DNA of 64,000 nt from Podospora anserina (taxonomy: Eukaryota). Below, in pieces: positions 1-64,000 of this stretch. Under the pieces are notes generated by a model. That model searched no databases. It saw only the letters and a program-made list of their open reading frames with translations, and was not told the origin of the DNA. Numbering within the stretch: position 1 is the stretch's first letter; each line of letters starts with the position of its first letter. The stretch covers positions 3,596,001 through 3,660,000 of the forward strand of contig CM030333.1 in NCBI GenBank assembly GCA_017654855.1. Direction: 5' to 3'. Made by a program: the position numbers and the translations under genes.

Positions 1-471
1 ATCGCCAAGCTAAAGGAGAAACTCGTCCCCTGCGTCGGGGTTGATGCGGTGTTGGAGAAGCTCGCAAAGGAGGGGAAATACAAGCTTGCTGTTGTTAGCT
101 CGAGTGCCTTGAGGAGAGTAAAGGCGAGTGTGGAAAAGGTTGGGCAGGATAAGTACTTTGGGAAGGATGTTTATAGTGCGGCGACGAGCCTGCCGGTGCC
201 GACGAGCAAGCCTGATCCGGCGATTTATCTGCATGCGATCAAGGTCATGGGGAAGAGGGCGGAGGAGTGTATTGCTGTTGAGGACAGCAAGTCGGGGACG
301 TTGAGCGGGACGAGGGCGGGAATTAAGGTGGTGGGGTATGTTGGGCCTTATCCGGAGGAGGAGAAGGAGCACATGACACAGGTGTTGACTGAGGCGGGGG
401 CGGTGGTGGTGATGAGGGATTGGAGTGAGTTTGAGGGGGTGTTGGAGAGGATTCAGAAGGGCGAGCTTTAG
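1..471 (+). CDS. HAD-superfamily hydrolase (CbbY/beta-PGM-like), 3' part only
   Basis: Frame open from base 1; HAD motifs II-IV visible (VVSSS, KPDPAIY, AVEDSKSG); TAG stop at 469-471. The 5' part lies outside the window. Confidence 0.85.
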   Translation: MAKLKEKLVPCVGVDAVLEKLAKEGKYKLAVVSSSALRRVKASVEKVGQDKYFGKDVYSAATSLPVPTSKPDPAIYLHAIKVMGKRAEECIAVEDSKSGTLSGTRAGIKVVGYVGPYPEEEKEHMTQVLTEAGAVVVMRDWSEFEGVLERIQKGEL

Positions 472-571
472 AGTGGACGACATGTGGGGTAGAAAGATAG
501 AGGGGTGGGTTAGAGGATAGATAATGCAGGTCTAGAGAGATACAGGGAGCTTTAGCTGATGATAAATTTGT

Positions 572-2158
572 TCACTTTCGCCAGTCCATCAAGTAACTGT
601 TTACGCTTTGGAGGGTGGCTCTGCCGGGGTTGGCGTCGGGGACTGTGTTCATGATGTGCCCTAGTTTGACCCGGATGGCAGTCTTGGTGAAGGACTCCCT
701 TTGGTCACTTGCTGACCAAATGTTTCCCTCGGCGTCAAAACACCAGCAGTAGAGAGCTAGAGCGACGCCTACCGAGAGATCTTTTCCTGACCCGCAGAGT
801 ATAACGAACCTCTTCTCAGGCACTGTGCCTTCCACGTCTGGTTTTGTCTCGCACAGAAAACGAGATGCAAACTCACAGATCCTTGGCAGAGCATCTCTCA
901 ACAGCCTACTGGCAGCCTTGCTCTTCCCCAACCCAACCTCGATATGAGAAGGTGACTTGACCCAAGAATCCTGAGGGGTTGTCTTGGGCAGCAAGCTGAC
1001 TACACACGTCCCCGGGGTCGCAAGTTGAGCGTCAACCGCTTCGAGGGTGCCTACATAGATCCCCGGAGCAACTCTTCTCACTTGCCCGGCGGAATCACCG
1101 GCGGGCCCTTCCTCGGCCACGAGCCTCTCGATAAGCTCGGGGAGGTCACTCTCTGGTGTGGAGACTAACTCATCCTTGTGCTTCCACCAAATCTGCGCCG
1201 TCAGACCCAGCGCCCAGTTCTCCGTGTCGTCTCCTGCTCCCTGGATGTACCCGCCCTCACCTAGCTCTGTTCCAGTGACTCTTCGGGAGCTGGTGCAGCA
1301 GACTACTGGGTGGAAGTCCTCGGAGAATGCAAGATCGAGAGCGTCGTCTTGGGTTATCCAGAACGGGCGGAGCGGTTTCTTCAGCTGGGCCCTGAGAGGT
1401 GCGAGGTCGATTTTGAGTGAGCGAAAAGACTCGACAAAGTCCGGGAGCCGGGCTGAGATTTGACTGGCTTCCGAATCCGAGACTGCGTTTGGTGGGACGT
1501 GGAGGGTGTGTGAGGAGGGGATGTCTGGGAAGAGGGCCCGGTTGAGGACTGCACACCAGGTTGGGATTGTTTTGCTTAGAGCGTCTGGGTGTCCTGATCA
1601 GGGTGTTGTCAGACTTTGTTTCAGCGAGTGGATGGATGCAAAGGATGGAAACAAAACTCACGTTTGCCTCGCCGGGTAGAGTCAACAATGATGCACCTGC
1701 AGGTAGGTAGCCGTCGGATTAGTTCATGATCCCCCCAAACCGACGAGTTCAGTTGGCTGGTAAACGTGGACGGGTAGCCGCATGATAATAATTAAAAAAA
1801 AAATACATGATAGACATTCATACCCATTATGTTCCCCAGCTACACCCAGCAAATGCAGATTTATCCTCCTCGTGCTAAACTTCCACTGGCCGGTGTGCCC
1901 ATCTGTGCTTTTGAAGTAAGCAGAGGCTGTCTTCCTGGCCGGATCGATATACCAGCTCCCGCAGCGCTCATTCGCGACCAACGGCAGCTGCAACGCGTCA
2001 GCAACACTTTCGACAAAAGAGGCGTCGTGTTGGATCGATCTGAGCCGGTTTGTGATGGAAAGGTTGGAGCGCTTGAGGTCTCCGAGAATGCGTGAAAAGT
2101 TGTGGTTGGCCTGCTCGGGGAATATCACCTCGGCCAGCGTGGGGGTTGCTGCAGCCAT
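572..2158 (-). CDS. RIT1: Initiator tRNA A64 2'-O-ribosylphosphate transferase
   Basis: Exons 2158-1824, 1696-1662, 1593-572 (1392 nt, in frame). Rit1 motifs ANERCGSWY, YFKSTDGH, IVDSTRRGK, PDALSKTIP, YIQGAGDD, and C-terminal GKDLSVG...LQSVNSYLM. Confidence 0.93.
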
Positions 2159-5100
2159 GATGGAAGAATCCTGTCCGGGCTGTTGGCGTTGTGGCTCTCA
2201 TAAAATTACCTCGAAAGTGAATGAAGCTCAAAGATGATACCAGATTTGATCGTCCCCCGCAGGGCTTGAAAGGGGTGCTGTGGTTGGGCCGTCGTGGTGC
2301 GCTAAAAATTCCACGTTTAGCGGGGACGGTTAGCGTTGTCTCGTAGGGCTGAAGATAAACTGGGGAACATTCCATTTCTTTTTCCAGGTTCCGCTCTTCA
2401 CTTTGAGTCCGAGGTGCGAGATTGCTCACGGTAGAGAATGAATAGCAACCGGTGAGTAGACCTGATGCTTGACAATAGCACAGGCCGCGTATGCCAGATC
2501 AAATTCCAGGATATTGTTCATGACGACCACAGAGAGTAGCCTCGCGGTAGAGGGTATATCAGATTCAATCGGCCGATAATAGGACCGTTGCACACAACGG
2601 CCCGCTAGCTACGTTGCACGATCGAAAGCTTCCAAGCTTCTTCGGTCATCAAATAGGCATGGTGGCCTCCCGAGGCCATCAGCAGCAGCCAAAGCTCGAG
2701 ACTTGCCGAAGTGAACCATCGGGGTCACCGACCAGATGCCTAGTTCTTGGTTCTGGCGCCAAAAATATCATCTCGTTGTCAATAATGTCAGATCAACGAT
2801 ATAACTTACAAGAAACACTAAGAGAAACCCATATTTACACATTTGTCAGGCAATGGGTTTGAAACATGGGATTGTTGGGGACACGGAGCAGCGCAACATC
2901 GAGAAACGCTTGCTCAACAGTCTGGGCAAACCCCAAAACCTGGCCCCGCGATCTGACTGGCTACTAGTGGTGTGTTTTGAACTCGAAGGATTCAACCAGC
3001 TGCGGCCAGACACGTCCCAGAGCTGGCCAAGTATGATTCGGGACCCGGCTGCCACTTATCATTGTGTGATTTTACACAACCCATGGGCCTGGACTGGATC
3101 TTTCCTTGGACTATGGGGAAGCGATTTTGGTCAAGCAGGGGAAATAAGGACCTGCTGAGATAGTTCGGACTGAGAGAATAGTGACTGAGGTCTAAGCCAC
3201 ACACATATCTCCTAGCAAGCAGCTTAGTCATCAGATCAAAGCATGGGCGGATATACGAACGTGTGTCTTTCCTCTGTTTACCCGGGGATACACGGAGGAT
3301 CGCCGGCCTTTGGCCTCACCGCTCGTCTGCACGACCGCAGACCGGCTCCGAACAAGATAACGGACCTGCTTGCACGGCCCCGTTCGTTCGGTGGCAGAAT
3401 GTTTGCACAGCCTGCCCCACATCTGAGAACGGATTCCAGAGTCGGCTTGGGGAAGAGGGGCCGAAATGCAATGGACAGCACCTTGCAGAGACCGACAGGA
3501 AGAAAAGCAAACTTCCCGCTTCTTGGCCACCATTCTTCGGTGGTCAAGCTTATTCCAATCCCTTCTTAGTTTGAGAAAGATACGAACGAGGGATATTGAC
3601 GGCTAGCTTGATAATTCTGAAATTTGTGAGTACGGAGTGTATTGGCCGTCCCCGAGGGCACATGGCGCGGGATGTGCCCTCATGGCTATTCTCCAAAAAA
3701 AAACCAGTGGGAGGGCTCACCGCTTCCACACCACCCACATCATGGAAAAACCTCCCCCAAATCAGCAATGCCACCTCCACACTTGGAAGATGTGGCGCAG
3801 CATCTCAGACTGAGGCAGCCAGCCGTTTGAAGAGCACCAGTGACTTCATTTTGCGGGGAGATATCGACGCCATCTGGATTAACCCTGCCTTTGAGCATTC
3901 TGAGATTCGAGGCTCGGCATAACCCTGGTCCGTCTCAAGTCTCACTCTCCCAGTCAGCCGGCGAATGGCATCTCACGAGACTCGACCCCCGGAACTCTCC
4001 GACGATATGTTGATATGACTTGCCAAATCGGGACACAACTTTCGAGGACCAGACGGCGCAAATATCCCCCGCACCCGACTGAAAGGGACCTGACGATAGG
4101 AGATCGAGTGGCTCAGATGAAGTCCGACGAGGATGAGTCTCAGACCTTAATATCAAGCAAGAGTCGACGCATGAATCGCACGTCTGCGTAGGGCTGAACT
4201 CGCGACTTGCAGAAGCCACTCGGCTCTGCATCAAGGATTGTCCAATGCCCGTCATTGTCATTTTTCAATGTCTTGACAGGATGGCCATGCATCGATCGAC
4301 CGGCTGGTGGTTGTTGGTTACGGCCAATTGGTACCATCAAAGGCGACCCCAAACATGGGCGTCGTTGGCTTGCTCATAGGGCTGAAATGGAGGGGCAAGC
4401 TCTTCTTTAGCATAGAGGTACCACTCAGGTATGGACCGTGCTCGTCGACCCCGCCATCCATCACTCTCCGCCTTCCCCTCCAACGGCATGTTCCTATCTC
4501 CATGATATCGGCCGGTATCTGGTTCGGATCAACGCACCGGCGTTTTGTTAAAAAGACAGGCTGAAAAGCAAGGCTCGACAAGCAAGCCAGCGGCGCAAAG
4601 GCTTCGAGCTGGCGGTCAGTATAACGTATGTGGTGAATCGGGACACGATGGCTCTAGACCTATTGTCAATGGAGAAGGACCGTCTCTGACAAATGGAGGA
4701 CACGCGAAAGTTCCCAAACGGGTGATGGTGAGGGAGGACGGCAGTAGTGTTTTGGTAGCACGAGGTCGCTGCGTCATCACCGTCGTCGTCTGTCCCCCCG
4801 TACCCCGTGGGATTTTGGTGGAGGCGCGGTGCAGCTGTCTTGATGCAATACTGATGTCGAAGGGTAAGGTAACGGGCGGGGTCCAGAGCGTGGCGTCTGC
4901 ATTCGACCCCAATTCCAGGCAGAGCTCCTTCCCATCGAGGAAGACTTGTTCCAAAACATTCCGTCACGTAATAAACGGAGAACCGTCACTGATGATTATT
5001 TCGGCAACCAATTACACCCCGCATCAGCCAATCCCGAACTCAAACGTCAGCCACCAAGGTGAGACGATAGAGTTGAGCATCGCAGCCGTGTGACGGCTTG

Positions 5101-5851
5101 CCACGCAGACTAGCTAGAGTTCAGCAGACACAAGTCGGCATTATTACTATTCTTTGCCTTATTTGCCCTCGCTCGGAGCACTCGATAGGACTGACGCACT
5201 GGTTTCTCTCGGACTTTCCAAGATCGATGTGCGAAAGGAAATCATCGAGATGCAATATGCATGGTACATATAAGTACCTACCTTTACCTTAGTCTAGCCC
5301 TCACCCCTTGCGAGAAGCGGCAGGGTACCCTGGGCGCTGAGACAGACACTAGCCCGGGCCGCCCGCATGCCCTGAACGACAAGAAAAAGTGGGCTGAACG
5401 GCGGCCTGAACGAGCCGTGGTCGCCTGCAGGTATCATTCATATCCCATTATTAACGAGCCTCGCCCACCTTCCCCCTCAACCCCCTTGCTCAGGTTCTGT
5501 CTTGCAGCAAAGCTGTGCCCACCTGTCTCCACGACAAGACGTTTCCAGCAGAAATGATGCGCCCTTGAGCTGACCTCCAACATTAATACCTTTTCCCCTG
5601 GTGCTCGACCAATTCTCCTCTTGCACACTCACCTTCACTTTGTTTTATTGTTGACTGCAAAGCTGGGGCTTCCCTGTCTCCATACAAACACCGTCCGAAC
5701 TCAAGCTTCCCTGTTTACTCCATCGATCAAGGGCCGGCCCGAACGACTTATACCAAGGGCTCCGCCAATCGAACAACAACGTGGGCAGTGTAGGTAATTT
5801 ACAAGAGGTGACAGCTCAACGCGCCCCAAGAATTCTGACAAGCCAAGCGCG

Positions 5852-8156
5852 ATGGCTTCTCTGATGCCAGTCCACGCTGTCTTTGCGCCAGCTGGAAATG
5901 GCGCTTCGAATGGTGGTGGTGGTGGTGGTGATGGGCAAAAACCAAAGCGCGCGAGAACCAGCAAACCCAAGGTCAAGACGGGGTGTAACAACTGCAAGTA
6001 AGGGACATCCTCCCGCTGTCATCCCGCCAACGAGGTTCAAACTTCCCGGTGATGCATATTGTTGTGTCTGTTGGTTGGTGGCGCTGACCCCTGTTCTCCA
6101 CAGACAACGAAGGATCAAATGCGACGAACTTCGACCAGAATGCTACAACTGCGTGAGATCAAAAAAGATTTGTTCCGGATACCCTCCTCCTCCGCGCAGC
6201 GCCAGACCGTTTGAAGAAATTAGAATTGCACCAAAACCAATTGCCGGTGCCGGTGCCGTTGCGGCCGCTCCCCCACCCGTTCGCGATGCTCTTCAACTGC
6301 AGCCTCACCCACGACGGGTGGCCAAACAGCTCAAGCGGACCACAAGCCCCCTTACACCAGTAACACCTCAAGCGTTCATGATGCCAACAATGCCAACCAT
6401 GCCGGCTTTGCCGATTAACGTCTCGATAAATCTCCCATTCACCGCCGAAGAAGGACTCTATTTCCAGCTGTTCCGTGAGCGGACGGCAAGTGAACTCTCG
6501 GGCTTCTTCGACTCTGCCTTCTGGGCACGAAGCGTCCTGCAGGAATGCCATGGCGCATCCGCCATTCGGCATGCGGTTGTTGCTCTCGGAGCCTTGTACA
6601 AAACTCTAGATAAAACAAACGAGTCACCGCCGGGGTCACCAAGTTCAAACGCCAGCCCCTATGATAGTGCCAGGAGGCACTGGGAGATGGCTTTCAGGCA
6701 GTACGCCAACGCTCTGAGCGCGCTAATCAAGGCCGATTCAGCAGAGTCCTCCAACAGGACGAGATTGATGGCGAGCGTGCTGTTGGCATGCTTTGACTCG
6801 TTTGTTGGCGACCACCAGCAAGCTATTGTCCAAATCCAAAATGGGCTTCGACTGTTGGAGAAGCTCCGCCAGGAACGGAGACGGGCATTCTTACCCAAGC
6901 CTGAGGAGCCGGTGGAGGAAGAGCTCATTCAGATGTTCACTCGACTAGCCATTCAAGCAAAATCCTACGACATGGCCTTCCATTTTCCACAACCCTATGT
7001 CGTCCGCCTGACCGCGGCTGCCCAAGACCCCAGCTCACCGGGCTCTGAGGGCGGCTCGCCCATTTCAACTGACCAAGGTCCCGTCCCAGAGCGATTCTCA
7101 ACTGTGCAGGAAGCTCGTATCGTATGGGATCGCCTTGTCGAGCGCATCTTCCGCTTCACCGAGACTATGTTTGTTGAGGCTCAACACGGTGTCATGGGCA
7201 TCCTTCCAACCACGCTGGCGCAGCGCGGTATGAGCTTCAAAAAGGAAATGGATGACTGGGCTCATGCATTCGAACACATCCTTCAGTCCAGAACGGCACC
7301 GGGCGTGAGCAGCCAGGAAAAGGCATGCATTGCTGCAGTGAAGATGCATCAGATCATGAGTAGTATTCTGTTTATGATGACATTTTCCGACAGCGAGCTG
7401 CACTTTGACAAGTTCACGCCGGATTTCAAGCACATTGTGGATCTCGCTCTGGAAGTTGTTGGTGACGAGGAAAGAAGAGCGGCAGCCAAGCGTTGCCCAG
7501 ATCAGAGATTCTGTTACCACCAAAGCCGATGCGAACCCGATATCTTTGGAGGCCACGAATACGCCGCACGCCATATCAAGCCCAGCTTCAGCGCGGATCT
7601 GGGTATCGTTCCGCCGTTGTATGTGGTGGCGACCAAGTGCCGTGACCCCATCCTTCGACGGCAGGCCATTCAGCTCCTGAGGAGCAGCGCCAGGAGAGAA
7701 GGCATGTGGGACAGCGAGCTGACGGCACGCATCGGGATGTGGATCGCCGAGGTAGAGGAAGAGGGTTTGTTTGCCCCCAGTGATTTTACTCCGTCGCCCA
7801 CCGGTTCGAGCCCTGTACAGCTGTACTCGCCCCGTCCGTCGACAAGCGGCAGTTCTTTGACGCCGCCGCCTTCTGCGACATACAGCGGAGGCCGATCGAG
7901 CCTCAGCCCTCAACCTGGGTTTGAGTACACAGACAGCCCGCCTAGTCAGAATGGATATGCACGACAGTCGTCGCTTTCACCCAGTGTTTTGTCGGTGCAG
8001 ATACCGAAAAAGATTGTGCCGGCAGAGAAGCGCGTCATGGTCAGGGCAGTCGAGTTCAGCCTGCGTGACCGATCGGCTACGATACAACTGGGCTCGCGAA
8101 ACCTCAGACTGGGGACACCGGATTTGAGGACGAAAGTAACGAGGATTACGTGGTGA
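5852..8156 (+). CDS. Zn(II)2Cys6 transcription factor with fungal-specific C-terminal domain (Fungal_trans_2/DUF3468 type)
   Basis: ATG at 5852; intron 5998-6103 (GTAAGG..GCTGAC..CAG) joins KVKTGCNNCK to QRRIKCDELRPECYNCVRSKKIC, a complete C6 cluster; C-terminal PLYVVATKCRDPILRRQAI..RREGMWDS. Confidence 0.92.
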
Positions 8157-8930
8157 TGGAATTATGGGTTTATCTTTTTGCTTTTCTCTTCTTGAATATC
8201 TCGACTTTCTCATATACCCGGACAAGTGCTCCAGAGTCTTGTACAGAGGAGGTCTTTTTTTTCTTTTCTTTTCTTTTTTCTTTTCGTTTCGCTTCTTGTC
8301 GCATTGTTGAAACGATATTTTTTCATGTATGTGATGGGGGAAAAGGGGGCGGGAACGAAAACAGAAACGGGGGGTTCAAGAAAACGGTACACAGGAGAGC
8401 ATGGGTCGAGCAATTGGATCTCACGATCTTGCGTGTATTTTGGGTGTTTTGTTTTGTTTTGCCTATCTAGCTTGACTTGGTGGCGTTCTGTACTGCCAAT
8501 GTTGAATAGTTGTTTGGTGTTGGGGGCAAGGAGGGTTAGACAAATCGCCAGGGAACTGCTGTTGTGTGTCTCCCAGCAAATCCGTTCATTTTGGAAGAGC
8601 TGGTATCTGAAGAAGTTAGCGGGACGGGATGGGAAAACAGAACGACGATGCTCTAGTCTTTTTTCGCTTGGAAGGAGAAAGATATTTAAATAAACCAACC
8701 CATCTTGATCAAATTAGATTGCTTTGGCCGTGATTGAACTCTTCGTGTCTGTCTTGAGGGAAAGGGAAATGCCCGTCAGGCGCGTGAAGCCTTCCCTTTT
8801 TTTTTTCTTCTTTTTTTTTTGCTGCATTTCTAACAACTCCTTGGTGGGTTTTTAGAAGGAAATATTCAATAATAAGGCAGGAAGGGGGAATCTTAATGTG
8901 GCCAGCCTCTTTTCATGAGGAAACAATTGG

Positions 8931-9143
8931 GATGAGCTTTCCTCCAGGTTTGGGCAGAGAGATGTGAGGGAAGGGATCTGCTATTTGTCTACCGCAGTCA
9001 CTCCTTCCTCACCTCATCTCTTCCACATCCTGAGCAACAAGGGCAGGAGCAACCGCGATACATAGATTCCTTCCCGGCTCCACTCCCGCCACAGCGGCAC
9101 CGGCCAAATGGTCGAGCTGGTAAGCAGGTGAGCTTTTTGCTCC
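8931..9143 (+). repeat. Non-coding element, copy A (short form), homologous to 46703-47182 (-)
   Basis: Collinear blocks shared with copy B: 8931-8953 (16/23), AGTCnCnCCTTCCTCA 8996-9011 (14/16), GGCAGGAGCAACC 9042-9054 (13/13), GAGCTGG 9114-9120, GGTGAGCTTTTTGCT 9127-9141 (15/15). Confidence 0.6.
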
Positions 9144-9354
9144 CAACCCACCCCCTCCTTCCATATAGTTATATGACATGCCTTGGATCGTTTGCTTTAC
9201 CATTTACCGACCGGCACAAATATAATATTGGATCAAAGTTGATGATGAATCCCATCAAATTAGTCGCTCTTCTTCCATCAAAAAGCTACCGCTTACAGCC
9301 TAGGAACTATCCATCATCTGACCCCATCATCCGCCTATACACACTCTTTCTCCC

Positions 9355-12300
9355 CTAGGACATCCCCCAAGCCTGCCCCTGTCCGGGTTGTCCCCCCTCC
9401 CCCTCCCACCCTCCACTCCGCTGCTGCTGCTGCTGCTGCTGTCCCTGCCCCTGTCCCTGATACTGCTGCTGCTGATGCGCATGCATCATCTGCTGATAAC
9501 TCTGCTGCTGCTGCAACTCCCTCTGCATCTGCGCCTGCTGCATCATATAACCATAACCCATCTGCTCATCCCCCATCATCATCTCCGGCCCCATCATCAA
9601 CCCATCCCCCCCAAACCCAAACCCAAGCCCCAACCCCCCTCCCGGATCAAGCTTCTCCATCTCCCTCATAAAGAACGACCGCTCAATCTTCTCCATCATC
9701 ACCCTCTTCCCCTTTTCCCGGTCAAAAACCGCCATCGTCTCCGGGTACTTCCTCACGTTGAACCAGTGCGTCAGACTGCGCAGGGCCTGCTCGAGCGGAA
9801 GGGCTTCCTCAACCTCTGCGTCGATATCGGAGCCGGCCAGCCATTCGTCTCGCAGTTCTGGGCGGCAGTAGAGGTACACCGCCGTGATTACCCGCATGTT
9901 TGACTGCCGCCACTTGCGGCCGCAGTAGGGGACTTGGTTTTTGAAGAGTTTGAGGGTGTACAGCCGTAGTTCCTGCTGGGGAACCTTCAGGGTCTTGCGG
10001 AGGATGGGGGATGACTTGTACTGCACCAGCAGCAAGTTCCGGTGGGCCTTGTTCTTGCAGATCTTTTGCATGATTCGTAGATAGTTGATCAGGCAAAAGA
10101 AGTTTCGCCGCGAAAAGTCCGTGATGGGCTCGCTGGGGAGAGGGTTGACGGGGTAGCCGAGCTCGTCAACTTCTGGGCGCGTGGGGGGTGCTTGTTGTTG
10201 TTGTGCATCAAACGATTGCTGTGCGTCTTGGGACGCTCCTCGCTGATCAGGTGTGGTTGTTGGTGATCGACGACGTTTGATGGGCGGGGGGGCCGCGTCG
10301 TCCTCTTCCTCACTGACTTCCTCGACATCCTCGAATTCTGTAGCTGTAGGGTTAGGCATGCCCGGATGGGGTATCACGCCAGCCCGAGAGCCGCAGAAGT
10401 AGAAGAAGCTATGTTACCATATCAGCTTCCCATCACTTCCAACCAAGACGAATGAAGATATACACACCTATGCTCGAGACGATCAAGTTTATTTTCCACA
10501 ACCTGCTGTACGTCGTGGACAGCAAACAACTTGAGTACCAGCGGAATGTAGCAAGAATCCAACAGGAGCTGTGTCAAGTACTCGAACTTTAGAACGTCTG
10601 AGGCCCATGTTAGCACACTATCATCACAATGCTCGCTCCTGCAAAGAACTTACGAGAGAGCTTCAGCCACTTCAACAACAGGATCAGGATACCCGTGGCA
10701 GCCTTGGCAGCAATTTCCCGATTCCTCATCTCATCCACATCTGCATCTGAGGGCGAACCCGGATCAGGTCCCTTCCCGCCGGCCCCATTAGGCCCAGGCG
10801 CCTGGCTCGGCCCATTAGCCCGGCCGGCAGGTGGACCACCACCCTGTTGCTGCCCATTAGGACTGGCAATAACCATGTTACTAGCAATGGCCAGAACCTG
10901 CTTCAGCAACACCACAACCGCAGACTGGAGCTGCGGCAGCGCCTCCTTGTAAAACTCTTCAACTGCATCCAACCGCCGCTTCGTGTTGTCGTCAACCTCC
11001 CTGGGGCCATAATCCGCTCCTGATCTGGACGCCTTTCCGTCTTTGTCTCCTGGCTTCACCAAGCCCAGTTCCTCCTTCTCCTCAAGCGTCAACTCGTCAA
11101 GGTCGAGCTCATCGATGAGATCCTCATCCGCTCCCTCGCAGCCGCCCCTGCCCTCTTTAAGAAACTTCTCTCTCTCGTCCCACAGTTGCCGAGTAGCCCG
11201 CGTCATACGCACTCTCTTAGAGAAGAGTTCTCCTGCTTCCATGATCGAGGCTGGCACATCGCTGCCTTCCCACTTCCTCCCCACCAGCAGATCCTGGAGC
11301 CCTGCTCCTCCTTTCCCACCTGCGCTGTTACTAGTCGCGTCAAGCGGTGGGTACATGAAAGGGAAATTCTGGTTGGTTTGGTAGTTTTGTTTCTTTGCGC
11401 CCTTACCACCGGCTGCCGGGCTCGGGGGTGGTGATGGCGCTGGTGTCGCAATATGAACGGGCTGGTTAAGGATCGATCCTCCTCCCGTCTGGTTAGGAGG
11501 ACCGGAGATAATCCCAGTTTGGGCGGTGTTTCGGGGTGGGTGACTGGGTAAGTGAGGTAGTAATGATGTGTGCTCTGCTTCCAATGGAATTGCTGGCTGA
11601 GGCGGGACGTATGCTGGGTATTTTGATGTAATCTCCTGTCGGAATACGTGGTAGTCCAACGGCGAGGCCGTAATCAGTTCCATGTCTTTTTCGTTGATCT
11701 CCCTCTCGCTTGTCGCCTTCTTCGTCTCTGAAAGCTCCTTCATACCACCAAACACCAGCAATATTGACTTCCAAAACAAGAGGAAGATCTGAGTCTGTGG
11801 CAAAATCCCAGCCTCATCCCACCTCAGCTTTGCCGTCGCCAGCATGAGAAAGTCCACCAGGTTGGGGTTCAAGGCAACTGCAAACATGTTAGCAACCAGT
11901 CTCCCTTTTCTTCACCAAGAAAAAAGGTGCACTTACGCAACCTCGGCCTGACCTCCTCCATCCCTTCTGAATCCTCCAGAGTGACCTGAATAACGACATA
12001 CATGACCGTCATCAAATGAATCAGCTCCTCCACCTGCATCTGCAAACTCTGCGGCGGCTCATCCGCCCAAAACGGCTCAAAGGCCCCTCTCAGCGCATCC
12101 CACATCACCTCCACCCCTCCACACTCCGCCAACACCCTCACCCCCTCCTTCATAGCATCCAACTGCACCTTCGTAGCCGCACTCTTGCACTTCCCCTCCA
12201 CAACCCCATTCAGCATCCCCACCTTCCTAACAGTCACCGCCTCCGTCCACCGCCCCAGAACAAGATATACCACCGCCCCAATCGCCTCCCCTCTGACCAT

Positions 12301-13023
12301 CCTATCGTCTTGATCATCGCTCAACGGCTTGATATGCCCCAAAATACTCGTGACAAACTCCTTTCGTTTCGAAACATCCACCTCATCCCATCCCGGCGGG
12401 GGCTGAGCCTGGCTTTCTGTAGGTGAAGACTCGGGCGAGGCAAAGTACTTCCCCCACGCCGTGTGAAAAGCCCTGTTGGCAGCGTTCAACCTAACCCACT
12501 GCCAGAAATTATACATGAACCACTCGTCGATTTCCTCCTCGAGGGGGCCCATGTCGGTGTATTCGTAGTCGTAGGCTATCGGTTCTCTGTTGGGGAAGTC
12601 GTTCACAATTCGTCTAAGTTGTGCCAACGAAAGGGAGTCGTTTGGTGAGACATTTTGTTGTTGCTGCTGCTGGGATTGTTGACCCTGCTGCTGCTGCGGT
12701 TGAGAGGCATCATTGGTCTCGTTGCTGTTAGCTGTGTTTGGAATCGGTGGTGCGGGGACAGAGGGGACAGCTGGGGGAATGGAAGTCGCTGAGGGTTGTT
12801 GGTTACGGACGAGGAGGGGGCGCTTGGCCAGGGATGTGGGAGGAGGAGGGGGTGGTTTTGATGTGTTGGCGGGGCCAGCAGCGCTGGCGTCGACCGTGCC
12901 ATCTTGGTCGACTCCTGTTTTCTGAACTGGTGGCTCAGCTGCAGGTGGCTGCGATGCTTCTTTTCCTTTCTTGGATGCGTCATTCGCAGCGCTCGAGGCA
13001 CGGGATGGCCAGAGTGAGTTCAT
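9355..13023 (-). CDS. ham-2: STRIPAK complex subunit HAM-2/PRO22/Far11 (STRIP1/2 family)
   Basis: Exons 13023-11937, 11877-10654, 10597-10468, 10408-9355 (3495 nt, in frame). Motifs YDYEYTD..EEIDEWF, ASPLDYHVFRQEITSKYPAY, HVLKFEYLTQLLLDS, YCGRKWRQSNMRVITAVYLYCRPELRDEWL. Confidence 0.95.
9419..9514 (-). repeat. (CAG)n / Gln-Gly coding microsatellites in the ham-2 C-terminus
   Basis: (CTG)n runs on the + strand encoding QQQQ and GQGQGQ tracts. Confidence 0.8.
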
Positions 13024-13873
13024 GATATCGTTTCGTCTGGAAGCTCCCCACAGAAGCTATGAATGGTTCGGCGGTCAAGAAGTTGCGAGGGGTACTGTCA
13101 TTTTTCGTGGGGGATTAATTGAATAATAGCGAGTGTTTTGAAATGGCTGCGTAATCTAGTTTCGTCGGAGGTGTTGAAAGTACAAATAATCTTTTTGATT
13201 TCGTGTCACGTAACGTTGACGTCGGACGAGGAGGGAAGCTCTTCGTGTTCAGCCTTGGGCGGCAGGACCCAGAGTGTTGGTGTACTAATGGCGGGAAGTG
13301 GGTCATTTACAATCTAATCAAAAGTGGGACACTGCATGATCCCTTGTTCACATCAACTTCATTGATATTCATCAGCAGAAAAGGATGCAATTTTTTATTA
13401 TAGAGCATCTTTCAAACAATCCTCAACTCCGAAACGTGGTATACCCTTTTCTTTTTCCCGTGACGCCAGCACAATCATATAAGACAAAAAATCAAAAAGA
13501 ACAGTAGTGCCAAAGAGAACAAAAACCCGAACGCTTCCTTATTCCGCTATGCATGCCCCTTTCAATGATCCCAATCTTTCCTTCTCACGTAAAATCTCCC
13601 TTCCCAAGTATCCCTAGAAGCCGATTATCTCCCTTCTACCGTTCCATCCATGTTTGATCCTCCACGCTTTACTTCCTCCGCTCTCGCTTCCCAGACCCCC
13701 CACTTACAGCTCTTTATTGTCTGTATCCTTCATCATCAGCTGTTCATGCCTTTGCCAAAAGCACTCCCAACCCCCAATCCTGAAACGGAAATCTTGCCCT
13801 TGCTCCACCAGTCTCTGATCGCCCTTTAGCCACCACCCTCGAAAGCCCTCAACCTCGCGCCCAGAACTCAATT

Positions 13874-14489
13874 CTAGTAAGCCCTGTACGTCTGGCTAGC
13901 AATCAGAAACCTCTTCCCATACTTCGACTGCTTGGCCAGCGAATCCCAGTTCGGCACCAGAATAAACACATCGTTGAAATGCTGCTTGACCGAGTACTCC
14001 TCGTTGCTCCTCTTGCTGACTCCGAAGTAGACCGTACCAGAGACATTGACCATGATCATCATCCTCACGCCGTCGTTAGGCCCGTGAATATCGATCAGGT
14101 TCTGAGTGGCGCCAAAGCGGTAATCGGCGTTGATGACGTGCGCATCAAAAGTGTCGACGACGTAGCTGACGTGTTTCTTGTCGTTGGTGGCTTTGGGGGC
14201 TTCGCGCTGCTGGGCAAGAATCTTCTCCCAGTCTTCTGGGGTGGGGCAGACTAGGCCGTTGACGCAGATGTCGGCAGGGGGGTGGCCGGCGTTCTTGTAG
14301 GTGTCATTGTTGGTCACGTAGGACTGGCTGACGCCCTTTCCCTCATTGATTTGGCTGTAGTACCAGTTGACGAACTTTGAAGCAGCTGAAAAATCATGTT
14401 AGAAAGGTGGTTCGGCCCTTAGGTTTGACGGGGATTAGTCACGGACCATCAGCGGCTTGCCGAGTGTTGGTATCGTCGACGTTAGTCAT
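13874..14489 (-). CDS. NXT1: NTF2-related nuclear export factor (Nxt1/p15-like)
   Basis: Exons 14489-14447 and 14385-13874 (555 nt); intron GTCCGT..CTAAC..CAG. NTF2-fold features AASKFVNWYY, DTFDAHVIN, VNVSGTVYFG, FNDVFILVPN, FLIASQTYR. Confidence 0.8.
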
Positions 14490-15330
14490 TGTGCGTGCTT
14501 GATTGATGGGGGAGGTAATTTGAGCGATGCTTGAATGATCCTTGAGGGGTGAACCGCAGATGCGTGCTTGACCGTTGCGAGTTGCGAGTTGCGACTTGTG
14601 CTGGCGAGGTTCTCGATGAGGTTTGCGCGCGAGATAAGATGGTTCAAGTTGCTTGAGACGGATTGTCGCGCGAAGAGGCTGCAAGACAGAGACAAGAAGT
14701 ATTGGACTGTCGTGATGCGCTGTTCAGAAATATCTTTGCGAACGAGGAGGTTGCGAAAAGTGGTCGCTTTGGTCGCCAAGCGAACGGTTGATGTTGGGGA
14801 TGAAGGTCGCGAAAGTGAGCAGACAGTTGATGGAGAAGTGATGGAGGGGGTCAAAAGGGCAAGCGAGTGAAACTGGCAGAGTTGCGCCTCAAAAAGTAGG
14901 TTCCAATCAAGCCGTACTTGACCTTGTGACTTCGTGAATCAGGTGAAGGTTGAAGTTTTCTGCCTGGTTTTGCTCCGGTGGAAGAATATCAAGGTTGAGC
15001 AGAACAATTGTGAGCGAGGCTGTGGTGCTCCAGGGGAAAAGTGTACATATTCTTGGCGACGGCAGCCTTGTTCCAACGTCAGCTGTCCCACAGCCCCACT
15101 CCAGCTTCTGAGCCGCAAAGCTTTACGCACCAGCTGCCACAGCCGTTTACCATCTGCCAGGCGGTCCGAAGCCAAGCTTGCTTGCCGAACCTCCCAAAAC
15201 TTTCGGCCGGACATATCCCGGCAGGTCATCACCACGCGCGACACCCCGACGACGGCGGCACGATTGAGTTCGGTCAATTCGGCTGCCCCAGCCTCCAACC
15301 CCATTTCTCAGCCCCTCTGTAACCGTCAAA

Positions 15331-15804
15331 ATGGTCAGAATAACCGTATCATCCCTCCTCAGGACGGCGCTCCGGCCAACCGCCTCTGTTCCTAGGTGCA
15401 CCGCCAGGTATATCCTCCCCCCCCTCTATAACTCCCCCACCAAATACTAACCCTCTCTTAGATCCTTCTCCTCCCTCCCAACCCTCCGCCCAACCCTTGC
15501 ACCCACCCCCTCCGCTTTTCGCGCCCCATCTCAGACCCTTCTGTCCCGGGGACCTATCCTCCAGCAACAATCACCTAGCAGTGGGGCCGAAGGAGTCCTC
15601 GATTTGATCTCTTCCACCTCCATCTCCTCCAACCCGGCGATGCAGTCGATGCAAGTCCGTTGCGGACCCCGCCCAACAATGGCCAACGCCAGTCGCCTGA
15701 TCCAGAAAAGGAGACACGGGTTCTTGAGCAGGATCAAGACCAAGAACGGGAGGAAGACAATTGCGAGGAGAAGGGCAGCAGGCAGAAGGAGGTTGAGTGC
15801 TTAA
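15331..15804 (+). CDS. MRPL34: Mitochondrial ribosomal protein bL34m
   Basis: Exons 15331-15407 and 15462-15804 (420 nt). Arg/Ser-rich presequence; C-terminal [36 protein letters not shown] is the L34 signature. Confidence 0.9.
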
Positions 15805-18560
15805 GCTGGGGTGTCGGCAGAATGGGGGAGAAGGAGGCATGGCAAAAGGGGAAGATACCCACATGGAGGGTACACGAGAGATGTGTATGAGTACGGCATG
15901 GAAAGTGAAGAGCGGGGAGGATTGTATCATATGAGGCAATGGAAGAGATAAATTAAAGGAATCTCTATGAAGATGCCGCTGTGTCTGGTGTAGTGATATG
16001 CTTTCGTGGCTTGCTTATTTTGGCAGAGTCTCACGAGCAAGTCATCGAGGAAGCGGAGGAAACTGGTTCCTACCAGCGATGGAAAGTCAGGAATAAAAGC
16101 CGCCCGCCCGATTTTTGCGGAAAAGACTGTCCAGAGCCTCACAGACCACCGGCTACCCCTCGCTTCGTAACATCGACGCTTTGGCATCTCGACCATCAAA
16201 AAACTTCAAAGTCAGGCACTCTACATGGGCTCCGAGTGTGACACGTCAATAATGAAGACGCCCTGTTACGTCTAAACTTGCGTCGCCATCTAGTTTACTC
16301 AGGGCTTGATGATGAGCAAGCTTGCTCATGGAGCCAGACCCTTTCCATACTCACCCATCAGGAGGTCTAGCATATCTCAATTCAATTCGATTGCTTCGTC
16401 CAATGACCTTCAGCTGCCTTGCGATCAACCAACAGAACAGCATGTCTCACACCTGGGTTAGGGTTCCCTACCTTTCAACACCATCCATCTCCAGCAACTT
16501 CTCTTCCACACAGTCACATGCCTCATCAAACCTCCCTCATCAACCTCCCCTTCCACTATCAATCCCCACTTACCCAAACCATCACCGACAAAACCCCGTC
16601 AGGTCAGGTCAGGTCCGTCGTTAGCACCATCACGACACAACCATCCATGATATGGCCCAAGCTCCCGTTCCCTCGTACCTCTCTCCTACCCACCCCAGAT
16701 CTTAACTCCGATCCATTAAGCCCGTGCTATAACTTAACCAACCAACTTTCAACTCAACGGTTTATGTCAGCGGCCAATCCCCCACAACGTTGCATTAAAA
16801 CCGCTTTTTTCCCAGTCTCTCCATTGACAAGTTTGACTCAACTCCCCGTGAATTTGACAAGGAAACACAAAAGGAGAAGGTCTGTGTGTAAACAATGTTT
16901 CTCTTTTCCTGCAGATAGTGTACATAGGGGGCGTGTAACTAAGACGGGCGGGAGGTCAATGCCCAAGCAAGCAAGCAAGCAAAGCCGTTCTTCCGAACTT
17001 TTTTGTCTTTGTTTCTGTCTCTGCACGAATTGATCGATCTGTTTTTGAGCAGGTGATGTAAAGAAAAACAAAAAGCATAGCCCGAGATCGGACATGACTA
17101 TCGAAACATACCTACCTAACATGCCTTCCCAACCCAACCCCAAGCTGCGGCCTCTTTTTTTTTTTCCCTACCGTACCAAGTCACCCGGCCGAAAAAAACG
17201 GACCATGCTCGATGCCTGGCTGACATCCATGTTCGGAGGACCGCAGTCCGAAATCCGCACACGGGATAGGGGTATACCTTACCTGACCAACCTGGAAACA
17301 CCGTGCATTTGGGAGTCAACAAATCTCAAACGGAAAACCCATCTTCTTTCAGTCATCTCGTCCGTCACTGCCCAACTACCGTAAATCTTTTTGTTTCCTC
17401 GGAATTATGCCGTGTTGCTATTTTTTGTCTCCCCATGTTTCCCAATGTTTGGTCTTAATTGGGCAACTATGCGGCTCCAGTACGGAGTATTTCCTGTTTC
17501 AAAGTCGCTCATTCATGCAACAACATCAAGCACCTCCCCATAATAAACAAAACAATTGATCCAAAATTTTGGTAATATATTTCTCTGCGAATTCGCGCAC
17601 GCGGCGGCCGGCTTGTTGTTGTCGTCCTCGAGTAGTACATATTTTCTTCTCGGACTTGCCTGATCCATATATATATGTTTATGTACAAGTGAGTTTTGAG
17701 CAAGCCCGACAGCTTCCGAGAAAGCTGAGAGTGTCTTCCCCCCTTCCACCTCCCAACTGTCATCGCCCTTCTTTTGGGAAGCGTATAAGATAATAAACCG
17801 TGAGGAGGGCGGACAGAACAGCGGACCAGAATAACGAGATAGACATTTGTGCGTCTGATATGTAGTGGTGATTTGTCCTCGTTAGAAACATCCGCCTTCG
17901 CAACGAACGAAATAGACGGGGTTGTGTAGTAAAAGATAGATAATATAGTAAAATGATGATAGAAGTTAAAAAAAGGGGTGTGGTATCGATCCTTACATAA
18001 GAAAAACACAATGACAAAAATATATGAGAGGGTAAAATGCGGTCCAAAAAAATGATGTGTGTGCGATTGCAAACCAAGTCCAAAACAAAACAACAAGAAC
18101 AACAGAGGGGATATCCGGTCAAGAAAAGAGCAAAGCAAATCCAGAAAGAAAACAGCAAAATAAATAACAATACACCCCCCACCCACCAAAGGCCGGTGTT
18201 CTTTGTGAAATGCGAACCAAATTTTGTCAAACCAGAACCCCAAACCATTGCCAAAAATACGAAATGCTCCCCCCTTCCCCTATTTGATGAGCCGGACAGC
18301 ATTATTCGTGAATAATTGCAAAGGTATCACGATGCAGTCCGGGTGAGTTGTTGAGATCTCATTTCTCGCGGACGCTGTTGTTCCCATGTGCTCTGTCCTC
18401 CTCAATCAAGAGATTTTCCTGAAATGGTGATTGGATACGTCCTGAGTAACTCGAAGTGGGTGGTGAAAGGAGCGTATGTGTGGTGTGGCGTCTAATGTAC
18501 ATGTCTAGCGCCTCGAGCCCCGTCGATAGTTAATTATGGTTCCTTGAACCGTAGTTATCT

Positions 18561-20754
18561 TCAAGTGGCATTCCAGGCATAATGCCCAACCCCGCCGTAA
18601 ACGCCTCCGGGGGCCCCGGAGGAATGAGAGCCTGGGGGTGGAGGGGGGTGAGGGTGTTGCTGTTGCTGGTGGCCGTGCTGATGCGACTCGGGCTTCACGC
18701 TCGGAAACGCGTAGGGCCTGTCGGAACTACCATTGTTGTATGAGACGCTTGATGCTGAAGGTTCGCCCGCCGTGGTGGTCCAGCTCTGCGAAGAGGGGAA
18801 ATAGTCTCTGGGCGGCGGTGCGTTGGGAGCTGTGGCCGACGAAGGCGCTGAAGTGTTGTTCTCTTGCGATGGCGCTCCGTATTGAGAAGGTCCACCCTGA
18901 GCACTTGATGGGTGCTGTGACTGTGGGCTCATGTCGTTCGCCGCGTAGGCTGATTGAGGGGGGCCGTAACGGTACTCTCCTGGGGCTGTGTCGTTTGAAA
19001 TGGAAGAGGCTACCGACTGGTGGCTCGCATGACGCGGCGACTTTGATGGCCGGGGGTTGCTGTCGACATATCGGGGCACGTTGAGCGAGTTATCGGCGGT
19101 CGTCGACAGGGACAAGTGTGGTGGCGCGGAGGTTGCTTGCACGTAGGTAGCGAACTGAGTTCGGATCGGTGGTGGCTGTTGATCTTGCGAGACAAGGGAG
19201 AGCTGAACGGATGGCATCGATGTCTGCTGGATGGGTATCTCCTGAGGCTCAGCTGTGTAGCTAGGCGCGCCAGAAAGCGGCAGCTTCGGGTAGGGCTCGG
19301 ATGGCATTGTCGCGGTAGGGTATGTCGCTGAACCTGGGTTGTGTGGCATCGACACCTGGCTCGAAGGATTCCATGTGGTGGGATAAGAGCTAGTTTGACT
19401 TGTCAGCAAGTTTCATTTGTAAACAGATATGGAGAAGGGACCGGGACGTACTTTGACCGCATCTGCATCGGGCTCTGCGGCATTTGCTTCGGAGCAGTGA
19501 AGGTAAAGGCTCCCCTGGGGACGTGTCCGTCCAAGCTCGAGATGCGAGGTCTGGCATCGTGTGGCGGCTTGTTGAGAACAACCGCCTGGGCGACGATTCC
19601 CTGGCCAGTCTCAACAAGAGTCTGGCCCCGCGAGCCGGCACTAGATCCCAACAAAGGAATCTCCTTTCTGGCCTGGAAGTTGCGCGGACTTCTGCCTCTC
19701 ACCACAATGGGTGCCGTTGTCAGCTCCGAGAGGACGAGCTTTTGCCCGTTTGCCAAAGTTCCGTGAAGCTTGAGGTGCAACACGAAATGCTGTTGCAGCT
19801 CCTTCCGTCGGCCGTTGTTCGCCGTGGCTCTGGCAACCTGGTTAGTGACTCATTCCCATGTTTACAACAGTGTTGCTGCTCCCCAACTCACATTCTGAAC
19901 TGGAGACGGCGCCATCCGATCGGGTAGATAGCGTAGTGTTCGCCACTTGTGTCATCCTCGTCCTCCGCCCATGGAATCAAGGGAAGATTGGGCGGCTCCT
20001 GGTCTGGGGCCTGGTTTACCTCAGGCGAGTTTGGTGGCGGTGTCTTCCATGGGATCACGATCAACCGGACTGGGTGTCCATCGACAGACTCGATGGCGGA
20101 AATGCTGACTTCCATATTCTTGATCTGGCTGGTCTCGCCAGACTCCAAAAGCACCGACAATGGGACCTGTGGGAAGCAAAGGCTGCCGCTGATCTGGAAC
20201 AAGTTGCGCCGATAGCACGTCAACTCGGCGTTCAACACGTTGCCGTCACCCGCAGCCGAGGGAAACTCGGACAGGAAGAACATGCCGTGAAGCTGGGCGT
20301 CAATCTCCATTTCGTGCATCCGTCCCTTGGCGTCGACGATGGTGTGCTTGTCCCCCACTTTCTTGAACGACAAAAGTTTCTGGTCGTGGTTGGAGGGCTT
20401 GTAGTCCTCCCGCAGGTCCTGGACCATCTCGGTATAGGGCGCCTGGTCAACCTGGGAGTATGGCCTTTTGAGGCTGTTGATGCTGGGGATGTTCATCAGA
20501 GATGGGTGCGGGTACCGGTCGTATCCGTCGCCCTCTTCCTGGCCGGGCCGGGGGTGGTGATATTGCGGGTAGTCCATGGTGTGCTGGCGACTTCTAGGAC
20601 GCACGAGATGCGATGGTGCTGGTGGCGGTACGGATGGATCTTGAGGATTGAATCTGCCCGTCATCTGAACGGGATTTCCATAGTTGGACCAGAGGCTACC
20701 GTGTTGAGTCTCAGCCCTCAGCTCTGCCATCGTGTATGTCGCCGTGGCTGACAT
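18561..20754 (-). CDS. vib-1: NDT80/PhoG-family (p53-like) transcription factor VIB-1
   Basis: Exons 20754-19892, 19829-19452, 19389-18561 (2070 nt). NDT80 domain motifs LHGMFFLSE, LTCYRRNLFQ, WRRLQFRIATANNGRRKELQQHF, PIVVRGRSPRNF. The start could be the second Met (MAELRAE). Confidence 0.93.
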
Positions 20755-23700
20755 GGGAACCTGCTTGTTCCCCTAGAGCAGCCCAGAGTTCTCCGCAGCA
20801 GCTCCCACCCAGATTACCAAACAGACAAAGAGAAGAGCAACACCTGCCTCGTAGAGTCAAGTCCCGCTTCACAGGTCCTTCTTGCAATGATGCCGATGGG
20901 GATGTCGGTGGATGATCAACAACAAAGTGGTGGTAAAGGATGGGATGACAGCCCACAGCAAGGTTGCAGGGCAGCGTGTATGTATATGTATGTACGAGCC
21001 AATACGGCCAGGAGGTGGAGGGGAACCGTTTTATGAGAACAAGAGGCTTCGGCAATGCCCCGGGGGCGACAAGGGACAGAGGCGAGGCCAAGCATACCCT
21101 GGCGCCTTCAAGGATGGGATGGTAGGGAGAACTGTTTAACAACGCTTGCAGGGCCCGTCGCGCGAAAAGGTGCTCCAACCATACAAGGAAGGAGGGTGAG
21201 GAACGGGGCGATCTGGCAGGCAAGCCCGAATTCCCCTGCTAGTCGAGATGGGGCAAGATACCGTCCCAGAAGCTCAAGGACAGGCTCTGCTATTTTACCA
21301 CGCCCTCCTTGAAGCCTCTGATATGCCTTCTAGCTGCTTGAGGTGTAGCTTGCTATACATGCGATGGAATAGCAGAGAAAACAGAGCATACATCCGATTC
21401 CCTTAATCTTGCCCACCTGCCCAAACAGGGGGCCGTCAACAGGTCCGCACAAGCAACTTCACGCGGTCTTTGCTGTGTCCACCAGCGGTCCCACTTGGGT
21501 TTGAAGGAGGGGTGGAGGTACGGGGCCGGTAGGAGGAGGAGGGCAAGTGAGTGATCAGAGAGGTATGAGGACCTTGAGGTGCATCATTCTGCTTAGGTAT
21601 GCCCCCCCCCCTGTCCTGCACCACCTGTCTGCCGAGCGGGAAGAGAAATACACATATCAACAGCCCCCTACCACCCATTGACGCACAACGTTTTTCTCGG
21701 AATAACTGTGGGCTATCTCTTTCGGGGGATGACCCGCGGGCACAGAACTTGTGGGTGGGTGTTTGGACGGACGGCGCATGGGGTCTGAATGGATACACGG
21801 GGGGGCACATCTGGCCAAGCCAAACGATCAGAGGGGATGGAGGAGCGGACAAGACGGCAAGCACCCCCTCGGCCCCTCCTCCGTCCAATCCAAGGCCAGG
21901 GTAGGAGAGGGCCCCCGGTTGTCGACCTTGTCGGCCGAGCGAACAGGGGCATCTGATTAGGCCAGGAATCCTCCGAGGACTCTGGGCGAACAGCTAGCGA
22001 CCCGCAATTTTCTAGAAGACCGTTGGGTAATAAACGCGCCGGCGAAGGGCCTTTCTGCTGCTGCTTTTCCAGAAGGGAATGGTCTCTTGTCGAGGAGGGG
22101 GGTAAAAAAATCGGTTCACGAGATTGCTCTCGACCGGGGTGGAGAGGGCGAACCAGAGCGCCCCCCGGTGGACCCCAGTCAGCTCGGCTCGAGATGGAAA
22201 ACACAATTACACACCCCTGCCCTGTCCTGCCCACCCCCTCCTCCATCCCCTCCTCCCCAGTTCCCCTCCAGTGCTGGGTGTTGCTGCTGCTGCTCCTTGC
22301 TTGCATTCTCGCGCGCTGCCCGTCCGCCGAAAAGAGGGACGACAGATGCAATATCAGGCCTTTTATACCTCTTGGCCACCGTTGTGGACGCCCTTTGACA
22401 CCTCACAATTGGCAGAGGATTTTAAACGAAATCAGCAGCAACATAAAGAAACCGCCTCGGACGCTTGCTGTGGATATCGCATCGCTTTGTCATTTGATCA
22501 CGACCGCGACGGCCGCGAGGTCCTGAGCAGACGATGGGTGATGGGCAACAATGGGCAGCGGGAGAGCAAAGTGCCTGGGCCCGCAGTGGACCGAGGCACG
22601 TCGAATCTTTTGCAACCGCCTGCATTGCAGTGTCTCTGGCTGGCTGCTGCTGCTCGGGCAGGAAGGACGCACAAGAGTGATCAGCGGACGAGGCATGTAG
22701 TCGGCAAAGGACTCGACAGCAAGATGGTATATCAGAAAGGAGGTGTCACTTCGGGGACTTGTGTGTGGCGGCGAGATGCAGGTTACGGGTCTTGGGTTTC
22801 TTCTCGTCCGCCATCCGGTAGGTGGTTCGGCGACCATGATCAGTGATATAATTTCTTCGTGATGGCCTCTCTCTTCTTGTCAGGAGGTGCACTCGAGTCT
22901 AGGAGCAGACGACTGGGTAACCCCGGCCATGCCGCATGGCCCGATCTGGTTGTAGTGCAGCACAGGGACCATCCGGAAAGCCGCCATAGCAGTAGCAGCA
23001 AAATGCGGAGGTGGGAAAACGGCGCCGCTTGACGACATTCCCGAAAGGGAACTTGGTGCCTGGCGCCCGGCTTGGGCGCAAAGGCCATGGCGATAAGTTA
23101 TGGGAGAGGAGCGGTCATGCCATTTCAAATGCGAGCCGTGGCTAGAACCGCATGGCCGACAGGAGGCTGGCTGTGATTGGAGCAGGTGGGCGGGATTGGC
23201 AACAGCTCAGCAACCTCTCAGTGATGCTCAGAGGCCAGCTCCTTAGTCCTTGCTGTATCGTGCATATGTGTCGTGACAGGGAGGGCGGCAGACGAGCTCG
23301 TCCGCGCTATCTCGATCTCCGTGCGGTGGAACTCAACCACCACCTACTGCTGCAATATCCAGCCAGATGGTCGAATGGGGGAGAGTCACTGCTTCCAAGC
23401 CACCTGCTGTCCTCGAGCTGGCAGAGAGGCAGCAGCAGAATCTGATCTTGATGGAGGTCGTCGTAAGGAGGTCGTAAGCTGGTATCCCGAAGCCACATGT
23501 GCATCTCCCAGGTGTGGTATTTAATGTATTTTAAATTGCATCGCACGCAGGCTGGGGAATAGGATGTCGAAAAGTGAGTGAGAAGCCCAGTGGTGTTTCT
23601 AAAAAAGAAATAGTGGAGGGGTGACAGGTCAAAAAGGTGTGGGTGTGTGGGTGATGCCTTCCAATGGGTGAGTCGGTGGTTGAACGGGTGCGCCTTCCTC

Positions 23701-26700
23701 GCTACAATGTTGTCTCACACAGAACAATCTGTATTCAGGCAGTGTCATAATTACACCTACCTACCTTGACTACAGCTTCTCAGTTTCCTCTCCTGTCACC
23801 GGTGAGTATGTCTACTATGTAGGTATCGACGCGTAGCTGCTTCTCACTTTTTTGACATGTCACTCGCTCACAAACAACAAACAACCCCGATCCCGATCAG
23901 TCAAAAGTCTTGTCAACGGTCTTCGGTCCAACGATAGATGCAAGGTGGGGGGGTTGGAGTTGCTGTTGGACGGCGCTGGCTTGTCCATCGGGATTTTAAC
24001 TTTTTTCTCTCTTTTCTCCTCTTGGTCGAGCGGAAGCGGAAGCACCCTGAGGGGCAGAAGGGACGCCAAAAGGTCGCAGAGCGCACCGAGCGCACCCGGT
24101 CATTGCCGTGGCGGTGGCTGTCGGTTGCAACACTGTCGTCGACTCCATGCATTGGCGAACGTTACAATCACGATTGCATCGGGGTAAGCCAGGAACCAGC
24201 GGCCATTTTCTGAACACGATCTGACCTGCCGAGCTACCAAGTGCGACAGTCTTTTTCACGGTTGCGATACAGATATCTGTCAGTTGCCTTGCTTGAGCTT
24301 CAGCTTCGGCTTCGGCTTCAGCTTTCACCTCATTTGCATGGTTCATCAACAAGGGCTCTTCGCGCGTGCTGCAGGGGCAATGCCACTCTGATCACATTCT
24401 GACCGCTCCACGGGCTAAAACGGCTCGCTTGGTCTTTGTCGGCTGTCTAGCAGCTGTGCTGATGCTGAGCTAGGAACCGTTGGAAATGTCACGATTCTCG
24501 ATGACGAGGCCCCTGGTCCTTGACAACAAGCAACAGCAAAACTTGGCTTGTTTTCCTCAAAGGCTAGGCTGAGTTTGGAGTCGTGCATTTGGCGAGTGCG
24601 AGGGGCATTTTCTATTGTTTCACGCTCCAACAGCCGCTTACATGTTGACATCGGCGTACAACCAACAACAACTACGGATACAATCCCCAGAAACCACGGT
24701 AATATCCCGATCTTCAAAAGTTCTCGGCCCGCAACCACGGAAGATTCGAGGCTGCCGTCTCCAAAGTTCTTACAAGCTACCAGATAAGTCCTGTCAACCC
24801 TCGGTTGCACATGCTGCTCGGGACTTCGACGCCCCCGAAAGCTGGCTGCTCTGGTCTGGTATGCGTGTCAATAATAGCTTTCGTACTGCACACTGACCGA
24901 GATTGACCCCTACAGTCTCCATCTTACACGGTCGGTTTAAGCCTATATGTGCTGGCTAATATAGGGCTTGTCAACCACACCAAAAATCCCTGTTCAACTT
25001 GGTACGAGCCCACTGTCGCCCAGCAAGAAACACAAAAATCCAGCGCTCTTATTTCTCCGTGGACGTACATCACACAGACAATATCTATGCAAGTACGCGA
25101 GGTTGTCACGGTTGTACGCCCATTATCACCCTTGTGATGGCTGCTTTGGGGCATTTTGGCAGGACCGGTGTCTGAACACGGCGCAGCCCCAGGCGGATAT
25201 CGAGGTGGTGCAACCACGAAACCATCATGTCAATGTCCAGCACTCGGGACTTGGGCAAGCAATGACACCTGGGGTCGGCACTGCCCTGCAACCATGGCCC
25301 GATGTCATCTCTCGGCCTGCCAGTGGCAGCCACCCCGCGTGTGCACACACACACACACCACCGACCTCGAGTTGCAACAAGATCGACCAGCCCCTCAACC
25401 AATGGTGAGCATGCCGAGCGGGTTCTGGTGAACAAGCAAGATTTCAAGATATCCACGATAGGTAGGCCGTTTGTCGGGAACTTTGGTGTATGTTTTATCT
25501 ATTGTGCTTGGTCTTGCTCAGCAAATATCGGTCCCGCCATTGCCGAACCGCCCAAGTTTGGCTCTGAGTGCTGCGCATCATCCATCACCATCCCGCCAGC
25601 GGCCGGCAACGGAGATGATGACAAGCACGCCGGGAGTCGAACACTGCTTCCAGGAATGGAGACAAGCCCAGGGTGAAAAGAGGGGTGGTTTGTCATGCTC
25701 CAGGCAGGCACTGAGCAGTTGGTGCTCAGGAATCTGAGCGGCTGGCAAAGGTCCCTCGACAAGCAGCCAAAGTTCGTGGTGGAGGACCCTAGGCCGTATT
25801 CAGCAGCCCGCTCCGACCGGAAACACCTCCATTGCACGAAGATCCTGGACTCCACTTGTGTACCATTTCTCAATCGAGGAACCACTTCTGCGGCCAATTC
25901 CCGTTTCTGCGCCGCCGCGGAGGGGGAGCAACGCCTGTCTTGCGGCCTGGCCCGGTTGTCATCGCTGAATCATCCTACAGTATGATAATCACACGGCAAG
26001 GAGTTGTTCTCATCTGCCGCAGAGCTTGAAAACGCCGCAGCGGACGCTGTGTGGCCCAAAATGTTGGACTACTACGCAGTACCCGTCGTGGGGCAGCAGT
26101 AGGCAGGGCCCCGGGGCCACAGCAAGATGCACGAGCATATGCTATTACATGCCATACTACAGTACTTGCTACCTATCTCTTCAGCAGCAGATATATTCCG
26201 GCCTGATGGGCAGCACTTGGGTTCGCTGATGCTCCAGACGAGAAACGAAAAGTTCTGTCGGTCTCCCAATCAGTCCAAGGCAAACTCGCCTGGATGCATT
26301 TCAGCCAATATCCCGGCAGCTTAGAGCAGGTTATCATTGGGCGGGCAAGATAGCTGTGTGTGCCGCCCAGCCTTGTCCAACCCTGGATATCTTTTATGAT
26401 CGCGTATCGCTGAAATCTCTAGCCATTCCGCGCGAAACTGTTCGTCTGTCATCGTTCGCACCAAGTACCCGGATGTATTTCCTATTCCTTCAACGCTGCT
26501 TGCAAGCGACGCAGATGGTGCATACACGCACGAATAGTACATCCTCCAAGCTCACGGTATGGGTCTCTCTTCTGTTCGCATGTGCCGCCGGAATCAGGGC
26601 CGCTCCAAGCTTCGACCACTCTTCAACGACCAAGAAGGCAGGAGACTACAAAAAAAATAACTCGGTTCTAAAGGCGGTCGACCACATGGCGTCTACGTTC

Positions 26701-29700
26701 AGCAGTGTGTGTGCGGATAAGACCGCCCCTCACAAGGGGTGTAGAGTTAAGCCGGGCCACCCCATATTCCTGGGTCGCTTCTCGACCTGGATCACCAAAG
26801 ATGGTTCCTTCACAGACCGCTCGGTGAGGATGTCCTGCGGTTTTCTAAGTAAAGAAACACTCGATAGTGGCCCGCGTCACGCTTCTTTCTGGCTGCCGTA
26901 TCGCTGAGGGCTCTGCAGCCCTATCCACAGCACCCAACGTTCAGTTGGGTAGCTTGGGAAACCTTGGGGTTAAGTCGTCGTAGGCGGTTTCAATCTACAT
27001 GCTACATCTTCATGCTGTCGATCTTGAATCAAGCGGTTTCTCGATCTTCGCAGAGGAACAACAGAAGCATTCTAGAAACACAGAGTTGGCTTCCTGCCAT
27101 CTCGTCGATATTAAAACAACACAGACAGCACACCGTTGCCGGGCTCGAGCACATCAAGGAACCCTCGACCACGGACCCAACGTGATATGCGTCTGTACCC
27201 CGCAGTAAGCTCGGGCGCCCCTCTGCCTGCATAACGCAACAAGACGGCGAGTGAGACATGTGTTCTCTGCTTTCAACCTCATTGCCAAGACCGCTGGCCG
27301 GAGGACGACAAAGACAACGACGATGGCACACGCATATCGGATCAAGGCCTTCCCACAATCCAGACTCTGCGAAGTTCGGCGATACAGAAATGTGCGTGCT
27401 GTTCCTTTTGGGGAGCTGAGATGGAACTCACGTCCATCCATCTCAGCACCATGCAAAAGTCACGTACGGGATGATACCCTGCCAATCGAATCCGGGGGGG
27501 GGAGGGGGGGGCGGCAGGCCGTATACCCTAAGAGGGGCACCGTTATTGCAAAGCTGGTGATTTTAGCCTGGAAGGGCCGATTCGGCGGCGCTGCTAATTT
27601 CCCAGCCAATGGCGTCTACCAATTCACCAGCTAGGAAAACAAGGTGCGGCTGCGTTGATCGTGGCGCACTGCTCGATGGCATGTCTCCTCCCACACTCCT
27701 CTGATCCGCCAACCCAACTGCTACCACCAACCAGCACGAAGCAGCACGCAGCAGGGCACCGGTCAAGACGCTCATGGCTATCGCCCGCAATGTGTTGCGC
27801 CACGCAGCACGCAGCAGCTCGCAGCTCGCCTGATTGGCTTCGCCTTCCTGATTCCTGACGCCTCCAGACCAGGAACCAGTCGTCTGAGACCTTTGGCCGT
27901 TTAACGTTATTCTTTGGCGTCATCTGGCCCACCCCCCGAGCCTCGTCCTTCGCTCTCGCTTGTGGGCCAGAGCGGGTGCTGCTGAGCTTCTCCCCAACCC
28001 ACTATCTGCGCTATCCAGCAGCTTGTGACAGCTTGTCAAGCTCGTCAGGCCTTGGTCTGCCGTGATCCCGAAAGCCAACGCAAAAACCTCCGCGGGGACC
28101 CCTGTTGGCACTTTCTGGGTTGCCTGACCTGGTGCCGGCAGTCCAGTCCTCTTTGGGGAGCTGCCACCGGCGAGCCTAGGGACCCAGGTGAACACTCCGG
28201 AGCTCTCGATGGCAGTGGAGATGGATGACATGCAGCCAGGGGGAAGAGCAAAAGAGAGCCACCGAAAACTAAAGCGCCGACCTGCCTACTGCAGACTGGA
28301 CTTATGGGTGCTCGCTCTTGTCACGACCGGCGCTGCATTGGCACACGAAAATGTTCATCAAAAGATGATTATGCGACGGGGTCTTTGAGAGCTGTCAAAT
28401 CTCAATGTGACTGACAGGGTGCAAGCAAGCCACCTCATGCTATGCCAGAAAAGGGTTGGAGAAAAGAAAAATACGCATGGAGAAGCCGGCCAACCGCTTA
28501 GCAAACGCTTATTCGCGTTCCACAAAGTCTTCATCTCAAAGTTGACTCTTGACACCCATTTTTCTTACCGCTCGACAAATCAGCGGGCTTGGGAAGGTCA
28601 ACATTTAGCATCTGGCCTCGACATCACCACAAACCACCCCTGGTTGACCATCGTCATGGCACGATGAAGTTGAGATGAACCCAAACGCTGGTCTTGCGAT
28701 TTTCCCGCCGTTGGAACGCTGGAACACTGCCATCACAGGGGATGCTCAGACGGTCATCTGGCTGATGAGATCTTGCGACGCAACCATGGGAAACAAGCCC
28801 AAGCAGATGTGCTCCATATGTTTCAATGCGCTCGATCGTGCCAGTGTTTACGCCCAACGTCTGGAGGCTGGGAGGTGTTGAAACAGTTGAAACGTTCGCG
28901 GAGACGGTGAAAACAACGGTTCTCAGCGCTACCCTCTGGCGGTGGAATGTGGGAAGGCCCCCGTTCGCCCGCTTGCTTCCGGAATTGAGCCCAACGGTGC
29001 CCCTCCCCGGCCCTGGACGTCCTTTCCCCTTTGTGGAGAGTTGGTGGGCAATAAACCCACGCCAAGAGGAGATGGCTTTTGTTCCCCTGCGCTGGGCGAC
29101 GTTGCAGCGCAAGCGATGGGCCAAAACCGTCAAGGCGCGCTCCACTCGCACTGCGTCCTGATGTCCAGGAAGGCCTGGTCTCGACAGCGACGAGACCTGG
29201 AAGGCATATTGGGCAATGAGACCCTATCAATGCACGTGTGTTAATCTCCGTGACAAGTGTCGATAGCCTCATCGTCATCATCTCCTTGTTGCCGGCGTGC
29301 TACCGCTATGGTCCAAAACAGCAAAGCGAAGGGGAAACGTCCAAGGAAATCAGGGAACAGCTTGGGTGTGTGGCACACCCTCCCCCGCTCGAGCCAGCAA
29401 GCCATCCCCTGGAGCAGAACAAGGCCCCCTGGACACGCTTGCGGAATCAAGTACCGAAAAGACAACAGCATCCCCTGCGCTTTTGGTTGAGTTGCGTTGA
29501 TGGCCACATTTGGAAGCATCATCAAGCCAGACCTGCCAGGAACAGGTTAAGCACACCAGCAAAAGGAAAGAGGCGTGAAATCACACGGCCAAACTTGGTT
29601 AATGTACAGGCCAGGATGCCGAGAAACACGAGAACGAAACAGATGGGCACATGGGGACATTGGGCCCCCCGATCTCGTCCCAGACTGTCCCAGAGGCGTC

Positions 29701-30752
29701 TCGACTCCATCCTGGAAGAGACCCATCATCCTGTTCGGGCAGGCTGTAAGTTCTGGCTCACAAACATCAGCAAGATTAGAGAAGGGGAGAACACATGCGT
29801 CTGCTGTGCGTCGTGCAGCTGTACAGCTAATCTATTCGGCTGTGGAGAGCAGCAAGCAACGTAACTTGCACGGAAGCGACATGGTTGTGGTATCATCCGC
29901 CTGCTGGTCCTGATTATGACCGCTTCTATTCTTCCGAGAGCCAGGGACAGTGTGTTCGGAGGTGTGGAAGGGGGCAACCAAGCACGAGAGGGAACACGCG
30001 AGCGAGATGCATCTGACATCTTGGTCGGTCGGGTTTTCGGCATGGATATTTACATGCCAGTGACCGACATATGCTCGACTTCCTTACATGGTTGACGGCG
30101 ACAACGAAGGGAAAACACATGCAAAGTTCGGTATGTATACAGATTAAAACTGCTACCTCGAAGGAAAGCGGCGAGAGACGATTCGTTGTCATGTTTCCCC
30201 AGATGGGTTGTGGAAATTCCTTTTCTGGTCAGTACAGGGACCCGAAAAGGGGGCAGCATGAGGTGTTTGGAACCGATCCGCCTACAAGGCATCATCGGTC
30301 GAACAAGACACCGAACCTGCTCCGCACTCGGATAGGAGGGGGGGGGCGGGTGGGGAGAGGTGATGGGAATGCTTGACCAGCAGAAGCAGTGCGTTGACAA
30401 AGGGACTTGGGGTGCCTATCTACATGGGCGATGCTCTTTCTGTATCGATGCCTTTCTGGCCACTCACCATCCTCCACTCTCGCCTCTGGCAGGCAAGGAG
30501 AACAGCTATCACTCATTCTTGTAGCTGTGTGACGGACTGACTCAACAGAAACAGAGTACAGTTGAGAGATAAACAGCAAACCGACAGCGTATGCGACTAG
30601 CTGAACCCCCCCGTTTTTTTGGTTTCCCATGCCTCCCCTTCCCGTCTCGACACTTCCTGCAAAGCTTGCATGTTTAACAGACCGGAACCGACGCTCTCCA
30701 TATGGCAAAGGGTCCTCCGAGCGTGTAGGGGGCGGCGACGGCAGCAACGGGG

Positions 30753-30770
30753 CTACCTACCTACCTACCT
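30753..30770. repeat. (CTAC)n microsatellite
   Basis: ctacctacctacctacct; similar runs near 32812-32858. Confidence 0.7.
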
Positions 30771-31210
30771 TGATACCGGCAAACACGACTACCACTACTA
30801 CTCCGGACAAGAAAGTTTATGACCCCAACTCTCGCTGCAACTCGGATTAATTAACTACTACTATAACTAAACTCGGGTGGTGGCTAGTCCTTTTCCACGA
30901 TGCAGATAGGGATCACGGTGCGCTTCTTTTCCCACCGCGAAGGTATCATGGTAGCAATATGCATTTCTCCCACGTAACAAAAGGGCGAAGAAAGTGGTAG
31001 CCGACCCTGAATGACTGACCTACCCGCCGCCGCCGTCGTCGTAGCAGTCTGGTCTGGCTTGTAGCTAGTGTGCTACTACTAGGCCCGCCCAGATCGGTAC
31101 GACCACCACTGGGGGGGCGTGGTAAAGAAAAAGGGGGGAGTGTGTGTGAAGAGGAGAGGAATGGGTAGGTAGGAGGGGGGCGATGGAGGGACGGAGGGGG
31201 AAAAGGGAAG

Positions 31211-31247
31211 GATGATGATGAGCAGCAGCATGATGATGATGATGATG
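31211..31247. repeat. (GAT)n/(GCA)n microsatellite
   Basis: gatgatgatgagcagcagcatgatgatgatgatgatg. Confidence 0.7.
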
Positions 31248-33619
31248 GGCGTGGAGAAGAATGTCACCCGGCCATCGCAACCCAGCCATCCATCAACCAC
31301 CAAATCGAGGTGGTGGTGTGCGGGCGGCCAATCCCTTTTTTCCCTCCCCTCCCTCCTTCCATCCATCCGCTACGGGCATTTATTTGACAACAGAACCAGT
31401 AAAATGGCCGTCTAGGTACAGTCACACACACACAGAGGTACAGGTAGGCTCACACCACAATGACATATTTCAGTGATAGAGTAAGAAAAAGAAGTGGATA
31501 TTCTCCTTTCCCTCCCTCCCGAACCACAAAAAGATGTCCGTCCGTTTCGGCTTTCCTTGTTTGATACGGGAACCGAGAACCAGAAGAAGCATGGAAAGGG
31601 GGGGGAGGAGGGGGGGGGGGGATAGTAGGGGGGAAAGCCTGGAATGGTCTTTGTTGTTGTTGTTATTCTGCATCATGCCTTTTTGACATTGGAAAGACTC
31701 TAGAACGAACGCACGGAAAATACCGGAAAAAAATTGAGGATGATGATCATGGTGTGTTTTTTGTACTTTTTTTTCTTTTGGTGGTGGTAGGTACCTTGCT
31801 TCTTTTTGTCACGACGTTAGGGTAGTATTTGAAGACCGAAAAGAGAAACACAATCACACATTCAGGACAGAGAGGGAAAAAAATAAACTAACGCAAGCCA
31901 CAAACTGCGGGTTGGGGTGGGGATGCCATGTGGGAGAGATGCATTTTTTGGTGGTTAGTGTTGTGTTGTAGTGTCACACTTGCGGGTAAGAGTAGGTGAT
32001 TATTATCTACATCTGCGGAGAGATTTTTTTTACAATTGTGGGTTGTTGGTTGGGGTTTAAAGGGAAGGGAAGAAGGGACATCATAGCGTGCAGTAGTCTG
32101 ATTGTTCCCTTTGTTTTCTACCGGAGATGTCAAAAAGAGATCTTATTCGGCCACAAAAGGGTTTTGAAGTAGGAAAGGTAGGTGGAGTATCATCAGGGCG
32201 GCCGGGACGAGACTTTTAGCATTAGGGTAATTACCAGACAAACAGACAGACTTGAGGCGTCAGTCACCGGACCTTTTCATGCTTCTTTTTGTTGACAAGG
32301 AACGGCTGGATGCCAGTGTTTGCCATAACCAAGGTACCGCATCTCAGAACCTGCCGCTGTTTACCCTTACTCCCTACTCTTCGGTGCCGGATCATGGGGG
32401 GCTAACTACCTACATATCTACCTACTTACCAATCAGCCCCCCCTTTTCCTCGGCTGTTATGGGACGGAAAAGACTACCTACGTTAAAGTTGTATACCCGG
32501 ACCCAGAGAACATACGTGAAAGGTAAGGCTGATGACGACGGAGGTTTTCCGGAGACGAGTACAACATCTACTTATGCAAAGTGATAGTGTAGGTAAAAAA
32601 AGTATAAGAATAGAATCTCGGATTGTCCGACAGACAGACTGGATAGTACCTAGTAGAATAATTCACATTTATCCGCCGCGGTTACGTACCTTAGAACGAG
32701 TGGGAGCAGAGAGGGAAAAGGGACAAGAGCTGGTAGCGAACAGGTTGCTGTTTTCGTCCTCCTTATGTACAGTTGGCTTTCGGGGGGGGCTGGGAATTGT
32801 GTTCTGCTGAGATACCTTACCTACCTACCTACTCAGCGATCCAGCTACCTACCTACGTACTTACCGACCCGTCTCAAGTTGCTCTCTTTTCAGTCTTCTA
32901 CGATACATCAACGGCCAACAAAGCTTGATAGTGAGGCATACATCACTATCTCGTAACCTCACCTCACGCGAGAACCCCCAAGAAAGCCACCGTAGCATAC
33001 CCGTGTCCGACCTAACTCTCCCTTCCCACTCCTACTCCTCATGCCCACTCATACCTCTCCTTCTACCACAGCTCGCTTGCCCCCAAGGGGGAAAAAGCCA
33101 CCGTAGCAACAGTAGCACTTCCCCGTCCCCTCCATCATATCGTACCATTTCTCCACGTTTTTGTCCCCTCCCTCAAGAAATGTAAGAGTCACAGCCCGTA
33201 GCTGATGCTGTCAGGAACACAGTTCCATTCATCGATCTAACTACCTATGCCACATGACATGCTCAGATTACGCACTTGGATGCATCAGAATCTCATTGGC
33301 AACTTAGCGTATGCCATGCCACCATTCTTTCTAGACATCCCCAAAGAAAATCCAAAGGAATGCATCACACGCACTCTTCAAGTGTTGCCCGCTTGTTGGC
33401 TGGAAGATGTAATGGGTACGGGTATCATCATCATTTGTGGACTTTCCCATTCGACCCTACATACACACCAAACCCAACACAATGCCATTGTAAATCTCTT
33501 TCCATCTAGCTATATTCACCACCAACACCAATGCAAAACCTCCAGTGCCTGAATAACACCCCCCCTCCTCCCCACAAACCCAAACCCAAAAGCTATGCTA
33601 ACCCCCCATTCCCAAACCC

Positions 33620-35911
33620 TCACCTCGGCACCACAAAATCAAAATCATCCTCATTAAAATCATCCTCCTCATCGTTCAACGCCAACCTCACAAACCGCCT
33701 CACCCACTCCTCCTGTCTCGGGTCCAGCTCCCCGTTCCCATCCAGCATCTCCATCATCTCCACCATGTTATGCTCCCCTCCCCCAGCTCCTGCTTGGTTC
33801 TGGTTGTTCTGGTTGTTATTACGACGCTGCCCCTGTTGTGCCTGATTATTAACATTTTGCCGGTGGCCACCACCACCACCCCCTCGGCCACCTCCCCTGT
33901 TATGGCCTCCTTGTCCGCCGGGTTCAAAGCCGGCGTGTCCTCCTCCCCGACCTCCCCGACCACCACCTCCACCTCTCTGTTGATGTCCCCCTCGATGTAC
34001 ACCTCCTCTCCCACCTCGAGCAGCCAACGCACCACCAGCTCCCTGTCTCCCACGCGGACCTCCGCGGGCTGCTGCTACCCCAGCATTATTCCCCCCTCCC
34101 TGCGGCGCTGGCACCGGAGCAGGAGCAGCAGGCGCCGGGTTATTAGCAGCAATCCTCAACACCAGCGGCCCCTCCCTCGCAATCCCAACCTCCTGCGCCG
34201 GACCACCAGCCGGTTGCTGTGGCGCCGGTGGCCGAAGAGGAGGCTGTTGAACCGGTGCTGCGACCGCCGGCCTCCCCCTAACCCCCTGATCCTCCCCCTC
34301 CCCCTCGTCCCCCTCCTCCTCCTCCCCATCCGTAGCCTCCTCAATCTCAGGAATAAACTGCTCAACCCTCTCATCAAACACCACCGCCGGCGCCGGCCTC
34401 CCCGCCCCCCCGCCCGCAAACCCATAACCCACATCCGCCCCATCCCCCAACTCCAGCTCCCACAACCTCATAAAACAGCTCGTCACCCTCCCGTCAGGCG
34501 CCGTGTTGAAATGCTGGTACGGATTCCCCGGATCCAACCACGCAGAGCACAAGTAGCAAAAGTGCGTCTGGCACCGATAGCAAATCATGTGGTTGCACCC
34601 GTGCGTCTTCTGCGCAGGGGCAGCACACGTAGGACAAGGGGTGGTGTGCGCCTTCATGTACTCAATCGTCGCCAGCTCCTCCGCCGTCAGCTCCTCCTTT
34701 GGCCTCCGGCAGCCGACAAACTCCCCGTGCCACGACTGCATGCACCTGCTGCAAAAGGCAAAGCTGCACGTGTCGCATATCGACAGCAGGTCCTCCGTCT
34801 TGTTGTACGGTTTCGACTTTCCGACTTCACCTTCGGGCATCTCTTCGTTGTCGTCGTCGTCGTCGTCGTCGTCTTCAGAGGTCGAGCTTTCGTCGTCTTC
34901 TGATGCGTCGGCGAGTTCGAGGCCGGTAGGTCGTTTATGCCTCTTCGACCTGGCGGCACCGTTGCACCATTGACGGGGACAGTAGATCGTGTTCTTGTCC
35001 GACTCGAGCTCGGTCTTGTATTTGAGCGTCACGTAACGTCTGACGGTGTTCTCGTCGATGGGGATCTGGAGCAGTTCGCTAGGGCTGATGAAGACCTTTG
35101 GCTTTTTCCGCTTTCGACCCGAGGGAGACCGTGACTTTTCACGCTCTTTGGCGCAGTTGGGTGCTGGACATTTGACTGCCGCCAAGTTCCCCTCTTTGAT
35201 GGCGCTGTTGTAAAAATCTTGGAGACATTCGACGCAAAAGACGTGCCCACAGTCCATCATTTTGTGGCAAAAGGCGCCCTTTTTGGGATCCAGACATACA
35301 CCACACTCAAAGGTCCCCTTCTCAAAAGCAGCTCTCCTGGCTCTGATGTCGTAATCGAGAATGGCAATCCTGTGACTCGGGTCAACCTCCAACGCATCTC
35401 CGTCACCAACCAGTCCAAATATCTCCTCGGCCGCCTGTTGTATGTGGTCGATGTAGCTGAAGCCGACCATATCACGGCCCATATCCTCCCATAGCCTCGG
35501 ACCGTCATCCTGGAGCTTCTTGATCGTTTCGGATGGAAGCCATGGCGGATTTGTAGAAATGCTAACCTTGGGAGGTTCTTCCTGGGGGTATCGGGGGCCG
35601 AAAGAAAGTTCGAGCCGTATCGATGGGAGGTGGGCTAGTTCATGGGAGTCAACTTGCGGTTCGCCCTGTTGGCCGCCACCAGCTATGGCGGGGCCGGCAT
35701 GGGGGTTGACGCCATTTGGGGCTCGTCCAACGGTGGGATCTGGAGGTGGACCATCGTTGGAAGCGGTGGGAAAGTAGACAATGACAGGCTTCGAGGGGGT
35801 GACGGGAAGTTCGAGGGCGATGGTATAAGGGTCGTCCTTGTTGGGCGTTTGTATCTCTGGAAATATGGCCTCTAAAGTCTGGAGCTCGGTGTCTCGCTCG
35901 GTTTCTGCCAT
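33620..35911 (-). CDS. ITT1: RBR E3 ubiquitin ligase, RWD + RING1-IBR-RING2 (ITT1/RNF14-like)
   Basis: Single 763-aa ORF: N-terminal RWD (ERDTELQTLEAIFPE..HLPSIRL..YPQEEPP), RING1 CGVC..CGHVFCVEC, IBR, RING2 CPTC..GCNHMICYRCQTHFCYLC. Confidence 0.88.
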   Translation of the reverse strand: MAETERDTELQTLEAIFPEIQTPNKDDPYTIALELPVTPSKPVIVYFPTASNDGPPPDPTVGRAPNGVNPHAGPAIAGGGQQGEPQVDSHELAHLPSIRLELSFGPRYPQEEPPKVSISTNPPWLPSETIKKLQDDGPRLWEDMGRDMVGFSYIDHIQQAAEEIFGLVGDGDALEVDPSHRIAILDYDIRARRAAFEKGTFECGVCLDPKKGAFCHKMMDCGHVFCVECLQDFYNSAIKEGNLAAVKCPAPNCAKEREKSRSPSGRKRKKPKVFISPSELLQIPIDENTVRRYVTLKYKTELESDKNTIYCPRQWCNGAARSKRHKRPTGLELADASEDDESSTSEDDDDDDDDNEEMPEGEVGKSKPYNKTEDLLSICDTCSFAFCSRCMQSWHGEFVGCRRPKEELTAEELATIEYMKAHTTPCPTCAAPAQKTHGCNHMICYRCQTHFCYLCSAWLDPGNPYQHFNTAPDGRVTSCFMRLWELELGDGADVGYGFAGGGAGRPAPAVVFDERVEQFIPEIEEATDGEEEEGDEGEGEDQGVRGRPAVAAPVQQPPLRPPAPQQPAGGPAQEVGIAREGPLVLRIAANNPAPAAPAPVPAPQGGGNNAGVAAARGGPRGRQGAGGALAARGGRGGVHRGGHQQRGGGGGRGGRGGGHAGFEPGGQGGHNRGGGRGGGGGGHRQNVNNQAQQGQRRNNNQNNQNQAGAGGGEHNMVEMMEMLDGNGELDPRQEEWVRRFVRLALNDEEDDFNEDDFDFVVPR

Positions 35912-36777
35912 GGGTACCGAGCTCTTGATGTATTCGGAAAACTATCCCTTCCGCCAATCCACCCGTCTTTGTCCCCTTGTCCAAAATGAGTTATTCTCCG
36001 TGCTGTTGTGCGACTGTCCGGCTTGCTAAAAATAGGCCCGTGATGATCGCGGTCGGTCGTGGATTAGAAGGTGACAGAAGAGGGGTTCCGGACAAGCAAT
36101 TAATCTCGGCGCCTGAAAAAGTATGGCTTTCGTTTGGAAATATTTCGCAAGATAAATAGGACCCGCTTCGTCTTGTAGATTTAGATTATTAATGGCTTGA
36201 AGTTTGCAGATGGGTGGTGGGCTCAGCACGGCATCGGAATGGCAGTCCAGTGGTCGAGCAGAGGTAAACGACGCATGTTCCAGAAGGACCAAAGGACGGT
36301 GACTCCAAAGATCAACCGGGAGGCAAAATACTTGTTTTATTTTTTTTCTTCGACAGGTAGTTGTTGGGTGGAAAGTTGAGGACGACGCGGCAGATGGATG
36401 ATGACTCGTTCGGTGACTTGGACGTTGCACAGTTGCCAACCCGGCATCCCAGCGCTGTGGCACCCCGCCTTTTCCCCAAGCCCACCCACTGAAGAAAGGG
36501 TCCCCCTTGCTCGAGCGGGCTGAGCCGATTGGCCAGCCAGCCTGAAACAGACACGCTGACGTTACCTGCTCGTTGCTTGTTCGAGAGCTTCTGGAACTTG
36601 CACAGTATCAAACCTGCCTTCAACGAGGTCTCTCTCGGGGATAGCTATATTCAAACTAGGTGCCATTCACGGGACGCCGGCCCTTGATAGCTTTTTAATA
36701 ATTGAATAATGCGGCAATAGGACCCCATCTTTACATATTTTCTTTCGTCTCTCAAGGGAACCAACCAAACCGCCAAA

Positions 36778-37664
36778 ATGTCCGACAACATCACCCCCCT
36801 CGCATCTCTATCCCTCACCCACGTGTACTACGTTAGTGATCTCCCACTCGTCAACCTTACCACTCAAGTACTAACACAAACCAGAACCCCAACGACCCCC
36901 TCTCGCACCTCTGCGCCTTCCTCGCCCTCGTCCCCCAAGCCCTCTGCGTCGTCTACGCCACCCTCCTCTGGTCCACCCGCGAAGCCGAAGTCCTCCTAAT
37001 GTTCCTCGGCCAACTAACCTGCGAACTCATCAACTTCGTCCTCAAACGCCTCATCAAAGAAGAACGCCCAAAACACGTCATCAGCACCGGTGGAAAGGGG
37101 TACGGCATGCCATCATCACACGCGCAATTCGCCGTCTTTTGGGCGGTAGCACTGGGGTTATTTCTCATGGTCAGGCACAGGCCGCCAAGGTCCCACATCA
37201 AAAAGGGGCAGATGCAGAAGGAAAAGGCAGAAGGAAAAGAAGAAGGGCCGGCGCTGGTTGACGTGCCGAGACGGTACAAGGAGGGTGGGTTGCGGGCTGT
37301 GAATGCGCATTTGGAGGCGTATTCCCACACGCCGTGGTCGTGGGCGCAGAGGGCGGTGGTGAGCTTGGCTGCGGGGGTTGTGGCGGTTTTGGTGGCCTGG
37401 AGTCGGATTTATCTTGGGTATCATACGCCTAAGCAGGTGCTGGCTGGGTCGGCGGCTGGGGCTGTGAGTGCGGTGGCTTGGTTTGCTGTTACTTATATGT
37501 TGAGGGAGACGGGGTTGTTGGCGTGGGGGTTGGAGTTTCCTGTTGCCAGGTGGCTGAGGATACGAGACTTGGTGGTGGAGGAGGACTTGTGTCAGGCTGG
37601 GTGGGAGAAGTGGGAAGAGCGGAGGATATTGGCTCTGAGTAAGTTGAAGGAAAAGAACAAGTAA
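36778..37664 (+). CDS. CAX4: Dolichyl pyrophosphate phosphatase (PAP2 family)
   Basis: Exons 36778-36831 and 36885-37664 (834 nt). PAP2 motifs KRLIKEERP, GYGMPSSHAQF, SRIYLGYH; C-terminal KEKNK fits a KxKxx ER-retrieval signal. Confidence 0.9.
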
Positions 37665-37973
37665 AAAGGCGGGCATGCTTGAGCGAGGTGTTAATACTTG
37701 GGGTCTAAACTATTATACCATGTGACTGCAGAAAACGCAACGAAGTTGATATTCACGGTCTTGTGTGGATGAGCAATGACTCTTGATTTTGAGTTATGTG
37801 CAAAATACCTATATGTACAAATTGCCCGAACCCCAGAATATCCCTTCTTGGTAAATTTACAAAGTAAATGGAGCTTTTGAGAGCAACGAAAGTAATCCCC
37901 CCCAATATTTGCCGTAAATCACCCCAGCACACTCTTTCGCCCGACGTATCTTACACTTCCATGCTGTTTCCTC

Positions 37974-39058
37974 TCACCCCCGATAGCCTCCCGTGTGTGT
38001 ATTTGAGTTCCAATACCTCGCCGCTGGCTGCGGAGGCGGAAGATTCCCATACCCATTACCGCTCCCATCATACGTATGCCCGTTCCCGTACGTGTTACCG
38101 TTGGCAACCCCATTGCCACTATTAGCATACCCGTTTCCACTCCCGTTCATCAACCCCATATCGCCATTCGCTACCCCAGGCGAATGCAGCGTCTGCTGCT
38201 CATACTTTTGAGCTGCTGCAAGCCCGCCATACCCCTGGTTGCTCGCCACCCTGGTGTTATCAGTCCCATAGCTATTCCTCACCTCATCCGGCGTGGTGTG
38301 AACAGGCAGGGCGTTCGGATCCGGCCCCAAATCTGTTTGGTGTTGCCCGCCTCTTCTCCGACCGAACAGCGCGCTGAAACGGTTCTTTTTCTTGCCGTAC
38401 CCGGCGGTGTAGTCGTTTGCGGGGGACGGTCCGAACCGTTTCTCTCTCTTGCGGTGGCGGGCCAGGGCGAGGTTTACCAGGCAGGAGAGGGCGAAGAGGA
38501 TGCTTGGTTGTGGGTGTCAGTCTCCTTTTTTTCACGACCTAAAAGAGCAAAAGAGTAACAAGAGAAAACACAACAACAACAGCAGCAACAACAATATCTG
38601 TTGGAAAAAACTCACCAAGCAGCAACAGCCACCGAAAAAACCGCCTTCTCCATCTCACACGCGGTCCCATACTGCAAACCCCCCCTCTCAGTCCAACTAT
38701 TCCCCACCCCCAGCACGGTGTCGACCTCGCCCGTGCAGTTACCTACCCCGTGTCTGTTCACCCCGGCGATGTACCCAAAGCAGGGGATGAACGCCACATC
38801 AAGCACCATCATCAGAAAGCTCGGGAATGGGTGGCCCGGGGCGCAACATAGTAACAGAAAAGCGAGGATTGTGTAAGCGGTTGCTGCGCCGGCTATGCCG
38901 AGGACTGCCCGGACGAAGGTCCCGATGGGGAGGGAGTGGGTGCTGAGAGTGGCGAGGAAGTAAGCGTAGACTGCCAGGACGAGGGCCGCGCAGCAGAACT
39001 GGAGGGTGCGGAGGAGGAACTGGAGGGTTTTGAGGGCTGTTCCTTTTGCGGCGCCCAT
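37974..39058 (-). CDS. MARVEL-domain four-transmembrane protein
   Basis: Exons 39058-38616 and 38502-37974 (972 nt). LRTLQFCCAALVLAVYAYFL start, four hydrophobic segments, KRFGPSPANDY motif and a G/N/Y-rich tail. Confidence 0.8.
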
Positions 39059-40478
39059 TGTGGTTGTTGGTTGTTCCTGGGTATGTAAGTTTGTTGGTTG
39101 GTGCAAACAAAACAATGACAATTCGGCAGTTGTCTGGCTCCTGCAGAATGCAGGTTCAATCACACTTCACAAAATAGCTCGATCAAAAATTGAACAAAAA
39201 AATCCTTTCGATGGACGAAAAGGGGGGTGGGAATGCACCGCTTAAAGGGTCCCATCTTCTCAAAAGCCAAGAGATGACATCTGCCTTGTCTCGAGCTGGC
39301 CCTCCGATAGCTCAACCCACCTACCACCCTCCCGGGGGCCGTGTACTTTTTGCCTCACCCCCATTGTATGTATGTATGTACACGCACATATGCGGGGAGC
39401 CCTTATCCCCATGGGCATCGGAGCGACCCAGCGGCGGTGCGGCCTGTTGCATCACTGTCAAAGACCCAGAACCCCGACCACGGCCATCCCCCCACTCACT
39501 ACATTGCTCGGCTTTCCGTTTGTCTACCTCACCAAAATATCAGGTGAAAAATTCCGTGAGAAGACAGCATGACGACGCCGTTTCGTCGATCCGAGAACGA
39601 GTATGGGTTGTAGTTGAAAGAGGCTGACGTCATGCTGTGGCATGTGAACCGTGTGTTTTGTGGGGTAGACTAATGATGCACAGCCACAAGCCACAGTTTT
39701 CATGGGTAAAAATGTGGCGTTTAGATGGAAAAGACGCGCAATATCAGTTTGACAGGCGGGGGGTGGTCAACTGCCGAGAGAAAATATGCCTGGAGAGAGC
39801 GAGCTAGTGTTCTATTTTTGTTGATTTTAGAGAACTCATGTTCAACATAGGAGTTTGGTGGGTTGAGAGCAGCAGACGTTGACACACGAAAAGTGGGACT
39901 GCCCCAGAACATCAGCCCCTTTTTGCCAGAGAACGATGAACAGTCGACCTAGAAACATTTCCATGCTGTACTTTGTTGGTGACCAACATGCTATTTACCG
40001 TAAGTGTAGAATCAAAACTACTGGAAACATCTATCCAAGATCTCGTGTCCCCGTTTCGATTTACCCTCGCGCCCACTATCCCAGGTCGAAACACGCCTCG
40101 TTGATCTGTCACACAAAACCAACCTCGGGAAATCCGCAAAAATCCAAAAAACGTTTTGGAAATCTCCCGACATGTTCCGTCCATCCCAGACACAAACATT
40201 TTTCTTTCCCCTTAATCAGTGATGCACACGACAGTTTCACTCCCGCTCACACCCACCGGTCCCGGCCACGGCCACCCCCATCTACGGCCCTATCCGGGGC
40301 ATGGTGGCACGGAAGGTTAATCAACAGTTTTGCTACACACCAGTCATCTGAACTTTTCGGCACCGCAAAATCTTCTGGACCAGACAACAATCATCTATTG
40401 TCCCGAGCCCCTCATTCATTGTGCCTAATCAAGCTTTCATGTTTTGGGTATCCAGTCACATCATCAAATTCTCCGTCA

Positions 40479-42377
40479 TCACCTCCCCCAAAACTTCCAC
40501 CACGGCCTCTCATCATCCTCACTCAAAGCCCTCTTCATCCTACTCCTATCTGGAGCCCCCCTCCCCCTAACCCTCCAGAAATACACCGGCACCCCCGCCA
40601 CCACAAACGCAATCACTATCAGCGTCTGCAACGGCTGCGCAAACACAGCTCTGCTCAACAAAAACAGGCTGACGCAGCAAAAGATGATAGGCGTGGTGAT
40701 CCACGTCTTGTATGGTCTTTCCAGCGTAGGTTCTCTCACTCGTAGGACAATGAGTCCCAGCACAGTAATGAAATAAAACGTGTACCCCGCCACGCCGTAG
40801 AATGTAAGTAGTGTAGAGAACTCGCCCACGAGAATATAAGCGGCGGTCAAGACAGCGTTCAGAATCAGCGCCGGGATAGGGGTGAAAAACAGCCCTGTGT
40901 CCTCATCGCCAAAGAGTTTCGACATCTTCTTCTTGAACCAGGATCTTGTCCTGACTGTTGAGAGTGAGTCTGGGCTGCCGGTGCCATTTCCGAGGCGCCC
41001 GAATACAGAGGGGATGTACCCTTCTTTTCCGGCTACGTACACGAGCCGGCTGGAAGTGAAAGTGGATGAGTTGAGAGCGCCAAAGCAGGAGGCGCTGACA
41101 ATAAGAGCTAGGACTAAAGAGCCAATGGATCCAAAGACTTTCGATCCAAACATGACAGCAACGGTGTTGGTCGAGTTGATGGCGTCCAAAGGAAGGACAA
41201 AGAAGTAAGCGATGTTGGCGAGGACGTAGGAGATGATGACCAGGGGCATGGCGGTATGGATCACTCGCGGCAGATCTCGGCTGGCGTTGCGGAACTCACC
41301 CACAACATAGTTTGTCTGATAAATTGGTTAGCTAAGAGTAAACAGAACGGAGGAGAGGGAACTCGCATTATCCCACCCGTCATACGCCCAGAGGCCAGCA
41401 TACAGCGCCACAGCCCAGGCCGACGTCTCCGTTGATGTCCCCTCAAACCATCCGCGCTCCTTCCATTCCACATTCGCTGTGGTTCCCGAAGCCGAGTACC
41501 CAGTAATCGCCACCACCACACCAATGATGGTCACTGTGATCAAAGCAACAAACTTCAAAAACATGAGCATATCGTTCAACCTCGTCCCCAATCTCGTCGA
41601 AACGCAGTTCAAAAATGTGACCAGACTCAACCCCACCAATGCCACCGTCTTGTTGAACCAAGGATCAATCATCTCCGCCTCAGCGCCGATGAACGCCCTG
41701 ATGAGGTACTCGCCCATAATAATGGCGATAATAGCGGCGCTTCCAGGCTTCAACACCAACACAGCAACCCACGTAAACAGAAACCCCGAGCACTCCCCAA
41801 AGATCTTGGAGAGATACACCTGCGCGCCACCGTTTAATGGGATCGCGCCTCCCAGCTCTGCATAACTTGCGCCGCCCGTCCACGCCAGCACACCAGCAAC
41901 CACCCACACAATCAACGCAGCCCCTGGCGACCCAACATTCGAGTTGACCTGACTCGGCGACGAGAAAATACCCGACCCAATAATCAACCCAACAATCAGC
42001 GACAAGCCATTCAGGTACGTCAACGTCTTGTGCTTTTCCAGCGACCCACCGCCCAACCCGCCGCTCACATCCCTCGCCGAAGTTGGCGCCCCTATAGGAG
42101 CATACCCAGCGCCGGTGGTGGAAGAGAGCGGAAACAAATTCGCGGCAAAATCAAAGTTGGAAGTTACAGAGTATGATCGGTCTGGCCGGGTGCGCACAGC
42201 TGGGTTTGCGCTGTCGAGGGGATCGTCTCGTTCGAGGGAGGCACGCCGAGAGGACGAGATGCTAGGTCGGGAGTCGGTCTCGCTTGTATCGACGCCTGGA
42301 CTAGAGCTGGCGAGGGAGGCTAGTTCGAGAGAGTCGCGGCCGCCGGGTGGAGGGGCGGAGGAGTATAATGGCGGCAT
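40479..42377 (-). CDS. APC-superfamily L-type amino acid transporter (LAT/Mup1-like)
   Basis: Exons 42377-41367 and 41315-40479 (1848 nt) joined by a GC-AG intron. Motifs IIGSGIFSSP, SYAELG, GLWAYDGWDN-TNYVVGE, LERPYKTW. Confidence 0.9.
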
Positions 42378-43141
42378 TGCTCGCCCGGCCTCGGATGGGT
42401 TTTATGCGGTGCGGTGTGTTTGTTGCGGGGGTACTATTTTGTTATACCCTTGGAATTAGAGACGGAAGAATGACCATTTCTGGTTTTCGCTCGATCGAAG
42501 TACAGGTTGAGAGAGACGAAACGAGATTTGGCGGTAAAGACTTTGGTCGCTATGGGGTTGGCCAAGGAAAGTGATCGCAGACGTCACTGACGTTCTGGGT
42601 GTGTGTAGATTAAATAGGTGTATGCAGCGCAAAGTTCGTCAGGGGGTTGTGAGATGTCGAAAGTGCGGTGTAAGGAAACGATTTGTCGACCGCAAATTAA
42701 CGATATTGAGGGTCGAGTTTTAGACTTTGATCCAGGAGAGAAGTTCCAGGAGGCTTGAGAAAGGGTTGCGGCAGGTTGGCAGATGGGAACCAGAGCCAAG
42801 GCCGGGTATGGCCCGTGCATATGCAGCCCCGGCGTAAAAGGCTTGGCAGGGGTGCACAACAGATCTGTAAAACTTGGAGAACCATTGCTGGGAGTATATA
42901 TCTGGGTTTCAGTCCACTCGCTCTTCTCGGATATCATGTCAGGTTCAGTGTTCATTGTCATTTACTCCAGATGAGGACAACATGAGCAAAAAAGAACAAA
43001 GCCTATTCAGGGCACTCGCAGCCGTCTCCAAACCCCAGTTTTGACAAAGGGCTGGACCCGTTATTGTGTGGAGACTTACGCCATGCCAAGCACTGTCAAT
43101 GGAGCTTGACAACGAAGCGAGAATGGAGTCAAAAAATACAG

Positions 43142-43148
43142 AAAAAAA
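43142..43148 (-). terminator. RNA polymerase III terminator of the 5S gene
   Basis: T7 tract on the minus strand, 1 nt after the 5S 3' end. Confidence 0.85.
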
Positions 43149-43149
43149 T

Positions 43150-43268
43150 ACCTACAACACCGAGGATTCCCCAGTGGTCACCCACCTGAGTACTAGTTCG
43201 GCCCTCAACTGTTTCACTAGGGGAGAGCGGACGGGATCCCGTGCTTTCAGTTGGGTATGGTCGTAGGT
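43150..43268 (-). rRNA. 5S rRNA: Dispersed 5S rRNA gene
   Basis: 119 nt ACCTACGACCATACC...GATCCCGTCCGCTC...TAGTAC...GGGTGACCAC...GTTGTAGGT. Helices I, II, IV and V pair. Confidence 0.96.
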
Positions 43269-43292
43269 GTAGGATGGTGGTGAAAGTTGAGG

Positions 43293-43298
43293 TTATAT
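43293..43298 (-). promoter_or_regulatory. Upstream TATA element of the 5S gene (-30 to -25)
   Basis: ATATAA on the minus strand with TATA at -29..-26, the position described for Neurospora dispersed 5S genes. Confidence 0.65.
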
Positions 43299-43682
43299 CG
43301 TATGAGCTGGGATCTCACGTAGCACACAAACGACCAGTCTATCCAGATCTTGTCTTTTGCTGAGGAATGTGAAAGCAAATTATCAAAGATGCAATTAATA
43401 GCCAAATCCATACAAAGTGTGACAGATAACACAACTCTCCTAACAGTTCCTCCAACGGTCTTTGACGTCGGCAAACGCCGTTGAGATTTCTCACTGCCGG
43501 GCCCGATCTGGGGCGCCAAGATATCAACTAATCCCCACTTATTTTTTCTAGCTGCCCCCTGCAGGCAGAGAGAGCTCCTGCAGCTCTGAGCAATCGCTTC
43601 CAGGCGCAAGAGAGCTTGAAGCAGCTCTCACAACTTCTGACTTCTCTCTAATCTTTTGACCCACCAACGATGTGATAGCAAA

Positions 43683-46590
43683 ATGACCGTGATCTACGGG
43701 AGGTCAATCGGCCGCGCTCTGCCCAGGCTGGGCGCTCTTCGTTCCGTTCTCTCATGCTCTCGTTTTGGGGATGATATTCGATACCTCAGCATCACAGCCC
43801 ATAGATACGCCAACAGCGATGCCAAACTGGACTTGCCAGCTTTGGATCAGAAATGGCGGCAGAGATGGGCAGCTTTGAAGAGCACCAAGACCAGCGACGG
43901 AGCTGAAAAGAAATATGTCCTTCCCATGTTTCCATATCCTTCGGGGTATTTACATCTGGGGCACCTCCGCGTCTACACCATTGCCGATGTTGTCGCCAGG
44001 TTTCACTCCCTTCGAGGACATGATGTCTTGCTACCAATGGGATGGGATGCCTTTGGACTTCCGGCCGAAAATGCCGCTATCGAGAGAGGCATTGACCCGG
44101 CCACCTGGACCAAGTCCAACATTGCCAAGATGAAGGAACAGCTCGACGTCATGAATGGATCCTGGGACTGGTCTCGCGTACGTTTGCACCTAGCCTTGAA
44201 CCCGGCCACCTGGCTGACATGACTACCTTTCCCCCCAGGAACTGGCAACCTGTGACCCAAGCTTCTACAAACACACCCAAAAAATCTTCCTCCTCCTCCG
44301 CGAGCAAGGCCTAGCCTACCAAGACGAAGCAGAAGTCAACTACGACCCCGTCGACAAAACTGTCCTCGCTAACGAGCAAGTCGACGCCAACGGCTGCTCC
44401 TGGCGTTCCGGCGCCAAAGTCGAAAAGCGGAAACTAAAACAATGGTTCCTCCGCATCTCCCAATTCAGAGACTCCCTCCTCCAAGACCTCGAAATCCTCA
44501 GCAAAGACAACAACTGGCCCGAGCGAGTCCTAACCATGCAAAAGAACTGGCTAGGCAAATCCACCGGCGCAACCATCAAGTTCCCCCTCATGGCCTTTGA
44601 GCACATCACCCACTCCGCCATCGAGGTCTTCACCTCCCGCCCCGACACCCTCTTCGGAGTCCAGTACCTCGCCCTCGCCTCCACCCACCCAGTCGTAGCC
44701 CAGCTAGCAGCCAAAGACCCAGAACTGCAAGCGTTTCTAGATATCCTCCCCGGTTTACCCCCCGACTCCAAAGTCGGCTACCTCCTCCCCCACATCCGCG
44801 CGGTAAACCCCCTAGCCTATCACGACGAGACCCCCGAAGCGACAAAGAGGTCTGTCCCCATCTACGTCGCCCCCTACGTCCTAGGTGACTACGGCGAGGG
44901 CGCCGTCATGGGCGTCCCCGCCCACGATATCAGGGATCACTCGTTTTGGAAAACGCACCACAAAGACGAGCCAGTCCGGTTCGTCCTTGCCGCGTCGGAG
45001 GATGAGTCCACCACCGCCATGCCAAACGAGCCTTTTATCGACCACGGCGTTATGACCGCCCACAGTGGTCTCTTCAAGGGTCGTTCCTCTCAGGAAGCAG
45101 GTGAGATGATCGTGCGTATTCTTGAAGAGGCTGAACTGGCTAAGCCGGTGGAGAAGTGGCGGTTGAGGGATTGGTTGGTCAGCAGGCAGAGGTACTGGGG
45201 GACGCCGATCCCGATTATTCACTGCGGTTCTTGCGGTGCGGTGCCCGTTCCGGAGGAGGAGCTACCGGTAGAGTTGCCAGAGGTGGATGAGCACTGGGCT
45301 GGAAAAAAGACGGGTAACCCGCTTGAGACGCTGGAAGAGTGGGTGAATACGTCTTGTCCTCAATGCCACGGCCCGGCGAGGAGGGATACGGACACGATGG
45401 ATACGTTTGTTGATTCGAGCTGGTATTTTGCGAGGTTTATCGACCCCCACAACGATGAGGTGCCGTTTTCGAGGGAAAAGGCAAGGAAGATGCTGCCTGT
45501 TGATCTCTACATTGGCGGGATTGAGCACGCCATCTTGCACCTTTTGTACTCGAGGTTTATTTACAAGTTTCTCATGGGTTCGACGCTGGTTGGGGAGACG
45601 GAAGGGGTGCAGGAGCCGTTCAAGCGGTTGATTACACAGGGGATGGTGCACGGCAAGACGTACACTGACCCTGCCACGGGGAAATTCCTCAAGCCTGACG
45701 AGGTTGATCTCACTGATCCGGCCAGACCGAGGGTTGTGAGGACGGGGGAGGTGGCGGGGGTGAGTTATGAGAAGATGTCCAAGAGCAAGTACAATGGTGT
45801 TGATCCTACCGATGTGATCAACTTGCACGGCGCAGATGCGACAAGGGCGCACATGCTTTTCCAGGCGCCGGTTAGTGAGGTGCTGGATTGGGATGGGGAC
45901 AAGATTGTGGGGGTTACGAGGTGGTTGGGGAGGGTTTGGGAGCTTGTTCAGCGGGTTTCGACTATCTCATCATCGGCCTCGGTGAGGGAGTTTTTTGAGC
46001 AAGAAGCGGCTAGATTGGGAACGATGAAGGAAAAGGAACTCCAACAGTGGGATAAAGCTGCGAGGGTGTGGAGGGAGGTGCAAAAGACTGTTGAGAGTGT
46101 CACGGGGTCGTACGAAAAGGTTTACGCGCTGAACACGGTGGTGTCGGATTTGATGATTTTGACGAATGTGATTGTCGAGGAGGAGAAGGGTGTGCCGGAT
46201 GGGGTGAAGAGGGAGGCGGTGGAGGGGTTAGTGAGGATGATGGCACCGATTACGCCTGCTTTTGCGGAGGAGTGCTGGGCTGTTCTTCATCCTGGTGAGA
46301 CGTCGATTTTTAAGAGTGAGAAGGGGAGGTTTCCGGTCGCGGATGGGACGGTGGATTTGCTGCAGCCGAGGAAGCAGGTTTGTGCGGTGCAGGTGAATGG
46401 GAGGTTGAAGTTTGCGGCCGAGATTGCGGTGCCGCCTGAGGGGTTGGGAGAGGAGGAGAGGAGGGAGTGGGTTGTTGGGGAGGTCCTGAAGACGGAGGAG
46501 GGGAGGAAGAAGTTTGAGGGTGTTGATGTTGGAAAAGCAAAGAAGGTGGTGGTGGTCAAGGGTGGGAAGTTGGTGAACTTTGTCATGTGA
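43683..46590 (+). CDS. NAM2: Mitochondrial leucyl-tRNA synthetase
   Basis: Exons 43683-44177 and 44239-46590 (2847 nt). [13 protein letters not shown] (HIGH), [45 protein letters not shown]; bacterial-type LeuRS with an Arg-rich presequence. Confidence 0.95.
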
Positions 46591-46702
46591 TGTGGGATGA
46601 AAAAGATAACTTGTATTTTATTGTATTGATGGAGTGGTAACACCAAAATAAATGAGCGATAGATTATGATCATTTCTTGGTCTTTCTTCTCCTGGGTGTA
46701 GA

Positions 46703-47182
46703 GGAAGCAAAAAGCTCACCGGCCAGCTCCGTAGAGGTGGCCAGCTACGAAACCCTCGGTAGGGTTTGCTTCGCGGTTGGGTGGAGGGGGGGGGGGGGGG
46801 GGTTTGTTGTTGATTTGGGGGGGGTCGGTCGATATTCTTGAAGGCCATCTTGAGAGATAGGGCCTCACTGAGGAATCGAACTCAGGCGTCCATGGAGCCC
46901 TGTTTCCAGGGGGCATTGTTCGTTGCCTGATCCGGGCCACCTACGTCTTACCCGCTGAGCCATCTGACCATTCCAGTTACCGGATGAGTGCGTAGGTGGT
47001 TGTTGGAAGGAGCATGGTTAACCTAATATATAAACCATGGGTTGCTCCTGCCTGCTCTTGCTCTTGCTCTTGCCGTGAGGCATGGGGTGTTTCTGAGGAA
47101 GGTGCGACTTCCATTACCTCGGGAGCAAGTGCCACGATGGCTACCTTCCGTGATACCCTCCAGTCCTGGAAGGAAGTCCACC
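46703..47182 (-). repeat. Non-coding element, copy B (long form), candidate structured ncRNA or non-autonomous element
   Basis: Same ordered motif blocks as 8931-9143, plus a 265-nt extra segment bounded by CAACC (47040-47044 and 46775-46779); hairpins with C(UACG)G and GAAA loops on the minus strand. Confidence 0.6.
46861..46969 (-). pseudogene. tRNA-like sequence with Pol III A and B boxes (degenerate tRNA or internal promoter)
   Basis: GGTCAGA then A box TGGCTCAGCGG (46962-46952) at tRNA position 8; T arm CTGAG-TTCGATTC-CTCAG with B box GTTCGATTCC (46881-46872); 3' TGAGGCC pairs 5/7 with the 5' end. No canonical anticodon arm and no adjacent T tract. Confidence 0.55.
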
Positions 47183-47331
47183 GCAGATTGAGGAAATGAG
47201 GAGGTTAAGTATAAACAACCGGTTTGCGATCATCATTTTGACTTTTGTGGAACGAGATCGGATGGTGGGATTAACACTTCAACAAACCACACCACACCAC
47301 CACTCAAACCACCCCCTCCCCAACGGTCTTG

Positions 47332-48410
47332 TCAACAATCCTTCCTCCAAAAATACACCCCCCTCCCATTCCCCCTTCCCTTCACCTCGACCTCCTCCCC
47401 ATTATTCCTCAGCGATATCCTCTCCTTTTCCTCCCCCTCAGGATCATCCCTCCAAATCTCCACCGTCCCCGCATAATTCTTCAGCTCCCCTCCCCTAACA
47501 ACCATCTCCGCCACCCTCCTCGCCTGCTCTACATCCCCCACCTCAAAAAGCACCCTTTTCGGCTGGAGGACACTCACAATCTCGAGCAACCTTGCATAAA
47601 ACACATCCTCCGGCAGGCAATCATACCCTTTTCCTAGGTTCACATCCGGAACAAGAGCGAGTTTAGGCTCGTATAACCGGACAGAACGTTCAGTGTTTTT
47701 GTTGAAGCCAGCGGGGGAGATGTAAGGGGGATTTGATGTCAGGATGTCTAACTCTCCCGGGGAAAAGGGGAGGGAAGAGAGGAAGGAAGGAGAAAAAATG
47801 TCGGATTTGGTAAAGGTTATGCTTTTGGAGGCGGAAAGGGGGAGGTGGGAGAGGGAGATGTTGTGGGAGAGGTTTTGGCGGGAGAGGGAGATGGCGAGGG
47901 GGGAGATGTCGACTCCGAGGGTTTGGCTGGTAGACGGGAGGAGGGAGGCTATCAAAAGGGGGATGCAGCCTGTTCCTGTGCAGAGGTCGAGGATTTTGAG
48001 GGGGGAGGACGAAAAAGGGAGGAGGGTGGTGAGGTGGGTTATTATGGATTCGGTTTCTGGTCTGGTCATTTAAGGTGGGTTAGTTTGGATATAAGTACCA
48101 AGGAAGATGGAAGGGTGAAGAGGGCATACCGTGGGATGAGAACACCTGGTTTGCAGAGGATATCAAGGGGGCCGAAGGGTTGGTTGCCGAGGATGTATTG
48201 TAATGGTATCCCCTTTTCCCGCTTGAGGCAGGCTTGCCATATTCCAAGCTTTCGGGGCACGAGGGAATCGGTTGAGTTGACGTGCTCTTTTATCCAGCGG
48301 AGTTCGTTGGCGGTTGAGTCGAGGGTTCGGCAGACGGGCAGAAGCAGGGGAGCAAAGGGTGATATTTGCTTCCGGGCTTGTCGAAATAGAGATGGTGCGA
48401 GTCGGGGCAT
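47332..48410 (-). CDS. MTQ1: Mitochondrial release-factor N5-glutamine methyltransferase (HemK/PrmC family)
   Basis: Exons 48410-48130 and 48061-47332 (1011 nt). PLQYILGNQPFG, VLIPRPETE, ILDLCTGTG, SNPPY, YEPKLAL. Confidence 0.9.
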
Positions 48411-48837
48411 TTTGATCTTGGGTGTGTTGGTGAGATAGATATCGTGATTTGGGCTAAGATGAGAACTGACATGAGTGAGCTGCTGGTGAGGTGAGAGGAA
48501 GAGTTTTGAGCTACCAACCCCGGAATCGGTGATGGTATTTCAGAATCAATAATGAGATTTTTGAGTAACTGACTACATTCAACAATTTCAAAAGCACCCT
48601 TTTGGTTGTTTACACATGTTGAGGTGAAGCTGTATCCTAGTGAAGTGAAATATTTTACTATCGGGTCTTCGTGTATATGCATACCCTGATAGCACCGAAA
48701 CCTTTGGTTCACAAGAACTTGGATATGATTACGAATATACTTGAGACATAATCCACCAAGGAGCTCTCTGTCATCATGCAACTACAAACTGCGTCTTACC
48801 AGCCAAGACGTCCAACCCGCCCAGTCATTCCTTCGCC

Positions 48838-49973
48838 ATGATACTGCAACGAGTAGCTCAGGTGTGCGCCAGACCAATAACCCTGAGAGGGTTTGCGACC
48901 AAAGCGAAGTCACCACCATCATTCCCGACAACGCCGACATGTCCCTCGCCAACATGTGCATGCGCACCCACCCCCGAGTTCCCCGAGGGGTTTGAAATTG
49001 ACCACAAGACAAATATCAATGGACTGATTTCCAACTACGCGCAACATGTCCTGGTTTGCACGGGCAAAGACGACTGGCCGTCCCGTATTGAGGACGACAA
49101 CAGTGGTGATAACCTCGCTGCTGACCTGCGTGAGTTAGTTGGACGTGGGGGTCAGTTCAATGATGTATTTCCCCCTCCCCCCCCCCCCCTTTTGAGCCTC
49201 ACACTTGCACGCTGATATTAACCATCGTCACAACATAGCCGTTCCATAACATCTCAGTCCTCAACGCTTCATTCCCCTCATCGCCTGCTCCCAAATCACG
49301 GCCTGAGTTGCAAACCACGTCAGCTTACCTCCTCCCTTCATTCAAGTATGTCCCTTGGCTACCGCGAGTCTCATTTGACAGCGTTGAGGCACTGGTGAGG
49401 GGCTATCTCCTCCCTGAAAAGCTGCACCCATTGCATGACGGGCTGTCACCCATTCACCGAGACCGTTTACTTCGCAAACCCGCCTATCAAAACGCTCTGT
49501 ACGGTGTCAAGGACGTCGATGAGGTTGTGGTGCTCATCTGTGGACATGGAGGGCGGGACCAGAGGTGTGGTGCTTATGGGCCACTGCTGAGGGGCGAGTT
49601 TGAGAAACGACTGCCTGAGAAGGGCATCGAGGTGGTTACAGGGCCGGTGGAGGTGGAGGTGGACGAGACAGTTCAGGCCCTGGAAGACGGGGAAGGGAAG
49701 AAGGACGAAAGAGCCAAGACGGCGGCCAGAATTGGCTTGATCAGTCATATTGGTGGACATAAGTTTGCGGGCAATGTCATCATTTATATACCTCCAAACC
49801 AGACAACCAAGGATGGGGTGCGGCATCCGTTGGCTGGTCATGGGATCTGGTATGGGAGGGTTGAGCCGAGACATATTGAGGGCATCGTGGAGGAGACAAT
49901 ATTGCAGGGAAAGGTGGTAGAAGAGCTCTTTAGGGGAGGTATCACTCAGGATGGAAAGATTCTGCGACTTTGA
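48838..49973 (+). CDS. AIM32: Sucrase/ferredoxin-like 2Fe-2S protein (Aim32/Apd1 family), with mitochondrial-type presequence
   Basis: Exons 48838-49164 and 49239-49973 (1062 nt). ICGHGGRDQRCG, SHIGGHKFAGN and WYGRV motifs; the N-terminus MILQRVAQVCARPITLRGF resembles a presequence. Confidence 0.8.
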
Positions 49974-50187
49974 TGTGGCAGAGCTGGTAAGGTAGTCCGT
50001 AGATATAGTGGCTGCATATGACAGTTTCCATTGTCGGGGTCTAGAATCGGATAGGTGCATATGCACGGACCCTTTTTCATTCTGGCCCCCATCTTCCATT
50101 GACACTCACCTCGCTTGGTCTTTGGTTCTTTGACCTTCTCCCGGATACAGAAAACAACTTTACCGTACACGATCTTATGCCCTGGAG

Positions 50188-51930
50188 ATGTCGGGAAGAC
50201 TCGTCTCATCGGGCATACGCCTGCCAAAATACGTTGCTGGAGATGGGAGACTCGACCTCATGAAGATCTCGCTCTCATCACATGCTCAGCGACAGACATT
50301 ACAAAGAATATACAGGCAAAGGTCCCAGCATCGCCAATTTCATGTCTCACCTTCTCAGGCAGCAAAATCTAGATTTGACTCCCCCAAGTCGGAGAAAGAT
50401 GAATCCAGATTCGCCGCTGCCAAGTCGAAGAAAAATGCTCCACAATCAACCCCAGAGCCAAACGCAGCCCAAGACCAGGGGGAGCCACGCGTCACCAGGA
50501 AGGAGGTGAAGCGAGAGCGAACGAAAATACTCCTAGAACAACGGGAACAAAAAATCCGAGAGCTAGAAGCACAAGAGAAAGAAAGACTAGAACAGGAAAA
50601 ACAAGAGGAAGAGAGAGCGGAACAGGAAAGGCAAGAGCTCAAACGACTGGTCAAAGAACAACTAGGCCTAGAAACAGAAAACCCAGCAAAAGAGGAGAAG
50701 AGCCGGTCAGAGCAGAGTTCGAATGTCGTCCGCAAGATTTTCTTTTCCGGAGTTGCCTCGGCCGGTGCCCTCGTCTTATGGGAGATGTGGAGGTTTGCTT
50801 ACAGCACCGAGCCACTCAACGACCAGAAGTTTTCACCATTTGAGATTGTTGACCGGCAACAAGTGTCCCCTACGGCCTTTATCGTCACCGTCAAGCCGGT
50901 TGTATCACGCCTGGGCGGTCTCGCCAGCCAGTGGAAGCTGGCATGGCTCGAGACGCTCCAGCACAAACTTGCGTGGGAGGGTACCTGGGCTGTTGAGATC
51001 AAACAGCCCGAACTCCAAGTCGCGCGAGATTACACCCCCTTGCCGGAGCTGGATGTGCTTAGGGCTACAAACGAGTACGACACTCGCGGCCGTATCGAAC
51101 TCTTCCAGCTGCTCAAGGGTCTCTTCTCCCCACAACAATCCATCCCCACGTTCAAGTTCCTGATCAGGAGAACAGAAGGCGGGGAGGTGAGCAGCTGGCT
51201 AAGCCGCAGAAAAGTGGGGGACACCATTGAACTACGCGGACCACACCAGAGCTTCAATGTCGTCGCCCGGGCGGGGTACAAGGAAGCGGAAGAGCCCAAA
51301 AGGGTCGTGTTTCTCGCCGGCGGAACAGGCATAGCACCAGCCCTCCAAGCAGCCGGGAGCCTCTTCCGGGAACACGGACAAACCTTGAAGAAAATGCCCC
51401 AAGTCGACATTTTATGGGCCAACCGGTCAAAAGAGGACATCAAGACCGACAACCCTGTCATTGAGCTTCTCGAGAAACTGAAGGAAATGTCTCGGGGGAA
51501 GATCAACTATGTTTGCGTTGTGGATGAGGAGGGGAGATTCATCACCGCGAATGATATCGTCGCCAAGACGCAAATCACACCGCCGCGAAAGTCATGGTTT
51601 TGGAATTCTTCAAAGGCCGAATCAACCCGGTCAAAAGACGATGTCAACTGCTACTATCACTCCTCAAAACACCTGATCACTTCTGCGGGTGAGGACTATG
51701 AGAAGGTTGATGGGGAGAACCCACGACGGCAGTGCGCCTGCCCTGTTGGAAGGCCGAGCTTTAAGAATCTGCTTATGGTGTCTGGGCCCGAGGGTTTCAA
51801 CAATCACTTTGCTGGACCAAAGTATTGGGCTGACGGCAAGGAGAGGCAGGGCCCGGTTGGGGGTGTTATTGGGGAATTGGCGAAGAAGTACCCAAGTTTG
51901 GCGAGCGATTGGCTTGTGTTGAAGTTGTAA
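50188..51930 (+). CDS. CYC2: FAD/NAD-binding oxidoreductase, cytochrome c maturation factor Cyc2-like
   Basis: Single 580-aa ORF with presequence, one TM segment, KQPELQVARDYTP, GEVSSWL, ELRGP, FLAGGTGIAPALQ, VSGPEGF, QGPVGG. Exact start codon uncertain. Confidence 0.75.
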   Translation: MSGRLVSSGIRLPKYVAGDGRLDLMKISLSSHAQRQTLQRIYRQRSQHRQFHVSPSQAAKSRFDSPKSEKDESRFAAAKSKKNAPQSTPEPNAAQDQGEPRVTRKEVKRERTKILLEQREQKIRELEAQEKERLEQEKQEEERAEQERQELKRLVKEQLGLETENPAKEEKSRSEQSSNVVRKIFFSGVASAGALVLWEMWRFAYSTEPLNDQKFSPFEIVDRQQVSPTAFIVTVKPVVSRLGGLASQWKLAWLETLQHKLAWEGTWAVEIKQPELQVARDYTPLPELDVLRATNEYDTRGRIELFQLLKGLFSPQQSIPTFKFLIRRTEGGEVSSWLSRRKVGDTIELRGPHQSFNVVARAGYKEAEEPKRVVFLAGGTGIAPALQAAGSLFREHGQTLKKMPQVDILWANRSKEDIKTDNPVIELLEKLKEMSRGKINYVCVVDEEGRFITANDIVAKTQITPPRKSWFWNSSKAESTRSKDDVNCYYHSSKHLITSAGEDYEKVDGENPRRQCACPVGRPSFKNLLMVSGPEGFNNHFAGPKYWADGKERQGPVGGVIGELAKKYPSLASDWLVLKL

Positions 51931-52231
51931 TCAAGCAGGATCACGTAACCTTGGATCAGGTTATATGCCATGTAGGAGGTACGTAGAGGGGCCAGCAAGA
52001 GACTTTTGGTTTGGGTGGCGGACCAGAAAGAATCTAATGCTAGATATTGTTTGTTGAGCACCAGTCACCACAACATGGCCATAAAATTCTAACGAGTAGA
52101 ACATGAAGAGAAACTTCCTAGCTATTTAGGAACCTTTTCTCCCCACATAAACGCCATCCAATGCAGTTAAATAGGTAAATGACAAAGCCCGCACCAACCA
52201 CACATGCTTCTTCATCCCTATCTTCCCCCCT

Positions 52232-55200
52232 TCAAATCCCCTGAACCTTTCTGTAAGAAGGCGGCTTCATAGTCCGTTGAATCACCTTTGCCGCCCAAGT
52301 TGGGATCAAGCTCATGGCCAGGATCGCCGCAACTCTCCAGTAAAAGCCCCTACCGTACTTGTTAGCCACTGACCCCTCCCCCCAAAAAACACAGCAAGGA
52401 AAGAAAAACTTACACCTCCATCAAAAACCCCAAATCAAAATACCCTCCCAAAAACGGCACACTTCCCACAAACACCAAAAACGTGCCCACAATCGACACC
52501 ACCATCACCCAATGCCACGTCGTAATCTCCACCGCCACCATCAACAGCTCATTCAGCACCAGCACGGTATAACTAACCGCCACCATCCTCGGGCTGTCCA
52601 CCTCGGTCAAGACCTGGCTCAACCCCTGAATCAGACACCCCTGGTAAATCGACACAAACACCCACACAAAAAAAGTCCGGTAGCTCAAGCTCCTGCCCTC
52701 GGTCAATTCTTTGTACAGCTCCGGATACAGGTTCGCCAGCTCCTCGTCCACATCCTTGTCCAGGACAAGACTCAGCACCGGTGCCGCCGTGTAGATGGTG
52801 GCGTACCCGACCATCAACCAGTCTTTGTACAACCCCAACGGCTCAAAGTCGACCGCGATGCTAAACATTGTCTGGCACACCGCAATGATCAACCCTCTGT
52901 GGATCACAAACTGGGCCAACTTGGCGCTTCGTTTGTACGAGTTCCTCCCGTGCCACACCAGCAGCTTGGTCAAGTGACAAAACTGCTCGATGCTGAAATC
53001 AGCCGCAAGACTGGCCTGTCGTCCTTCCTTGCCAACGATACCAACCCCTACATCCGCCGCCTGAATCATACTAACATCATTCCCTCCATCCCCGATACAG
53101 CACACCCTCTTCTTGGTATACTCCTTGATCAGCCTCGCCACCTCCGCTTTTTGCGTCGGCGAGCACCGACAAGCAACAACCGTCGGCAACTTCACCGCCA
53201 CACTGATAAACTCGGTCCGATAATGCGTCAAAAACAACCCCAAACTCTCCCCATCAATCAGCAAGCAGCTGTCCGGCTTGCTCCTCAGAAAGTCAATATG
53301 CTCCTGCGCGCTGTCCTTCCTCCTCAACTTCTCCACAGTATGTATATACTGCCCCCTCGCCACCAGCTTACTGCTCACACCCACACACCTCGCCGTCTCA
53401 ACCTTGTCCCCCGTCAGCATCCAAATCTTGATCCCCGCGTTCCTCAACAGCTCCAAACTAGGCTTCACATCCCTCTGCAGCTTATCCTCCACCCCCGTGA
53501 CCCCAAGCAACTCCAAATCATGCTCCAGATACCGGCCCACCACCCCCTGCACCCCGGCCTCCCGTCCACTAATCGCCAAAGCCGCCCTCTTATACTCCTG
53601 CTCAAACTCCCTGTACTCCGCATTACTCAACCTCTTCCTCCCCACCACCAGCGTCCTCAGCCCCTCCCTAGCCATATTCGCAGTCTCCTCATCCAACCAG
53701 TCATTCGCCGCCACAATCCCCGTCATGACCGTATCCGCCCCCTTTTGATAAAACCAAATCTCCCCATCCCCATCCCCTGTCTCATTCAACCTCTCGGCAA
53801 ACCTAACCACAATCCCCATCCTCTTCCCCTCGCTCGTAAAAGGGAAAATGTCCAATATCCTCACCTTCACCACCACCCTCCCCGTCTCAGTACTCTCCAA
53901 AACAATACTCCTCCTGTCCCGATACGCCAACCTCAGCCCAACCGACTCAGTCCACTTCACAATCGCAATCTCATCCGGACTGCTCGCCTGATAAGAATTA
54001 ACCATCCTCCCCGTCCTCTCATCCTCCTCCGTAGTAGGCGTAACGTTATGACACAGCGCCAGCGCCATCACCACATCCCTCACCCTCGACCCAATCTCCC
54101 TCCTCTGCCTCGTAGCCCCAGCCCCCACCCCCGCAGCGCTCGAGCTCGACGGCGTGGCCAAAGGCGGATTGGACACCTGGCTCAGATTCGTAGCACCAAG
54201 ATTAAACCCCTGCCTCACATACCCCGCCACCTCGTCCATCGCATCATTAGCATACGACACCGTCCCGACATGAATCTTCTTCATCTCCATGTCGTTTTGC
54301 GTCAATGTCCCCGTCTTGTCGCTGAGGAGGTACTCGATCCTCCCCAAGTCCTCCGGTATCGTCGACGTCCTCACCACCGCGCCCGGGATCCCGGGGTCCC
54401 GCTGGATAAACCATGAATAAACCGATTTTCCCATGTCGAGATTGACACGGAGGGAAATCGGCACGATGGTCGAGAACAGGACCAGAAACTTCATAATCTT
54501 GATGTACCACACGTCAGTCTTTGTGTTACCGAAACCTTCCGCCGCGACCAGGATGATGGACAGGGCGAGGGTGAGGAAGCAGAGGATTTTGGTAAGCGAG
54601 TTGATTTCGTATTCGAGAAGGCCAGTCTTCGAGCGGGAGGGCGAGGTTGACAGGGCGGAGCGGGTTTGCGGACCGCTGTAGATTACCACCGCCAAGGTGG
54701 TGGCGTGTGAGGCAATGACCGTGTTGGCCCAGGCGGTGTTGTCGATGGAGAGGGGAGCTGCCTTGGCTTGCTCATCGCTGCTGGCAAAGGCGTTGGTGCT
54801 CACAGCATCCTGCCGTGTGGGCAGCAGCTCCAAGGTGCCGGTGAACTCGTTGACCTTTCTGTCTGGCTTGCCAGCGGTGACGCGAAGGCGAACAAGCTCC
54901 TCGATTGGTAGGTTTTGCGAGAGGGGAGAGGCAAGACGTAATTTCCAGTCAGTTTCACCGTCGAGCTGGTCTGTTCTGATAAAGGTTTCTCCGTTTGAGC
55001 TTCCCTCAGCAGCTCCTCCGGCAGCGGACTCGACATCCTTTGAGCTGCCCTGCCCAGGATCGACAGGGTGATCGACCAGTAGCGACTCTTCTTTCGGTGG
55101 TGGTGCTTCCGGCTCTCCTTGGTGGGCCGCGGCTTCGTTTGAAAGACACTTTAGAACAATGACATCAGCCGGTACACGATGCCCCTTGCTGAGCTTCAGG

Positions 55201-56249
55201 ACATCGCCCACCTTGAGATCCTTTGACTTTTTGCTGATTTCATGAACATGAGACGAAGCGAAGCGGTGTGAGCCGTCAGCCTCCATTTGCTCTTCCTCCT
55301 CTCTGATATCCGACAGTCTGTCCCCTTGTGGAATAGCACGTTTTGAACCTTTCCGTACGTGAGATGATTTGAGTGTTTTCCTTGACCGAAGATTCGCGCT
55401 ACCCACTCCTGGTTCGTCGAACTGCAGTACCGTATACAATTCAGAGTTGGCCTCATTGTCTCTCCTCCTCCTCTCGAGATCATCATAGGCTTCCTTCCCC
55501 AGAGTGATCACCAAAACAAACGCTAATGGCGCAATGTACGTGGAAAGATAACCGATTCTCAGCGCCGGAATGATCTGCGACAAGGCCACCAACAAAAAGT
55601 ACATGTTGAAGAAGAAGGAGAACTCGTTGTACAGCGTCACTGGCAAAAAGCTCCACGCTGTGTACTTGGCGTTTGATATCGAGTTTGGTGGGAACCGTAT
55701 TACCTGTCGTGAGCCAACAGCCACCAGTCTGGATGACGATGGGTCGTCCTCTTCTTTTTCCTCTTCCTCTTGGTTGTCCTTGCCATGATCTGCGCCTGTT
55801 CCCGACATGAAACTAGGCAGCCGGAGTCTCCCAACCCGAAGGGTGTCGGCAGCAAAAGATCGTCGTCGCCGCCGCGGGCCTGAACCACCGCCGTGCTCGC
55901 TGAGCAGCGGGGCATCGTCTCTCCCGCCCGTGCTGGCATCGGAGTAGCGTGGGTTGTTTCCATCATCGTCCCTGAGAAGCGCCTCGGCGTCTTCCTCGCC
56001 TGCGGCCCGGCTGCGTCCCAGCTCGCCGTATCCATTCCGGTTAGCCCCTCGACGTAGGCCACCCATACGAAGCGTACGCAAAGCTATCCTCGGAGCTCGT
56101 CGTTCGGTTTGTTTTGGCTGCTGACTGGCCTGCGACGAGCCAGAGGCGGGAGTCGGGTCGAGTTCTTCGATATCGAGATCTAGTTCGGAGTCCGAGTCGT
56201 CCGGCGAGTCTGGCGGAGCAGACGGGTGGTACTGGCTTGGGGGAGGCAT
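52232..56249 (-). CDS. NEO1: P4-ATPase phospholipid flippase (Neo1/ATP9 class)
   Basis: Exons 56249-52414 and 52349-52232 (3954 nt). TDQLDGETDWK, VPISLRVNLD, DKTGTLT, MLTGDKVETA, IGDGGNDVSMIQ; C-terminus PPSYRKVQGI. Confidence 0.95.
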
Positions 56250-57285
56250 TCCCGCATGAGATTCGGGCCCTCAAAAGAGGCGTTGGGTACCAGGGACTGG
56301 CTTTTAAATTTTAGACGACCTCCTGTTCTGATTTCCGCTGGTCGGAACTGCCTTCCCTTCTAGAAAATGAGTAGCAACAGTGTCGTCCAGTTCCTTCCTA
56401 TCGACATGTCTTGTGCTCGACAAAGAGCTTCCATAAAAAGGGTTATTGAGTTTGTGTTGCCAGCGGAGGGGGTGTGGGCTGAACGGAGCCAGTTTTGAGG
56501 ATACGTTGCCCTTTAGTGCAAAAAGACGGCAAACCTTTCTAAAACTCTCTATGTTCTTGTAGTAGAAAGCAAAAAGCTGCTACCTAGAGATGGGATATAT
56601 AATAAGAGAGATGTCGAATCTCAAAAATGACGAATGCTCTTCCTGAAAATAATACCTAAGCCACAGCTGGCCAACACTGGGACGTCCTGTTACGAATGCA
56701 GTTGCGCACCTGCAGCCGTTTAGCGCATAAATGTAACGGGACTCGGAAGATCGCGGTGTCCTGCTATGTATCTGTTAATGCAATACGGCCCACATGGCTG
56801 CGTCACTGTCTGTGCACGTGAAAGCGGCACAGGGTCTTGCCAGCTCCCGCAAGTACAGCCCTAACAGAAGCAGCTGGGCCACTGGAACACACCTGCAGTA
56901 AGGACAGCGTTTCCCTTTGGCTTGTGGCAGCGCCTCCGTCATCCATCGCCAGTCTTGCCAACTTGCACCAAGACCAGGAGTGAGACTTGACTGCCTCTGT
57001 TCGGATCCAGTCCCACACAAGATGATTCGCTGCTAGAATCCTTTTCTGCCTTTTAAGTCTCCGGTTTTTGCTGTATACTACCTACTAAGTAGGTGATTTT
57101 TTTTTTCTTCGCCCCCCCTTTCCAGCTTGGGTTTTGGGACAGGGGCAACAACGGCAGGGTTCCGCCAAACGCGACTTGGTTGCCGTGTGTTCACGAGATG
57201 CTAACCGGCATTCTTCAACCATAGTACTTCTATTCTCTTCACCGCGCCATTGCGCATAGTAGCGCATCTTCTAATCAATCTCACA

Positions 57286-60200
57286 ATGTCGTCCGATGCG
57301 CCGACGGCATCATGGCATCCCGCCATGATGCCCAATTATCTGGCTGCCGAACCACCTCCAAGTCTCCCAACAGAAGCTACTTCGAGTCCAACACCGAGTC
57401 CGCCGCCGCAAAATCAACCCGAAGCCGCCAGAGAGACTCGGCAACTGAGCCATGTTCATGAAACTTCAGAAGACCACGACACGGGTGCTTGGTTTCCGGA
57501 CTATGGGACTTCAAATGCCGATTGGATGAAGAAGACTACGGACGATGCGCCAGCACCGGCACCGGCACCGGCACCCGCGCCAGTCGAGGATTCAGTTGAA
57601 CCTGCTCCTGAGAAGCCTGCTTCTGAGGAGAAGGCTGAAGAAACAGCGGCCGAAACTACCAATGCCTCCAAGCACCTCAGCACCATGTCCTTTACCCGAA
57701 CCGTATCCTCGGAGATGAACTGGAACGACGACGATGACCCCGAGTGGAGTATCACCTCACCTGCGGCCCAGCACGACCCTTCCAAGTTCCTTCCAGAGAC
57801 AGGAAGGACAAATTCGTTCCCCAATACCTCGCATTTGGAGCAGCAGCCAACCCCAGAATTGGAGCAGGCTCTCCCTGCCACTGAGGCCGAAGACTTGATT
57901 AGAGAAATCGAACAAGAAGAGGCCGCTGAAAATGCGGCCGACGCAGGCTTTGACAACCAATTTGGCGAACAGAATGACCACCAGTATATTGGCGGTAACA
58001 TCACAGGGACTGCCGAGGATGCTCAGGAGGCCAGGTTCGATGAGGGACTTGCCTTGATTCCTTCAGCTGAGCCAGCTGCGCCGCAGCCTGCGAAGAACGA
58101 CGGCGCCGGAGACGATTTGTTCGGAGGGGATGGGGAAAGCGAGGAGGACGACTTTTTCAGCAATGTCAAAGGGGACGAGACCGAACACCAGGATGCATTC
58201 GAGCCACAACCCCTGGAACGCAAGTCTACAATGGATGTCTTGAACTCGTTGAATGTTGGCTCAGCACATAACGGTTTCGAACCATTGAAGGAGACAGTCG
58301 AGGAAGAAGAGGCTGAGGATGAGGTGCCACAACCACAAGAAACCCAGGAACTCAAGGTGGAGGAGACCCCGGCTGCTTCACAGGACGAGCCGAAGCCCGA
58401 AACCCAAGAGGATCTTGATGCCAAGTGGAAGGAGATGTTTGGTGATGAGGAAGAGGAAGAATTCCTCCTCGAGTCCGATACTGAGCCAAAAGAGGAGGTG
58501 GACGCAGCTGCATTCTTGGGCAGCGATGACGAGAGTCTGCTCGATGACGAGACAGGCACGGAAGCGCCAGCAGCCCCAGGATATCAGCCAGCACCTACTG
58601 CGCCGGTTGCTACCAGCCAATATCTTCCCCAGCCGTCAACTGCAGCTGCTCCTGTAGTCAGCCCATATGTGCCGACTGGAACATCTAGGACCCCAACCCA
58701 GGCGAATCCATATTTCCCACCAGCCCCAACTATTCCACCCGCTGCTGTACCTCCATATGGGGTACCTGCCTCTGCTCCCCCAGCCCAAAACTTTGGATAT
58801 GGCGCCCCTCCACTCCCTGTACAGGAGAAGCCCAAAGCCCAAAGCTTTGTGGATAAAGGCAAGGGCGGGTATCAATCACCATATGATCTTCCAATGGAGG
58901 TTGTGAAACCCAAGAAGCGCGCCAGCGCCTTGCCTCTTCAGAGAAACAGCTCGGCCCCCCTTGCCCCCGGACCGGTTGTCCCACCACCACCAAGAAGCGC
59001 AAGCTTATACCAGAGTCAACCCATGGCCTCTCCTCTGCCATCGAGCGGTCTTGCTGGGCCCAGTCTGGCGCGCCCTGGCTCCAGCGGCTCGTCACAAGGT
59101 CAGGCTCCTGCAGCAGCAAAGAAGACTCCACAAGAGGCCTTCTTTGAGGATCTTCCCATCACAACGAAGCCTCGTCCTGCCTCCCGCAATAAGGGCTTAC
59201 CATCTCCGTCTCAAACAAGTCCATATGGGCCTCCGGCACAATCAGTGCCGCCCCACGCTGTTCCGCCTCCTGTGAATCATCAAATGGCACCGCCTCCGGG
59301 ACCTTTCAGCCCCCCCGGATCTCAGTCGGAATTCCCTTCTCTAGTGGCACCCCCCAAGGTCAATCCTTATGCTGCTTTGCCTTCCAGTGCTGGCCTGGCT
59401 CCCGCACCTGCGCCTGCAGCCTCGACTCGCTACTCTCCAGCCCCCCCTGGTGCTCCACAGCCGAATGGCCATGTCCCTCCTCCGGCCTTGAGCCGCTTCT
59501 CCCCCGCTCCTCCCTCTCGACAAGCCAGTGGTACCTACCCACCACACAGCGCGGCTTCGGCGCCTCCTATATTGCCTCACCAGCCCCGTACTTCAAGCCC
59601 GTTGGCTCATTTCGAGATTACCAATGAGCGATCTAGACCACACCAGCCGACTCATCTCGCTGAGAACACTTTGGCAGAGAGACGTAGTGTCAGCTCCATG
59701 CACGATTCCAGGCTCCAAAGGGTATCATCTTTGCCCCCAACACGGGAGGTGGAGGAAGAAGACGGTCCATCCGCAGCACAACAGTCCTCCCCTGGCCGTG
59801 CGATGCCGTCTCTTCCAATGTCTCCTCCAGAGTCGAAATATGCACCATCAGCGTTTCAAGCAAGACAAACGCCGCCCCCTTCTTCTCACTCTGGCCAAGC
59901 CATCTTGTCCCCTCCCAAGCGGGCAATGTCTACCCACAGTCCGTTGGTCATGTCTCCCGAATTTGCTCCGCCACCTAGGTCACAGACACAGTCACCAGGA
60001 GCACTCTATGGCAACAGGGTCACCAAACAGGCCGAGCCGCTTCCTCGACCATCATCGGTCCAGGATCTTACGTCTCCTCACCTCACCGGATATGCCCCTC
60101 AAGTGCCAGCCCCAGCTGCCCCTGCCTCGACTTCCTCGCGCCCAAGAGGGTTCTCGCTCAACATGAATGTCATTCCGCCTACGGATGGGCGGGAGCATGA

Positions 60201-63200
60201 TCCACTGCAGAGATGGAGGGGCGCTCCTCTTCTTTCGTGGGGCGTTGGCGGTTCAATGGTCACCATGTTTCCCAAGGAGGTGCCGCGCTATGGCATGAAC
60301 CAGAGTGTCCCGTCAGTTGTGCGTAGTCCTGGAGAAGTCAAGGTCAAGAACGCCAAGGACATTGCCCCGTTAGAGGAGCGCCTAACCAAGTTCCCCGGTC
60401 CCCTCAAGGGCAAGTCCAAGAAGAAGGAGGCTATCTCCTGGCTGAGTGCGGGCATTGAAACTCTCGAGCGTGGTTTGCCCAACACTTTTGGGATGCAATC
60501 CCATCTGGCTCATGACGATAAGCGGGCGTTTGAGCGGGTTCTCTTGTGGAAGATTCTGCGAGTTTTCATCGAGCATGACGGTATTCTCGAAGGCAACCCT
60601 GCCGTTGAGAAGGCCGTAAGAGACTTGCTATCCCCCTCCCCTGCGACAGAAGCCGCGGTTCCGTACCTGAACGGGGGCGCTTCTCTTGGGCTTAGCGATT
60701 CACCCGCAACCTCCATGCGGACCGATTCCGTCGACTCGGCCACTGTTGAGAGCATCCGCCGACATCTTCTCAGCGGCGAGAGTGAGAAGGCTATCTGGGC
60801 CGCGGCTGATCAGCGTCTGTGGGGTCACGCTCTTCTTCTTGCCAACGCCCTTGCTCCCAACCTGTATAAGCAGGTTGCGCATGAGTTTGTGAAGAAGGAG
60901 GTCAACTTCCCTGGCCATAACAATGAGTCGCTTGCCGCCTTGTATGAAGTCCTCTCAGGAAACCACGATGAGACTGTTGACGAGCTGGTGCCCGTTCATG
61001 CTCGTGCTGGGCTTCAGCTCGTTGCCAAGGACCCATCACTTGGGCCTTCCAAGGATGCTATGGAGGGTCTTGACAAGTGGCGCGAAACTCTCAGCCTCAT
61101 CCTGAGCAACAGGAGCGTTGGCGATGCCAAGGCCATTAACTCACTCGGCACCTTGCTTTCTGGATATGGAAGGGCTGAAGCCGCTCATATCTGCTTCATG
61201 TTTGCACGCCACAACACCATCTTTGGCGGATTCGACGATCCAAACTCTCACTTCGTGCTGGTTGGATCCGACCACAAGAGGCAGGCTGAGCAGTTTGCCA
61301 AAGAGATTGAGCCTCTCTTGTTGAGCGAAGTGTACGAGTATGGCCAAAGCCTTGCCGGGAACTCGAACGTGGTTATTTCGAATCCTCACTTGGCCGCATA
61401 CAAGCTGCAGCATGCATATGCCCTGGCGGAATACGGGTTCAGAGATAAAGCTTTGCAGTACTGCGAGGTCATTGCTGCGTCGATCACTGCACAGACCAAA
61501 CGCTCGCCGTATCATCATCACATCCTGGAAAATGCAGTCGAGGATCTTATGAAGAGGCTGAAGTCAGCCCCCAAGGAGGAGTCCAACTCCTGGATCCCCA
61601 AGCCAAGCATGAACAAGGTCTCGGACTCGATGTGGAACCGCTTCAACAAGTTTGTTGCTGGTGACGACAATGATGAGTCTGGTCAGGGCGCTGCTGGTGA
61701 TGCAGCTGAATCCGGGCCGTTTGGCCGAATTGCTGGAGGTACCCCGTCTATTAGCCGGCCTCCATCTGCGAACAACCTGGAGACGTTTGGCGCTGCCATT
61801 CCCAGCTACGGTATGCCGGTCGCCTCTGTCTCCAACGGGCCTGTGATGTCCTCGGCGCCGCCAACCAGAGCTGCCTCTCGCTATGCGCCAGGAGGCCCGC
61901 CTCAGCCTGCGGCCGGTGCTGGCAATCCGTACGCTCCACGCACTTCCATGGAGCGCAGCTCGGGCGAGTATAACCGGAGTTCCGTTGAGCTGCCCAGGAG
62001 GTCTCTGGACATGCAGTCCGGATACGGCCCGGTGAGGACCTCCTCCCCAGCTCAACAGTACACGCCATATGGCGGTGGATACAACCCTGCTGGGGAGTCG
62101 CCGCGCAGTCCATCGGTGCAGCAACAGCCTGCTCAGCTCGCTGCAGCCACACCAGGCTACCAACCATATGGATATCCCGGTGCGCCGATCAATGGTGGGA
62201 ATGCTGCCAGTGATCTGCCCACTCCCACTTCTGAGAAGCAAGGCTTTGAAACCAAGACTGAGGCCGCTGGGACCTCTGGTTATCAGGCCCCCTCGTACGG
62301 ATATGAGCCGCCATCGTTCACTGCTTACGAGGCACTAAAGGAGGAGGAGAAGCCTGCATCGGAGGAGACTACTGGCGACGGCGGATATGAGCCTCCCTCG
62401 TATCAACCATACAGCTACGAACCCCCCTCATACCAGCCTGACCCGCCCTCTAACGAGGACGAAAAGTCTGTGGATGAGAAGCCCAAGCACAAGAAGAAGA
62501 GTTTCATGGATGATGACGATGATGACTACCCTCCCATGAAGCCATCATCATCGACACCAGCGGAGAAGAGCAAGGAAGAGAAAGACAGGGAAAACGCAGA
62601 GATGTTCCGCAAGGCAGCTGAAGAAGATGGTAGGCCCCCTTTCGCCCCCTTTTTCACCAGTATAACACCGCTGACCATATCACAGCCAAACGCGCCGAAG
62701 CAGCCAAAGCGCAAAAGAAAGGATGGGGCTTCGGCTCCTGGTTCGGCGGCAGGAAATCCGACGCCATGCCCCAGCAGCAAGAAGCCGCCGGCACACCCAA
62801 CAAGCCCATCCGTGCCAAGCTTGGCGAGGCCAATTCTTTCTATTACGACCCTGAGCTCAAGCGGTGGGTGAATAAGAACAGTTCTGGGGAGGACACAGCC
62901 AAGAAGGCGACGCCTCCTCCTCCAAAGGCGGGACCGCCGGGTGGTGGTGCTAGGTCTGCGACGGCTAGTCCGTCTTTTCCTCCTCCGGGGGCGGCTGATC
63001 CGGGGAGGGCCAGTGCGCCTCCTCCGAGGGTTGCGTCTGTTGGGAACCTGACACCGCCGGGGTCGGGATCTGAGATTGGTTTGAGTGCGCCGCCTGCTGG
63101 GCCGGTGGGCATGTTGAGGAGTGCGAGCAGTACTAGCACTGCTAGTGCGCCGCCTGGTGGTGGGGCGAGACCGCCTATGGCGGGTGCGGGACCGGCGAAG

Positions 63201-63320
63201 AGCTTGAGCAATAGCAGTAGTATCGATGATTTGTTGGGTGCGGCGGGGCCGAGGAGGCCGGGGCAGGGAAAGAAGCCTAGGAAGAGCGCTAGGTATGTGG
63301 ATGTTATGACGAAGGATTGA
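57286..63320 (+). CDS. SEC16: COPII scaffold Sec16
   Basis: Exons 57286-62629 and 62686-63320 (5979 nt). Central domain [40 protein letters not shown]-terminal [23 protein letters not shown] and RYVDVM. Confidence 0.93.
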
Positions 63321-63753
63321 TTGAGGATTATCAAAGGATTGGGATGGGAATAAGGGTTGGGGGAGATATGTGAATACGCTCATTATGGGGTTTATGAAAG
63401 AAGGGTATAATAAAACGGGGGGGAGAGGGGGTGGGGTGTACAGTGGGTTGTACAGTTGACTGTTTTGTATTTATAGAAGCTGAGCCTTTTGTGTAATAAC
63501 TTTTTGGTTTTTTGCTGGTGTTTGGTGGGTTGGGGTTGCGAATATATGGGGTTCACAGGATTCTCTGTTTTATTATGGCAAATACTGTCTTGCTGTGTCA
63601 TACATACTAAGGTGTATCTATCTGTCTATCCCATTCTCGATATTAATAACGCTTTTTTTCATTGTGTCGCTATCCGGCCCCAAGCAATCCTAGACAGCAA
63701 ATAACGCCGCGCTGCAAATCATTACCCGATATCCCATCCAGCTGCTATTCTCT

Positions 63754-64000
63754 TTACGAACTAAAAGACGAGACGTAATACTACCGCCTGTTAGCAACCC
63801 CCCGGTCTCAAGATCTTCATGGAGGAAAAACTCACAGTAACAACATCCTCCATCCCCCCCACCCCACCCCCCACCCCACCGCTAGAATGCGGCACGTAGA
63901 CATACAGTATCAAAGCGTGCTCGTCGCTAAAACAAGCGATAACCCTCCCCTCCAGCCGTCCCACACTCAACACCCTGCTCCAGTCCTTCCCGTCGACCCT
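63754..64000 (-). CDS. 3' end of an unidentified gene extending beyond the window
   Basis: Open frame 64000-63836 with G-rich codon usage typical of gene ends here; intron 63835-63781 (GTGAGT..GCTAAC..TAG); short last exon YYVSSFSS*. An alternative acceptor 7 nt upstream is possible. Confidence 0.5.

Follow-up and report, generated by a model that had tools for sequence, protein, structure and literature searches.

Intergenic regions that carry short blocks in common raise the question of whether they hold copies of one functional element or merely resemble each other. This question arises for the gap between two convergent genes in the genome of Podospora anserina, within a window of 64,000 nucleotides (contig CM030333.1, positions 3,596,001 to 3,660,000 of assembly GCA_017654855.1). 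The original prediction paired this gap (copy B) with a second gap of the same window (copy A) and interpreted the two as an undescribed family with conserved stems. Here we describe copy B as a composite. Its core, approximately 47036/47009-46705 on the minus strand, probably belongs, as a degenerate copy, to a dispersed repeat family of low copy number that is SINE-like and is laid out like a Pol III unit. Copy A is either a chance likeness or at best a gutted old relic, rather than the second copy of a structured RNA.

The ORFs of the window bear out the placement of each copy between convergent genes. At B these are the genes that the original prediction named NAM2 and MTQ1, and the tail of the repeat ends 115 nt downstream of the NAM2 stop codon, on the opposite strand. 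The strand settings of the two copies are unlike: A runs antisense to the nearer gene at its 3' end, and B has the sense orientation relative to MTQ1 and the antisense one relative to NAM2. Six sequencing runs were taken as RNA by guess only. In contigs of two of them (X15 and X17) the MTQ1 intron at 48062-48129 is removed by splicing, so both of these runs do contain RNA. Gap B is covered by RNA contigs, which are strand-blind and cannot reveal a discrete small RNA.

The blocks on which the two copies were paired are indeed found at both places, collinear, on the plus strand in A and on the minus strand in B. The pairwise BLASTN matches are GGTGAGCTTTTTGCT (19/21), GGCAGGAGCAACC (13/13) and AGTCnCnCCTTCCTCA (14/16). 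The terminal 15-mer has exactly two occurrences in the window, at 9127-9141 (+) and 46706-46720 (-). The spacing of the blocks had been called similar, which is wrong: the gap from the 13-mer to the 15-mer is approximately 72 nt in A and approximately 320 nt in B. The 13/13 block (47052-47040 in B) sits within a GAGCAA microsatellite, and the right half of A scores 36 against B and the same 36 against each of two unrelated loci. The likeness of A and B rests on this microsatellite-embedded 13-mer, a CT-rich block and the terminal 15-mer of the repeat family.

The core of B is multi-copy. DNA run X1 provided 165 contigs on the 2.7 kb around B, and copy numbers were estimated from summed depth. 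At least four long X1 contigs from other loci (3512, 1557, 25089 and 40429 nt) match the core internally; their spans on the core are 46710-46980, 46827-47009, 46837-47009 and 46940-46996, and each contig has between 7 and 32 differing letters. Two further contigs match it at contig ends (46710-46773 and 46710-46760). Bin depths of 547 (46874-46964) and 1075 (46692-46782), compared with about 120 for single-copy sequence, are 4 to 9 times the single-copy level and suggest 3-4 extra copies of the front of the core and 7-8 of the final 60 nt. In the left part of B the extra depth is almost nil (141 vs 115). The 38 variant places in X1 are almost wholly in the repeat, and 20 of the 38 are C>T or G>A. 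In the other copies A-rich sequence precedes the repeat on the plus strand, which is a T-rich tail on the element strand. A non-autonomous mobile element, one of the options of the original prediction, fits the multi-copy core of B, although the family is not a two-copy one and A is no demonstrable member of it.

The flanks of the core revealed no target-site duplication. Their best alignment scores 16, which 217 of 1000 shuffles reach, and they have no word longer than 6 nt in common. Such duplications could have disappeared if the insertion is old. Derivation from a MITE or another DNA transposon was rejected because the ends of 46705-47036 do not form an inverted repeat; the only inverted pairs there are four short internal ones of 10-13 nt. 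A nested insertion, in which an A-like sequence received a 260-nt insert flanked by CAACC, was also rejected because another copy is contiguous across the right junction (46710-46980). The joined 'empty site' scores 64, compared with 53 for the left part only.

Table 1. Features of copies A and B and of their surroundings (positions within the window).
Feature	Position	Strand	Details
Copy A	8931..9143	+	Short blocks in common with B; own hairpin 8956-9021; exact 15-mer 9127-9141
Copy B	46703..47182	-	Unique intergenic DNA 47182-47037 and repeat unit 47036/47009-46705
NAM2 stop codon	46588..46590	+	ORF 44218-46590
MTQ1 stop codon	47332..47334	-	ORF 47332-48069
(GAGCAA)n microsatellite	47042..47073	-	Period 6, 5.7 copies; (TTGCTC)5.7 read on the other strand
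TATA-like motif TATATATT	47025..47032	-	Begins 23 nt before the repeat boundary (47009); approximately 30 nt from the start placed at approximately 47000
Dispersed repeat core, degenerate copy	46705..47009	-	Contigs and depth of DNA run X1
A-box-like TGGCTCAGCGG	46952..46962	-	10/11 to the consensus TRGCNNAGTGG
B-box-like AGTTCGATTCC	46872..46882	-	10/11 to the consensus GGTTCGANNCC
C17 homopolymer in body	46786..46802	-	G17 on the plus strand; 6 fewer letters in contigs of three runs
Hairpin 1	46750..46767	-	AAACCCT / ACCG / AGGGTTT; 7/7 pairs in B and L001, 2 of them changed on both sides
Hairpin 2	46719..46744	-	CTGGCCACCTC / TACG / GAGCTGGCCGG, one C-C mismatch
Terminal GGTGAGCTTTTTGCT	46706..46720	-	T5 at 46713-46709; T-rich tails continue in other copies; candidate Pol III terminator

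The motifs of the core are arranged as in a Pol III unit (Table 1). The same layout is found in a fungal metagenome contig (L001), which carries TATATATAT at the place matching the TATA-like motif of B. The motif is also present, loosely, in two other copies. The TATA regions of B and L001 resemble each other weakly (score 31, reached by 19 of 300 shuffles). At the window's 5S gene (43268-43149), a TATA-like GATATAAC starts 31 nt upstream of the first base, and T7/T6 runs follow the gene. The consensus of the A box is TRGCNNAGTGG and that of the B box is GGTTCGANNCC. The two boxes of the core are in order, with a tRNA-like 80 nt from the start of one to the start of the other. The window contains 6 occurrences of a relaxed A-box pattern on both strands and 5 of the B-box core GTTCGANNCC (2.15 expected), so that the paired boxes are unlikely by chance, with an estimate of about 0.01. 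The boxes are followed by a variable body unrelated to tRNA (46871-46768) that includes the C17 homopolymer, and the unit ends with GAGC-T5-GCT. On the plus strand, the loose contig ends ahead of 46705 and 46710 are rich in A, and the tail of L001 is T-rich too.

A tRNA-derived head was not detected: ARAGORN reports 0 genes for both the window and L001, and there is no Rfam tRNA match at E values up to 10. The fold of the core (46705-47009, minus strand) is no better than that of shuffles (z -0.55). The absence of a recognised tRNA in the head, the lack of a target-site duplication and this unremarkable fold all speak against the SINE-like reading of B. The tail, T-rich instead of A-rich, does so as well, and such tails are unusual for LINE-driven SINEs. 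The TATA-like region seems to travel with the copies, to which DNA-level duplication or a true gene family is better suited than retroposition. The resemblance of the boxes to those of Alu and the TGTAAT motif of L001 prompted the idea of an SRP/Alu-like element. This was rejected, as no SRP model matches B or L001 at E values up to 10.

The two hairpins in Table 1 form a conserved 3' domain. B and L001 have a mean column identity of 82% across it and both hairpins are kept. All 41 pair cells (41/41) are standard, with two pairs changed on both sides and two changed on one side to G-U, although two full sequences give such covariation no statistical power and 118 of 500 shuffles do as well. 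The changes in hairpin 1 are also readable as a one-base register shift. In L001 the helix of hairpin 2 is 6 pairs longer owing to a 13-nt insertion. A loose-end consensus from run X16 contains yet another form of hairpin 1, the third (CCCC/TCGT/GGGG), directly after a B-box-like TCGATTCC. Because L001 was found by a pattern drawn from A and B, its terminal motif does not count as independent evidence. With a covariance model built on the 3' domain, B reaches 100.4 bits and A 9.7 bits (E 1.3, 4th among the 10 matches listed). Scans of prokaryote and virus contig collections for the domain yielded 0 stretches each, as expected.

The place of copy A depends on how its likeness to B compares with chance, and the outcome is mixed across tests. 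When A is queried against the window, two matches in B reach 25.4 bits (E 0.25 each) and unrelated matches are equally good. With chained blocks, B ranks 1st in 9 of 12 scoring settings, 2nd in 2 and 42nd in 1. In all-against-all chaining the A-B score of 75.9 is the 5th among 597 tiles, and when the window is shuffled block-wise by dinucleotides, 8 of 30 shuffles reach at least 75.9 somewhere. Gapped Smith-Waterman comparison yields a single collinear alignment (A 8905-9132, B 47202-46947) of 273 columns with 157 matches, 64 gap columns and 75% identity over ungapped columns. The score of 66 beats shuffled sequence (23.1±3.6, 0/500 as good, z about 12) but is only the 8th of 227 real window tiles; ranked by its lead over the next locus, the alignment comes 2nd of the 227. 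Evaluated by itself on a tile grid set to begin at 8931, the left half is placed 8th of 516 in score and 1st in margin. From these comparisons, the A-B likeness appears no stronger than the background of the window itself; the evidence is mixed, and A may have a real, old homology to B. The case shows that z-scores against shuffled sequence overstate likeness among CT-rich fungal intergenic regions.

Among the alternatives, the one that fares best takes A as a genuine, old and internally deleted relic of the unit at B, and it merits tentative consideration as a minority view. The unit would then be longer than the core and include the left part (47202-47040); A might perhaps have kept the 5' flank, the promoter region, the first approximately 55 nt and the terminal GGTGAGCTTTTTGCT. 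The single collinear alignment and the margin ranks are consistent with such a relic, as is the finding that A and B are reciprocal best matches (53, with next-best scores of 36 and 34). A also ends in the exact terminal 15-mer of the family, with GAGCTGG before it. However, nearly a quarter of the alignment columns are gaps, the 13-mer is part of a microsatellite, and the margin is tied with that of an apparently meaningless pair in the window (20826-20970 and 60841-60703). The left part of B has almost none of the excess depth of a repeat and does not match anything in L001 (score 21, reached by 144 of 300 shuffles), and A contains neither the TATA-like motif nor either of the 3'-domain hairpins.

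A second alternative concerns the nature of the repeat family. It is conceivable, although somewhat doubtful, that the core of B and L001 represent an undescribed Pol III-type structured RNA family of Sordariales-like fungi, with its own TATA, an exchangeable body, a compensated 3' double hairpin and an oligo-U end. If true, this would be either a novel type of fungal SINE whose tail is U-rich and not A-rich, or a set of small RNA genes that were mistaken for junk. The alternative in which the family is not mobile and is a small multigene family of a functional Pol III structured RNA absent from Rfam, with B as a decayed pseudogene, is unlikely. The shared TATA-like motif, the paired changes in the 3' hairpins, the T-run terminator like that of the 5S gene and the want of a target-site duplication would all agree with RNA genes. 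So would the intact unit of L001, which folds at z -8.86 (0/200 shuffles as good). But copies within one genome are 5-20% apart and enriched in C>T and G>A changes, the bodies of B and L001 cannot be aligned, and 3' ends outnumber 5' ends as they do in truncated retrocopies. Perfect stems such as those of L001 are commoner in young DNA palindromes than in RNA genes.

The central proposal of the original prediction, that an undescribed structured non-coding RNA or 3'-UTR element exists in two copies, A and B, with stems kept and loops diverged, is very improbable. Its attractions are the collinear blocks, the rank of B as the best-chained locus for A in most settings, the gapped score above shuffles, the convergent genes on either side and the RNA contigs over gap B. 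Neither copy has a fold signal on either strand (z -1.38 for A+, -1.28 for B-, -1.54 for A- and -0.89 for B+), and the 8956-9021 hairpin of A has no counterpart in B. One of the stems described as shared, CCACCTC/GAGCTGG closing a UACG loop, is real in B and kept in L001, where it is hairpin 2 of the 3' domain. The pairings named for A and B lie between blocks that do not vary from one copy to the other, and therefore provide no evidence of covariation and could not do so. The block chain is matched in shuffled windows, the strand contexts differ, approximately 300 of the 480 nt of B are a multi-copy repeat that A is without, and A is missed by the 3'-domain model. The claim of a new structured RNA family from A and B does not hold.

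In Rfam 15, with its models of tRNA, SRP, RNase P/MRP, snRNAs and ribozymes, B has 0 matches at E values up to 10. At the gathering score, the only Rfam 15 match in the whole window is the 5S gene at 43149-43268, which leaves A and B without one. Copy A has 12 matches at E values up to 10, all sub-threshold, and the matches in A and L001 are only sub-threshold miRNA-like, lncRNA-like and other ones of 11-21 bits. Finally, descent of A and B from a decayed orphan protein-coding gene is scarcely credible: open frames run over both (8936-9358, plus strand, 140 aa; 46977-47204, minus strand, 75 aa) and agree, as read by eye, at the first block, but they differ at blocks 3 and 4, several alignment gaps are not multiples of three (also by eye), the core is a non-coding repeat, and Pfam at E values up to 1 gives 0 families for 3 of 4 window ORFs and for the fourth one sub-cutoff match (10.7 bits, cut-off 21.3).

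The preferred reading of B as a decayed, SINE-like repeat suggests the following course of events. Pol III would start near 47000 through the internal boxes and the upstream TATA and stop at the T run, which would generate an RNA of roughly 290 nt. The 3' hairpins would be the constrained part, either as a handle for a reverse transcriptase or for stability of the RNA 3' end. Copies would spread and then decay through transitions. The copy at the B locus is probably dead, and may be carried passively in long or read-through transcripts of the two convergent genes. The annotation of gap B should include a short dispersed repeat of Pol III architecture, present there as a decayed copy. The 3' domain, kept between the Podospora copy and an unrelated fungal contig, offers a handle for the whole family and for a possible partner retrotransposon.

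To our knowledge, SINE-like elements are poorly catalogued in filamentous fungi. No SINE, MITE or short interspersed family was found for Podospora in full-text searches of the literature. The words SINE and MITE are absent from the main text of PMC2441463, PMC10787394 and PMC8092012. A repeat of the B type, approximately 300 nt long, may already be listed among the 'repetitive elements of unknown origin' of P. anserina (PMC2441463, Additional data file 3) or in PodoTE v1.0, the curated Podospora repeat library named in PMC10787394.

The known systems nearest to the core of B are fungal tRNA-related SINEs and the dispersed 5S genes of the same species. Mg-SINE of Magnaporthe is a fungal tRNA-related SINE. 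The AfuSINE2 families of Aspergillus fumigatus are given as 140-493 bp long and of low copy number (PMC5063351). The core of B is like them in being short, low-copy, dispersed and intergenic, and in having ordered, degenerate A and B boxes followed by a long tRNA-unrelated extension that ends in oligo-T. Unlike AfuSINE2 and Mg-SINE, it has no recognisable tRNA fold and no target-site duplication that could be found. It differs from them also in an upstream TATA-like motif that is seemingly part of the unit, in the conserved double-hairpin 3' domain, and in a family tail that is T-rich and not A-rich or an ACT repeat. P. anserina has 87 dispersed 5S rRNA genes, of which 72 are full length, according to PMC2441463. 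The B unit does not match 5S in sequence or structure, its boxes are A/B-like and not of the 5S type, and its copies are diverged and decayed. It is like the 5S genes in being dispersed and multi-copy, with a TATA-like motif approximately 30 nt upstream and T-run terminators.

The core of region B (46703-47182, minus strand), from about 47009 to 46705, lies between two convergent genes and is most plausibly a decayed member of a dispersed repeat family of SINE-like, Pol III type. Contigs of one DNA sequencing run (X1) and three runs guessed to be RNA (X15, X16 and X17) were mapped onto 45600-48300, and those of X1 show that the middle of B is multi-copy. Of the 165 X1 contigs placed on these 2.7 kb, many are short matches at the G17/C17 tract. 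Inside B, long contigs that derive from other loci matched at 46710-46980 (contig of 3512 nt), 46827-47009 (1557 nt), 46837-47009 (25089 nt) and 46940-46996 (40429 nt), and two further contigs start at 46710. The summed X1 depth was 547 over 46874-46964 and 1075 over 46692-46782, versus about 120 elsewhere. Differences between the other copies and B are mostly transitions; the 38 variant places in X1 fall almost wholly in the repeat, and 20 of them are C>T or G>A. A-rich sequence precedes the other copies on the plus strand, that is, a T-rich tail on the element strand. The G17/C17 tract (46786-46802) is 6 letters shorter in the X1, X15 and X16 contigs, which reflects either polymorphism in length or the assembly.

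The A-box-like and B-box-like features of the core were labelled by their likeness to the Pol III box consensus sequences. No run of at least four T was seen by eye in the core ahead of the terminal T5. Judged from this layout of motifs, Pol III transcription of the repeat family is putative.

Features of the core of region B, in window positions
Feature	Position	Strand	Basis
TATATATT (TATA-like)	47032-47025	-	sequence
Repeat boundary	~47009	-	mapped contigs
A-box-like TGGCTCAGCGG	46962-46952	-	motif match
B-box-like AGTTCGATTCC	46882-46872	-	motif match
C/A-rich stretch with C17	C17 at 46802-46786	-	homopolymer tract
Hairpin 1, AAACCCT/ACCG/AGGGTTT	46767-46750	-	B-L001 3'-domain alignment
Hairpin 2, CTGGCCACCTC/TACG/GAGCTGGCCGG	46744-46719	-	B-L001 3'-domain alignment
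TGAGC-T5-GCT	ending at 46706	-	sequence

Scanning metagenome contigs with the terminal motif returned one fungal-looking contig (L001) with a relative of the repeat. The search pattern came from B and from region A (8931-9143, plus strand), so the terminal motif in L001 cannot count as independent evidence, in contrast to the remainder of the match. In L001, TATATATAT lies upstream; the AGTGG... and GGTTCGATTCG motifs come next, followed by a 3' domain with 82% mean column identity to that of B. Standard pairs fill 41 of the 41 pair cells in the two sequences. Two hairpin 1 pairs are changed on both sides, two hairpin 2 pairs are changed to G-U, and a self-complementary 13-nt insertion in L001 lengthens hairpin 2 by six pairs. 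In the pair-change test 118 of 500 shuffles were as good, and two sequences carry no statistical weight; a register shift would also explain the hairpin 1 changes. In the loose-end consensus of another Podospora copy, a B-box-like motif is immediately followed by a third form of hairpin 1, CCCC/TCGT/GGGG. Of all these features, the conserved 3' domain with its two hairpins alone merits further work.

The intact L001 unit (697-910, minus strand) is extremely stable: it folds as a series of almost perfect GC-rich hairpins (-140.2 kcal/mol, z -8.86). The z of the core of B alone is -0.55, and for this reason B looks like a decayed copy. Such regularity in the hairpin chain is unusual for an RNA gene. 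Outside the 3' domain, likeness between B and L001 is weak and confined to the TATA-proximal region (score 31, 19 of 300 shuffles as good), and the left part of B, compared with L001, had no counterpart. The L001 unit stands tail to tail with an unrelated plus strand ORF (3-539), about 135 nt from the ORF stop; B is comparably placed, 115 nt from the NAM2 stop.

The original prediction joined B to A through shared ordered blocks. These are present and collinear in BLASTN (19/21 around GGTGAGCTTTTTGCT, 13/13 for GGCAGGAGCAACC and 14/16 for AGTCnCnCCTTCCTCA), and the window has exactly two occurrences of the terminal 15-mer. The spacing, described as similar, is not: the last two strong blocks lie about 72 nt apart in A versus about 320 nt in B. 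The excess of likeness over chance depends on whether shuffles or real window tiles serve as the null. A gapped local alignment of A 8905-9132 with B 47202-46947 (273 columns, 157 matches, 64 gap columns) scored 66 versus 23.1±3.6 for shuffles (0/500 as good); against real tiles it ranked 8th of 227 by score and 2nd by margin, the margin being tied with that of 20826-20970 (plus) and 60841-60703 (minus). These two loci are a reciprocal best pair (Smith-Waterman 56, margin 19-20 over the next locus) with no evident coding or repeat meaning, and they urge caution on the reach of background similarity. Collinear-block chaining under 12 scoring settings placed B first in 9, second in 2 and 42nd in 1. 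In the all-against-all comparison of the window the A-B chain ranked 5th of 597 tiles, and a chain at least as good was found in 8 of 30 block-shuffled windows. A search of the window with A gave two B matches (25.4 bits, E 0.25), with unrelated matches equal or better. The left half of A alone was 8th of 516 by score and 1st by margin on a tile grid set to start at 8931. The shared blocks are weakened because the 13-mer lies inside a (TTGCTC)5.7 microsatellite and two unrelated loci score at least as well as B against the right half of A. As a description the similarity stands, but it does not amount to demonstrated homology; the likeness of B to A is weak and not proven.

When the entire window was searched, unfiltered, with a covariance model of the 3' domain, B scored 100.4 bits. 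A reached 9.7 bits (E 1.3), placing it fourth in a set of chance-level matches. The terminal 15-mer and the GAGCTGG just before it are present in A; both hairpins of the domain are absent. It is rather unlikely that A is an old, internally deleted relic of the repeat that also shares the upstream flank of B; otherwise the likeness would be one of chance.

The data do not support the two-copy structured RNA that was proposed. Minimum free energy z values are ordinary throughout (A plus -1.38, B minus -1.28, A minus -1.54, B plus -0.89), and the 3'-domain model did not recover A. Stems were said to be kept while loops diverged; the listed pairings join blocks identical in A and B and therefore carry no covariation, and B lacks the imperfect hairpin, some 19 pairs long, that A forms at 8956-9021 (plus strand, GAGAGAUGUGAGGGAAGG...CCUUCCUCACCUCAUCUCU). 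At the gathering score, Rfam matched nothing in the window but a 5S gene. With E up to 10, region B had zero matches and region A weak ones alone (11-21 bits; miRNA-like, lncRNA-like and snoRNA-like), of which the miRNA-like, sub-threshold at 15-20 bits, reflect the hairpin. An orphan-gene relic, the alternative first offered, found no support: the ORFs over A and B, read by eye, change frame between blocks, and a Pfam search of them gave no family at its cut-off. A MITE is ruled out because terminal inverted repeats were sought and are absent.

Gap B is bounded by the stops of NAM2 (plus strand, 46590) and MTQ1 (minus strand, 47332), and gap A by a plus strand gene ending at 8156 and a minus strand ORF ending at 9355. 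On the proposed strands, B has the orientation of MTQ1 and is antisense to NAM2; A has that of the distant zinc-cluster gene and is antisense to the 3' end of ham-2 close by. Their transcript contexts therefore differ. Contigs of X15 and X16 extend from the NAM2 coding region over gap B to 47337 and 47243, and those of X17 cover 46549-46796 and 46897-47335. B is therefore transcribed within longer RNAs, as far as contigs blind to strand, transcript ends and any small Pol III product can tell. Two of the three guessed runs, X15 and X17, do contain RNA, since the intron of the MTQ1-like gene (48062-48129, minus strand, 68 nt, GT..AG) is spliced out in both. An AATAAA at approximately 46650-46655 (plus strand) lies about 60 nt past the NAM2 stop and just before the repeat tail, so that NAM2 transcripts may mainly be polyadenylated upstream of B; the RNA contigs nonetheless run on past it across the gap. 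At 46608, 18 nt past the NAM2 stop, the three RNA-type runs all read G instead of A, and at 47674 A instead of T; X1 has the window letters at both places. Both are probably differences between strains, T>A not being a change that editing can make. At 47590 T replaces C in all four runs.

The repeat family may already be catalogued: a supplementary table of the P. anserina genome paper has 'repetitive elements of unknown origin' (PMC2441463), and a curated repeat library for Podospora exists (PMC10787394, PMC8092012). Among described elements the nearest kind is the tRNA-related SINE of fungi, reported in Aspergillus fumigatus as low-copy and 140-493 bp long (PMC5063351). The core of B resembles these elements in its boxes, body, oligo-T and dispersal. 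It differs from them in its head, where no tRNA was recognised in the window or in L001, so that 'tRNA-derived' stays unproven, and in its flanks, where no target-site duplication was found around the core. A local example of the Pol III layout is the 5S rRNA gene at 43149-43268 (minus strand, Rfam 94.6 bits), in which GATATAAC starts 31 nt upstream of the first base and T7 and T6 runs come just after the gene; this gene and the core of B are alike in having a TATA-like motif upstream and T runs at the end.
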